Below, piece by piece: positions 1 to 64,000 of a DNA stretch of 64,000 nucleotides (the first letter of the stretch is position 1; the number at the start of each line of letters is the position of its first letter). Origin of the DNA: Hamiltosporidium tvaerminnensis FI-OER-3-3. Lineage: Eukaryota > Fungi > Microsporidia. Below the pieces are notes generated by a model. The model did not search any database. It saw nothing but the letters and a program-made list of their open reading frames with translations, and was not told where the DNA came from. Where the stretch lies: contig JAKIMF020000013.1 of the NCBI GenBank assembly GCA_022605425.2, forward strand, positions 496,001-560,000, given 5' to 3'. The position numbers and the translations under genes were made by a program.

Positions 1-537
1 AAAATAAAAGAAGAATTTAATTTATTTAATTTGACACTTCAAGAACAAATTCGAATTTTAGAAAATAATTTAAAATTGGATGAAGAAAATATAAAATTTT
101 TAAAAAAATTTGAATGCCGCGAAAAAGATCTCAAAACGATTGTAAATGTGTTTAGGAAATCGTATACAGAGCTTTGTTCAAAAATAGGAATTCTAGAGAA
201 AGAACTTGGAGAAGTCACATATTTTCAAGAAAATACAAGAAACTTAAATCATAAAAAAATTTTAGAAATGGCAGAAATGTTTTCAAAAGAAATAGCAGAA
301 GGAAAAGAACAAATAATTAAATGTAATGATTATTTAAAAAAGAAAAATAAAGAAATTAAAGAAATAAAACTTGAATTACGAAATTGTAATTCCAAAATTG
401 AAAAAATTGAATTGAAATCACAAAAATACAAAATTGAAAAAGAAAAAGCTTTAAATTCTTATAATAGTATTTTTCAAAAGTTAAAAGATAAAGAAAATTT
501 TATTAAAAAATTAGAAATGAAATTATATTCTCATTAA
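1..537 (+). CDS. 3' part of a coiled-coil protein, function unknown; runs off the left edge
   Basis: Frame is open from base 1 to TAA at 537; E/K/L heptad-rich; AATAAA follows at ~587. Confidence 0.7.
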   Translation, partial: KIKEEFNLFNLTLQEQIRILENNLKLDEENIKFLKKFECREKDLKTIVNVFRKSYTELCSKIGILEKELGEVTYFQENTRNLNHKKILEMAEMFSKEIAEGKEQIIKCNDYLKKKNKEIKEIKLELRNCNSKIEKIELKSQKYKIEKEKALNSYNSIFQKLKDKENFIKKLEMKLYSH

Positions 538-719
538 AGTTAACCTGTTTATACATTTAAATGATTTTTAAGTTTTTTTATTTTAAATAAATTAATTGAG
601 AGTTTAAGAAAATAAATATTTTATACATTTAAATGATTTTTAAGTTTTTTTTATCTTTATTAAATTTATTTACTCTGGTAGAACTTTTTTTTGAATGATT
701 ATAAATTAGAAGATTGGAA

Positions 720-880
720 AATATAAATAATAAAGGAGTATAAAAAAAGTAATGAAAGAATATAAAAAAAGTAATAAAAGAATATAAAAAAATATAAAAA
801 AAGTAATAAAAGAATATAAAAAAAGTAATGAAAGAATATTAAAAAAGAAATAAAAGAATATAAAAAAAGAAATAAAAGAA
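720..880. repeat. Purine-rich degenerate ~22-bp tandem repeat (ATAAAAGAATATAAAAAAAGTA-like)
   Basis: Repeat units directly visible between two convergent gene ends. Confidence 0.7.
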
Positions 881-1124
881 GATTATGAAACAGGTCTTTA
901 ATGTTAAACTTAAAAGATTCGACCCTTAGTTTTGATTATTATAGCAAGTTAATTTAAATAAAAATGTAGAGATTAGAATTTTTTGATTCTATTTTATACA
1001 GGAATTTAAATAAATTAGAAGATTCGAATTCTTGTTAAAATTTAAATAGAAATTTGGATGAAAATGAAAATTAATAGTTAGAACCTTTTTTTTATTAAGT
1101 AGGAATTCTGAGGAACAAAATGTT

Positions 1125-1718
1125 TTAAAATATTTGAAGTAATTCTTCAAATAAATGACATATCTTAGAAACTGTGACAGAAGCAGAAAGAGAATAATCA
1201 GATATTTTAAGAAGAAATTCTGCAAATTCAAAATCGTCTTTTCCTGATGGTATGGCTTTTACAAAGAAACAATATCCATTTTCTAATTTATCAATAATTT
1301 TATCTTTTTCAAGTTGTTTCCCATGTTGACTCAATCCTATCTTAATAATATTTGGCTGTAAATATTCAGTTACTGGATTTTTAATAACTTTCAATAAAAT
1401 TTTACCATTTTCTGATTTTATTTTCATTCTTTTTAAAAGTTCATCCATAAGTCCGTTAAATCTATTTAATGATCTTGGAATACGTATCTCAGAATTTACA
1501 TCAATTAATACATTTTGTACAGTTTTTATATAAATTTTTAATTTGCCCGCTTTATTTAATGGACTGTCAAGTAAAGATAAGAGACATTGATGTGTTATAT
1601 CACTTCTATTGTTGATTCTATCTTCATTGTTTTTAATACTTGCTTTTGTATTTTTCTTTTGTTTGTTTTTTCTACTCACAAAATGTGCATCTTCTAATAC
1701 AAAAATTATTTTTTCCAT
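1125..1718 (-). CDS. EMG1: 18S rRNA pseudouridine methyltransferase EMG1/NEP1 (SPOUT family)
   Basis: RSDITHQCLLSLLDSPLNKAGKLKIYI, RIPRSLNRFNGLM and ISDYSLSAS match NEP1 family motifs; CCC motif ~15 nt upstream of ATG. Confidence 0.95.
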   Translation of the reverse strand: MEKIIFVLEDAHFVSRKNKQKKNTKASIKNNEDRINNRSDITHQCLLSLLDSPLNKAGKLKIYIKTVQNVLIDVNSEIRIPRSLNRFNGLMDELLKRMKIKSENGKILLKVIKNPVTEYLQPNIIKIGLSQHGKQLEKDKIIDKLENGYCFFVKAIPSGKDDFEFAEFLLKISDYSLSASVTVSKICHLFEELLQIF

Positions 1719-1832
1719 TTATATCTTCTCAAGGGAAAACTTTTTTTTATTTTCTATTTTTTTTCCGTTGAATTTTTTTTTTAATATTTCGATGACTTTA
1801 AAATCTGTAATTTTATATTCTTTTATTTTCAT

Positions 1833-1988
1833 TGGCTTCTGGCTTCTGGCTTCTGGCTTCTGGCTTCTGGCTTCTGGCTTCTGGCTTCTGGCTTCTGGCT
1901 TCTGGCTTCTGGCTTCTGGCTTCTGGCTTCTGGCTTCTGGCTTCTGTCTTCTGGCTTCTGGCTTCTGGCTTCTGGCTTCTGGCTTCTT

Positions 1989-2026
<38 letters not shown>

Positions 2027-2038
2027 TCTATCTTCTGA
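1833..2038. repeat. 7-bp tandem array (TGGCTTC)n grading into (TGTCTTC)n, ~29 units
   Basis: Directly visible; produces the spurious LLASGFW ORFs in the track. Confidence 0.97.
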
Positions 2039-2328
2039 TGTAAATATATTTCTATGAAATCAGTATTTCATTTTTTTCGATTTTTATTCTATTAAATAGG
2101 TAACCCAATATAGTAATAAATCATTAATAGATTTTAATTTGTTCTATAAATAAATAAAAAAAACGTTTTTATAAAAAATTCGTTATCTAAGCCTGAAACT
2201 TGGTGTCACTAAAGAACACTACACATATATAACTTTACATTCTAATATTACAGTTAGCATGTGAAACACTGTAACAGTAAGCAATTCTAATGTTTTAAAC
2301 CATATAATTCTATCTACTTGGTATTACT

Positions 2329-2643
2329 ATGACAGAAAGTAAGAGAGAAGATGGTAGAGTAAGACACAAAAAAATGGGATGGTCAAAACCACGTATATTT
2401 ATATCATCACTTTTAATCATTTTAAGTATCGTATTTAGTATTTATATTATATATCCACTTACACAAGGCGAATACGAACCTAAATATTTTGCTGGTCTCT
2501 TTTTTGTACTTTTACATTTTTTTTATATTTTTAGTATTGTTACTGTCAAAAGAAGGCGGCAATTTGTATTTTGGATGATAAGTTTTTTACTTTTAGATTC
2601 TATTACATTTATATTTGTATTCTATGAAGATATAATAGTATAA
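2329..2643 (+). CDS. Small ~3-TM membrane protein, function unknown
   Basis: 104-aa ATG ORF with a basic N-terminus and three hydrophobic segments; protein-like composition. Confidence 0.7.
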   Translation: MTESKREDGRVRHKKMGWSKPRIFISSLLIILSIVFSIYIIYPLTQGEYEPKYFAGLFFVLLHFFYIFSIVTVKRRRQFVFWMISFLLLDSITFIFVFYEDIIV

Positions 2644-2763
2644 GAATTGATAAGAGAGATTATAGAGATGTGAATAGAGTGTTATTCCTATTATTTGTGT
2701 TATGTGAAGATATAATAGTATAAGAATTGATAAGATAGATTATAGAGATGTGAATAGAGTGTT
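2625..2763. repeat. 80-bp tandem duplication spanning the stop codon
   Basis: TATAATAGTATAAGAATTGATAAGA at 2631 and 2711. Confidence 0.9.
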
Positions 2764-3199
2764 CTTATTATTATTTATAGTTTATAATGGTTTTCATTGT
2801 TATAATATATTTGCATGATGCTGTTGTAGATTGAAAGAGAGGTTTGATATTTTATATTTGTAATATGATTTCCTGTAATAAATAAAGTTCTATATAGATA
2901 AATTTAATGATCTAATATTTGAGATAATATAGGCATAATTATAGGAAGTAAATAGGTATGTTTTTATTGGTCGAAGTATGCTTTATTTTGGGTTGTATTG
3001 TGTCTTTGATATCGATTGATTTGTTTTTAATCACTTTTTCTTAAATGACATCTCTGTGGTAGATTTTCAGCTTTTTTAAAATTTAATTTGAGTTTAAAAA
3101 TTCTACTTATCAACCAACTAAAAAACTTCGAAAGCTCATATAACTCTATTCTCATAGATTTGTTGAGATTTATCTTATAATATTTAATTAAAAGACTAT

Positions 3200-3566
3200 T
3201 CTATGTTATTATATGAGACAGGGGTCTCAGATTACGGTCTGATGCCAAATTCGGTCCGCATCAGCTTTTAAGGCATTTGTTTGCTGCTGGTACGTAACGT
3301 AATTTTTTGTAAAGTAAACGTTTTTAAAATATTCTAAAAAACTGCTTACTTATTGCATTCCTCTTTTACTTCTCGGTGTCGAGAATAAACAAATGAAAGT
3401 TTAGCATTTGTTTCTTTTAATCTGTTGTGACCCGGATTATAGGGGATTGGCCTGTAGATCTAGTGTGGTTATTATCCCACAAAAATGGCAAAAATGGATT
3501 TCACACCAATTATAAGCACACTTTGCCGACCAAATAGTTTTTAATGTAATTAATCTCTCTTCACCC
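3200..3566 (-). mobile_element. Structured non-coding repeat, type-2 copy J (3' limit uncertain)
   Basis: Reverse complement of 3345-3566 aligns with 56935-57156; first ~110 nt also align with 17310-17420; hairpins at 3214-3229, 3239-3264 and 3370-3385. Confidence 0.7.
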
Positions 3567-3941
3567 GACAAAATAAAATACAAGATATAATTTTCAAAAT
3601 GTACCATTTAAAGATATTTGATTAATTTTGAAATCTAGTATGTTATACTTAGAAAAGATATGAATATGTAGACTATTAAATATATTTTAGAAAATTTTAC
3701 TCTAAGATTGAGAATTTCTTATTTTGAAGCAAAAAAATTCTCATTTTTGAAATGTCCGTTTTTTTTAACATATATTGGGTTAAAAAGTTTTAATTTAATT
3801 TGTTTTTTATAGAAATTTTAAAAATTTTAATAAAATTGGTATTCATTTTTTAAATAAATTATTGATTTTAATTAGAAAAAAAATCAAAAGTGTCAATGAT
3901 TAAATTAAAAAAATATTTAAGTTGGTTTGAGTTTCTAAATA

Positions 3942-6223
3942 ATGATTCTATTTCTGTTAATGATACAGAAAAAAATATTTTCTGAAATATTAATTTTCAT
4001 AAACCTATTAGAAGTAGAAAAACCAGCATTTAACGACTTTATATCGTATGTTCAAATGAAGAATCAAACAGATATGGTTGCTTCTCGAATTTTAATAAAA
4101 GAAAGAGAAAAGGCGTATTTCTAAAAGGATTATGTAAGGAAACAAGAAAAATAGTCAGAAAAAGTATTTCTGTGCATCATTTAAATCCTTTGAATTTAAA
4201 AACAAACGAATTCGGTACCGAAGTTAAACAAGAAATACAAATTTATTTGCCACATATTACTGCATCTGATTTTGATTTATTTTGTAAAATGTTGCAGTTC
4301 TATTGTGATCCACTTGATTACTTGCCTTTAGAAACGTTTTTTAAATTTTTAAATATATTGAGTTGTTTAAATCTAGTATTGGATAAAAATTTAGACAAGA
4401 TATTGCTAAACCTCTTGATTTCTGTTCGATTTCCATGAAAATGATATATATGAGTTGAAACCAACAATTTTGCAATATATAGAAACATACACTATTTCTT
4501 CTGACATAGTTACCACAATGGGAAAATTATTTAAAAATTTATCATTATTTAAGATTGGTTTTGAACTAATATTATTCTTAAATACAACAAATGAAAAAAT
4601 GTATCATTATTATAACGTAAAATTTGAGACAAAAAGTGCAATTTTAATATCGAAGAATTTAAAAAAAATATTTTCAAATCAAAATTTTAAAAATACATTA
4701 ATTTTTAAAGTTATCTTTATAGTTTTTCTAAAAATGAATTTTAAAACTGCTATCTTTCATACCATACCTTCTAAAAATACAGAATTGAGGCATTTTCTTT
4801 CACAGATTCTTGATTCAGTTGATAAAGTAATATTTTACAAATTATCTATTGATAAAAAGCCGATTTCGTTCTTAAATAAGGAAAACTGTTTCAATAATTT
4901 AACAACAGTATATTTTTTTTTACCGGAATTACAATCAAATATATTGTCTTTTATTAATTATCTTTTAAATATATCAGAAATCTTTATAGAATTTGATGAG
5001 TGTTTCGAAGAGAGTGAATATAAGAAAACCAATATGAATTATCAAGTTGTAATTAAAGTGGTTAGATATAGATTGAAAAGGCTCTTTATATTGGAAAATT
5101 TCGAGTTTCTTGATATAAAAAACTATATTTTGAATTCTGTTTTTGAAATAAAATCAATAAATGATTTTGAAGAACAATTTAGGTTTTTAAATAAGATCGT
5201 CGAATTGAATAACGTTCGTGTGTTTCTTTATGGTATTATACCACTTGCCACAATTAATATTATTGAAACTTATATTTGGTGCACCTCTATAAACCTGATT
5301 TTAGATTTCAAAAATGAAATATATTCATTTCAAATTATACCTTTTGCAAATGTAAAAACCTTAAAAATAAGAAATATAGTAATAAATACTGGTTTTATTG
5401 GTTGTATATTAAACATATCTGGATTAGAAAACTTATATTTATTTGATTGTGGTATTACGGAGTATAATGAAACCGTTTCATATCCTAAAAATGATTCGAT
5501 AACTTCATTAAATTTATATGGAAAGAAAATGATTAGTATTGGCTTTATTTATAAATTTCTGTCCTCAATGATAAATTTAGAAAATCTTGCACTATTTAAT
5601 GATAATTTATCAGTTTTACTTGATTCGAATCAGAAATGTAAATTTTCTGCTAAAATAGAGTTAAAAGTGTTAGAATTTTGCTCTAGTTTTGAAAATTCTA
5701 AATGTGATTGTTTTTTTACTTTCCTTTTTTTGTTAATCATGAAATCTCTTTTGAACAAGGATTTCCACCTGGAACACTTAAAAAGATATTTTCTATTCCA
5801 GAAAATACCAACATAAAAAAACTATCATATCTTGATAATTACTTAGATTATTCTGATATTGGTGCCTTAGAAAATTTAAAGCTTCTTGAAAACATTGAAT
5901 GGACAGGTAATAATTCAAAAATTCGATTCTATATGCTTTTTAATATTACAAAAACATATAATATAAAATTTTTAGACTTAAATGAAGTAGAATTGGTTCG
6001 AAAAGATATAAAATTTATTTGCAGTTTAAAAAGTCTTGAAATATTGAATTTAACAATGTGTAGTTTCAAAAAGAAATGTTATAGAATGATAAGAAGAAAT
6101 AAATTAAAAACTTTAAAATGTTTCTATTTTGAAAATTTCTTCTCCACTAAAAACAAAAAAATCAAAATGCATTTACAAGAGGAATTCCCATCGAGTATTT
6201 TATCAATTTCACTAGATAAATAA
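3942..6223 (+). pseudogene. Frameshifted member of a BTB-like + LRR-like expanded family (paralogue of 25531-27918)
   Basis: Four consecutive ORFs in different frames; IQIYLPHITASDFDLFCKMLQFY resembles IRIILKDITYRSLQIFLKSLEY of the paralogue; LxxLxL repeats (LENLYLFDC, LENLALFND, LEILNLTMC). Some breaks lie in homopolymers and may be sequencing errors. Confidence 0.7.
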
Positions 6224-7373
6224 AATAAAATACATTTAAGGGCTGGCTATGTGTTGTTTTCATATTTTGCCCGTGGTTTTTTCCTTGCTTTTATCACTTC
6301 ATTATCAGTTTTTTGATATATTCGCCTAGATTTCAATTTTTTTGTCGTACCTTCATTCTTAAATTGTATAGTCCGCGTAAGGAGTCTATGGTTTGTATCT
6401 TTATTAACTTTACATTATCTTCATCGTTTCTTTATATTACTATAGGAGCTTATATTGCATATGTCTTTCTGCTTCTAATATTTAATTCACTGGTATTTTC
6501 CGGCTTTCATCGGTACTCAATCTTGGACTCAATCCGGTTTTGCAATCAAAAGAAATGGTTTCAAAGGCCATTTCATTGGTATTCTACAATAAATATATCT
6601 CGATTCGTGTGGGAATCTGGAACTTCTTAGAGCAAATATAATCGTATTTTCCAAAAATACATTAAAGAATTATTTTATAACGATTTTTTTGATACTAAAG
6701 CTAAATCGAAAATAATCATCAGCCTTTTGAGTTATATTTTTAGTCCTTGAGTGTCACAATCACAAAAAAGTCTTGCAAATTATCCCAACTTCAATGAGTG
6801 TAGTCTTATTAAATTTATGATCTAGAGTTAAATCTAGGTCTATTATTTTGAATTTATACATATGTTTTTGTTCTAACTTTCCCATGTATTTTCCCTAATC
6901 GTATTTTTAAGAGTGTGTGGACTTATGAATGTAAATAGAAATAAAATAACTTAAAAAATATCTAAAAGTTTAAGGAATAATAACAAATTAAAAAAAAATT
7001 GTGTACATGCTTAGTTTAACTGCCAACTTAATGAATATAAATACAGAATATATAAATACCTTAATCCATATTTTATTAAAAATCTTCGTTATCTTAATCT
7101 TAATTTTTATTTTAAAATTTCTAATTTTAACATACAGAATGCACAAAGAGTTAAAGAATAGTTAAAAAATACTATAAAAATATCAAAATTCTTTATTTTT
7201 TGAATCTTAATTTCAATGTTTAAATAATCAAAAAAACACATATAAGTGTTGTAATAATTAATAGATTGTCATAATTACACATATATATTGAATTATAGAA
7301 GTAGGAATACATGATTTCTGATATATTTCGAAACATATTCTTCATTTAGGGATTTTTTATATAATTAGAATAT

Positions 7374-9060
7374 TTACTGTCGAATATGAAAGCTGATGTT
7401 ATACATAAACCTTGTAATGTATTGATGATAATGAGCGGACATAAGTGTAATGATATTTAAAGGTGTGGATTTTAATGCACCTGAATCATTCCTAATATTT
7501 TTATATATAAGAGGAGGTACTAACCATGTAAGTGACCATAAAATAGAAATCAAATAATTTATAAACGTATAATTAGTCAAAGATCCTCAAAACAAAAATT
7601 CTTGTAACTAAATATACCACACGAAGAAATATTAAGAACTCTAAGAAGCTTGATAAGATTTTTTAACCGAATTAAGAAAAGACATAAAAAATGGCAACGA
7701 AGACAAAATTTCAAATAAAAGTATAGATATTTTATATGAATTACTGAATACATGCAAGATTAAGTTTCTCTTTTTGCTATTTTGCAATCTGATGTGAATC
7801 CACGGACGAAATGCAATAATATAAATGGGAAGATTATAAATATTAAATTTTGATTAGAAAATGGCATCAATAGTTTAAATCAGGAATATTTCTCGCTTAA
7901 AAGTATTCTGTTGAAGTTTCTTTGACTATTTATTAAATTTATTTTTCGTAAATTTTCATTACCAGTGATGAATCATATCCAGCAATAAACATCAAAAGTA
8001 AATAAACTATATTGAATTAACACAATACTATCACCATATATCTAACTTTAAATCCAAGAAACTTCCTTTTGTATCTTATGCTCATTAAAGTAAATTTCCA
8101 CGCCAACCCGGTGAATAATCTTTGAAACTCTTAGTTCAATAATTATTTATTTCTAAAGAATCTGAATTTTCGTCCAATCTTGTTTATCATTTTGGATAAA
8201 ACATTCTTATTTTAAAAAATTCCTCAAAAGCTTGGTCTATTTCTAATATTTTTTTAAACGGAAGTTTGGAAAACAATCAATAGATTTCTTCTTAAACCTA
8301 TTCGAGGCAAAATATTCGTCTGCTTTTTTACTTTAACCGGAATATTTTGTATGAGAATTTGAACGTAAAATAAGTTGATCAAATAGCTTATATTCTTCAA
8401 CTGAAGGTTGATCAATTGTAAAAATAATATTTATTTTTTGTTTTTGACATAAGTTTTTTAAAACTTTTTAAAATTCTAATGATCGTTTTAAAGACCTATT
8501 ATGCGTAGCATTATCTAAAAAAAATATATTAGGGATATATAAGCTCATTAGCGATCATGAATCGTTTAACTCATTCGACTCATATCATATGTAGTTGTAA
8601 AAAACTGTATTTTAACATATCCCAATCTTCAAATATTTTTTTAATTTAATTTTTATTTCCTAATTGTAATAGTTTAATTTCAATTTTGCTGTATATTTAA
8701 TCGCCTATGATACTGTAAGATCATGATTAGTAAAAATATCGTTATCGATATATCCTATATTTTTATACCACGTTTCTTGATTTCTTGTTTTTACATTGAC
8801 CAAAACTTGAACTTTTGTTTTAAAATCAGATAATAATTTACCCGCAAGAAAATTTAGAAGTGTCGTTTTCTCGCGCTTCCTTGAGCCCATTATTGCTTAC
8901 AGAGAACCGAATTCTATAATTACATTCGAGTTCTTTGTAATAAGATACATTTTATTGATTAAAAGTTTCAATTTCATTATTTCTCTATTCAAGATTCATA
9001 ACGGTTTATAAAACTTCTTTGTATTTATTTGTTTAATTGGTTGATTAGCCTTTTATGGAA
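7374..9060 (-). pseudogene. Decayed ABCG-type half transporter
   Basis: Walker-A remnant MGSRKREKTTLLNFLAG; IGYIDND..HDLTV; H-loop region IFTIDQPS..LFDQLI at ~8370-8430; hydrophobic TM remnants near 7400-7600; many stops and frameshifts. Confidence 0.8.
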
Positions 9061-11249
9061 ATTTAAATCCAGTTTGGTTTAAAAAGTGACATTTATTCAT
9101 ATTTCTACGGTTTTACATTTTTTTAAAATGAAGATTTTGCACAACCATACATCAATTTTGTATTAATTATATTTTTACATTACTTACACTTTCATTCTAT
9201 TAGAATTTTATATAAGTTTTGAATTGAAAAATCATGACGGAGCAATACAGGTTAGATCCGTGAAAATGTATAAAAATCTGTTACATTCTGATATATTTAC
9301 AAGTATGTAAGTGTTTTAAATCACCAAATAATTTATAAAAAAATGAATATTAGTGCAAATATTTAATAGTTTATATTTAAGAAAATAATTAATAAGAAAA
9401 CTATAAATTTGAAAAACTTTTATATTATGAGAAATTCATAGCTTAAGCATAGAAAAAACACATGATTTTATTAAAATATTTAAAGGATTCAGAAGTGAAT
9501 AAATTTTATAATGCGTAAATCGTGATAAGCCTAGAAAAAAACTTGACTTTAACAAATATTGAAAGGATTCAGAAGAGAATAAATTTTTAATGTGTAAATC
9601 GTCAAAATGCAAGGAGAATTAATATTTTTTCAGACAAGCAAATAAATAGAAATATGGTGAGAAATTAAAAAAAAGAAACAAAACTAACATACTCTTCAAT
9701 GCAGAAAATATAGCCATATACGGAAAAATGAAACAAAATATGAATGAAGAGTCGAAATTTAAATAGACATTAAGGTGGCTAAACCAGTAGAAGAAAAATT
9801 AAATCACAGGGAAAAATTTTCTTACTAAATAGATTAAAATTTTATTTTAGTATTTTTGTATTTTTAGGTTCATAAAAAAAGGCTGCAGAATAAAAACAAA
9901 AATTTTCTTCAAAAATACCAAAAACATACGTATAAACTATAGCGCAAATATACAGTAAAAGTTTATTAGAAAACATCTATTATCTTTTTAAAATAAAAAT
10001 GCGAGTTCCATGACAACTAGAAAAAGAAAAAAATCGGTGTTTTATTTTAGTATTATTTATAGCCTAAGGCTCATTATATCACTCTTCAATAGAAGTTTCT
10101 GCGAGGAAAACTTTGGATTCTATGAAGAAATTTGATAACTGGCTCTTTATGAATTAACCCGGTTAATGGCATTTCAGGTAACACTCGATTATGTAAAATT
10201 CGGTCTCTGAGAAGGACATTTAATGGTTTTTTGCTGTATAAAAGGCATCAAAAAATAATCTGAAACGGCTGAGCAGAGTTTTGAGGTATAAAATGGTTAA
10301 TTTATATGCACGTTTAGATCGATGAAATAATTGCTTTTATTCAACGAGATTTGGAGGTACGCAAGGTGAGCAGAATAAAGAATAATTTTTGTTATTAATT
10401 TTCTGATTGAGCCATTATCTCGGACTCAGAATGCTTATTAGATAATTCGAATAAATAAGTTTCAAGTAAAATCAAAGCAATCCGGACGTTAGAAATTAAA
10501 AAAATCTGGCTGAACTATATTTATATTTAATAGTTCGCTCTTTGCTTACGGATGGAACACAATCCAACGATGAATCAACGCTTCGAAAAGTTCTAGGCGT
10601 TCCAAAGACAATTTTCTTTTGATTGGTTAGGTTGTCAGCCTCACACAAAATTTCCGAACGAAAGATAGAGAGGGCACCGATGGGGGATCGAAATCGGTTT
10701 TTAGGAAGTAAATTTTGATATCCTCATTACTAGACCATTGGCGAAAGCCGAACTATATAACCACTAAAAGAATTGAAAGCTTCAAAAACTCTCGATTTGA
10801 TAAATTGAAGTGTGCATGCATGAATTTCATTCATCTCAGCCACTTAAAGATGGTGAGAATATTATACAAGCTGCGCAGGTATTTTATGCCGAGACACACA
10901 CAAAAAGAGTTAAAATCGATTTAAAACGAAAACATGGGGGATCAAATTGTTTTTTTGCTCTTCTTGAGGTCACATAGAACAAAAGTTAACTCACTGCTTT
11001 AGGAACGAAGAGACCAAGGAAACCATTTAGGGTTAGATAAAAAATGTCGCAAAATAATTTTCCTGAGGCTTTAGTCAAGAATATGAAGTTTCCAGGTACG
11101 TATGCTAATAAAACTTATAGTGTACAAAAGTAGAAGTTAATTCTAAAATTACTCGAGTTTATAAGCTTTTTAACCCAATTTAGTTATGTACCATCTAAAG
11201 ACGTCGAATTCAGCTAATTCGCACTATGAAAAATCCAAGTTTTAGATTA

Positions 11250-13235
11250 TAGTATGGCCCAGAGTTACCAGATGTCATATATAATTAATATCCTAGACCA
11301 TTTATACTGAATACTCTCTAGGCTACATTGTTTTATTTTATTCGTCTAAGAATACTCTTAATTGGCTTTTTTAGAAAAAATATGCCGGATTAATGATATT
11401 TAAAATTTCTTAATCAAAAAACTTACAAATTTCTTAACTTTTTGAATTGATATTTTTGTTTTTTTATGTTATGAAGGTAAACCACACCTGTTTACTTAAA
11501 ACTCGAACCGACATTTTTGATACTAAAATATATTTTACGCAGAGGAACTGACTAAATAGTAATCAGCTTTGGGCCAAATTTTTAGGAGTTAAAAAAAATC
11601 TTTAATAAAAGCCGTTAACTTTGGTGTGAAACGCCAGCGTTGCTAGCAGTAAATTTACTAGAGGCAGTTAAAAATGAGCAAATAACACCAAAAAATCCCT
11701 ACGTAATGTCGCTCATGAAAAGATTACAAAAAAAACTTGAAATCGACATTGATCGATATTAAAATAGGCTTATGATTCCTTGACAATGCTAATTTTCTAA
11801 ATTCCGTAGAGAACATAACTTTTATGATCAAACTTCACATTATTAACGCAACACATCAATATTAGAAAGTTCAATGGCATTAAGACTCAATTAAAATTAC
11901 AGAGAAGAATTTAAGAAGGATCATGATGAAAAATAGATGGTTTTTTCAGCTTTTTGTGCAGTATAAATCACCTGAACTTCGATTGCAACAAAGAATTACA
12001 ACGGAAGCAAGAGAAATCGAGTACATGTTTAAAAGCAAGCATTATCTGTTGTTTTTAATAGACTTTCCATTCAAGATAGATGTATTATTTTTTGAATGTT
12101 TACAGGCAAAAGTAAAGAATTTATCTAAAATTCATAGGCTTGAAATCAATTGAAAGAATTCAGGTTTGTTCTAAAAGAAAAAAGGCGAATTGATTATTTG
12201 ACATAAAAGAGATAGAAAAAAATTGCTCAGAGAAGCTCATTAATAAAAAAAAAGATATAAATGAACAGAATACAAAATTTCATGCAGTAAATTTAGCAAA
12301 GAAATTGCGTTCCTGAAATTTTGCAAAACGCATTATATAATTAACGTGAACTGAAAAGTTATCGAATAAATTTCGGCGTTCTCTATGTTTGATGATGTGT
12401 CAGATGATTTGAGAAATCTGATACACCCAAGAACAAAATGTTATTAAACCTGTTATCAGTATAAATTTACTTGGAACAGTCATTCATATCAGTAAGATTC
12501 AACTGAAGTAGATCTTATAATTATTATATTATCTTGACTAAATAGTGAAATACCTATTAGAAGAGCAGCAATCTTAAAGGTTTACAATAAAATGAAATAG
12601 ACTCATTGATAATAAAAGGTTTTTTAAAACAAAGTATAAACTATGAGAAAAGAATTATTAACGGATTTATATCTCAAAGTAAAAACAATTAATTGAATTC
12701 GAATTTAAAAAGTATAAAAATTATAATGAGTATGTGTTAGTGGCTTTTCAAATTCGACATGAAAAAGAACATTAATCTGAGTAACAAGATAAATTAGGCT
12801 AAAATGAAGGTACAAATGTGTTTATAGATAGAGGTCTAAATGGCAACACTGTTAAAACTTTGGTTTTCTGCTTTAATTCAGTGAAATGTTAAAAATATTT
12901 TAATTATAATTATGAAAGACGCCAAAATGAAGTCAGATTTTTGCATTTCTTTATAAACTTGATAGAAATTCATGTCTTTTAAACACATTAAAGGTATTTC
13001 ATTTTAAAAAATCCTAGAAATATAGTATGCTGGCTAAGATTAGACAAAATAGAAAATCACATACTAATATTTGTAAATATAGATCAGAAAATTTTTTAAA
13101 GAAATAAATGAATGAGATTAAATTATTTTAAACCGTAAAATTCCATAACATTTACTTCGAATGAAACTAAGTCTAAGACTTATGAACTCATAAATTTGTT
13201 TTTATTATAGATGTAATATAGATATAATTACCTTT
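11250..13235 (+). mobile_element. Highly decayed non-LTR retrotransposon (same family as 59440-61660)
   Basis: Collinear DNA matches such as AGAAGAGCAGCAATCTTAAAGG vs AGACGAGCAGCAATCCTCAAG and TTCTCTATGTTTGATGATG vs TTCTCTATGTTAGATGATG; ORF 11923 (SKHYLLFLID...AKVKNLSKIHRLEIN) aligns with RT TKHLLFIDD...EKVKKFVNNLEFKIN. Confidence 0.75.
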
Positions 13236-13757
13236 ACTTTAAGTTGATATGATATTGTAACAAATATAATAAAAATGATTTTGAAAACTCGATATACCAG
13301 TAAAAATATTTGTTTCTATTACCTTAGTACTATAAAAAAAATAATCACCACCAGGCCTTTTAATAATGTAATAATATTTAATTTTAAAAATACTTATGAA
13401 GCCTGCTAAAAAGCTTATCAAATACCATGCAAGAATTTTTATGTCAAACAAAATTTTAAAACCATTCAAACTCTTTGGAATTAAACATGATAATTTCAAA
13501 CCAAAAAAATGAAAAATCGAATCCTTGATTTTGGATCATGGAACCACGACAAAACTTATCGAAAAATATTAAATTTGAATCAAAATGTAAATTTGTGTCA
13601 AAAAATGGCACAAGAAATAGATTAAGTAAACAGAAAGATTTTACACTCAAGCTAATATTTAAAAAACTTTTAATCAAAATTTTAAAAGTTTTTAATAATT
13701 TATAGATAAATAAAGCCAAATACTACGTCCAAAACATTACAGAAAATCTATGTAAAA

Positions 13758-14195
13758 TCACAAGTCCTTGGTTATTGGACTATTTTCGATATAAGCATTT
13801 AACTCTTCCAAATCAAGTTTTTCATTTCCCACATTTTCAAATCCGACAACAGAATCCACAAAATATCCATCTTTAAAGAAGGCAAGAGTAGGAAGCGCAA
13901 CAATTTGTAATCTTTTAGTTACAAAAGAAGCAAGAGACGCTTGTATACGATAGAACTGAATACATGGGAATTTCAAATAAACCAAATTTAATGCTTTATC
14001 CATCTGATCGCATCTTTTAAATTTAGGATCAAAAAAATGAACTATCATTGTTTCCTCTTTAGTTAAATTTATCAAGTCTTGTTCTGATTGAAGAGTTGGT
14101 ATTCTGTTCTTCTCAAGTTGCTGTAAACGTTGATTCTTATATTTTATAAATTCTATTTCGTCTGAATCTATTTCTTCGTTTTTATTGTTTATCAT
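13758..14195 (-). CDS. Phosducin-like / thioredoxin-fold protein (PLP1/TXNDC9 type)
   Basis: IVHFFDPKFKRCDQMDKAL, LQIVALPTLAFFKDG and VVGFE match the phosducin-like family; true start may be at 14238. Confidence 0.88.
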   Translation of the reverse strand: MINNKNEEIDSDEIEFIKYKNQRLQQLEKNRIPTLQSEQDLINLTKEETMIVHFFDPKFKRCDQMDKALNLVYLKFPCIQFYRIQASLASFVTKRLQIVALPTLAFFKDGYFVDSVVGFENVGNEKLDLEELNAYIENSPITKDL

Positions 14196-14245
14196 TACAA
14201 GAGTAACGGATATAAAATTATTAGAATAAAATTTTCATAGGGATG

Positions 14246-14452
14246 TTAATTTTTAAATGAAGTAGAATAAATAGAAAGGTGATGAGTAAAGGGGATAAGA
14301 TATTAAAGCTGGTTTATTAATTTTTAAATGAAGTAGAATAAATAGAAAGGTAATTAGTATAGGGGATAAGATAGTAAAGAGGGTTTTTTAATTTTTAAAT
14401 GAATTAGAATAAATAGGAAAGTAATGAGTATAGAGGATATGATATTAAAGTA
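14246..14452. repeat. 71-bp tandem repeat, 3 diverged copies, upstream of the phosducin-like gene
   Basis: AGTAGAATAAATAG-like anchor at 14261, 14332 and 14403. Confidence 0.9.
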
Positions 14453-14596
14453 TGTTAGTAAATAAATATGTATAACTAAGTGGGAGTATAAATTATCCAT
14501 TTAAAATGAAAAAAATTAGATAAATTCAACTCTTCTAAACAAAAAAACCTTACATATATGAAACGTAATATAAAAGTAATTTTTATGATTTCCTAA

Positions 14597-14670
14597 GCCT
14601 CACTAGCTCAGTCGGTTAGAGCATCCGGCTTTTAACCGGGGGGTCGAGGGTTCGAGCCCCTCGTGGGGTA
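14597..14670 (+). tRNA. tRNA-Lys (anticodon UUU)
   Basis: Acceptor GCCTCAC/GTGGGGT, D arm GCTC/GAGC, anticodon arm CCGG-CTTTTAA-CCGG, T arm GAGGG-TTCGAGC-CCCTC; T-run Pol III terminator follows. Confidence 0.97.
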
Positions 14671-15046
14671 TATTTTTGTAAATAAAATTATTTAAATCTA
14701 CCAATTTGCAGAGTATTCTTTTTTATGTGCTTTTGGTATGTTAGTGGAATTTTAAAATTGCTTTTAAAGAAATCGAAATCAGAAATGTTTTTTTTGTAAT
14801 TAAATCAATTATTATTTAATTTTAAAAATGTAGTGGTTAAAGAGGTAGAAGAAAACATATAAAAATGGTAAAAAATATTTTTATCCAGCATTTTAAATAA
14901 ATAATTTTTAAAATGTATAATTCTAATCTTTAAAGCATTTCTTATGAATTTTAATGGTTGAGTAAAATTTCATATCAAACTGTTTTTCTATGTTTCAGAT
15001 TTGAAACAATAAAAATGACAAAAAGAAATTCGAAATTGAAAGAATA

Positions 15047-16530
15047 ATGGATCAATCTTCAGTACTAAACGGAAAAATAAATATATTATATGAAAAACTA
15101 AACTGGTTAAAACATTTCTTTGAACATACATCTGTATATGTACAGAGAAGTGCTGATCTACTTTTTAGAGCCACACAGATACCTAGAGATTCTTCCTGGC
15201 ACGATTCTTATATATTAGATTTGGTAGAATCTACTGACCAAAAAAGGAAATTATGTGATGAGTTATATAAGATATTAGATATAACTATAATTAAAGATAT
15301 AAATAAGATTATTGAAGATGTTAAAGAATTGCAGACAAGTATGTATAAAGATAGTGAATGTATTAATAAAGTAATATCTGTGCATTTGGATTATGTCAAT
15401 GATAAGAAAAAGAACCATTTGAATGCTTGGTTGGATATGAAGTGTGATCCTTGGACAACTGAAAGAGAATTAAAAAGTGCTATTTCTAAATTTATTACAG
15501 AGAAAGAAAAAGTACAAATGGAGGTAAAATCCAAGGTGTGTAAGTATGCAGGTGTTTTTGAGAAGATAAATGAAGAATATAATGATTTGTTTTTGAACTT
15601 TTTCAAAATATTTATGAACCATCATGTTTCTGTTGGAGAGGTTTTTGAAAGATTCGTTTGTGTTAAACGAAAGAATTTCAGTGAAACTTTTTATGATTTT
15701 GAAGAGTCAGATACTTCTAAAAATTCTAGTGAAAGTGAAGAGTTGATGCACAAAGAATGTAGTAGGATGTTTGTCGTTCATAAAGAAGCATTGGAAGGTG
15801 ATTGTAATTTCGGAGCGAAAAACAATTTGTTATTTCCTTATCAGGAAAACGATAGATTAACTGAAAATATACGATTGGCTTTTGATGCAGTGATTGAAGA
15901 AGTAAGTAGTGAGGTTTATAAAACCAAACAAGAAAGAATATCAAAAGATATAAAGATACGAAAGTATGGTATATTTAGGTATAAGAAAGGATATGGAAAT
16001 GAATGGAAAGTTGCGAATGTAATTTTAACTGAAAACGATTTTTTACACGCAGCAGATTTTGAAACGATTCTGGATTTAAATCAAACTTTGAAAGATAAAT
16101 ATGCAAATTTTATAAAAATTTTATTAATGTTGATAGTAGGGATTTTTTGGGATCGAATGAGCAAAATGAAACAGTCTGTGAAAAAATATGCCAGGATATC
16201 TTGAAATCTGATTGTTTTGAAAAAGCTTCTTTGAAAGGATTTCCGTTGAATATAAAAATGATGAATTTTAGAATCAACAAACAAAAGTACGAAATATATC
16301 TCGAATTTAAGAAATTATCTTCTTTTGCTGATCTGTTTATTTCCAGAAATATCAAACTACGCCCTTTTATACTAAAAGATGCATACGATCTATATTTTGG
16401 ACTTTCAAATTCTCTCGTAAAAACAGTTAAAAATGAAGAAATCAAAGAAGAAAGAAACAATGGAAATGAATTGGCAGATGTTGCTTTGAAACTAGAAGAA
16501 TATACAGAAGAAAACCCATGGATCGATTAA
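15047..16530 (+). CDS. BAR-like helical + PH-domain protein (SLM1-like), split by one frameshift near 16105
   Basis: Helical N-terminal half, then PH-like KYGIFRYKKGYGNEWKVANVILTENDFLH; second frame open from 16099 to 16530, ending EENPWID. Confidence 0.6.
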
Positions 16531-17309
16531 AGTTAATTTATTTTTTTAATGATATATTATTGATTCTATTTGTTTTAATTTCTTATGTTTTTCTAAAAAT
16601 TGTATATCATTACACTTTGAATATACTTTCCTCATTTTTCTTTTATTTTCACTAATCTAAATTTCCAACAATTTTCATAAATAATTATAACGAACATTTT
16701 AATTTAATCAATAATTCTCTCTTTTCTACGAAACATTCGATTTTTCGATATTTTTTTTTGATTTTTTTATTAATAAAATTTAAGATAATCGAGTAAATTA
16801 AATATTGTCATACACTGAATCAAAAGCCATTTATTACTATGATAGTATATGATTCAATAAAATATACAATATAGTATTGTATAGTTTCAATGATTATTTC
16901 TTTAAATCTAGCTTTGATTTATACCATAGATAAAAAGATAGCAGAATTTCATATAAATTTACGACTTTAAACACATACAACTATTTTTATTGTGTTACGG
17001 AAGTAATACTTTTGATTTATATTGTATCATTATTCAATGATTTAAGCAGAATATATCATAAGATAAACTCTAAAATTCCTTAAAATCTTAATATATTTAA
17101 ATACACATCTTATAAGTTTAATATCTTATTACAATTATACAGACTCTTAATTCATATATTTATTTGATTCGAATTTTAAATTATTTATATAAATTTTTAT
17201 ATTCAACCAATCATATTCAAACCACGTAAATATATTTATTTATCATGAATTAGATAGTTTATACAAATTATTGTACAATTTAAATATATTTTGTACAAAT
17301 TTTTAATTA

Positions 17310-18037
17310 GGTGGAGGGAGGATAACCACATAAAAAACTTTCTGCTTGGCAATGAGTGTATGAAACTGATGTGAGGTCATTTTTTGGATTTTTGGTGGGA
17401 TTACAACCACACTACATCTTCGGTTGTTTCATGAGAGTTGTTATGAGGAGAAGAGGTCTAAGAAATGGAGAAACTTTTTCTACAAATTTATTTGTAGTTT
17501 TTTATGTAACCAGATTGCAGACCGCAGCTGAACATGTAGGTAATTGCCATGTAAAAGCATGGAAACCTAGCCTTGCTCACTCGGGTTAGATGACTTAGCG
17601 CCTGGGAGATAAAACAAAAAACTATTAAAAGCCGGGATAGCTAAGTAGCAGGTTATACCTGTTGGTATGACATTGCACTGTCTAGGTGAACCCCATGTAA
17701 ATCTCTGAAATATATCTTAGCTAGAAGTTTATTGGGTTCAGAAAGTGTAGAGTAAGTGGGAATGCTGCATAGTCTTGGGGGAGCCCAGGGGGGCTTCGGC
17801 CTTCGATCACACTCCATGCAACAGACATTAGAAATCCGGGCAACTGCCTCGCCTATTAATTAGGTTCTACACACCTGGTAGATGAAAGGCTTTGGGACGT
17901 AGGTATCGCAGGGGTTACTGATGGAGTTTTGGGGTAGCAGTTATTTATGTTAAACCTAGAACTGCGTTAATGTCATGAAAACAAATATAACACTTGCCAC
18001 TATTTTAAAAAAGATGTGATATTTTTAAATAAAAAAA
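17310..18037 (+). mobile_element. Structured non-coding mobile element, type-1 copy A (young; 20-bp TSD)
   Basis: Near-identical to 36121-36850; flanked by TTTTGTACAAATTTTTAATT at 17289-17308 and 18040-18059; ends AATAAAAAAA; GC-rich relative to flanks; many nested helices. Confidence 0.9.
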
Positions 18038-18150
18038 TCTTTTGTACAAATTTTTAATTTATCAAATATAAATTAAAGAAAAAAAAGATGAAACAAACTT
18101 GAAACAAGTTTCAAAAACAAAGAATAAAAAAACAAAAACCTTTGTTTACA

Positions 18151-18999
18151 ATGATGCTTAGACGTAGAAACATAGGTTTTTCAATAATGGTGGCTGGTCC
18201 TAAAGGAATAGGAAAATCTTCTTTTATAAATACACTATTTAATAGAGAAATAGTACAGGTAAAGAAAAAATCAAATGAAAATTTGGATTTGAATTTGTAT
18301 ATTCTTGAGATTGATTGTGAAGGTGTAAGAAAGAAGGTTACTGTTGTTGATACACCTGGTTTTGGAACAACACTGGATGATTCAGGCACGCAAGAAAATA
18401 TATTGAGTTATATTAGAACTCAGTTTAATATGTTTCTTGCTGAAGAAACCAAAGTCAAAAGAAACAGAGATTTTGAAGACACACGAGTGCATGCACTTCT
18501 ATACTTTATAAAAGCTAGTCCACACGGTTTAAAAAAGACAGAATTGGCATTTCTTAAAAAGGTAAATGGATTGGTAAATATAATACCTGTAATCGGAAAG
18601 GCAGATGGGATGGCAGTAGATGAGATGGAAAGTATTAGAAGTAGAATACTTGATCAACTTAAAACATGTAATATTGAAATATTTGATATTCTAAAAGATG
18701 AACTGATAAATCAGTCATTAAATTGGGTAAATCTTATTTCAAAATTTCCATTTTCAGTAATTTGTGACGACAAAATTGATGGAGAAGAAAATACAGTAAG
18801 AGGTAGAAAATATCGATGGGGTAATGTTGAGACAGATAATCAGGAACATTGTGAGTTTAGTCTTTTAAAAGAAATACTTATGAGTAGCCATATGGATGCT
18901 TTGATTGAAACTACTGTTAATGATTTGTATGAAAGGTACAGAACAAAAGTCTTAAGTGAAATTTTACCAAAAGCTGACTTAAATAACAAAGTAATATGA
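18151..18999 (+). CDS. Septin (GTPase domain only, no C-terminal coiled coil)
   Basis: G1 GPKGIGKSSFINTLF, G3 VVDTPGFG, DTRVHALLYFI, G4 IIPVIGKAD, RGRKYRWG. Confidence 0.96.
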   Translation: MMLRRRNIGFSIMVAGPKGIGKSSFINTLFNREIVQVKKKSNENLDLNLYILEIDCEGVRKKVTVVDTPGFGTTLDDSGTQENILSYIRTQFNMFLAEETKVKRNRDFEDTRVHALLYFIKASPHGLKKTELAFLKKVNGLVNIIPVIGKADGMAVDEMESIRSRILDQLKTCNIEIFDILKDELINQSLNWVNLISKFPFSVICDDKIDGEENTVRGRKYRWGNVETDNQEHCEFSLLKEILMSSHMDALIETTVNDLYERYRTKVLSEILPKADLNNKVI

Positions 19000-19282
19000 A
19001 AGGAAATAAAAAAAAGATGGATTTTATTTTTCTTATATTTTATATTGTTTTTTTTTATTTGTATTATTTTGCTATTCTTAAATTTTAAGAATGTTTTTTA
19101 TTATTTGTATTATTTTGCTATTCTTAAATTTTAAGTATGTTTTTTTTTTAAATTTTAAGTATGTTTTTTATTTTTAAATTTTACCACTCAATTTTATTTT
19201 AAAGTCCGTCTCCCTCTTCTCTTCATTTTTTTAAGTTTTTCTTAATTTTTAAATCAAAAAAAAACAAAAATCCCTTAAAAAA

Positions 19283-20521
19283 ATGGATGAACTTTTAAAT
19301 CAAGAAAGAGAAGCTCGCTCTCAAAATGACCAAGAAAGGATGATAATAGTATATAAAAAAATAATGGAAAACTGTAAATCGGACATAGAAAGAATACAAA
19401 TATGTAAACTTCTAGGAAAAAGAAAAGGTTTAATAAAACCTGCATTTAAAAATCTAATTTCTTATTTGATAGAAATATTTACCAATCAAACTTCTTCTAA
19501 AGAAATATTAATCGATCTTTTAGAAAAATTTCTTTCTGAAGTAATAAATGGAAAAATATTTTTAGAAGAGGAAAGAATTTGTGTGACAAATTTACTTAAA
19601 AAAACATATGAAAGTAAAAAAGCGTATTTGTCTGCTTTAAATTCCATTTTAATTCCTATCGAAACTTTTTCTACAGTTCAAGAAAAAAGTATAATTGAGT
19701 ATCAACTTGAACAACTTAGACTTTCTAATTTTGTACAGGACTGGATCAAAGGAGACATTATTATCAAAAAAATACGTATGAGATATTTTAAAGAAACAAA
19801 TGATTTGGAATTGGAACGACTTTTTTATCAGCGAGCCAATGATTTTTATATTGGACAAGAAAAATTTCTAGAAGTTTCTGAAAAATTCAGACTTTTAAAA
19901 AATTTTAAAAATGAATTAGGAACAGTAAATTTTAAAATAAATTTTGATAAAGAAAATTATGAAAATGACGAATCTAGAAAGTACAAAATGGAAAATGTAA
20001 TTCTAAGTTCTTTTTTCTGTATAATAGCACTTTATGAAAATGAAAGAGAAAATTTTTATAAAAGAAGAGAAATTCTTTTAAAAAGTAATTTAGAAGACGA
20101 TTACAATTTAATAGAAATTAAAGAAATATTAAAAATATTTTTATCTTCTGATATAATTACGTATGAAAATTTAAAAAATATTTTTAAAATATTTCCATTT
20201 GCAAATATTTACAATGAAAAAATTATAAATTCTATAAATGAACACAATTTTTTTGTAGTTCAAAAATATTTTAAAACAATTTCTTTAAATCAACTATCTT
20301 CTATAATTAATATGAGTGTAGAAGAATGTGTTTCTAAGATATGTTTTATGGTTAATAATAATCTTATTGATTGTAAAATAGATCAAAGGAAAGAAATGGT
20401 ACAGTTTAAGATTCCTAAAGTTGAATGGAAAGAAAGTGTTGGTTGTGTTTTGAATAGATTGGTTAAAGCGAATTATTTGATTCATAATGAAATTATTGAG
20501 AATGAAGAAGAATCTCAATAA
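19283..20521 (+). CDS. RPN5: 26S proteasome lid subunit Rpn5/PSMD12 (PCI domain)
   Basis: GKIFLEEER, IETFS, LEQLRL and EHN..VVQKYFKTI...CKIDQ motifs; CCC upstream. Confidence 0.88.
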   Translation: MDELLNQEREARSQNDQERMIIVYKKIMENCKSDIERIQICKLLGKRKGLIKPAFKNLISYLIEIFTNQTSSKEILIDLLEKFLSEVINGKIFLEEERICVTNLLKKTYESKKAYLSALNSILIPIETFSTVQEKSIIEYQLEQLRLSNFVQDWIKGDIIIKKIRMRYFKETNDLELERLFYQRANDFYIGQEKFLEVSEKFRLLKNFKNELGTVNFKINFDKENYENDESRKYKMENVILSSFFCIIALYENERENFYKRREILLKSNLEDDYNLIEIKEILKIFLSSDIITYENLKNIFKIFPFANIYNEKIINSINEHNFFVVQKYFKTISLNQLSSIINMSVEECVSKICFMVNNNLIDCKIDQRKEMVQFKIPKVEWKESVGCVLNRLVKANYLIHNEIIENEEESQ

Positions 20522-20689
20522 AATGAATTCTTTTAAGATTTTATTTTTTCTTATTTATATTTAATAATCATTTCTATTATTTAGTTTCTAAAATAACTTA
20601 AATTCTTATTTTTTTTTCTAAATTTTTTAATTTATTTAATATTAGTATTTTTAAGAATAAATTCATAAAAAACTTTTGATTAAAAATTA

Positions 20690-21470
20690 GTGGAGAGAAA
20701 AAGAACCACGTTACTATCCATCTGCTTAGGTATGAGTATGTGAAATTGATGTAATAAATCATTGTTTGTATTTTTTTGTGGTATGAAAATGACACTCTAT
20801 TTTCGGTTTTTTAGATAGTAATTGGATTAGAAAGTGGAAAGTCTAAGATTCTATAAACATTTATCTGACATTCCATTTTCGGTTTTTTAGATAGGAATTG
20901 GATTCGAAAGTAAAAAGTCTAAGATTCTATAAACATTTATCTGACATTCTATAATAATTTTTTATGTAAATAGATTAGAAACTAAGATTTAGCTTGTAGT
21001 AATTAATTATGAAAGTATTTCACGTAACTTTGCTCATTCTGGTTGAGGACTGACGACTAAATGATTTTAAAAAAACATATTCTTTATAAAAAAGAGAATA
21101 CTAAGTAGCAGGTTATAACTGTTGGTATGGCATTGCAAACTCTAAGTGAACTCCAAATAGGCCGATGAGTTGAAATTTAGCCAGAATTATATTAGGTTCG
21201 GAAAGTGTAGCGTAAAAGAAAATATTTCTGGTTTTATATGATTCTAATATGATTTTTGACCAACAATCACACTTTATGCCTCGAAAAATGAGAAATTTCC
21301 TCGCCTGTTAATTGGTTTTTAAAGATCTTTTAGATGGAAGGAAAGGATGTATAGGTATCATAGAGCCTATCGATGAAATGTTGAGAAAGATGTTATTTAT
21401 GTTAAACCTAGAACTGCATTAATGTCATGAAAGTGATCTAAAGCATGCCACTTTATTAAAAGATGGAATA
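20690..21470 (+). mobile_element. Type-1 element, diverged copy C (contains an internal 76-bp tandem duplication)
   Basis: GTGGAGAGAAAAGAACCAC head; CTAAGTAGCAGGTTATAACTGTTGGTATGGCATTGC at 21101; GTTATTTATGTTAAACCTAGAACTGCATTAATGTCATGAAA at 21392; collinear with copy A. Confidence 0.88.
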
Positions 21471-21523
21471 TTTTTCATTTAAATGTTAAAATGGATTTCG
21501 ATTTTTAACGTCGATTTTTCTAA

Positions 21524-21720
21524 AAATAATTCTCTTTAAAATATTTTCACCCCGAATGGAATTTAAAGAAGAAAATTACAGTTTTTCTAATAAATAATTC
21601 TCTTTAAAATATTTTCACCCCGAATGGAATTTAAAGAAGAAAATTACAGTTTTTCTAATAAATAATTCTCTTTAAAATATTTTCACCCCGAATGGAATTT
21701 AAAGAAGAAAATTACAGTTT
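21524..21720 (+). repeat. 68-bp tandem triplication of the UTP15 promoter and start codon
   Basis: CACCCCGAATGGAATTTAAAGAAG repeated, with ATGs at 21556, 21624 and 21692. Confidence 0.95.
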
Positions 21721-23050
21721 AGAAATTGAAGATAAAAATCCTTTCATAAAAATAATAGAAACAGATAATTCTATAACATCTGTTGGTGTAAATTCAAACG
21801 GAATTTTTTTTAATGAAAAAAATGTGGTAAAAAAATATAAAAAAGAAAAAATGAAGACTTTTACAAAGCACATGTCAAATATAACAGATATATGTATTTA
21901 TGGTGACAATGTGTATTCTGGAGATATATGTGGTGGTATAAAACTTATATCAGATAAAAGACAAGTATTACGACAGTATGATGAACATGAAGGTAGAATA
22001 AATCAAATTATTATTTTAGATTCTACTTTGGTTGGTTCTTGTAGTGATGATTTATCTGTAAAAATATATGAATTGAGTCAATCTGAATCCATTAAAACGT
22101 TAACAGATCATACGGATTATATAAAAAGTATTTCTGTAAATTCTAATATTTTGGGAACTTCATCGTACGATAAAAATATTTTCTTTTATGATAAAAATTC
22201 TTTTGAAAAAATAAATTTCTTAAAAACCGAAAATCAAATTTTTAAAATAAACTTTGTTGAAGAAAATTTGATTTTGGTTGGTGAGGGGTGTTTTTTAAGT
22301 ATTTATGATTTAAGAAATAATAAATGTGTTAAGAGTGTACAAGTACATGATAAAGAAGTAAGTGATGTTATGGTATATGAAGGTAGAATATATTCTACAG
22401 GATTGGATTCTTCATTCAAGGTGTTTGATATGAATTTAGAAATGTTAGATGAATTGTCTTTTGAATCTTCTGTTTTAAAATTTACAATCTTTAATGATAT
22501 TCCGTATTTAGGAATGGAAAATGGAGAAATAAAAAGTTTAAAAGTTGAAAGAAAAATAGAAAAAAATAAAAATTTAAAAAAATATAACAAAATACGGTAT
22601 TTTACACAATTCAAGGTAGAAGTAGATGGAATAGAAAATAAATTTACAAAAAGTAATGAGATAAAAAGTATGGTAAAGAAACATGAATATAAGAAATGTT
22701 TTGATTATATTTTTGAAAAAAATGAATTAAATTTGATATTTGGGTATTTAAAATATTTGGAGGAAAATAATTTATTGAAAAAAATTATTTTAAATCGAAC
22801 AGAAAATGAATTGATAAGAATATTTGATTTCATGATAAAGTATTTTTATAGAAAAGAATTTTTCGTAATTTTTATAAAGATTCTAAAAATAATCATAAAA
22901 GTTTATAAAAGTATTATTTTTGAATCTATGAATTTATCGGAAAAGATTTTATGTTTAAAAGAATTACAAGAAGAAAATGATGAATGCTCTTTGGTTTATA
23001 CAAATATTTTTAAGAAAATTGACTGTTTGTTGAGTAAAAGTTCTATTTAA
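21692..23050 (+). CDS. UTP15: WD40 protein, likely U3 snoRNP component Utp15
   Basis: WD repeats (LRQYDEHEGRI..SCSDDLSVKIY; DHTDYIKS..SSYD) followed by a helical C-terminal domain resembling UTP15_C. Confidence 0.72.
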   Translation: MEFKEENYSLEIEDKNPFIKIIETDNSITSVGVNSNGIFFNEKNVVKKYKKEKMKTFTKHMSNITDICIYGDNVYSGDICGGIKLISDKRQVLRQYDEHEGRINQIIILDSTLVGSCSDDLSVKIYELSQSESIKTLTDHTDYIKSISVNSNILGTSSYDKNIFFYDKNSFEKINFLKTENQIFKINFVEENLILVGEGCFLSIYDLRNNKCVKSVQVHDKEVSDVMVYEGRIYSTGLDSSFKVFDMNLEMLDELSFESSVLKFTIFNDIPYLGMENGEIKSLKVERKIEKNKNLKKYNKIRYFTQFKVEVDGIENKFTKSNEIKSMVKKHEYKKCFDYIFEKNELNLIFGYLKYLEENNLLKKIILNRTENELIRIFDFMIKYFYRKEFFVIFIKILKIIIKVYKSIIFESMNLSEKILCLKELQEENDECSLVYTNIFKKIDCLLSKSSI

Positions 23051-23176
23051 AATATTAAAATAATATATCCTATGATTTTCGTTTAAAATATTAAAATTGA
23101 CTGATGGTTGAGTAAAAGTTCTATTTAAAATATTAAAATAATATATTCTATGTTTTTCTTTTAAAATATTGAAATT
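23015..23176. repeat. 78-bp tandem duplication spanning the UTP15 stop codon
   Basis: GACTG..GTTGAGTAAAAGTTCTATTTAAAAT at 23021 and 23099. Confidence 0.9.
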
Positions 23177-23559
23177 TTCTGTTTTCTTTGAATATGTGCA
23201 AGTAAAATAACTGTAAATTAGGTTGGAATTTGATGAAGACCAGAGAGAAAATGAAAATTTTTTAGGATTCAAAGTATTTTATTTTTTTTACCCCTTGCTT
23301 GTCAATTTACAATGAAAAATTTAAAATTACAAAATATTTACGACCTTAATAAATATTTAAATTTCGAATTGATTTTCTCACTCAAAAGTAACTAAATTTT
23401 CTATTTATATGATACTTATTAGGATTAGAGAACTATTTATCAAAATCTCCCAAAATGCAAATAAGAAACGATAGTGACTTAAAGGAGCATTTGTATTAGA
23501 ACAACCCAATTTGGTTAAATTATGTTTGGTTTGAAATAGAACTCTAAACAGCTTCATTC

Positions 23560-24290
23560 TTTCTTTAGGAAAGGTTCGTTTCCGCTGTATGTTTTGTGTT
23601 AAGAAAAATACCGAATATTGATTCGATGCAATTAAAAACTTCAAAATTAGAACTCATGGTATAATTTAAATTATTTTGGAATTTGCATTTGAACTGCCAT
23701 ATGATGTTATTAAAGCACATCATGTTTTTTCAGATGCAACTATAGCAGATTCTATTAAAGAATTGAGATTGCTAATACAAAATAATTGCTTGTATTCCTT
23801 TGAAAAAAATTGGTGAACCCGGAGAAATAGGGAAATGGATGAAAAGTTATAGGCAAGGAAAAGTATAATAGAGGTCGTCTCATTAGTCAAAAATGGTTTT
23901 TGGAGCTATTTCGAGAACGAAAAAAAGGTCCAATGTGCCAACTTGTTCCAAATAGACTTGGGTGGTTTTTAAAAAAGGCTGTATATAATTCTATCTATTT
24001 AGGAAGTACACTATATTCCGATGAATACCGTTCATACATATCAATATTAAGAGCAAATCAAGATTTCTCTTATAATAGTGTTACCATTCAACAAATTTTA
24101 TATCAAAATCTGGTTTTCATATTAACACAATCGAAAATTTATAGTAGAGATTCAAAAGGTTGAGTAAAACATAATTTAGCAAAAAGCTTAAGTTGAATGA
24201 TTACATTCACGAATACAGTTTTAGTAGAATCATCGATGTAAGGCAAGAAATACACTGTTTTTAAAATCATTGGAACTTTTTATTAAAAAA
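23560..24290 (+). mobile_element. Decayed Merlin / IS1595-IS1016 (ISXO2-like) DDE transposase
   Basis: Fragments across frames: EMDE, KYNRGRLISQKW, GSTLYSDEYRSY, SGFHINTIENL, matching the E.DE / RKYNRGR / SD.W..Y / H.NTIE signatures. Confidence 0.82.
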
Positions 24291-24674
24291 TTTGATATTA
24301 TTTTACATGATTTTTTGCATAAACTTAAATTCACAAAAGCTGGTCAAAATAAAAATCTTTAAACTCCTAAACAATTTTCATTATACTTCTGGCTTTCATC
24401 GAAAGCCAACCTGAAATTGTTCTAAAACTAAAATTTAACGAAATATTTGTGTAACAAATGCAATATTTTAGAAGAGTATATTTAAATTGTAAGATATCAG
24501 AGCAAAATTGAGGTTAATTGTATAGCTTTAATATATTTAAAAAATCCCTTATCAATTACGCTTTATCAATTATATGATTTACAATACAGTTTCTGGAGTT
24601 TATTATAAGGAATAATTCTGTAACTAGAAAAAAATTTTAGAAAATATTTCACAAATACTTATTTTGAAGATCTA

Positions 24675-25357
24675 ATTTTAATCGTGTAACATCATACTGA
24701 TGTTTTGCACATGTTTTATTGTTCTATAGCATTAGTATAGTTCTAAAGCTAACATAAATAACTGTTTCTTTAACTATATCGATACCTCAATTGTACCCAC
24801 ATCCCAAAGTCTTCTAAAAAAAATGTATAAAACCTAATTACTAGGTTATAAAGTTGCATGTAGCATGTATATATTTGTTACATGGATTGTGATCTTACGC
24901 AAATTCCACTTTGAGCTCCATCAAAACTATGCAAATTCTTAGATAGTCTACTTACTGTTTTTCTAATATACTTTATGTAAAGATATATCTCAGCGACTTA
25001 CATGAGGTCTACTTAGACAGTGCAAGTGAAACTCACATATATATCATGCTACCTGGCTTTCACAGCTTTAAAGATTATTAATTTTATTTATCTCGTGCCC
25101 TAAGTATTTTAATCCAAGATAATAGTTCGAAGTTTCATACTTTTAGGCAATTGCATATAATTTCAGCTGCAGTCTGCGATCTTGAAACATAAAAAACTAC
25201 AATTAAATCTGTAAAAAAAGGTTTCTTTATTTCGTAGACCCTTTTCTTCTAATACAGAGCCAAAAAATACCCGAAAATCTAAGCAATAATCTCACACCAA
25301 TTGTTTATATTCAATGCAAAGCGGATATTTTTTCACGTGGATATCTTCTTTCTACTT
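24675..25357 (-). mobile_element. Type-1 element, diverged copy F
   Basis: Reverse complement gives GTAGAAAGAAGATATCCACG head, GTAGTTTTTTATGT, TTGCACTGTCTAAGTAGACCTCATGTAAGTC, CCTAGTAATTAGG, CTTTGGGATGT and CAGTTATTTATGTTA in the same order as copy A. Confidence 0.85.
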
Positions 25358-25530
25358 CAACAGATGAATAATAAAATATATAACCGTAAAATTTCTAAAA
25401 AAATTGTATTCAATCATTTATTTTAATTAGTGCTTCCATCCATATTCAATTTTCTTTTAATTAAATTAAACGATTAAATTATTTTTTTTATCGATCTCAA
25501 ACAATATTTTAACAGAAATTTTAAACCCAG

Positions 25531-27918
25531 ATGTGTTTAAGAATATATTCAACACGAATTTTTGAAAACCTTGTTGCTTTAAAAAAATTTCTTTTGATAT
25601 TTATGTTTCCTATTTGCCTTTTGTTTCCGGCAAATTGCACAACGGTGAACTTTATTGTCATAAACGAAGAAAATCGAATTTTTAATTTTGATAATCGGCA
25701 TTTACAACTCGAAGAATGCATCCTTGAATACGATTCTCTAAATTCATTATATGAAGAAGACAAATTTAGTATTTTAAAAAATAATATTATATGTTTTAAA
25801 TCTATATCAGGACAACACAAATATTATAATCCGGAAATTGTAACAATACCATATAATAAAAATACGTTACTTAATTCAAATGTTTTAAAGAAAATTTACG
25901 AATCAAAACAAATAGATATTAGAATCATTTTGAAAGATATTACTTATCGATCTTTACAAATATTTCTTAAATCATTAGAATATGAAGATAGTATTGTCAA
26001 TAAATTTAAAATACAGGATTTTTTAGATATATTAACGATTATTTCTCTATTAGATATAGAAAATACAAAAGAAATAACATATTATATTAAAGAATTGTTT
26101 AGACATCTTATTTTCGAAATGATAAATTGTGATTTTGAAAAATATCGTGACAGTCTTAATTATAAAAAGATTAAGAAACCTATTCTTATCGATTTGTGGA
26201 TACTTTTTATGAATATTATAACATTCGCTGATAAAAACATGGTTAGGCAAGTTGTTTTATCAGATAATAGAAAATTGAGTTTGAAGAAAATAGAAATATT
26301 TTTATCTGCTCGAATTCAGTTCATGCCGAAGTTAAAATTCAAACTTTATCTAAGATTTAACACAAAAAGCATTGGAAATTTATACAAAATTTATAGAGTA
26401 GATTATTTAATGAGAACATTGCATTTTTTATTCAAGATAACAAATTTAGATATTTTGTACTTAATTTTTGGTGATGAAGAATCATATGCCAAATCAATCA
26501 AAATTTTTTCAAATATTTCAATTCATACAAAAAAACTTTACTTATATTTTTTCAAGGAACCAATAAATCTTTTCATAAATAAAAATGGTACTTTTTTCTC
26601 AAAAAGTTTCAATATATTGAAAATAAAATATAATTTTACATCCGAAGAAATGGAACCATTTTTGGTTTCTTGTAGTAAGTGCCAAAAAATCACTCTATTA
26701 TTGAAAAATTTAGATTCTAACACATTTGAATTATTGATAAAATTTGCCAGAAATAATCCAGATATTTTTTATAAAGTTTTTTATTGTACTTATATTTTAG
26801 AAAATATAACTTATGATCTTCTAAGATCAATTCCTAATAATATTATATTTTATGTTAATTATAACCAAACAAGTATGAAATATCAACAAATACCTCTTAT
26901 GTTCATGCCGTTTTTTAATAATTACGCTTTTTATTACAAACATAAAGAAGAATTAAGACTACCTACTGACTTTATATTTTTTGAATGTTCAAAAATAAAA
27001 GATATAAAACTAGATTATAAACTTAGCGATTCACCTTTTAAACTCGATGATACCGTATTTACATCATTAAGATACTTGAAAACAATCAAATGCCTTTCTT
27101 TAGAAAATATTGTTATCAGTAAAGAGTTGCTATTCTATATTTTGGAATCAAATACACTTATTCAGCTAATTATCAAAAAGTTTATTTGTAAAAAGTTAGA
27201 ATTCCTTTCGGACGATTATATACTCTACAATTTTGTTTTGAACCACATTCGCTTAGAAGATTCTCTATCTTTTATTGATTCAAACATTAGTATTTTTTTA
27301 AATAGGTTTAAAAAAGTGGTGGGTCTAATGTTTATAAATGCAGATATGTATTATAAATCTAGTTATTTATACATGGCTTATAGTTTTTTTGTGAAATTGC
27401 CAAAAAAACAAAATAATAAAACATATTTAAAACGTTTGGAGATCCAATCAGCTTCAAATAATAAAAATACACCAAATATTTTAAATTTTTTATCTGAGAT
27501 TTATATATTTACAAAGCTTAGCGTTATTTTATACAATGTCAATCAAATTACCGAGTTGGAATATCAGTTTTTTAGCAAAATGCCAGAACTTGAGGCTGTT
27601 TTTATCGAAATACGAAATCGAACAAATCTTTTGAACTTTCAAAAACTTTTCTCTAATTTGAAATTTAACAGGACAAAAATTATTCTTGATATTAATGTTG
27701 GAAAAATTCAAAAAGAGGACGTAAGAATATTTTCAAGATGTAAACATATAGCAAATATGTATCTATCATGTGACTCAATTGATTACGAAACTGTTGCAAG
27801 CCTTAAAAAAAATGACTTCAAAAATACTATTTTCAAACTTGTAAAACCTACCCGTGCCGAAAGATCCAATGAAATAAATAATTATCTTGATTCTGAATTT
27901 GAAATAAACTACCCGTGA
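25531..27918 (+). CDS. 795-aa putative secreted protein with BTB-like N-terminal region and degenerate LRRs (lineage-expanded family)
   Basis: Long intact ORF; CCCAG-ATG start; hydrophobic signal-like segment (FLLIFMFPICLLFPANC); LxxLxL-type motifs (LKTIKCLSLENI, LKRLEI, MPELEAVFI). Domain calls are by eye. Confidence 0.8.
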   Translation: MCLRIYSTRIFENLVALKKFLLIFMFPICLLFPANCTTVNFIVINEENRIFNFDNRHLQLEECILEYDSLNSLYEEDKFSILKNNIICFKSISGQHKYYNPEIVTIPYNKNTLLNSNVLKKIYESKQIDIRIILKDITYRSLQIFLKSLEYEDSIVNKFKIQDFLDILTIISLLDIENTKEITYYIKELFRHLIFEMINCDFEKYRDSLNYKKIKKPILIDLWILFMNIITFADKNMVRQVVLSDNRKLSLKKIEIFLSARIQFMPKLKFKLYLRFNTKSIGNLYKIYRVDYLMRTLHFLFKITNLDILYLIFGDEESYAKSIKIFSNISIHTKKLYLYFFKEPINLFINKNGTFFSKSFNILKIKYNFTSEEMEPFLVSCSKCQKITLLLKNLDSNTFELLIKFARNNPDIFYKVFYCTYILENITYDLLRSIPNNIIFYVNYNQTSMKYQQIPLMFMPFFNNYAFYYKHKEELRLPTDFIFFECSKIKDIKLDYKLSDSPFKLDDTVFTSLRYLKTIKCLSLENIVISKELLFYILESNTLIQLIIKKFICKKLEFLSDDYILYNFVLNHIRLEDSLSFIDSNISIFLNRFKKVVGLMFINADMYYKSSYLYMAYSFFVKLPKKQNNKTYLKRLEIQSASNNKNTPNILNFLSEIYIFTKLSVILYNVNQITELEYQFFSKMPELEAVFIEIRNRTNLLNFQKLFSNLKFNRTKIILDINVGKIQKEDVRIFSRCKHIANMYLSCDSIDYETVASLKKNDFKNTIFKLVKPTRAERSNEINNYLDSEFEINYP

Positions 27919-28009
27919 TCTATCAGAATGTATTTCCTTATCGAATATTTTAAATAAACAGCGAATATTTCTAATTATCTTATTTCTAAACAATTTTTTA
28001 AAAAATTCT

Positions 28010-29402
28010 GAGTTAAACCCATTTTTACATTTTATGAATTTCTCTACTCCTTTACCACCATCTTTTCTTCTTCTAAAATCAAACCTTCGTTTATGTTTAT
28101 TTTCGTTTCACGTCATCTGGTTCCTCCTTCTGAAAATGGGTTTTTTTTGTTTTGAACTTAAACACCATCTTCATCTCTACTCGAAAGTTTTAAGGGTGGT
28201 GTTGGTTCCTAAAACATCTCTGCTCACATAATGATGCTCTCTCCCAGCCCTTTTCGGCATTAGGTTCTGACTCAAGACCTCTTCGTCGCTCGATGAAAAT
28301 TGTTTCGACTGTCTTCTCAGTTCCTATCGACTGAATACATGCCTCTAAATTATGAGGTATTTCTAGCCTTTTTAAGTGTGACTTATTGTATTTTGTCACA
28401 ATTCTATTACAAGTCATTACATAATAAATTATATCAGCCCTACATTTATAAATCGAACCCAAGCCATAGGCTAGCAGGTCATACTTTTTTGGTTTTTCGA
28501 TTTCAGCTATTTGAAGCGAATCTTGGGAAGTGATTCCTTCTTCAATGAGTGTTATCTTATTCTTCTTATCTAAAATAAATATGTCGGGTCTGTTTTTCCG
28601 AATTTTAACATCAGTTTTTATTCTGGTGTCTACTCTTATCTCGGCATACTCATTATCAAAAATTTCTTGAATTGAGTGACTCCTAATTCGTTTTGAGGAC
28701 CTAAACTTATATCTATTTGGGTGAAGTAAGTGTATGCATCTTAACACTTCATTATGCCGTCTGGTGTAGTCATGACCTAGCATTTTTTCACATCGAGTTG
28801 CTAGATGATCCACAGTCTTACCAGACTTCCCGCAATGTTGACAGATCCCATCTGCTCTCCAGAATACATTTATATCCTGGATATAGCAGAACACAGCTTC
28901 TTTGCGTGATCTAATATTCCCTCTCTTTGGCCATCTAGAAGAGTCACTAACACTCACAAGCTCATTTTTCCTTGCATTATATAACTTTGAATGGAGTTTA
29001 CGTTTTTCAATATATAATCTTGTAAGTTTAGCTTCTTCTAAACTTTTCTTAGTGACTTTTTCTATCAACCTGTACTTTGCTTTTAAGAAGCCTTTTATTA
29101 GTGACTTCTTTTATCAACCTTACTTTACTTTTAAGAAGCCTTTTAGTAGTGCAAGATGGGTTTTATTATTATTCTTCACCTTGAGGATTGCTGCTCGTCT
29201 AGTTGATATTTCTTTACTTTTTTCCAGAAAATCCAAGAGTTGCATAAGCATATGTTCGCTTCGCAATTCAACACTATGTAGGCCTCTTTCAAGTTCTGTT
29301 CTAGGAAGATACAAACGTTCTTTACATTCTGTGCGAAGATGTATTTTATTCTTCACCAACACCGTACGCACTGCATCATCTAACTTAGAGAACTCAGCCG
29401 AC
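28010..29402 (-). mobile_element. 5'-truncated non-LTR retrotransposon (zinc knuckle + REL endonuclease end)
   Basis: CQHCGKSGKTVDHLATRC, RHNEV, RPDIFILD, K..KYD motifs; closely similar to 60280-61600; RT thumb remnant RLYLPR..RGL. Confidence 0.93.
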
Positions 29403-31718
29403 TAATACTACGCTAATATATACATATATATACTACACACTAGAAGTTTCGGAGAGGAAAAAAATAATGAACCAGAATGTGGATATTTATGCATTTCAAT
29501 CGGTTTTTAAATAAATTTCTAAGCTCTGAATTATAAAAAAAAATTGGGTTTTAGCTAAGAATAGGTTTGTATACAAGAAGTAAATTTGTTTTTATTTATA
29601 AAAATGGCTTCCTCTGACTAAAAAATTTTTTTGCACTTTCAAAGAACAACTAATTTTATTAAAAATGAATCGGAAAGAAAAAAACTCAAAATAGTAGATA
29701 TAAAGATATTTGTTGCTTTTTCTTTATCTTCATAACCATTAATATCCAAAATATCTAATATATAAAGATAAAGCATGATTCTGGTCATTAAAAAAGTAGC
29801 TTATAGTGGAAAACAAAAAAAATTAAGTTTTAAATTTAGTACATAAAAGATAGATTATTCAATTCATGAATATATGATTTCAAAATAAAGGTTTGGCACG
29901 CTGTCTTTGATCACAACGAACATATTATTTCTTGTATTAAAAACAACTAAACGAGTAGTATACTCTTACAACATAGAGATAGTTCAAATACAAAAATATT
30001 AAATGACTAATAGTGTATTAAGTTTTAAGTGTATAAATTCTATTTTCTGAATTGATTTTTATAAATAAAATTAAAAAAATCTGCAGTAAATTGCAATAAT
30101 AGAAAGACAAAACGATAATTTGATTTTTGAATTGTCATTAAAACGGCTTTTTTCTGTATATAATAAAAATATAGGTAAATATGACAAAATAATACATAAA
30201 AAAATAGTAAATATTTTTGCTATACCTAAATAGAAATGATAATAACAGCAAGGCTTTAAAAAGCTTTGAAGAAAATTATCTGTATATTTTAGATTGGAAT
30301 TATAGTGTTTTTAAAGCTGATTTTGGATCGGAGGAAAAACTTAAATGTATTTTTGAAAATCAAAAACCAACATTTAATATTGTAGAACACTTTTAAGTTA
30401 TTAAGTATTTAGCTTCTTGCATATAACCCTATCTTCGACACCAAAGATAAAAGAGAAATGAAATAAGTAGGCAAGTAATTTTATAACCCTAATATACATT
30501 CTAATGAGACTAATTGTTCTACAATATTTCTTCTTGGCGATCAATATATAATTATATTTTTATAACCGTATTTGGAGATATTTATTTCAATATTTCTCTA
30601 AATGCGTGCTTACCCTAAAATATAGCAATTACAGAAAAAAACGGAACAGAATATTTCATCAAAAACAAACATGGCATATATTTGAACATTAATTTATTAA
30701 AATTTCAACTTTATAGAAATAGAATATCTCTTATAAAATTTCTTTAAATAAATAAACAATAAAAAAAGGTAGAAAAATCAGTTTTTTAAACAAACAAAAT
30801 TATTTTTATTTATTGCTTTGATTTGAACATATTTCTTATCTGATAATAAGAGATAGAATTGTTATAAAATATTATAAATGCATCTTAAACGCTTCTAACT
30901 ATAATTAAAAATAGAGAAAATATTATTCGATAGTATTTAAAAATATTGTAAAAACCGTTTTCTGATTGTCAAAGAAAATTTACAGCCTATAAGAATTTCA
31001 GGGAACATGAAAAATAAAAGAGTAAACTCGCACAAACACTAAAAATTTCAAAAAAAGTATATTTTTTATTCTATATACCTGCCTAAGATAATTATACTAG
31101 AACCAAAACCAACTTTTTAAGTTAATAATTTGAGTTAGAAGTAACAATTCGTTCTTTAATGAAAGTAAAAATAGATGTTTTTGAACTAAAAATTGGCTTA
31201 CAGACAATAAATTAATCACGAGGTATATAATTACTTTGTAGTGAAAAAAAATATCTAATTGTTTTTTATCAATACATTTATTTCTAGAATTTTTTAATAT
31301 TTTTTTACGTTTTACTTTTTAAGTGATTTAAATTTAAAATATTTTTTTTTCCATTCTCACAAAAAAAATTAAAGAAAATCAAAATTAAAGAAAATCAAAA
31401 TTGAATAAAATCAAATTGAAGAAAACAAAAAAAAAATAAAAACGAACTTGAAGAAAATCAAATTGAATAAAATCAAATTAAAACAATGTACTTAGGATAT
31501 AATTCTAAAGCAAAAAAATATTAAATAAAATATATTGAAATCAACATTTATATAAAAATAGAAATAATTGTAATGGAAAATTAAATTTTTAATAAAATTA
31601 TTTTGTAATAAATTTCTATAAAAATACCAATTCTACATTTATTGTCACCAACAAATAAAACAAAAGTAATTTTAAAGACACATTTTTTTATAACCTAAAA
31701 AATGAGAGCCCTTAGTTA

Positions 31719-32699
31719 ATGGATTTAAACCAGATAATACAGGATGCTATAATTGAACCAAATAAAAATTATAAAAAAGAAAAAATAGAATTTGTTACCA
31801 TAAAACCCGATCTTCAAGCTATTTTAGACAAATACTTAACAAAAAAAGTAGAAAATCTTTCAGAATTACAAGATATTCAAAAAGTATTTGAATTATCATT
31901 TTTGGATTCACAATATATATCTAATAAAGAAAAAATTGTAGATTTTATAAATTTTCTAGATAAACTTAAATTCGAGTATTTACAATACAACATTGAATTA
32001 CCGTTTGATACCAAAGATTTAAAAGAAATGTGTTCTAAATCTTTAGATATACAAGAAATAGAAAAACAAATTGATGTTTATGAAGTCAGAATTGCTCTTT
32101 TGAGAGATAAATATGAGATATTAAAAAACAAATTGGAAAATATCTGTAATAAGATTATTAATATTTCTGAAATAAAAGAATATTTTTCAAATGACGAAAA
32201 ATACTTACAAAATCTTATTGACATAACAAAACTACATGATAATACAAAATTGATCTATGAATGTACAAATAGAAATACATATAATAACGAATCTATCAAT
32301 ACTATAAATAATAATGAATACACAACTAATTTCAATGGAAATCAAGAATATTTACAAAAATATTTCTCAAATCCTGAATGTATAAATATAGTTTTTAAAG
32401 ATATTAAAAATATTAATTTTATTAAAAAATATATTTTACTTCTAAAAAACAATCAATCATTTAAAAATTTACTAAGAAAATATGAAATTTTAAATTGCTT
32501 ACAAAATATAGAAGATTTTGATATGAAAGTAATTTTACTTGAACTTATAAGTAACAAAGAAATCAAAATAGAAGAATTGGTTAATAAGTATCAATTAGAT
32601 AAAATAGAAATTGTTAAAAAAATATATATTTTAGATTATAAAAAAATTGTTACTAAAGATACAAATAATAATGTAATAAAGTTGAATATTTCTTTTTAA
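31719..32699 (+). CDS. Uncharacterised coiled-coil protein with possible C-terminal winged helix
   Basis: 326-aa ATG ORF with CCC upstream and AATAAA downstream; central heptads; C-terminal helix-helix-hairpin pattern (weak). Confidence 0.75.
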   Translation: MDLNQIIQDAIIEPNKNYKKEKIEFVTIKPDLQAILDKYLTKKVENLSELQDIQKVFELSFLDSQYISNKEKIVDFINFLDKLKFEYLQYNIELPFDTKDLKEMCSKSLDIQEIEKQIDVYEVRIALLRDKYEILKNKLENICNKIINISEIKEYFSNDEKYLQNLIDITKLHDNTKLIYECTNRNTYNNESINTINNNEYTTNFNGNQEYLQKYFSNPECINIVFKDIKNINFIKKYILLLKNNQSFKNLLRKYEILNCLQNIEDFDMKVILLELISNKEIKIEELVNKYQLDKIEIVKKIYILDYKKIVTKDTNNNVIKLNISF

Positions 32700-32734
32700 A
32701 TAATTATATTTGACAAATAAAAATAAAAAAATTC

Positions 32735-33019
32735 TTATTTAAAAGTATTACATCTTTTTAAAATAGTGGCAAGTGTTATATCTGTTTTCATGACATTGAT
32801 TAATAGCTTTATTTAAAAGTATCACATCTTTTTAAAATAGTGGCAAGTGTTATATCTGTTTTCATGACATTGATTAATAACTTTATTTAAAAGTATCACA
32901 TCTTTTTAAAATAGTGGCAAGTGTTATATCTGTTTTCATGACATTGATTAATAACTTTATTTAAAAGTATCACATCTTTTTAAAATAGTGGCAAGTGTTA
33001 TATCTGTTTTCATGACATT
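32735..33019. repeat. 74-bp tandem repeat x4 (element 3' end plus ~10 nt of flank)
   Basis: AGTGGCAAGTG at 32765, 32839, 32913 and 32987. Confidence 0.95.
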
Positions 33020-33665
33020 AACTCAGTTCTAGGTTTAACATAAATGACTGCTACCCCAAAACTCCATCAGTAACCCCTGCAATACCTACATCTAAAGATT
33101 TTTACTTACGAAATCCGTGAAACGAATTTAATGAGCAGGGCGTTGCCCTGTGTACATTAGTGTCAGTTAGATAGAGTGCAATTAATTTTTAAACCCTTTC
33201 CGACCCTCTCCCGATACTATTCAGCATTTTCACTTACTTTAAACCTTCGAGCCGAATCGACTTAAACTCATATATCTCTTTGAATAAATAGATCTATCAA
33301 GACTTTTAAAACCCATATAATCAGGTATAACCTGTTACTAGCCCTCCTTGGCTATTTAAAAGGGGCATTTTTGGATCTCTTCACTGCTCCAATTTTTCAA
33401 CTCTAGTTACTCAGCCAAAATTTACATGACAATTACTTGCAATTTCAATTTTTTTTACAATCCAATTGCATAAGAAACCACAAACTAACTTATTAGAAAA
33501 TGATAAACCATTTTACAGTTCATATTTCTTGTACAAACTTCCGTAGAAAGCCTAAAAATATAGCGTGGTTTTCATACCACTCAAAAATCCAAACAATGAT
33601 CTTCACACCAATTTCACATACTCATTACCAATCAGATTATTTTATTGTAAAATATTTTCTTCATT
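32735..33665 (-). mobile_element. Type-1 element, copy D (divergent body, near-identical 3' end reiterated 4 times)
   Basis: 33015-33091 is almost the exact reverse complement of the A/B 3' region; CAGGTATAACCTG at ~33323; AAAAATCCAAACAATGA..CACACCAATTTCA at 33583-33616. Confidence 0.9.
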
Positions 33666-34173
33666 TTTTATTTGATAAAACATAAACCTAATTACTATTT
33701 ATAAATCTTTTTTACACTTTTCTTCTAAAAATATAAAGAATATCAAACATTAAACTATTATTTTATAATATATTTTACAATATTTTACTATTAGATAATA
33801 CAACTGATATTCTTTATTTCTCATATAAAAATAACTAATTAATAATGTATAGAACTATAAACACTTTTGGTTTAGTGAATCAAAATTTTTACAAAAATAC
33901 TAATATATTATAATAGTGATATATTACAAATACAAAAAATAGTACTGTTATATTACAAATACAAAAATGTTGTAAATTATAAATGTGATATATTACAAAA
34001 ACAATAATAAATTCTAATTAATACTAAATAATTAAGAAATATGGTATCCCGCAATACTTTCACAGTTCAAACTACAGTAATTTCAAATACCATAAACGAT
34101 AAATATTTAATGTCCCTTTCAAAAAAAAACATAATTTTACAAATCTTTTAATACAAAAAATAGGAACCCTTAT

Positions 34174-35523
34174 ATGAATGACTACATTAAAAAAGCAATG
34201 TCTCTTCAAGCAACGATAAACATCGGTACTATTGGACATGTGGCACATGGAAAATCAACACTTGTGCGTGCAATTTCTGGTATTCACACTATTAAATTTA
34301 AAAGTGAATTAGAAAGAAATATAACGATAAAACTTGGATATGCGAATGCAAAAATATACGAGTGTAATTGTACGTTATGTCCGAGACCGGGGAAATACAA
34401 AGCGTTTCCTTCTTCTTCTCCTGACAGTATGCCCTGTTCTAGAAGAGGATGTAAAGGTACATTAAATCTTATCAGACATGTTTCTTTTGTTGACTGTCCT
34501 GGTCACGATGTTCTGATGGCTACTATGTTGAACGGTACTGCTATAATGGATTTGGCTATACTTTTAGTGGCTGGTAATGAGTCCTGTCCCCAGGAACAGA
34601 CACAGGAACATTTATTTGCAGTGGAAATAATGAATCTGTCTCGTATTATTGTTGTACAAAATAAAATTGATCTTATTTCACGTGAGCAGGCCTTGGAACA
34701 GTATGAACAGATTAAAGATTTTATCGATTCTACTAAAATAAAACAGGGTCCTATTATTCCTGCTTCTGGTCAATTAAATATAAATATTGATGCTGTTTTA
34801 GATTGTATTGTTAATTTTCCACACCCCCATAGAGATTTGGAAGCAGATCCTAGAATGGTAATTATTCGGTCATTTGATGTGAATAGACCAGGGTGTCTTA
34901 TAGAGAATTTAAAGGGGGGTGTTATTGGAGGTAGTTTAGTAACAGGTAAAATAAAAGTAGGTGATAATATAGAAATACGGCCTGGATTAATTTCCAGAAT
35001 AGGAAGTAAAATAATTTGTAGACCGTTTATAACAAAGATAACCAGTCTCAAAGCAGATAACAATGAACTTATAGAAGCAATACCAGGAGGTCTTATAGGA
35101 GTAATGACAGAGATGGATCCAACGTATTGTAGAGCAGATAAGTTGGTAGGACAAGTGATGGGAATAAAAGGAAAATTGCCAGAAATTTATGTTGAGATAG
35201 AAGTAGAATACAAATTATTTCAAAAGATTTTATCAACACAGAAAGAGATAGCACCGTTGAATACAGAAGAACAGGTTCTATTAAATATTGGTTCTACAAC
35301 TACAGGAGGATATATTTTAGAAATTGATGAAAATACTTGTAAGTTCTCTTTGATGAGACCGTGTTGCTGTGCCAAAGAAGAAAGGATAGCGATTAGTAGG
35401 AAAATACAGAATCATTGGAGATTGATAGGATGGGGTAAAATATTGGGAGGTAAATGGATTGAACCTGTTTATGATGGAAGCAGTGAAGGTAATTCTGATC
35501 CAGTAATTGATTCAAAACTATGA
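34174..35523 (+). CDS. GCD11: Translation initiation factor eIF2 gamma subunit
   Basis: QATINIGTIGHVAHGKST, ELERNITIKLGYANA, FVDCPGHDVLMATML, NKID, WRLIGWG. Confidence 0.98.
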   Translation: MNDYIKKAMSLQATINIGTIGHVAHGKSTLVRAISGIHTIKFKSELERNITIKLGYANAKIYECNCTLCPRPGKYKAFPSSSPDSMPCSRRGCKGTLNLIRHVSFVDCPGHDVLMATMLNGTAIMDLAILLVAGNESCPQEQTQEHLFAVEIMNLSRIIVVQNKIDLISREQALEQYEQIKDFIDSTKIKQGPIIPASGQLNINIDAVLDCIVNFPHPHRDLEADPRMVIIRSFDVNRPGCLIENLKGGVIGGSLVTGKIKVGDNIEIRPGLISRIGSKIICRPFITKITSLKADNNELIEAIPGGLIGVMTEMDPTYCRADKLVGQVMGIKGKLPEIYVEIEVEYKLFQKILSTQKEIAPLNTEEQVLLNIGSTTTGGYILEIDENTCKFSLMRPCCCAKEERIAISRKIQNHWRLIGWGKILGGKWIEPVYDGSSEGNSDPVIDSKL

Positions 35524-36120
35524 ACATTTGAACTAAAAAAATAAATTTCTATTTTCATAAAATTTTGTTCCTTTTATTCTTCGCTTTCTTCCTTCCTTTG
35601 TAGTTAGTTATTCTTTTATTTTATATCTGTTTCTATTTCACTTGTAATTGCTTCTTCCATTCTATCTTTGTCTTCGATTATAATTTCTCTTTTATTGTTT
35701 TTTCTTCTTTCCTTTATATTTGGTTTTTCTGTCTTTTCATGATTTCTTTTTTAGTCTCTAAATATTTTCTAGCTTCTAAATTTAACCTTTGTTTCTTCTC
35801 TTATTTAAATCCACTTTGTTTTCTATTCTTTTATTCCCTGTACTTCTTTTTTTTCTTATTTATATTTTTTAAAGATTAATTTATCTAAAAACGATTTATT
35901 AAACAAGTTTTTGATAAATTAATATAAATTAAGATGATGATCTTTAAGATTAAACGATAAAAAGATTAATTATTTATTTAAAAAACCTAGATAAAATGAT
36001 GGGTAAATCTTTAAGATAAAATGATAGTATAATTAAACATTTTTTTAAATTGAAGTGTCTTATATTGATTTTATCAAAGTATAAATCTTTAAGATAAAAT
36101 GATAATAAAAATAAATATTT

Positions 36121-36850
36121 GGTGGAGAGAGGATAACCACATAAAAAATTTTCTGTTTAGCAATGAATCTATGAAATTGGTGTGAGGTCATTGTTTGGAT
36201 TTTTGGTGAGAATACAACCACACTACATCTTCAGTTGTTCCATGGGAGTTGTTATGAGGAGGAGAGGTCCAAGAAATAGAGAAACTTTTTCTGCAAATTT
36301 ATTTGTAGTTTTTTACCTAACCGGATTGCAATTCGAAGCTAAACATGTAGGTAATTGCCATGTAAAAGCATAGAAACCTAGCCTTGCTCATTCGGGTTAG
36401 AAGACTTAGCGCCTGGAAGATATAAAAATATGAACTATTTAAAGCCAGGAAAGCTAAGTAGCAGGTTATACCTGTTGGTATGACATTGCACTGTCTAGGT
36501 GGACCCCATGTAAGTCTCTGAAATAATCTTAGCTAGAAGTTTATTAGGTTCAGAAAGTGTAGAGTAAGTAGGAATGCTGCATAGTCTTGGAGGAGCCCAG
36601 GGGGGGGCTTCGGCCTTCGATCACACTCCATGCAACGGACATTAACGAACTCCGGGCAACTGCCTCGCCTAGTAATTAGGTTCTACACACCTGGTAGATG
36701 AAAGGCTTTGGGACGTAGGTATCGCAGGGGTTACTGATGGAGTTTTGGGGTAGCAGTTATTTATGTTAAACCTAGAACTGCGTTAATGTCATGAAAACAA
36801 ATCTAAAACTTGCCACTGTTTTAAAAAAAGATGTGATACTTTTAAATAAA
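36121..36850 (+). mobile_element. Type-1 element, copy B (young)
   Basis: Aligns end to end with 17310-18033 with scattered substitutions; same GGTGGAG start and TTTAAATAAA end; no clear TSD. Confidence 0.92.
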
Positions 36851-36899
36851 GCATAATGAAAATTTAAATCCAAACATTTGCTTTTTTTTTCTACATATT

Positions 36900-39380
36900 T
36901 ATACCTAGAAATAATTTATTTGCTGAATCAAAAATTCCAAGTTAATTATAGTTCAATCCATCGAATGATTGGTCACTTCATAATCAATTTACAATTATTT
37001 GAACAACAGCTTTTTTTTATGCTAATGATTGTAATGAAAATAAAAATTTATTTTTAGATGAATCGTGATAATTTAATTTTAAAAATATTTATAAATCAAC
37101 ACGAAAAATTTTAGAAGGAAAAATTATATAAAGAAAGTATTTGTTTGAAATATTATTTTATTTTTTGTCTGCTGTTTAAAAGCTTGAAATTTGTGTAATA
37201 AAAAGTCATAAGATGAACATAGGGCATTAAAATTGTAAAGTATCTAATTATTTCTAAATAAAGAAAAGATATTTTAAAATATATAGCAGTACTTCTTGTT
37301 TTATGAAATAATATTTTAATCCATATCGTCTGCTTTCATGAATAAAAAATATATTAAAAAATTAAATTTCTTACTAAATAAGCAAACATAAACCACATTA
37401 TTTTTCATAATCATTTTTTGCTGAATTATAATGTTTTAGAAACCTAAAATTGAAAGCTACTTGGCAACATAAATGTTCTGATTCTAGTTGCCAAAGATGT
37501 TTTTGATAAAAAACAAATGAAAAGATTATTTTGCCGAAGTCACTCTGAAATTCTATGTAATAAAAAAATAATATTTTAAGTTTTGTTCTTTTTTTCTATA
37601 AATACCACAATTTATAGAAAAAAATCTAATAAGCTTATATATGCTACTTCCAAATCCAGGAAAAAATCATTTATAAATATACAGGAAGGTTGGAGTGCAC
37701 ATTTGATGCATTTATAAGATTTTATGAACCAAAATAAATCTTAAAAAGCGAAAATGATTCTCTGAATAAAGTTTTAAAATCCAATTTCTAAAAAAATGGA
37801 TTCAACTAACAAAACAGTAAAAACTTAATTGTTACATATGTGATCATATTATAAACTATGAATATTCTTTTGTATTAAAACTTTACTTATACATAATTTT
37901 ATATGATAAAGGCATATAATATCGCATTGATGTTCAAGATATAACATAGCGAACTCGTAGCTACAAAAATTAATCTTATTTGATCTTGTTTGACTGATAA
38001 ACTCATCTGAAAAAAACATAGAAAATAAAACCGAATTTCAAAATTTATTTAATACAATAAGTTTCAAAAAATAAAATAAATAAAGTTTTGGCTGAAACAA
38101 CATTCTAGTATTAAATTTTCATTGAATCTGATTGATATTCAGGAAACAATTAATAAAGTTTATTTATTTTCTTATTCTCAAGAAAAATATTTTGATCTGT
38201 TATCAAATTTTAAGAAAATGCAAATTAAATGACTTAAATAAAGCTGGTAGAATATATTGAAAACTTATTTTTAAAATCACAACAAAAAGATGGATATATT
38301 TTATATTCTATCACCAAGATATATGAATTTATCATAAAAATAACGGTATTAAGAGTTCAATGTCTAATAAAGGAAGCCACGCTTTGCAAATGAAAAGATT
38401 TAAAATATTTCGATTATAGCAGCAGAGTGTTTTTTCAATTGACTGAGGTCTAGTTTAGAAATCTAAGAAAATATGAAGAGAGAACTGGGTTACTTGAATT
38501 TAAAAGGTTGAATATATAAGCTTAAGTTTTGATATTGTAGATTTGTTTATGACAAAAACTGCAATTCATTGCAGAATATCACAAAAAAACATTCTAAAAA
38601 GATTCTATTGTACCGATTTACACGAGGAAAAATATTTCCGGTAAATTTTTACATAAAATGTTAAGTAATTTAATATTTGATGAGTATATAAATGATTATA
38701 TCATGTACAATCAAAGAGTAGCCTTAGCTGGAATCTTATAATTTCTCGTAATTGAAGAAAACTATTATTAGTATCTTCTCAAAGAGGCTGTTTTATACTC
38801 ATATAGATCAAAACCTTTTACTTATGCATTTAAAATGTGGCTTTTTCAAATGTATTTCTTTCAATTAAGCGATTATTTCAATCGAAAATGATGTCATACT
38901 ATGATTATTTATAATAAAGATATCAAATAAAGAAAAGATTATTGTACATTATTTTTAATCTATAATTTAGATCGGTTTTATTCAAGGACTAAAAGAGCAA
39001 CCGACAACTTTCTTGATTATGTAGCTTTGTTTATCTATTATGACGACTAAAAAATAGGGTCTTAAATCAATGAATCTTTGCACATTTACTGAATCTTTCA
39101 ATTTGCCTGTATACTAAGAATACTTCAAATTTTATTAGACAATCATTTTAATATGAAAATATCTATTTCTTTATTTATACTTTAATTTATCGGGAAAAAC
39201 TGTAGACAAACAAAGAAATATTCATATTCAATGTAAAAATGTTTTTGTGAAGTTTTTGGACCATTATTATTGAGAATATTGAGATTAATTCATTTTTCCA
39301 AAAAGGTACAAGGAAGAATTTGGTAACAAAAAACTTGCGAAAAAATATCCTTATTAAAATCAAAACCAAAAACTAAAAAT
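36900..39380 (+). pseudogene. Possible heavily decayed LRR-family gene
   Basis: Only short remnants among many stops (TIKE.xLESYNF near 38710; LKSMNL..LNLSIC near 39061); length similar to the intact paralogue. Confidence 0.35.
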
Positions 39381-39839
39381 ATAAATTATTATTTACTTTT
39401 TCAAAATCTCCGTATATGAGATATTTAAATAATTAGAACGACTATACATTGCTCAAACTTAGAAAAACCAAAAAAAATCTTTATAAATAATACAATTTTG
39501 ATTTCATTCTCTGGTACCACCGTTTCTAGTTACAGTATAATTTTATTGCTAGACTTATGACTTCGTTTTTTTTAAAATAATTTTATAAGAACAAAGGATT
39601 TTAGAAGGCAACGAAGAGATATAAAGTAATATTGCCCACTATATATGGTAATAAAGCTGTTCCTGCGTTTTTTATATTAATAAATGCCACATATAGATTT
39701 ATATGAAACAAAATATGCGACATAAATTATTTGATATATTTATAATATTAAATCAAATATTTTTTACAATATTATAAGAGTTTAATATTTTAAAATCGAT
39801 CCAAAAGATTCAAATACTATTTCATATATTAAATAACTC

Positions 39840-40500
39840 TTCATTTAAGACACGGGTATATATTATACTGTTTTATTGTCATAAATGGCTGTCCTAGCCT
39901 TTGAATAGCTGATTTAATTTCAACACGGGAAGGTATCTCTCTTAAACCTACACTTCTAAGCTTTATTTAAAAACCTATATTTGGACATTTAATAGACGAT
40001 TTTGTTGCATAGTCTTCATTGATGTTTTTTGCTTGGCGTATGATACCTGATTGAAATCAACCTTTAGATATTCTAAGACTAGGAAGTTCCTACCTCCTCT
40101 AAACTTATAGAACAAAATAAACTTCTAGATAAGCCATTTTTCGGCTATTCGAGTGGATCTACTTAGGTGTTGAAATGACATACCTACTATCTAATCCGTA
40201 ACTTAGAATTCTTGGATGCTTTGAACTGTATGTTTTTATATGTCTTCCATGCATCAAATCTTCTGGCTCGAGTTGACTGGCTAGGTTTTTTTATTAAGAG
40301 GGTAATTGTTTACATGTTCATGTGGTTCGAAAGTTAACCACATAAAAAATCCTAAGCTTTTTTGTGGCTAAACCCTATCTATTTTGCGACTTAATTCTCT
40401 TTATCAAAATTTCCATGAAACAACTAAAATTTACTATTGTTTTCTGCGCCTACACCTCAGATAAAGTACATGCAATGTTTTTTTATGATTATTTTACCAA
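39840..40500 (-). mobile_element. Type-1 element, most diverged copy E
   Basis: Reverse complement retains collinear islands GTTGTTTCATG, TTTTTTATGT, TGAACATGTA, AAACCTAGCC, GGTATGTCATT, CTAGAAGTTT, TAGTCTT and TCGTCTATTAA. Confidence 0.72.
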
Positions 40501-43500
40501 ATTAACAACTGGTATGTTTTAAATAAGCTTACCTCGCTCGAATTTCAAATATTATTAAAAATTTATAGTGATAAGTAAATCTGAATTAAAAATTAAAAAT
40601 TTAAGCCAGAATCGTTTTTATATACTGTATAAGATTAGTTAATGAATACTATAATTTTCTTTGGAAAATATATAGCGTAAAATTATATATTTGCATTCAT
40701 TAACCATTTAATTATACGTTTATTCTATTTGTCAAAAAAAATCACATATCATACTTATTTGCCTAAAAAAATAAAGCAAGCAATAGTATTTCACAAAATA
40801 TTTATGTATTCAAATTATATTATTATTCTGCAAAGCATAGGGTAAAATATCTTGAATAAAAACTTTATAGGCGATTAGTGAATATCGTTTCAGCTAAATA
40901 TTTAAATAAAAATATATTTTTTTTAATTTTAGCTGATTTAAGACAATTTTAGAGAATATTTTGAACTCTGTTGTATCAGTTTTTTTAATTGAACTATTAT
41001 GGACTACATATAAAATATTCCATACGCAAATAATACGAAGAGTAGTATTTTAAACATTAGAAAACCTCTAAAAGCGTCTTAATATTTCTACTTGTGTTTC
41101 ATTCAGAGTTAGGGGAGAAGAAGCTTCAAAATTTTCAAAAACCTTAAGGCATATCTCTAGGTTGAATAAAAAAAAAATTCATGTGGTTTGGGTTCGCTTA
41201 TTTTTCTATTTATGGTAAAAAAATAGAGCAAATTATTACCGCAATAGATTTGTATAAATAAAAAAGCAATTTCTTAAAACTTAAAGGCATATAATATTTG
41301 AAAATAAGTCAAAACGAAAGTTTTTTAAATAAATGAATAAATATTTGAGCAAATAAATGATTCATTCAGTAATTTGATTCACTCAATAATAATGAAGAAG
41401 ATTTTTGATAAGAATATCTTTCTTACAATTCTGAAAATGGCCTAAGTATTATATGAAGACCTTTCAGGGCTTCTATTGACTCACAAATACTTTTAATATA
41501 GCAGATTCACTACATATCATTACAATTTAGCCTTAAAAGCCATAAAAAATCGCTGCACATGTCTAAAGAGCTAATAACCAAAGAATATAATCAAATACAT
41601 CATATAAACACACCATTTATATTCATGAATGAATAAAAGTAAACAGTTTTTTTTAATTTTAATCGAATAGATTATATGATTTAATTTAAAAATGTCAGTT
41701 ATATACTTCAAAATATCAAATTAAAATGTTATCTTATATGGTTCTGAGCTTTTTTGAAAGCATTAACTATAAGATGATCTTAAGTATTATGTTTAACTAA
41801 ATAAAGTTTAATGAACCTTTAAGATAAAATAAATATCAATATTATGCAAATGAGTTGCTATCTAAAAAAAGCTAAAGAAATTGATCTAAGCAAATAAGTA
41901 ACTTGATAACAATATAAGAAAAACAAATTGATAGTTTAACTCAATTTTAAAATATAAATTAATTAACATTTTGCTTTAAGTTGTAACAATCAACATAAAT
42001 TATGATTATTGTCTTTTCTTTAATTAAAACCTATTAAAAATTTGCTTCTGGTATTCATCTTGCCAGTTCTTTAACTGCAAGTAAAGAATATCATGACAAA
42101 TAGTATAAAAAAAGCAAAATTATCAAAAATATATAGTACTCGGTATAAAAAAATATATTTGTTTTAATAGGTAAAATTATAATTGAAGAATTTATAAAAA
42201 TATTTGATATGATTTTAATTGGCTGCTTTTTGAGGTTTTGGACGCAAACCACTGAGAATTCCGAGTATATTCATGTTATTTCATCCGATTACAAACCATT
42301 TCCCTCAAATTATGCGCTGAAAGCTTAACTAGAGCGGGTTTATAAAAAGTAATTGTTTTATATAATTTATTCAAGTGTTTATCTCAAAATAATTATTTTA
42401 ATTATAAGTCTCAGAACAAAGATACATGATAAAAGTTTTTTTGACTGTCATAATGAAACTTAACAATTTAAAAAGAAAAAATTGCATTTTATCTAAAAAA
42501 ATAAAATGTTTGACAATTATTATTCAAACCAAGGTGTAGTCATTGAATATAAATATCAAAAAGCACCCAAATCTTAAATATTTTAAGTGGCTGAATCAGT
42601 TATATTTGTAGCCATTTTTCTTTGTTATTTTGGATTATAGACAATATTGTAATTTCTTTGGATAAAATAATTACGAACTGTTCTGGTGTTTTTATATCTT
42701 GAGACTTGCAGTTTTTATAAATTTTTAAAATATAAGGTTTAATAAAAAAAATAAGCCGGCTATTGCTATATTTATTTCATATAAATATTCTGACTAAATA
42801 TAACAACGGGAATACAAAGACTTCTATACATCACGATTCAATGTATTTAGTAAAGTTCCTTTATATGTATATTAAACGTTTTTTTAGTAATTATCGAAGA
42901 GAAATCCGCCGGAGAAGAATCATTAGACAAAATTTTGGAATTCAAGATATAAAAGTAGAAGGTTCGGAATTTCGAATGGAATAAGAAATAGAAAACTGTT
43001 AGTACCAATCATCTAGTTTATTAGGAATTATTTGAGGCATGAGAGACATGCATTTCCTAAAAAAATGTTTTGCTTTAGCTCTAATATTAATCTTGATTTC
43101 CTAAAATTAAAAAACCCAAATTAAAAGTGGCATAACTATTGAGTGTCAAAATAATGTTGTTTAAAGATCAAATAATGAGATATTTGAAAAAAAACAAATT
43201 AATTTCGTTGGTTTAAGTATACATGAATTAAGGTGTTTGAAACATATAAATATGTGCCAATTTATCAATTTAATTTCTGATCTATAGATTAATTACTATT
43301 AACTATGGTATAGTGGTGAACACATCAGAATTTACTTCCAAGGAGACGGCTTCTATCTTCGAATTTTACACTCTTTAACATAAAACAAGGATGGTTTGCG
43401 TTGGGCGGTCAACCTAATATGTCGAAGAAGTATGTCTAAGAAATGTCATTGACTTTGCGAAGCTCAAATTCTCCTGTTTATTGTTTCCAACTGTATCCCA

Positions 43501-45188
43501 AAGAATTGAGCAGAAAAGAATTATCATATAAGATTGGCGCATATTTGCATGATAAGATAATTATTTCGACTTTAATGACAAAACATGAGTTCTACTTATC
43601 ATTAAAAATAGCAGATTCATTATAGATATTTTTATATTTTTTAATTTCTGAAAATGCAAAGTTAAAAATAATCAAAGAATTTTTCTACCAAGCTTGTTTA
43701 AAATAATTATAATACTTCCAGTCGTATCCGAAAATTTTTATGTTCACATTCAAATATTATAAAGTTAAGTCAGAAGACTCGTTTATTTTTTACATATAAT
43801 TTTAATAGCATCATTGGGAGATAGATAAAAATCTAACGTGAAATTTAGGTGAAAAATATAATATTTCCTACAGCTTTATAACTGATTCCACCTTGGTTAG
43901 AAAGTAACAGTTCATATTTTGCAAAACATAAATTTTAAAAAGAACATTTGATGCTAAAAATTAAAAAAGATAGAAATTTTCTTCTTTTTTTAGACGAAAA
44001 TGATGTATTATTTAACAATCAAAAATTTACTGTTTAAAGCAAAAGTTTTTTCTCGTAGAACATCAACTAAACATTATATTGATTGTGATTATTTGAAATA
44101 ATTGGTTTTTCATTAAAAAAGAATATAATTCATAAAATAAAATAACAATTGAAAAAGAACAGATCACTTAATTGCATATCGTTACCTTGCGATTTAATCT
44201 TTTTAAATATTTAGAAAATATTTATTTCTCGAATATACTTTTAGAACCTAACAATAACGTGTATGATTAATCTTAATATATTTATGGTGGATTAAGAAAT
44301 TATAAGGATTTTATACTAAATATTTTTAAAGTCAAAATTTACTAGTAAATTTGTAATAAGTTGGTTTCACACAGTTTTTGTGTATAAAAAACGTTAAAAT
44401 AAATAATGCGAATCAGAAATAGAATTTCTAAAGATTTATTCGGAATACTAATATCTTAAATTTGAAAAAAAAATCTTTTCGCAAAAAAAATAATTTATAT
44501 GAATGAATCAGTAGTTTGATAAATATGTGATCTAAAGATTGGTTTTCTAAGTTCATTATACACTTATTTAAATCTGAAGTAGCAATATTTGGATATAAAA
44601 GAAAATAAGAGTCATGATTAAAGATGATTTTGATTTTCAAGCATATTTTAATCGAAAAAATATGAAGTTAATTGAATTTTTTTAACAATGAAATCAAATT
44701 CTTTTACCATTAATTATAATAGAAAATATAATGCTAGCAAGAAAAAAAAATATGCGTATTTATTTGAGTTTTAATAGACAACGGCTCTGTCAACAATACT
44801 ATTTCGTTCATTGAATTTCGAAATAGAGAATTTTAATCGAAAAGTACTAAAAGGAATTTATATATCTTTTCAATTCTCAAATCAATTAGAATGCGCCTAG
44901 AAAAGATAAACAAATATCTCGTGTAAAATTTTGACACCAGAATAATGTTTTTCCGCGAAATTAAATCAGCAAAACAACCTTGCAATTCTGATTGAAAAAA
45001 TATTTTAGAAAACCGGATACAATTTTTTTCTTTTAAACTTTTGTTTCTTTGAAAGATTCAACATTGATCGCAGATAAAACAAATTTACGTTTTTTTATTA
45101 CTTTTTTGTAAATTTAAACAATATCAATAATATATAAGATGTCAATAATACAAAAATCTTTAATATATTCAAGTTATATTTTAAACTT

Positions 45189-46205
45189 TCAAATTTTGGA
45201 ATTTAATTTTTCATAAAACAAAATATCCGGTATATCTGAAAATCCTAGATTTTCTATCGATTCTATATTCAATTTTTTTACAGAATTATCATTTAATTCA
45301 TAATAATTGTTACCCAGTACAGCAACTGTATAATAATGTAGATCTTTAACGTAAAATACACATGCTTTAAAAGAATATTTTTGATTTTGCACAATTATTT
45401 CTTCATCAATCCAAACATTACCATTAGAACTTGGATCATGTGTATTCTTAATTATAATACTAGAAGGAAGGTTCACAAATTCTCTTAAGATTTTTGCATA
45501 ATGAATTTCATCTTTAAATTTATTTTTATAACATTGAATGCTTTCTACATTTAAACTTTTATTTATAGATTCTTGTATTGAGTTTTCTAAATAAAGAACC
45601 AAGTTGTAATTATCTCCATAAATAATATTTTTTTCAAGGCATTCAACACATAAATATGTTGTTTTCATTTGAAATAAATACAGATTGATTGGGAAATATT
45701 TATTTGTAACATTATTTAAATCTGAGAATTTTTTTACATCAATCTCTTTCAATATTCTAAGAAAAATTATATCTAAGCATGTACCTGCATCCTCAAAACA
45801 ACCAAATTTAAAGTATTCCAAATTAGAATCCAACTCCAAAATTTCCTTCAAATAAACAGATGTATTGACTATTCTATCGTTTAGCATCTGTTCAAATAGT
45901 TCTTTTAAAATAAAAATACACTTTTGTTCTTTGGTGTGTTCGTACAAAAACAATCCCTTCATAAAATCATTTTGGAAATATAATGCTTGTATTAAAGAAT
46001 TGAAATAGCAGACAAAATTATCGTTCTTCAAACCAACAATAGATCTTTTAGCGGATTCGTATCTCTTCTCATAAAATATGTAGTTCTTTATTTCTGTACA
46101 TTCAGTTATTACATTTTTTTGACTGTAGAGCAACAATATTTTTTGAAAAAGCTCAAAAATCAAAAAACTGATGAAAAGAGTAAAATATGCTCTTCTTACT
46201 TTCAT
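45189..46205 (-). CDS. Ubiquitin-specific protease (peptidase C19) with N-terminal signal/anchor
   Basis: Cys box GLKNDNFVCYFNSLIQAL; EDA box; His box HYYT..YYELNDNSV; LFYEK; hydrophobic AYFTLFISFLIFELF after MKVRR (first ATG at 46205). Confidence 0.88.
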   Translation of the reverse strand: MKVRRAYFTLFISFLIFELFQKILLLYSQKNVITECTEIKNYIFYEKRYESAKRSIVGLKNDNFVCYFNSLIQALYFQNDFMKGLFLYEHTKEQKCIFILKELFEQMLNDRIVNTSVYLKEILELDSNLEYFKFGCFEDAGTCLDIIFLRILKEIDVKKFSDLNNVTNKYFPINLYLFQMKTTYLCVECLEKNIIYGDNYNLVLYLENSIQESINKSLNVESIQCYKNKFKDEIHYAKILREFVNLPSSIIIKNTHDPSSNGNVWIDEEIIVQNQKYSFKACVFYVKDLHYYTVAVLGNNYYELNDNSVKKLNIESIENLGFSDIPDILFYEKLNSKI

Positions 46206-48449
46206 ACTTCTCCTAAAAAGATTCAAATAATTTTTTTGATATAACCGATAATTATTTTTTTTACTAAAAATGGAAGTTTTGATAATCTAAATAGATTTTG
46301 ATAATATATTAAGTAAATGATAAGCAAATGTATGGCATAACAAGCTTTAAAAACCCTTAATGTAATATATTCTTCGGTATTTCAATATAGTTTATGCCTA
46401 TCGTTCTTGCTATTTCTATAAATCCCTCATTCCTCTTGCATTCAATCAATTTAGTTTAAACTTATCTTCTTTGGTATTTTTTTATAAACAATAAAAAAGT
46501 GTAGGATGTGTTATATACAAGCATAATGTCAAATAGAGTTTATTTTTCCCTTTTACTACTTTTTTTAGTTTTCTATTTTTTTGCTTTTGTAGGTGTCAAA
46601 AATATACAGCATTGTGCAACTTCTGATAAAACTTATGAGTAACCTTAAACGACCAATAAATTAAATTGAAACATTATTTTTTTTAAGTTTATGTTGAAAT
46701 ATAATAAATTTATGATTATTGATCAAAATACCAAAAATTTAACTTTGCAAAACAAAAAACCATTTAAACTCAGATACTTTCTAAATAAATAAAGGGAGAA
46801 GAAAATAAATTATGGAAGCAGGAAACGAATTATTTTATTTTGTTCGAAGATGATTGTTGCATTGGAGAAATAGATATATAATAAGAGCATTTATGGGTTT
46901 AAATTGCTTTGATTAAGCCATATACATCACGGGAATGCTGTTTTTCCTTTCGGAGTAAATAAAATGAAATATTTGAAAAGACCGAAATACTTTAGGATTT
47001 TCAAAACATATATGAGTGAGTATGCTAGAGCCAGTGAACTATTGCGGATACAATTTACTGAAAACAAAGTGACACGTGTTTATCAGCAATAGAAATACGA
47101 AAAAGATATATTGATTGTGAATGGTGTAGGTAAGAAAAGATATATAGATAGATAAAATGATAATATTACTTGATTTTTAAGTTCATTGACATATAAACGA
47201 ATAGCCGCTGATAATCTAAGATATTTGCGAAAATTGACATTAAGAAAGGACTCATATAAATTTTGTATTATCATTTAAACATTTCAACGTGAATAAAATC
47301 TAAAATACAGCGGAAGAGTTAATATTGCACCTCTTAAAATTTTCTTAAATTTATTCGGATTAAATATATATCTACAAAATAGAAAATCCAAAATGGCTTG
47401 GCTGGGCTAAATGAATAAGCCAGATCATGACAGATGTTTAGCAAATTAAAATCACAGATCCATGGGAAAATATCTGGAGCAATTCAACATAATATTATTT
47501 AAATAAAAGAATGCTATTTGAGGAAGTAAGTAAAAACGTATTTTTGTTTTTCTTAAACAACCTGATAAAGACAATCTCCTTTTGAAAACCACAAAAGTTG
47601 TAAAATATATACAATTTGACTTAATCTGAATATCTTCTCTTGATGTGTAAACCAAGATACGCATCGTTATGTAGAAATGTGTTTATACTTGGCCTTTAGA
47701 AATGTGTAAAGAAAAATTGAACTAGTATATCCTAGGATTATCGCAATCTATCTGACAATAAAAATGCTAGAAACCCTGCTATTGAAATTTCTACGAATTT
47801 ATAAGGTTACAAAAGAAGAATTATGGAAAGTCAAAATCTAAATATCGTCCTGAGAAATCTTTCATTCTAAGATAAAGTCTTAATAAAAAAAATTCAAAAG
47901 AATTATACGGAGAGATAAAATATTTTGACTCTTTTAAAATAGTTCGGATTTTTTTATGGCAAATATTTACTGATAGAATTCTGAATTAAGAAATTCGAAT
48001 ATAAGCAAAAAACATTTACAAAAACTCATAAACATTATTTGAATTTAATTTTGGTTATTTTGCAATATAATATTTTAAATTTTTTAACTTTTTTAAAAAT
48101 TTTATAGAAAATTTTCATTTGTGTTTTATAAAATATTCTTATGATATATTATGGAGGAATGTGGACGCAGTTTGAATTTTCATCACAAACTTATTCTATT
48201 ACGAAAAAAATATTATTTTGCTTTTTTCGATTTATTGTAATTAGTGAGATTATAAAGGCATAAAATTTAAGTTATTCAATAAAAATAAATTGCAATCTAT
48301 TGATCTATTGAAAAGAAAAAAATTATGTATTTTGCCATTAAACAAATATAATTTAAAATAAATAAATAATGTATGGTTTATTTTCATCTCATTTTAATTA
48401 ATTTAATAATTCTTTTTTAGAACTTTCATCGTATTTTTTACATTTACTT

Positions 48450-50400
48450 CAAATTGATTACAAATTTTCTAAGTTCCTAGAATTGAGCTTTGATTAAATA
48501 AGCAGCCTTATTATTCTTTTTTGTAAACAGAACAAAAGTTTCAATTATATATATTTGACTGATTACTGTATAGTATTAACTATTATTTTTTATAGTTAAG
48601 TTAATTAATATAGGTATGTAATCTAGATAGGGATAAACAATTAATTTCTGAATCAGAATCATTCTTTCAAAAGCTGTAATACTTTATGTAATAAACCTTA
48701 TTTGTTGTGTATTCATCTAAAAATAAAAGATATATGAGTACTCTAATCAAATTAACAAGTTTCATAAATATAAAATTCTTATGAAATGTTTTACTAAACT
48801 TCAAAAAAATCGCTATTTCAAACAAATATTCGATATTTTGTATCATTAGATATTACATTTCTGGAAAAAAAATTTTATTCAACTAATTAACCAAATAGAT
48901 CTTTTTAGAAGGAAAATTCATATGTTCTTAACAATTATAATTTGTAAAAGTATTCTAAAGGTAATCAAATGAAATTTATATTTTACAATGAAACTTTTTG
49001 TTTAATTAAGAAATTTCATCTTGGGGACTTTTAACACGTCATTTTACATGTTTGATTATTTTTTAATTCATTTGAATAGATTTTTGAACTATGTATCTAT
49101 TATATGTAATATTAAAGAAATTGAAACATAATCATTACAAATCACTTCACATTTTTTAATTGTTTAATTATTTAAAACTATATAAAAAACAATGATTTTT
49201 TTTATTGGTACAATGATATGTCTGATAAACTGATTATATGATCATTCTATTTTCAGTTTATAGTTTTGATTTTTTTAATTATTTTGGAAAAATAAATATT
49301 TAGAATATAAATAATGTCTTTCGGATTGATTTTCAAACTATAGATGTTTATGTTAGGATTGAATGATATTCAAATGTATCCATATTCACTATAAAACAAG
49401 TTATATATATAATAACATGGTTTGATAAATAAGTTTACATCTTAAGATCAAAGTTATAAGTAATTAAACGTATGTATAATTATGAATATAAAATGATATA
49501 ACAAAATCCAAATTTTGTAAATAAAAATTGCGGAAACATTTTTTTCTCACATTTAACAGAAAATTAAAACAAAAGAAATAACTTAGGACAGAGTTTATAA
49601 AATAGATATCTAGTTTTTGTTTGAACTGATAAGTTTGATTTTTGATATAAATCTAAGAATAATTTGAAGAATATTAAAACATATCAATAAGTAAACAAAT
49701 ATTACTCTAAAATAACGATTTATAGAATTCATAATGTATCTAAATATTAATATTTCAACTAATTTATGGAAATTGAATGCAAAATATTTTAATATTGTCT
49801 TTTTATCTTTGCTTCGGTTTTCTAGGTTTTTTTATACAATTTTGTCACTATTTTGATTCTACCTCGGCGTTTGGACTTTCATATTTTTCTAATCAAATTA
49901 TTTGGTTCATTGGTGATGTATTATCTATATTACATATTTTATGGTATTGCCTATTTTATACTACTTTCTGCTTCTTTGTTTCCTATATATGATATATATT
50001 GTCTGATCTTGTTCTATTTAGATAAGAAAAATATTTAGTGGTTTTTTTAGTTAAAAAATAGATTTATTTGTTTTTTTTAAGTACGGAATTCAAAATTATG
50101 AATCTACAAATGCCTTGAACAAATTTCTCTGAGTCGGAATTTCTCATACTGATATAAATAAGATAGGCATATTTTTCTTCTATATGCGTTACTATTTTTA
50201 TTCTTCTGAAAAAACATATATGTCATGCGATTCTTACCAATGTAATTCTTTTATAATCAGCTTATCTTTTGTTTCACTTATAAATTTATAAAAATATTCA
50301 AAAGATATAAAATTTGATATTTTAAAACAAATTTTACTTTATTAAGAATATAAACATATTGAATTTAATTAAAGTCTATAAGAACGCTATAATCTTAGAA
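48450..50400 (+). pseudogene. Possible heavily decayed LRR-family gene
   Basis: Scattered remnants (RYFVSLDITF, CLEQISLSRN); no long ORF. Confidence 0.25.
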
Positions 50401-51086
50401 TATTTTTATAAATACTTAAATTTGCGCAACTTTTCTATAATTCTCGGATATCTATAGTTTCCTTTCTATATTTCGGTGTTTTTTCTAAAATATTTTCTTT
50501 CGATCCTTAATTTTGCCGTTGCTTCAAAAGTCATATGAAATAATAAATATATTTGAGATTTTTTTATAGATTAAATAATTTTAGATGTAGATTTAATTCT
50601 CTTGGTTCCTTATTTCATGAGTTATGCTAAGTTTATTTGGAAAATTATTTTGTCATGGCAGTATATAATTAATTTCACAAATAAAAAATATACTTTATTG
50701 CGAACTATGAGTTTTATATATTTAAATGATTATTTACTTCGTGATTAAATTTTGTCATAATATCTAAATAATTTAATCAAAGCATTTATTACTCGTAAAA
50801 AGAAATTGTGCTATCTTGTTCGCATTGGTTAGTTAAAGTGTATCATTTGGATATTTTACTTTATAAGCCTTATAGTTTTTATTAAATGAAACTAAATTAT
50901 TCTATATTATTGTCAGTCAATTATAATAAATAGACATTTTTAAAAATACTTGTTCATATAAAAACAATTTATTATTTTACTATTTTTGATATTTTCATTT
51001 GCTTTTAATATAATCAGAATCCTTTAAATATTTCCACCTATCAGAATTTTGAATATTTTTGAATTGAAATATTTCACAATAAAATT

Positions 51087-52877
51087 TCAGAGCGCTTCAA
51101 AGTAAAAAGCATATTTTTCGCTTTTTTTGATTTTGTCGAAATATTTTAACTCTGACCTATAAAATATATAAACTAAGAGAATATTAATTATCAAAACAAT
51201 AATAACAACTATTGATGTGTATATGGCATATTTAGTCAAATTTAAAAACAATTCAACTGCTATTTTAGTATTTTCTGGTTTCAAAACAAGATCCGAATTA
51301 GGAATAATTTTATTATCGATTGAATAAATATTTTTATATGATGAAGTCATGGGAAGTGATATAAATATTTCATCAACTAAAAGGTTTAAAGTTCCTAAAC
51401 CAAAAAAGACAGCTGGATGTTGTAAATGTAGAAAAGAACTTTGGGACATTTGTGTCATAATTCTAATATCAGATGTCTCGTATAATTCAAAAAAATAAGT
51501 TACACCTGGAATAGCAGAACCGTATGCTTTTTTACTTGTTTCTGGTAAAATTGTAATAGCTGATAATTTTAAATTTCCACTTCCTAGATAATTACGTGAA
51601 TATTCAAGAATGTAGGTTCCATCGTATTCTCTATTTATTACCAATCCTTCTGTTCCAATATTTTCTGGATCGGCTGAAGAGACACTCAATATTCCCTTCA
51701 TTTTATAAAGAAATGTTTCATAAGTAACGGGTCTAAATAGATTTTCTCCGAACTCTCCCGTATTCTCTAAAATTCTAAAAACATTTGAATTTAATTTTTT
51801 ATCAAAAAATGTTAAAATTAAATCGGGTCTTCCATCCATATTCAAATCTGTCACTGTAATTCCACCAGGAATATTTCCAATTTCTTTTAAGAAAGTAATT
51901 GGTATCAAATCTTTATAAAATCTTTTTAGAGGTATTCTTATATGGTATTCAGAATCCTTTTCAAATCCCCAATCCGTGGCTTTTGTACCAATATTTTCTT
52001 GCCAATCAATACATTTTTCTTTATTTTTATTTGAACAGAATTTCAGTTTTTTGTTTATTAAAATATTTAAATACCAGTTCTTGTTTTCCTCAGATATATA
52101 AGCAATATCATTCGATCCGTCTCCAACAAAATTTCCAAATACTATCGGACCAGTTTTGCCAATCAAAATTTCATTCGGCGAACGCTCATAATTCATATTA
52201 GAATTTGTAAATATAACTATTTTATTATTATCATTCTCGTTTGTAACAAATATTAAATCTGCTTTAAGGTCCCCATCTACATCCACAAAGCTACTTGAAT
52301 GGCTGAGTGATAAGTCTTCGATTTCCAAGAATTTTTCTATCTTAAAATTTTCTTTGGTTATTTTATGAAGTAATTTTATTTCTTTATTAATTTGAACAAG
52401 AAGACATGGCTGTAATTCCAAATCTGCAAATAATATGGGTATTCTTTCCGTATTTGGTAAATTATTAATCGCCTTTTCTTGAAAAAGAATTTTATTCCGA
52501 TAAAGTATTCCAGTACGAAAAATAAGTAAAAAACTTATTTTTCCAGACATATCAAAATCAGCAGGGATTATATGTTCGATTTCATCATCAAAAACTTCGC
52601 TTTGAAGTATTTTTTTATACGTATTGCTATTTCTACAGTAACTATAAACCATCATCGTTCTTTTATCCAAAGAAGTTCCAATAAAATCTGTTTTTCTCTT
52701 ATTTTCTACATCCCCGTATGCCAACAATATAAAATCTTCACATATCGTATAAGGTATACCAAATGCAGAATTAGAAGTGGTTTTAAATACATTTTTTAGT
52801 TTATCTTTCATTTTCGATAACATTCTTGTATTTATACAACATAAAAATATGAATAGCAATTTTAAAATTCGAAACAT
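51087..52877 (-). CDS. TIP/ITFG1/LINKIN-like FG-GAP repeat type-I membrane protein
   Basis: Signal peptide; PADFDMSG, VDVDGDLKADL and TDLNMDGRPDL repeats; QMSQS..LQHP..FGLG and IIPNS motifs; C-terminal TM and F.FEAL tail. Confidence 0.9.
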   Translation of the reverse strand: MFRILKLLFIFLCCINTRMLSKMKDKLKNVFKTTSNSAFGIPYTICEDFILLAYGDVENKRKTDFIGTSLDKRTMMVYSYCRNSNTYKKILQSEVFDDEIEHIIPADFDMSGKISFLLIFRTGILYRNKILFQEKAINNLPNTERIPILFADLELQPCLLVQINKEIKLLHKITKENFKIEKFLEIEDLSLSHSSSFVDVDGDLKADLIFVTNENDNNKIVIFTNSNMNYERSPNEILIGKTGPIVFGNFVGDGSNDIAYISEENKNWYLNILINKKLKFCSNKNKEKCIDWQENIGTKATDWGFEKDSEYHIRIPLKRFYKDLIPITFLKEIGNIPGGITVTDLNMDGRPDLILTFFDKKLNSNVFRILENTGEFGENLFRPVTYETFLYKMKGILSVSSADPENIGTEGLVINREYDGTYILEYSRNYLGSGNLKLSAITILPETSKKAYGSAIPGVTYFFELYETSDIRIMTQMSQSSFLHLQHPAVFFGLGTLNLLVDEIFISLPMTSSYKNIYSIDNKIIPNSDLVLKPENTKIAVELFLNLTKYAIYTSIVVIIVLIINILLVYIFYRSELKYFDKIKKSEKYAFYFEAL

Positions 52878-54039
52878 TTTTTTGTTTTTCTAAAAAGGGA
52901 ATTTATTTATTTATTTTTAGTAAACAATTTTTTGTTTTTTCTTTTTTATTGGTTTCATATCTTATCTGAACAAATAAAATTTAGTTAGAAAAGTTCTTGT
53001 TTATTTATAATTTGATAAAATTTTAATTGAATTGTTTTATTCGAGTTTTTTTTAAAAAATGTCTTATCTTTTCCAAGACAAAAAAAACATAAAAATAATT
53101 TCTTAGAATTCAAATGAAAAAATAGTTTTTGGTTTTTTTGAACTTTTCGTTGCACTACTCATATTCTACAATTTAGAGTAAATCAATTAAAACATATTTA
53201 CTATCCAATATCTGCTATTTAAATACTTATAATAATACTCCGTGACTAGTATTTAGTTTTTCTTATTTTGCAATATTTCCTCTTAATTTACAATATAATT
53301 CTGATAAAAGGATCAGAATCTTCTACATTTTTATCATTTGCCTCGAATATTGTCTAAAAAATCAATTTTAAAAGATATAATGTCATATTTTATAATATAT
53401 TCTAGATTTTTATTTATCTATAAAAAAAGTAATGCTGATATCTGAAAACATAAATATTTTAATCTTAAAATTAATTTTTTTAGAAAACTTTTTTAATTAC
53501 TATAGCTTCGTTTAAAAAAGAAGTATATATATTGAAAAATAGCTTAAAAGCCTTTCTCTTGATATTAAAATGATTTGAAACTTAAAGTCTAAAATTTTTT
53601 AATTTGCATTTGAATTCCGAATAAGAAAATATTAACGTTTAACAATTCGCTTATAAATAAAGACCAGATAAAAATATTAAAAAAAACTTTAATCTTAAAT
53701 TTATAAATTTATACTTAAAAAATAAAATTAATTAAAAAAAATAAATTTTAACAAAATTTATCTTTAAAAAAACTTATTTTGTTTAAAAATGGTTAAAATG
53801 AGACAAAGAAGATACGTCTTGTAGAAAAATATTTTGTAATTTTAATAAACTTTAAGAAAACGTATACTTTCTTCTTTGTTGAATAACGATCTTTACATTT
53901 CTATTTGTATTCATTTTATACTAAATTTAAAACAATTTTATTTTTGAAATAAAATAAAATAAAAAAGACGAATTTTCCTTTTTTGGACAAATAAAATATT
54001 CATTTATTTATCATTGTTTTGTTAAATTAGAGAAAAGCA

Positions 54040-54052
54040 AATAATCCCTATG
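54040..54052 (+). promoter_or_regulatory. Microsporidian CCC-like initiation motif (example; also at 1733, 14240, 19272, 21686, 25526, 31709, 34167, 52897, 57817)
   Basis: CCC lies 1-20 nt upstream of the ATG of most conserved genes, after an AT-rich tract; an established microsporidian promoter signal. Confidence 0.85.
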
Positions 54053-55492
54053 AATAGCGAAAGTGTTTCGATGTCTACATACATCTCAACATATTTATCT
54101 TACTTTATACTGATTATATATGGGCATATTCGGGATAGAATAGGTAAAGTTTTCTGTCCGAAAAAGTATAAAAAATTCTATCGAGAAAATGATATGGCTC
54201 CTTTATATACTGATCTAGAAAGTTTTTTTGTTCGAAGATTGTATACTAGAATAAAGGATTGTTGGAACAGACCTATAACTGGTGTACCGGGTAGAATTAT
54301 TACTGTATTAGAAAGGTTTTCGGAAGATGAAAATGAAACCTTTAAGTTTACAGGAAATAAAATGGATCTGTTAAACTTTGCATCATATAATTATTTGGGG
54401 TTTTCTACGAATGAAGGAGAAATAACTAGAGATGTTTTGGAAACCGTGGAAAAATATCCAGTAAATTTTGCTGGGCCTACAAATGATATAGGAACTAATG
54501 AAATATGCAAAGAACTTGAAAAAGAAATGGCAGATTTTTTACATAAAGAAGACTGTATTGTTTTCCCTATGGGGTTCGGTACAAATTCCTGTAATATACC
54601 TGTATTGATGAGGAGTGGTTCTCTTGTGTTTAGTGATGAGCTTAATCATACGAGTATTATCTACGGAACAAGAATGAGTGATGCCATGGTAAAAACATTT
54701 GCCCACAATAATATGAAAGATTTAGAGAGGCAGCTTAGATATCACATTTCGCAAGGACAACCCGTAACTCATAGATCCTGGAAAAGAATATTTGTAATCG
54801 TTGAAGGTTTGTATTCTATGGAAGGAACACTATTAAGGTTAAAAGAACTTGTCGAGTTGAAAAGAAAATATAAATTTTATATTTTTATTGATGAAGCACA
54901 TTCTATTGGTGCGATAGGGAAAACAGGTAGAGGTATTTGCGAATATGCAGATGTTGATTTCAATGAAATAGATTTATTGATGGGTACTTTTACTAAAAGT
55001 TTTGGTGGATTTGGTGGCTATATTGCTGCCTCAAAGAAAATAATTGATTATCTTAGAATATATAGTGATTTTTCTTTATACGGCGAACAACTTTCTCCAA
55101 TAGTTGCGGCACAAATTTTATCGGCACTTAAGTGCTTAAAATATACAGAACATGGGAAAAATGTGAGAAGAAGACTTGAAGAAAATACAATTTATTTTAG
55201 AGAAAAACTTGCAAATATGGGATTTGTTTTATTCGGAGACACTGATTCACCAGTGGTTCCTTTAATGATATATAATCCAGGTAAATTAGGAGAGTTTAGT
55301 AGATTATGTATGGAAAGAAAACTGGCTGTAGTTGTTGTTGGATATCCTGCAACGCCTGTAATCTCAAGCAGAGTCAGATTTTGTTTATCTGGTTCACATA
55401 CACACGAAGATATAGAATCCGCATTGTCTATAATCGAGTATGTCGGCAAAAAACTTGGTATGAATATTTTAAAGAAGAAAGGTTGGTTTTAA
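54050..55492 (+). CDS. LCB2: Serine palmitoyltransferase catalytic subunit LCB2
   Basis: RIKDCWNRP, SYNYLGF, SDELNHTS, DEAHSIGA, GTFTKSFG (PLP lysine), VVVGYPATP. Confidence 0.97.
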   Translation: MNSESVSMSTYISTYLSYFILIIYGHIRDRIGKVFCPKKYKKFYRENDMAPLYTDLESFFVRRLYTRIKDCWNRPITGVPGRIITVLERFSEDENETFKFTGNKMDLLNFASYNYLGFSTNEGEITRDVLETVEKYPVNFAGPTNDIGTNEICKELEKEMADFLHKEDCIVFPMGFGTNSCNIPVLMRSGSLVFSDELNHTSIIYGTRMSDAMVKTFAHNNMKDLERQLRYHISQGQPVTHRSWKRIFVIVEGLYSMEGTLLRLKELVELKRKYKFYIFIDEAHSIGAIGKTGRGICEYADVDFNEIDLLMGTFTKSFGGFGGYIAASKKIIDYLRIYSDFSLYGEQLSPIVAAQILSALKCLKYTEHGKNVRRRLEENTIYFREKLANMGFVLFGDTDSPVVPLMIYNPGKLGEFSRLCMERKLAVVVVGYPATPVISSRVRFCLSGSHTHEDIESALSIIEYVGKKLGMNILKKKGWF

Positions 55493-56934
55493 AATAAATG
55501 ATCATACTTAATATCATTTTATAAACTTACAAATTTAAATATTGGAGGAGTAATTGTTGCCAAAATATTCAATATATATACCCCAATATTTTTATTTATT
55601 TTTTTACACAGATATATTTTTTTACTTACTATTTAATATAGTTGATATCATGTGTAAATAAGAGTTTCAACCGTTCATGGTTTTATCTCTAATTTATACT
55701 ACTATTTTCTAATTTACGATTTTGATTATAGAATAAAAATTTATAGCCATTTTTATTAGGCAAAAAGTAATATTTTAATCTATTGTTTCAGATTAATATT
55801 ATTTATTAATTTTTACAACATATAACTGATATTAAGATAAAAAACTAATCAGTAATGTTTTTATTGCTTATTTTTTAAAAAATATTATTATGAATGTCAA
55901 TAATGTTTTTTTAATTTATTTTGATGATATACAAGGCATATTTAGGCTTTATGTACAAATTTAGCAATGAAATCAAATAATATCAAATTTTTAAATTACA
56001 TATTGATTAAATACAATTTATAAAGAATTATATCATTAAAAATTTTAAGATTTAGCCTTTGTATTTGGTTGTTATTGAATATTATTATTAAAAAAAATGA
56101 TTTAAATAAAAACAATTGTCTCTCACTATTTTAAATTTATAAGAATTTCTAAGGATTTAAAAAAACATGAACTTTTTGATTTTAAATTGTCTTAAATTCT
56201 ATACGAAAATAAGCCACTATTTAGGCATTGATTTTTACCTTGGTTGTTTTTATATAATACCTATTTTTATTATTTATTTGGCTTTTTATATCAGAGATTT
56301 TGTCAATTCTTAAGTCGCTGTTTTATTTGAAATTTTTTATCTAATTAAGGCTTAAAAATTTAAATATAACTAAAAATACGTTACCTGGTAGCTTAGAAGT
56401 CAAATATATTTGGTTATCTCGATACATCTAAGCCCTTCTCAAACTATGTATGTTCTTTCCTGGTATTCAACCTCTTTCGGTCTTGAATATTAAATTTGTA
56501 GGAATAAAAAGAAATATTTCGATTATGTTTTAACTAAAATATAATAAATGTGGGTCCGAGGTGTTTATTACATCTGTACTCTTTTAGGTAAATAAAAATA
56601 AGATTTTGAAATATTATGCTACCTTCTCAAAAAAAATGAAAATTCATCTTTAGATAAAATCTAATACGTTGACACCTTATTCTTACTTTCTTGGTTCTTA
56701 GTTCGAATATCAGAAAATAATCAACATTATAGAGTTAATTGTTATTTCACCATGTGTCATCTTGCCAAACTTCCGATCCACGGTAGAAAATGAAGTCTTT
56801 TTTCTGAATTTCGACATCTATTTTCATTCTGATATCTATTTTGATTTCGCGGATCAATTTTTAAGAATTTCTTAGAAAAAGTGACTACTTGTTGTGTTTT
56901 ATTATTTCATTTATATTTCGTTACAAAATTTATA

Positions 56935-57160
56935 GGGTGGAGAGAAGATAACCACATTAAAAACTATCTGGTTGGCAACAGATGCATAGAATTAATGTGA
57001 ACTTCTTTGTTGAAATTTTAATGGGGTATAATCACACCGAATCTATAGGCAAATCCCCTATATTGCGAGTTACAACATATTAAAAGAAACAAATTGAAAA
57101 CATTCATTTATTAATCTGCGACACCGAAAGGTAAAGAGTATAGGAATAAGTAAGTACAAA
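56935..57160 (+). mobile_element. Structured non-coding repeat, type-2 copy G (3' limit uncertain)
   Basis: GGTGGAGAGAAGATAACCACATTAAAAAC head shared with type 1; body (AATCCCCTATA..ATTAAAAGAAACAAAT..CGACACCG..AATAAGTAAG) shared with copy J. Confidence 0.78.
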
Positions 57161-57823
57161 AATTATAAATCATACCTGAAGCTTTTTTTTGTGTTGTTTT
57201 GCCCTAAAATTATTTAGCCTTGGCCATTTAATTATTACATACTATTCGGAATTTAGACAATTTTGGTACTTTCCTTAGCACCCTGAAATACATTTCTATG
57301 ATAGAGATAGCAGAACACTGTTTCATCACGTGATTTGGTGACTATTTTTTTCATCCATTTTTTTATTTTTCAATACTCGTTGCTTTTTTATTTATTGCAT
57401 TATATAACTTTGAATGTAATTTTATATTTTTTTACATAAATTTTCAATTTGAACTGTTTTTAATTTATCATAGGAGTATCTCTTTTCACCTTTGATTTTA
57501 GAGTTTATAATGAGATATATCAAAACAAAGTGTGTTTTGTAGATAACTTCATATATTTATTCTTTTAATTCCACTCTTCTGGTTGGTAATTCCTTATTAT
57601 TTTTAAAAAAAAAGGTTTTCCAATCAAAACCTGTAGTCCGATTCCAATTTCAGATATGTGCGGATACGAATGCAGCTTACATTTTTAAGATGCCCCTCAC
57701 TTTTGTAAACGCTGCAAGATAATTAAAAAAATTTAAATATTTCAAACTATCTTACAATTTTTTTTATACCCATTCATCAACATTTTTTTAAAAAAAAAAT
57801 AAGAAACAAGTGCAAACCCTTCG

Positions 57824-59155
57824 ATGAAATCCGGATTTCAATACAATGATCCAATAGCATTTGTATCACAGATGTCAAATAAATCACTTGAAAATTTATT
57901 AACTAATCCAATATTTAGTGTCTCTCTTCTTAAAATTTTTGATGATTACACCGTACAATTTATATTTGATCTTTTAACACAAACGGCAAATATTTTTAAA
58001 CTACCAAATACCAAAGAAGTTTCCACGACATTAAAATCCCTCAAAACAGTAAATTTAATAGAAAAAAAAGGAAAAAATATTTTTTTAAATGACATATTTA
58101 GAAAATCTTTATTAATTGGTTTCAGTACGATTGAACTCAACAATATTTTCACGGAAACCACAATTGACGAAAATAAATTTACACCAGACACTATTAATGA
58201 AATAGAAACTAATAGTACAAATAAATATAACAATCTTCTTCGATCAATAGTTGAACAACCCAAAGTCTTCCACAATGAGATTAATATCTCAAATAAATAT
58301 AACAATATACTTCGATCATCATCAGATCAACCCAAATTCTTTCAAAATGAAATAATTAAAAATTTAATTGTATTTATAGGTTTAGTAGATAAAAATAATA
58401 ATATTACCAACAAAGGATTTGAATTTTCACTTAAAACTACCAAAGAACAATTATGGATTCTTATTTTATATGGAATAAAATATATATCCAAATCACAAGA
58501 AGAAGAAGTAAATTTTATATTTTCTATATTTGAATTGAGTATGAAAAATGCAAGTAAATTTTATAAACTTGAAAAAAAATCAAATCTTTCTTCTTTTCTC
58601 AAAATACTCTATGGATTAGGATTGTGTGAAATATATGATAATAATATTATTTATCTTTGTAAATCTATAGATATTTTATTTAAATCTTATAAAGACACTA
58701 AAAATACTTTTTTAATAATTGAAACAAATTTTAAATTATATGCTTATACAAATGATAGATATCAAATATCTTTGATATCACTTTTTTCGAATATTGAAAT
58801 TATATTGCCTGGATTGGTTGTAGGTATAATTACGGAGGAAAGTCTTTCAGTTGCATTTGATAAAGGAATAACTGCACAACAAATCACACATTTTTTACAG
58901 TCGAATGCAAAAAATAATTATTTTTCTGAAACAGTAAAGGAACAGATATTTATTTGGGAAACAAAAAAAGAAAGAATTACTTCTGTAGATTCATATTTAT
59001 ATTCTGGATTTTTAAATCTATCAGATTTTCAAAAAGTATTAAATTTTTGCAAACAAAGAAATTATTTAATTGAAATGGATGAAAATAAAAGGCTAATTGT
59101 TGGTAAATTAGATGGGCATGCTGATATAAAAAATTTTATTAAAGAAAATATTTAA
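57824..59155 (+). CDS. TFB2: TFIIH subunit Tfb2/p52
   Basis: ITNKGFEF..QLW, LIIETNFKLYAYT, PGLVVGIITEES..AFDKGITAQQI, V.EQIFIWE..R and LYSGF motifs. Confidence 0.95.
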   Translation: MKSGFQYNDPIAFVSQMSNKSLENLLTNPIFSVSLLKIFDDYTVQFIFDLLTQTANIFKLPNTKEVSTTLKSLKTVNLIEKKGKNIFLNDIFRKSLLIGFSTIELNNIFTETTIDENKFTPDTINEIETNSTNKYNNLLRSIVEQPKVFHNEINISNKYNNILRSSSDQPKFFQNEIIKNLIVFIGLVDKNNNITNKGFEFSLKTTKEQLWILILYGIKYISKSQEEEVNFIFSIFELSMKNASKFYKLEKKSNLSSFLKILYGLGLCEIYDNNIIYLCKSIDILFKSYKDTKNTFLIIETNFKLYAYTNDRYQISLISLFSNIEIILPGLVVGIITEESLSVAFDKGITAQQITHFLQSNAKNNYFSETVKEQIFIWETKKERITSVDSYLYSGFLNLSDFQKVLNFCKQRNYLIEMDENKRLIVGKLDGHADIKNFIKENI

Positions 59156-59259
59156 GATTAAAAGACTAATTGTTGGTAAATTTAGAGGGACACGCTGATG
59201 TAAAAAATTTTATTAAAGAAAATATTTAAGATTAAAAGAACAAATTGTTGGTAAATTTG
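59093..59259. repeat. 73-75-bp tandem duplication spanning the TFB2 stop codon
   Basis: AATTGTTGGTAAATT repeated, with TGGT at 59101, 59174 and 59249. Confidence 0.92.
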
Positions 59260-59439
59260 AACTTTCAAATAATTTACTATAATCTATCTTAGAAACATAT
59301 AAGTGTATAAGTTTAAATAAAAAAAAATACGAATTAATATTTTCTGATTGGTATCCTATATCCCACCTCATTATAATTCTATTACCTTCATATTATATTT
59401 TTAAGTTTTTAAAAATTATTAATTAATTTTTTTTTATTT

Positions 59440-61660
59440 CGTTTCTTGGAAGTAGAAAATGTCGTTCAGCTTAAGGTTGAAAGACAAGGTTTAATTTCAG
59501 ATAATCAGTTATGAGCGGTTAGAGGGATGTAAGAAGCGAAAAAACAGGCTCTCTGAATATTGCCTTAAATAAAGAGTATGTAAACAATCTTAAGATAACA
59601 TGAATTAATGTTAAAAAAGCTTACTATTCAATAGATCATGCTTATTTAACTCAATTTATCTGAAATAAATATTTATTTGGTTAGATCATGAGATTTATTG
59701 AGGTAATTATATCAAAATGAAAAATTGATATATCAGTAGGGCCTGAAAAAATCATGAGCAAGAAGATTCAGAGAGGGATTCTGCAGGGAGATAGTTTGTC
59801 ACCATTGTTTTTTGTGTTGTGTATGGATCCATTGAGCCGAAAGCTTAATGAAAAATACACAAAAGTTACATTACAAACAGATGCAGAATCTTATTTTACT
59901 AAACATCTCTTGTTTATTGATGATCTTAAGCTCCTTGAAAAAGATAGCCAAAAATTGGAAGATATGTCGGAGAAGGTTAAGAAGTTTGTGAATAATTTAG
60001 AATTCAAAATAAACAAAGAGAAGTCACCTACAAATGACCTTTGTTGTGGAGAATCCGCTACTCTTCTTAGAGGTGTTAGTGTTTACAAATATTTAGGAAT
60101 AATAGAAGATAGCAGAGGAATCCCAACACGTAGCTCATTTGAAGAAGTACAGAGCAAACTTATATCAAGAGTTGAAAGACTTTGTCACACTAGATTAAAC
60201 GCAAAAAATTTATTTTCTGCAATCAATCAACATGCGATATCGTTAATCAACTATCACATAGGAGTACTTCGATTGAACCGGCTGACTTCTCTATGTTAGA
60301 TGATGCGGTGCGTGCGGTTTTGGTGAAGAATAAGATACATCTCCGCCCAGGATGTAAGAGCGTTTGTATCTTCCTAGAACAGAACTTGGAAGAGGCCTAC
60401 ATAGTTTTTAGTTGCGAAGCGAACATATGCTTCTGAAACTTTGGATTGTCTGGAAAAAAGTAAAGAAATATCAACTAGACGAGCAGCAATCCTCAAGAAG
60501 GAGAAAAATAATAACCCCCATCTGGCACAAATAAAAGGCTTCTTAAAAGTAAAGTACAGGTTGGTAGAAGAAGTCAATAAGAAAAGTTTAAAAGAAGCTC
60601 AACTTGCAAAACTATATAACGAAATAGAAAAATGAAAACTCCATTCAAAGTTATATAATTCAAGGAAAAATGAGCTTGTGAGCGTTAGTGACTCTTCAAG
60701 ATGGTTAAAGAGAGGAAATACTAGGCCACGAAATGAAGATGTGTTCTGCTACATCCAGGCTAGAAATGTATTCTGGGGAGCAGATGGTGTGTGTCAACAT
60801 TGCGGGAAGTCTGGTAAGACTGTGGATCATCTAGCAACTAGATGTGAAAAAATTCTAGGCCATGATTACACTAGACGGCATAATGAAGAGGTTAGATGCC
60901 TACACTTACTTCTTCTAAATAGATATAAGTTTAAGTCTTCAAAACGAATAAGGAGCCACTCAGTTCAAGAAATTCTTGATAATGAGTATGCAGAGATAAG
61001 AGTGGACACCAGAATTAAAACTGATGTTAAAATTCGGAATAACAGACCCGACATATTTATTTTAGATAAGAAGAAGAATAAGATAACACTCATTGAAGTA
61101 GGAATCACTTCCCAAGATTCACTTCAAATAGTTGAAACTGAAAAACTTAAGAAGTATGACCTGCTAGCCAATGAGTTGGGTCTTATTTATAGGTGTAGTG
61201 TTGAGATAATCCCTTATGTGATGACCTGGGACGGTATTGTGACAAAATACCATAAATCTCATCTTAAAAGGCTAGAAATACCTCATAATTTAGAGGCATG
61301 TATTCAGTCGATAGAAACTGAGAAGACAGTCGAAACGATTTTTATCGAGCGACGAAGAGGTCTTGAGTCAGGACTAAATGCCGAAGAGAGCTGGGAAAGA
61401 GCGTCAATAGGTGTTATTATGAGAGCAGAGATGCATAAACACACTTATACTTCCTTTAAAACAAGTGAGTAGAGAGGATGATGGTGCAAAAAATAATACA
61501 CTTTTTATTTCAGAAGGAGGAATCACGTTAGATGAACCGACGATAAACATAAATGAAGAATCGGAGTTATAGGAAGAGAAAGACATTGTTGAAATGGTGG
61601 AAAGAATTATTTAAAAGAGAGAAAATTTGTTAACCTATATTTTAATTAAATAAAACTTTT
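59440..61660 (+). mobile_element. Non-LTR retrotransposon (RT + CCHC + REL endonuclease; R4/Dong-like architecture), 5'-truncated and disrupted
   Basis: GILQGDSLSP, HLLFIDDLKL, YKYLGI; CQHC..DHLATRC; RHN; RPDIFILD..E.GI..EK.KKYD; stops and frameshifts between the ORFs. Confidence 0.95.
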
Positions 61661-61934
61661 TTTGTATTTTACACAATGATTCGCTTATATTTAATAAGAT
61701 ATGTATTATATTTCTATTTATAAAGAAAATATAAGACTTAAAATAATAAACACCACTCAATTTATTTTTTTTTATTGGATATATTACATGTATTATGTTA
61801 AGAGAGTAATATTTAGTTATGAAGTTTATTTTAATTAAATTTTAATATGAGGTAAAATATAAAATTTAAATAAATTAATTACCATGTTTATATTTAAAAA
61901 CAGTATCATTTACTCAGAAAATTATATTTTGTTT

Positions 61935-62640
61935 GAAAATACCATCTTTTTTAAAAAAGGAGCATTTTTTATATTGTTTTGATGACATTAACGGTTTTCT
62001 AGGTTTAACATAAATAACTGCCCTCCAACTACATCATAGGTATTATCTAAACTACCAAAATTCTAAATATTTATATTCATAATGTGTGTGGAGCCTATTT
62101 AATAAGCGGAACAATGTCTTGGGGGTTCAATGTCCGTTATCTGGTGTGTGATTACAGTTATATATCCACCTTAGCTCCTTTATCAGAGACCAGCAGCAGT
62201 TCTACTTACTATAACCCTTCAGAACAAAATAAACTGCTCCTAAGATATTTCGTAGCAATCTATCAGAGTTCTAGTTAAGGTTTCAATATAATGCCAACTG
62301 CTATATCCTGCTTTTCTGCTTTAAAGGTTTTTAATTTTCTGTATCTCCACATATCAAGTCTTATAACCCGATTATGCAAGGTTACATTTCAATGCTTTTA
62401 CCTGGCAATTACCTACAAGTTAATTCTTGATTTCCAATCAAAGTACATAAAAAACCAAAAAATAAATTTTTGAAAAGGCCTCAATATTTCGTAGACCTTC
62501 TCTTTCTCCTGCAAACACTCATAGAACCACTGAAAATTTAGTTTGGTTTTTTTCACCAAAAATCCAAAAAATGATTCAATTACAGATTCAACCCAATACT
62601 TGGTAAACGGTTTATTTTTAATGAGGTTACATCTCTCAAT
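61935..62640 (-). mobile_element. Type-1 element, diverged copy H
   Basis: Reverse complement gives GAGAGATGTAACCTCATTAAAA head, TCATTTTTTGGATTTTTGGTG, GGTAATTGCCAGGTAAAAGCAT, AACGGACATT and GCAGTTATTTATGTTAAACCTAGAA..GTTAATGTCAT. Confidence 0.88.
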
Positions 62641-62766
62641 ATTAGTAGTATAAATATAAAAAGTTAAACAAATTTTAAAATAAAGCAATAATTATACAAA
62701 AGAAAAATTAATTATTTGGAAAATCGAGTGTAAAACTATGAGATGAAGTATTTATTAGAAAATATA

Positions 62767-63250
62767 TTATTATAATTAGTATTTTAAAAATTAGACTTAC
62801 AATTAGAATAAATAACAAAATAATATATTTTAAAATCCAAATAATTATAATTAGTATTTTAAAAATTAGACTTACAATTAGAATAAATAACAAAATAATA
62901 TATTTTAAAATCCAAATAATTATAATTAGTATTTTAAAAATTAGACTTACAATTAGAATAAATAACAAAATAATATATTTTAAAATCCAAATAATTATAA
63001 TTAGTATTTAAAAAATTAGACTTACAATTAGAATAAATAACAAAATAATATATTTTAAAATCCAAATAATTATAATTAGTATTTTAAAAATTAGACTTAC
63101 AATTAGAATAAATAACAAAATAATATATTTTAAAATCCAAATAATTATAATTAGTATTTTAAAAATTAGACTTACAATTAGAATAAATAACAAAATAATA
63201 TATTTTAAAATCCAAATAATTATAAATAATATTTGAAGAATTAGACTTAA
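62767..63250. repeat. 75-bp AT-rich tandem array, 6 near-perfect copies plus a partial one
   Basis: TTAGACTTA at 62791, 62866, 62941, 63016, 63091, 63166 and 63241. Confidence 0.96.
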
Positions 63251-63332
63251 ATTATAATTAAAATAAAAAATAATAAATATATTTTAATATCTAAATTAAA
63301 TAAATATTTAAAAATTATTTTTTTAATTAATC

Positions 63333-64000
63333 TCATACATCACAGTTAAAATTAATTTTTTTATCAAATATATCTCCAACCTTCTTAGAAACTTCCTTCC
63401 TAGGATCCTTACTTTTCATAACCAATATAACATTAATAATAATACACAATGGTCCTCCTATGGCAACAACATATCTAATTTTTAAATCAATAATCATCGT
63501 TAAAATACCAAAATATATAGAATAAGACATAATACTTGCATTAAAAGCAAATATACCGTATTTACCGATATATTCTGATGCCATTAGATAATAACTACAG
63601 AATGCAAAAATATATGAAAACACATTATTAAAATTTGATACATAAAAATTGCCTAACTCTTTTAAATTCCAAATCATTTCTTTATCCAATATTTTTGTCA
63701 TTACAGCTCCAAAAATAAAAGAAACGATTGTAAAATATCTTAGAACATTATAAACACCAATAGATGGAATAATTAGTGATTGTATTGTCCCATTGGCCAT
63801 GTAAAGTATATCAGATAATAATACTAAACACATTCCTATAAAATCAAATTTTAAATCAGATTCATCTGCTTTATAATTTACCACGAAACAAACACTTACA
63901 AATGCCATAAAAATCGATAACATTTTAAAATCAACTTTACTTTGTTTAAGTATAAAAGCATCTGTAAATACTGACATAGGATATACCATTTGTGCTATTA
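63333..64000 (-). CDS. 3' part of a multi-pass membrane transporter (DMT/SLC35F-like); runs off the right edge
   Basis: About 7 TM segments in 218 aa; FIGMCLVLLSDILY pattern; frame open to the window edge. Confidence 0.65.
   Translation of the reverse strand, partial: IAQMVYPMSVFTDAFILKQSKVDFKMLSIFMAFVSVCFVVNYKADESDLKFDFIGMCLVLLSDILYMANGTIQSLIIPSIGVYNVLRYFTIVSFIFGAVMTKILDKEMIWNLKELGNFYVSNFNNVFSYIFAFCSYYLMASEYIGKYGIFAFNASIMSYSIYFGILTMIIDLKIRYVVAIGGPLCIIINVILVMKSKDPRKEVSKKVGDIFDKKINFNCDV

Follow-up and report, generated by a model that had tools for sequence, protein, structure and literature searches.

The genome of the microsporidian Hamiltosporidium tvaerminnensis, a parasite of Daphnia, harbours a recently active repeat of ~727 nt that we consider, with a probability of about 0.8 and its mobilisation by a LINE included, to be a non-autonomous, non-coding non-LTR retroposon. 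Its lifestyle is SINE-like, but it is no classical Pol III SINE, and it seems to behave as a parasite on the LINE retrotransposons of the same genome, which would place active, LINE-parasitising retroposons in a microsporidian. H. tvaerminnensis serves as the model of why large genomes occur in some microsporidia; according to the paper on its genome, 39.6% of the sequence consists of interspersed repeats, with 25.5% of the genome in unclassified ones, and the 2009 draft had already described small non-coding repeats as abundant and of unknown origin. Non-coding elements of such a kind are invisible to protein-based transposon surveys, and the 727-nt family, together with a short relative of ~225 nt, accounts for part of this unclassified fraction.

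The window, by which we mean the whole 64-kb stretch of H. tvaerminnensis DNA analysed here, contains seven copies of the element (Table 1); the eIF2-gamma gene that also lies in it is 100% identical to that of H. tvaerminnensis. All seven had been proposed in an initial annotation made from the sequence, and all were found by BLAST and nhmmer, with slightly refined limits; together they cover 7.8% of the window (~5 kb), in agreement with the ~8% first estimated. The perfect 20-bp direct repeat described around copy A, whose final sequence is AAATAAAAAAATC, is indeed exact. The layout of the element is modular, with a head of ~110 nt, a GC-rich body and a conserved tail of ~140 nt. Units of this tail also occur in tandem beside the mosaic copy, where Tandem Repeats Finder reports a period of 74 with 3.9 copies and 99% matches.

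Table 1. Copies of the ~727-nt element, their parts, and related or candidate partner elements in the 64-kb window.
Feature	Position	Strand	Remarks
Short-family copy	3313-3568	-	~225-nt family that shares the head
Degenerate old LINE copy	10748-12636	+	matches the LINE collinearly but weakly in blastn and tblastn
LINE tail fragment	14832-14904	+	73 nt; duplication of ~11-12 bp
Left target-site duplication of copy A	17289-17308		TTTTGTACAAATTTTTAATT; exact 20-bp repeat of 18040-18059
Copy A	17309-18039	+	full length (731 nt) and young, with 3% divergence from the young consensus; BLAST/nhmmer limits 17309-18037
5' head module, copy A	17309-17420	+	~110 nt, common to the separate ~225-nt retroposon family
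Tail block of strongest conservation, copy A	17936-17985	+	includes GTTAAACCTAGAA at 17949-17961
3' terminus, copy A	18027-18039	+	AAATAAA (with the AATAAA hexamer) plus copy-specific extension AAAATC
Right target-site duplication of copy A	18040-18059		matches 17289-17308
Old copy	20689-21479	+	64% identical to consensus, GC 0.29; big internal insertion relative to other copies
Old copy	24707-25355	-	69% identical to consensus
Candidate driver LINE copy, 5'-truncated	27994-29400	-	
Three additional tandem 74-nt tail units	32734-32946	-	each terminates in AAATAAAG; adjoin the mosaic copy 32951-33642
Mosaic copy	32951-33642	-	consensus positions 51-100 and 601-730 at 92-100%, remainder 42-72% relative to the young consensus
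Copy B	36120-36854	+	full length; 92-94% identity to copy A and consensus
Old partial copy	39987-40447	-	model positions 94-561
Short-family copy	56933-57192	+	approximate 12-13-bp target-site duplication
Candidate driver LINE copy, 5'-truncated	59458-61655	+	RT, CCHC and REL; 89% identity to the young LINE
Old copy	61926-62629	-	66% identical to consensus
GUUAAACCUAGAA block			within the conserved ~140-nt tail (RNA)

The family is abundant well beyond the window. A first look across the genome (21.6 Mb in 17 contigs) yielded at least 1,428 candidate matches, 40 of which were scored; each of the 40 has full length and matches copy A at 95-97% identity. Read depth over the element reaches ~2,000-3,500x that of single-copy flanks in two DNA-like runs, and nhmmer places about one copy in every 19 kb of sampled genomic DNA (~290 kb, a sample that makes copy number and target preferences rough estimates). 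We put the family at roughly 1,000-3,000 copies, which amounts to a few percent of the genome. Individual copies measure 727-731 nt, with a retrieved consensus of 730 nt, and 30 young copies diverge from this consensus by a mean of 1.6%; the family is very young. The young consensus also forms the centre of a star, with 12 private changes against 43-61 in the old copies. The latter are 62-69% identical to it and have drifted to a GC content of 0.29-0.32, compared with 0.42 for the young element and ~0.25 for the genome: 45% of the consensus G/C sites have become A/T in them, against 14% in the reverse direction. Within these otherwise diverged copies, GTTAAACCTAGAA and the bases directly preceding it are identical. 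The AT-ward decay and the star-like topology would speak for long residence in this genome and for constraint on the active lineage, and an origin of the element in the Daphnia host is unlikely because AT-decayed old copies are found in the parasite. In practical terms, the consensus can be used for repeat masking and young insertions can serve as population markers.

The way in which copies are inserted is recorded in their flanks and ends. Target-site duplications of 12-23 bp, called by script with one mismatch allowed, surround 25 of the 31 copies analysed, the flanks beyond them being unrelated, and a young 5'-truncated copy bears its own duplication of 9 bp, giving an overall range of 9-23 bp. 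The 3' end is constant in all young copies and consists of ...TTTTAAATAAA followed by 0-11 variable bases. Partial copies anchored at the 3' end exist, one of them with its own duplication, and at one 5' junction the head is partly duplicated. Variable duplications, a fixed 3' end, a 5'-truncated copy with its own duplication and the tandem tail array support insertion by target-primed reverse transcription and, with the high copy number and the youth of the family, uphold the initial proposal of a target-primed, non-autonomous retroposon. The A-tail cited in that proposal is present in copy A but is no family trait, as most young copies continue after AAATAAA with G, GT or up to 11 variable bases.

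A solo LTR, a DNA-transposon derivative such as a MITE, or a non-mobile repeat spread by segmental duplication would also display high copy number, uniform length and the absence of coding sequence, and one pair of copies, L003 and L024, has flanks in common, which indicates that some copies did spread by segmental duplication. As explanations of the family, however, these readings are already largely refuted, and we give them next to no weight. The termini, GTGGAGG...AAATAAAGT, are not of the TG...CA type expected of an LTR, and no terminal inverted repeat was found in the element, in line with the earlier reading that it has no TIR/LTR pair; duplications of variable length argue against both an LTR, where 4-6 bp would be duplicated, and a MITE, where the length would likewise be fixed, 5'-truncated copies are anchored at their 3' ends, the other sampled young copies have unrelated flanks, and the one Ty3/gypsy element examined has its own LTRs of 187 bp, unrelated to the retroposon. 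A search for empty-site alleles yielded no contig that spans the insertion site, as the assemblies break at the repeat.

The element has no conserved open reading frame, as initially described: the longest ATG-initiated frame in the consensus encodes 58 aa and is lost in old copies, and an open frame of 77 codons is disrupted in old copies and returned zero matches in a protein database search. Nor does it carry a recognisable small-RNA head. At the gathering score, a search of the whole window against Rfam gave no match to tRNA, 5S, 7SL or any other family in the elements, and at E ≤ 10, ribozymes included, none was found in the element or in the two short-family copies; the sole match in the window at the gathering score is a tRNA at 14597-14670. 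No Pol III A or B boxes were seen by eye. Classical Pol III SINEs are usually shorter than 600 nt and have bodies free of T-run terminators. The element resembles them in being non-autonomous and high-copy, in its target-site duplications and in its presumed dependence on a LINE reverse transcriptase, but differs in lacking a small-RNA-derived head, in its length of 727-731 nt, in its internal runs of T5, T5 and T6 (at positions 79, 165 and 188 of the consensus) and in the AATAAA at its end, an indication of Pol II. We thus rejected a classical Pol III SINE, as the initial annotation had done. An exact search of metagenomes with a 21-mer of the conserved tail hit a single AT-rich contig by chance; the element is not on it.

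We propose that RNA polymerase II is the enzyme most likely to transcribe one or a few source copies, since the internal T5-T6 runs would stop Pol III and the element ends in the AAUAAA-type poly(A) signal of the species; A[A/U]UAAA has been reported as the poly(A) signal of H. tvaerminnensis, where it precedes the 3' ends of mRNAs by ~20 nt. The single RNA run compared with the stretch, not one on record as containing the parasite, gave zero reads on it. A LINE would provide the reverse transcriptase in trans, and cDNA synthesis would begin at, or a few bases past, the terminal AAAUAAA, primed on a nicked AT-rich target; a second-strand cut staggered by ~11-20 bp would produce the target-site duplications. 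Template jumps could give rise to the tail multimers, to the duplicated head at one junction and to mosaic copies. Where it lies beside genes in a compact genome, the element may provide them with promoters or poly(A) signals.

The best candidate for the driver is an abundant LINE of 3.8 kb with an ORF of 1,256 aa that comprises a reverse transcriptase, a CCHC knuckle and a restriction-like endonuclease (RT/REL). Pfam recovers only RVT_1 in it, and an Exo_endo_phos domain is absent; the reverse transcriptase matches R2 and L1 structures, and the CX2CX8HX4C and RHN...RPD...E motifs were read directly from the translation. With a single ORF in which the reverse transcriptase is followed by the CCHC knuckle and the endonuclease, and no APE, its predicted architecture is that of a restriction-like-endonuclease LINE (R2/R4/NeSL-type). 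It begins directly at its own ATG, ends in TTTTATTAAATAAA plus variable bases without poly(A), and is flanked by duplications of ~11-22 bp; two copies are 99% identical. The initial annotation had placed an RT/REL element three times in the window, and two 5'-truncated copies and a degenerate one were indeed recovered, together with a tail fragment of 73 bases (Table 1).

This LINE is the most likely driver of the element, and its mobilisation of the element in trans, as first suggested, is plausible but circumstantial. The two are alike in the lengths of their duplications, in the terminal TAAATAAA that they have in common, in having no poly(A) tail and in their recent activity. The 13-mer GTTAA(A)CC(T)AGAA, which was noticed post hoc, is confined in the window to element tails (5 matches against 0.15 expected), and all well-preserved LINE 3' UTRs examined contain it with one or two bases changed. 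On the other hand, the Smith-Waterman scores of the LINE 3' UTR did not significantly exceed those of shuffles, either against the whole element (p = 0.47) or against its tail (p = 0.16-0.84), and since the tail homology is therefore not statistically significant, the partnership is one that we infer. Comparison of the element with 19 RT-bearing loci of several RT families by BLAST and nhmmer revealed independent insertions only, and the sampled LINE and LTR families contain neither the head nor any longer stretch of the element.

The same retroposon could instead be driven by another machinery, as an APE-type LINE and a 939-aa RT family are also present in the genome. Both have open frames, duplications of 11-20 bp at AT-rich targets are typical of APE LINEs too, and the tail of the RT/REL LINE shows no significant homology to that of the element. 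We nevertheless regard these drivers as clearly unlikely: neither family shows similarity to the element in the sampled loci, the RT/REL LINE has the TAAATAAA terminus, the 13-mer and the lack of poly(A) in common with the element, and among the 150 scored RT matches, open frames of ~1,250-1,300 aa of the RT/REL type, dozens of them with near-identical scores, are by far the commonest.

Mobilisation by the RT/REL LINE would have its closest counterpart in Entamoeba, where EhSINE1, 2 and 3 are mobilised by EhLINE elements, which are likewise restriction-like-endonuclease LINEs. The likeness is one of features: in both cases a non-coding retroposon of ~0.5-0.7 kb inhabits a very AT-rich parasite genome, has no tRNA, 7SL or 5S head, makes target-site duplications without a long poly(A) tail and coexists with an abundant LINE with RT, CCHC and REL. 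EhSINEs, however, have a clear 3' sequence in common with their partner LINE, unlike the element with its non-significant tail homology, and the Hamiltosporidium element is longer and has a 5' head in common with a second family. A further parallel is offered by the SIDEs of Drosophila R2, deletion derivatives of R2 that keep its 5' ribozyme and 3' UTR and insert site-specifically in rDNA. Like the element in the reading favoured here, they are non-coding passengers of a restriction-like-endonuclease LINE, without poly(A) and with priming at a defined 3' end; the Hamiltosporidium element differs in containing no detectable LINE-derived sequence and in inserting at dispersed AT-rich sites.

The initial annotation had further described the body as a large, highly structured folded RNA, and this was not borne out. 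Were the element a functional, highly structured RNA, be it a ribozyme, one of the ornate large RNAs or a ribozyme-headed retroelement like R2 SIDEs or L1Tc/NARTc, whose fold is under selection and whose retroposition is secondary, one would expect some of what is observed: copy A in the sense orientation is predicted to fold 23 kcal/mol more stably than its shuffled versions (z = -3.4, from 20 shuffles only) compared with z = -0.85 for the antisense, the active lineage retains its GC content of 0.42 in a genome of ~0.25 while dead copies decay, two C(UUCG)G-type hairpins are visible, and a few old copies have compensatory-looking changes in these two when the alignment is read by eye. We consider this very unlikely. 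With 40 shuffles, z is -1.8 (sense) and -1.4 (antisense) for the consensus and -1.5 and -0.2 for copy B, and only one of eight 150-nt windows lies below -2, the others being unremarkable. RNAalifold on 14 copies finds 15 conserved pairs at -1.8 kcal/mol; old copies keep 961 pairs of the minimum-energy fold of the consensus against 954 +/- 10 when partners are permuted, with 78 pair-preserving double changes against 75 +/- 7. Neither analysis thus gave a covariation signal, although the tests are low-powered, as the old copies have mostly decayed neutrally. The Rfam search at E ≤ 10 speaks against a known ribozyme, and the 5' end could not be threaded by hand onto an HDV-like one, as no P3 hairpin is present in the 19 bases that separate the candidate P1 strands.

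The first ~110 bases of the element are common to a separate retroposon family of ~225 nt, as seen in aligned short-family copies, and by nhmmer the loci of this family match positions 4-114 of the element model alone. The head may control expression or the definition of the 5' end, and the tail is probably the part recognised by the reverse transcriptase. In trypanosomatids, RIME/ingi, NARTc/L1Tc and SIDER elements share a 5' hallmark, Pr77, with internal promoter and ribozyme activity. It is conceivable, though rather doubtful, that the 727-nt and ~225-nt families are the first LINE-dependent non-coding retroposons to be described from Microsporidia, amount to several percent of the genome, supply a considerable share of its 25% of unclassified repeats, and carry in their 110-nt head a portable RNA module for expression or 5'-end definition like Pr77, with a GC-rich body selected for an RNA property, such as its fold or the binding of a protein, that lies below the power of the present tests. 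In trypanosomatids the autonomous LINE has the same head, unlike any LINE sampled here, and the Hamiltosporidium head has no predicted promoter or ribozyme activity; common to both systems is that several non-autonomous families have a short 5' module in common.

The 727-nt element belongs to a real, young and very abundant family of non-coding retroposons. All seven copies that the initial annotation had placed in the window were recovered both by BLAST with copy A and with an nhmmer profile built from young copies, and together they make up ~7.8% of a window that has a GC content of ~25% and carries ordinary eukaryotic genes (septin, TFIIH p52, a UTP15-like WD40 protein and eIF2-gamma, the last 100% identical to the protein of Hamiltosporidium tvaerminnensis, a microsporidian parasite of Daphnia magna, plus a DUF5098 protein). 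A large internal insertion at 20820-20900 (+) sets the old copy at 20689-21479 apart from the other copies; part of this insertion repeats neighbouring sequence and appears in the alignment as a tandem duplication.

Copies of the 727-nt element, members of the short family sharing its head, and associated features
Feature	Position	Strand	Remarks
Copy A, 727-nt element	17309-18037	+	BLAST/nhmmer; 92% identical to copy B
Copy B, 727-nt element	36120-36854	+	BLAST/nhmmer; 92% identical to copy A
Old copy, 727-nt element	20689-21479	+	BLAST/nhmmer
Old copy, 727-nt element	24707-25355	-	BLAST/nhmmer
Old copy, 727-nt element	32951-33642	-	BLAST/nhmmer
Old copy, 727-nt element	39987-40447	-	BLAST/nhmmer
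Old copy, 727-nt element	61926-62629	-	BLAST/nhmmer
Tandem multimer of the element's last 74 nt	32734-33019	-	3.9 units, 99% identical
Extra tail units beside element copies	G000:C15:1273581-1273711; C1:100383-100473		similar multimers
Short-family copy	3313-3568	-	common ~110-nt head
Short-family copy	56933-57192	+	common ~110-nt head
Short-family copy	L015:397-658		common ~110-nt head
Short-family copy	L026:862-1122		common ~110-nt head
Short-family copy	L043:1172-1429		common ~110-nt head
Short-family copy	L044:2885-3143		common ~110-nt head
Short-family copy	L018:372-585		common ~110-nt head
Short-family copy	L030:3410-3627		common ~110-nt head
tRNA gene	14597-14670	+	single, 64 bits
73-nt LINE tail fragment with own duplication	14832-14904	+	~160 nt downstream of the tRNA gene

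With copy A as query, the whole assembly (21.64 Mb, 17 contigs) yielded at least 1,428 first-look candidate matches, and all 40 candidates that were scored are full length (from positions 1-3 to 725-730), 95-97% identical and spread over 16 of the 17 contigs. In ~260 kb of sampled DNA not chosen for the element, copies occur about once per 19 kb, and two public runs of DNA-like type cover the element at a summed depth ~2,000-3,500x that of single-copy flanks, which is a depth ratio and not a copy number. From match count, read depth and sampled density we therefore estimate that the family has some 1,000-3,000 copies and takes up a few percent of the genome. A run that carries a third organism code as its label shows high depth too, so the element is not confined to the sequenced isolate. 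As 30 young copies diverge by only 1.0-3.0% (mean 1.6%) from their own consensus, the data point to a very recent burst.

Young copies start with (A)(G)GTGGAGGGAGGATAACCAC and end with GATGTGATA(C/T)TTTTAAATAAA, after which come no further bases, G, GT or as many as 11 variable ones; the start variant AGG accompanies the tail variant T, which implies at least two source lineages. The 20-bp direct repeat reported to flank copy A is exact, and a script allowing one mismatch found direct repeats of 12-23 bp around 25 of 31 copies, with otherwise unrelated flanks. The A-tail ascribed to copy A along with its duplication is particular to that copy, the family being without poly(A). One young copy lacks its 5' part up to consensus position ~363; its 3' end is the normal one and it is flanked by a separate 9-bp duplication, and further partial copies are likewise anchored at the 3' end. 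Three added copies of the last 74 bases, each ending in AAATAAAG, follow the old copy at 32951-33642, and such multimers look like the product of a reverse transcriptase that re-initiated repeatedly or jumped templates at the 3' end of the RNA. At the 5' junction of another young copy (L009:2228-2260, minus strand), part of the first ~20 nt of the head is repeated between duplication and element, as would fit a template jump at the 5' end of the RNA. The element has neither terminal inverted repeats nor TG...CA ends, and a Ty3/gypsy element close to one old copy is bounded by different, unrelated LTRs. Variable duplications, a fixed 3' end, truncations and tail multimers, combined without terminal inverted repeats, are the signature of insertion by target-primed reverse transcription, which the initial annotation had proposed for an element devoid of a TIR or LTR pair, with occasional template jumps. 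Two loci ~90 kb apart on one contig (L003, G000:C1:937042-940770, and L024, G000:C1:1027172-1030900) have an identical duplication and flanks in common, which indicates a segmental duplication including the element.

The absence of a conserved ORF and of a small-RNA head, noted from the start, was borne out. The longest ATG-initiated ORF in the consensus has 58 aa; a 77-codon open frame, whose translation has no match among 5.8 billion proteins, is broken in old copies and persists in young ones because they are so young. Rfam gave no match to the element at gathering score or at E <= 10, which leaves it without a tRNA, 5S or 7SL head or any known ribozyme. Runs of T5, T5 and T6 at consensus positions 79, 165 and 188 would terminate Pol III. 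The terminus of the element is AAUAAA, and according to the genome paper mRNA 3' ends in H. tvaerminnensis lie ~20 nt downstream of A[A/U]UAAA. The variable extensions after AAATAAA often start with GT, GTA or GTAT, with a GTAyTTCT-like one common to three copies, and look like a few bases brought along from the 3' flank of the source copy. T runs, terminal AAUAAA and extensions together suggest that element transcripts would be made by Pol II and cleaved downstream of AAUAAA, with reverse transcription beginning at this motif or just past it.

On their defining features, three classes were rejected: classical Pol III SINEs (no tRNA/5S/7SL head; internal T5-T6 runs), solo LTRs (no TG...CA ends; Ty3/gypsy LTRs unrelated) and MITEs (no terminal inverted repeats). 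R2 SIDEs, which are deletion derivatives of their LINE, differ from the element, which is not such a derivative. The closest in lifestyle are the Entamoeba SINEs with their REL-type LINE partners, the SINEs being 0.5-0.7 kb long, non-coding, without a small-RNA head and resident in an AT-rich parasite genome, all as found here; also close are trypanosomatid RIME/NARTc/SIDER, where several families have one 5' hallmark in common.

In the full-text literature searched, neither a SINE nor any further kind of non-coding retroposon is described from Microsporidia. For H. tvaerminnensis, protein-based surveys count 12 LINE families and no non-coding partners, RepeatModeler-based work leaves SINEs unmentioned, the genome paper gives unclassified repeats as 25.5% of the genome, and the 2009 draft describes abundant small non-coding repeats of unknown origin. 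An exact metagenome scan with the conserved tail 21-mer returned one chance match only.

Old copies have 50-59% identity among themselves and, as for the five in the window, 62-69% to the young consensus. Their GC content is 0.29-0.32, versus 0.42 in the young consensus; 45% of consensus G/C sites are now A/T in old copies, versus 14% in the opposite direction, mainly through G>A and C>T. A five-way comparison assigns 12 private changes to the consensus and 43-61 to each old copy. With so few private changes and its GC kept, the active lineage has therefore changed several times more slowly than the dead copies, holding its GC in a strongly AT-biased genome. Such a record is expected of any SINE-like lineage selected for transposition competence; the decay pattern says that the RNA sequence of the element matters and does not indicate in which manner. 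Conservation is uneven, CAGTTATTTATGTTAAACCTAGAA, ~80 bases from the 3' end, being intact in copies otherwise ~65% identical, and one copy, a mosaic, mixes segments of the old and the young type.

The initial annotation had taken the body to be a large folded RNA, a reading that is not supported. Copy A folds at -207 kcal/mol versus -184 for 20 shuffles (z = -3.4; antisense z = -0.85); with 40 shuffles, z is -1.8 sense and -1.4 antisense for the consensus, and -1.5 and -0.2, respectively, for copy B. One of eight overlapping 150-nt windows falls below z -2, and RNAalifold on 14 copies kept 15 pairs at a consensus energy of -1.8 kcal/mol. When the 215 pairs of the consensus minimum-energy fold were mapped to eight old copies, with 3' partners permuted within pair type as a control, pairs were still formed in 961 of 1,421 cells (954 +/- 10 permuted), with 78 pair-keeping double changes (75 +/- 7 permuted). 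Old copies being mostly neutrally decayed, this test is low in power, yet the analyses as a whole yield no positive support for conservation of a fold.

Reverse-transcriptase matches in the genome run into the hundreds, with 466 first-look candidates, 150 of which were scored. The commonest type among these is the RT/REL LINE, 3.8 kb long with a single 1,256-aa ORF, which does occur three times in the window, as annotated, besides a tail fragment (Table). Pfam finds only RVT_1 in this ORF, whose RT resembles the solved L1 ORF2p and R2 structures; CX2CX8HX4C, then RHN, then RPD...E, read from the translated C-terminus, are the knuckle and restriction-like endonuclease seen in R2/R4/NeSL-type LINEs. 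Identity between two copies is 99%, and dozens of the 150 scored have intact frames, so this LINE is active now. It starts at its own ATG, has a 3' UTR of ~55 nt ending in TTAACCCAGAATTTTATTAAATAAA plus variable bases, without a poly(A) tail, and makes duplications of ~11, 12, 12, 12 and 22 bp, end and duplication habits that match those of the element. The 13-mer GTTAA(A)CC(T)AGAA occurs in the window solely in element tails (5 matches, 0.15 expected) and recurs, at one or two base differences, in all the well-preserved LINE UTRs that were examined. Because this motif was spotted post hoc and local alignment of LINE UTR and element was no better than shuffles, the RT/REL LINE is a plausible, not a demonstrated, partner driving the element, the alternatives being an APE-type LINE or the 939-aa RT family.

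In two of 30 young copies the element lies 13-30 nt downstream of an RT/REL LINE 3' end (L007:2254-2290 and L025:2264-2300, both minus strand), which could be due to chance in DNA so rich in repeats, or to a target preference common to both. Loci L031, L034-L040 and L048 carry a distinct RT family, its ORFs ~850-940 aa long and, at L048, with a 393-aa ORF upstream (example sites G000:C13:59462, C4:7827, C9:2559 and 6055, C14:50722 and C16:184454). Its best-scoring copies lie 2.5-185 kb from contig starts, six of them within ~60 kb, and the family is possibly a subtelomeric LINE.

Six matches confined to the first ~110 bases of the element ("head-only") come from members of a second family of ~225 bases, in which the head is followed by the family's own sequence, ending ...GGAATAAGTAAG. 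Since two unrelated bodies sit behind one head, we suggest that the head may be a functional module at the 5' end, serving expression or the definition of that end; this module common to two families is of interest. The head has no Rfam match and, on inspection, no Pol III boxes. The short family, with ~9 copies in 286 kb of sampled DNA and approximate duplications flanking at least two of them, is probably a true SINE-sized retroposon.
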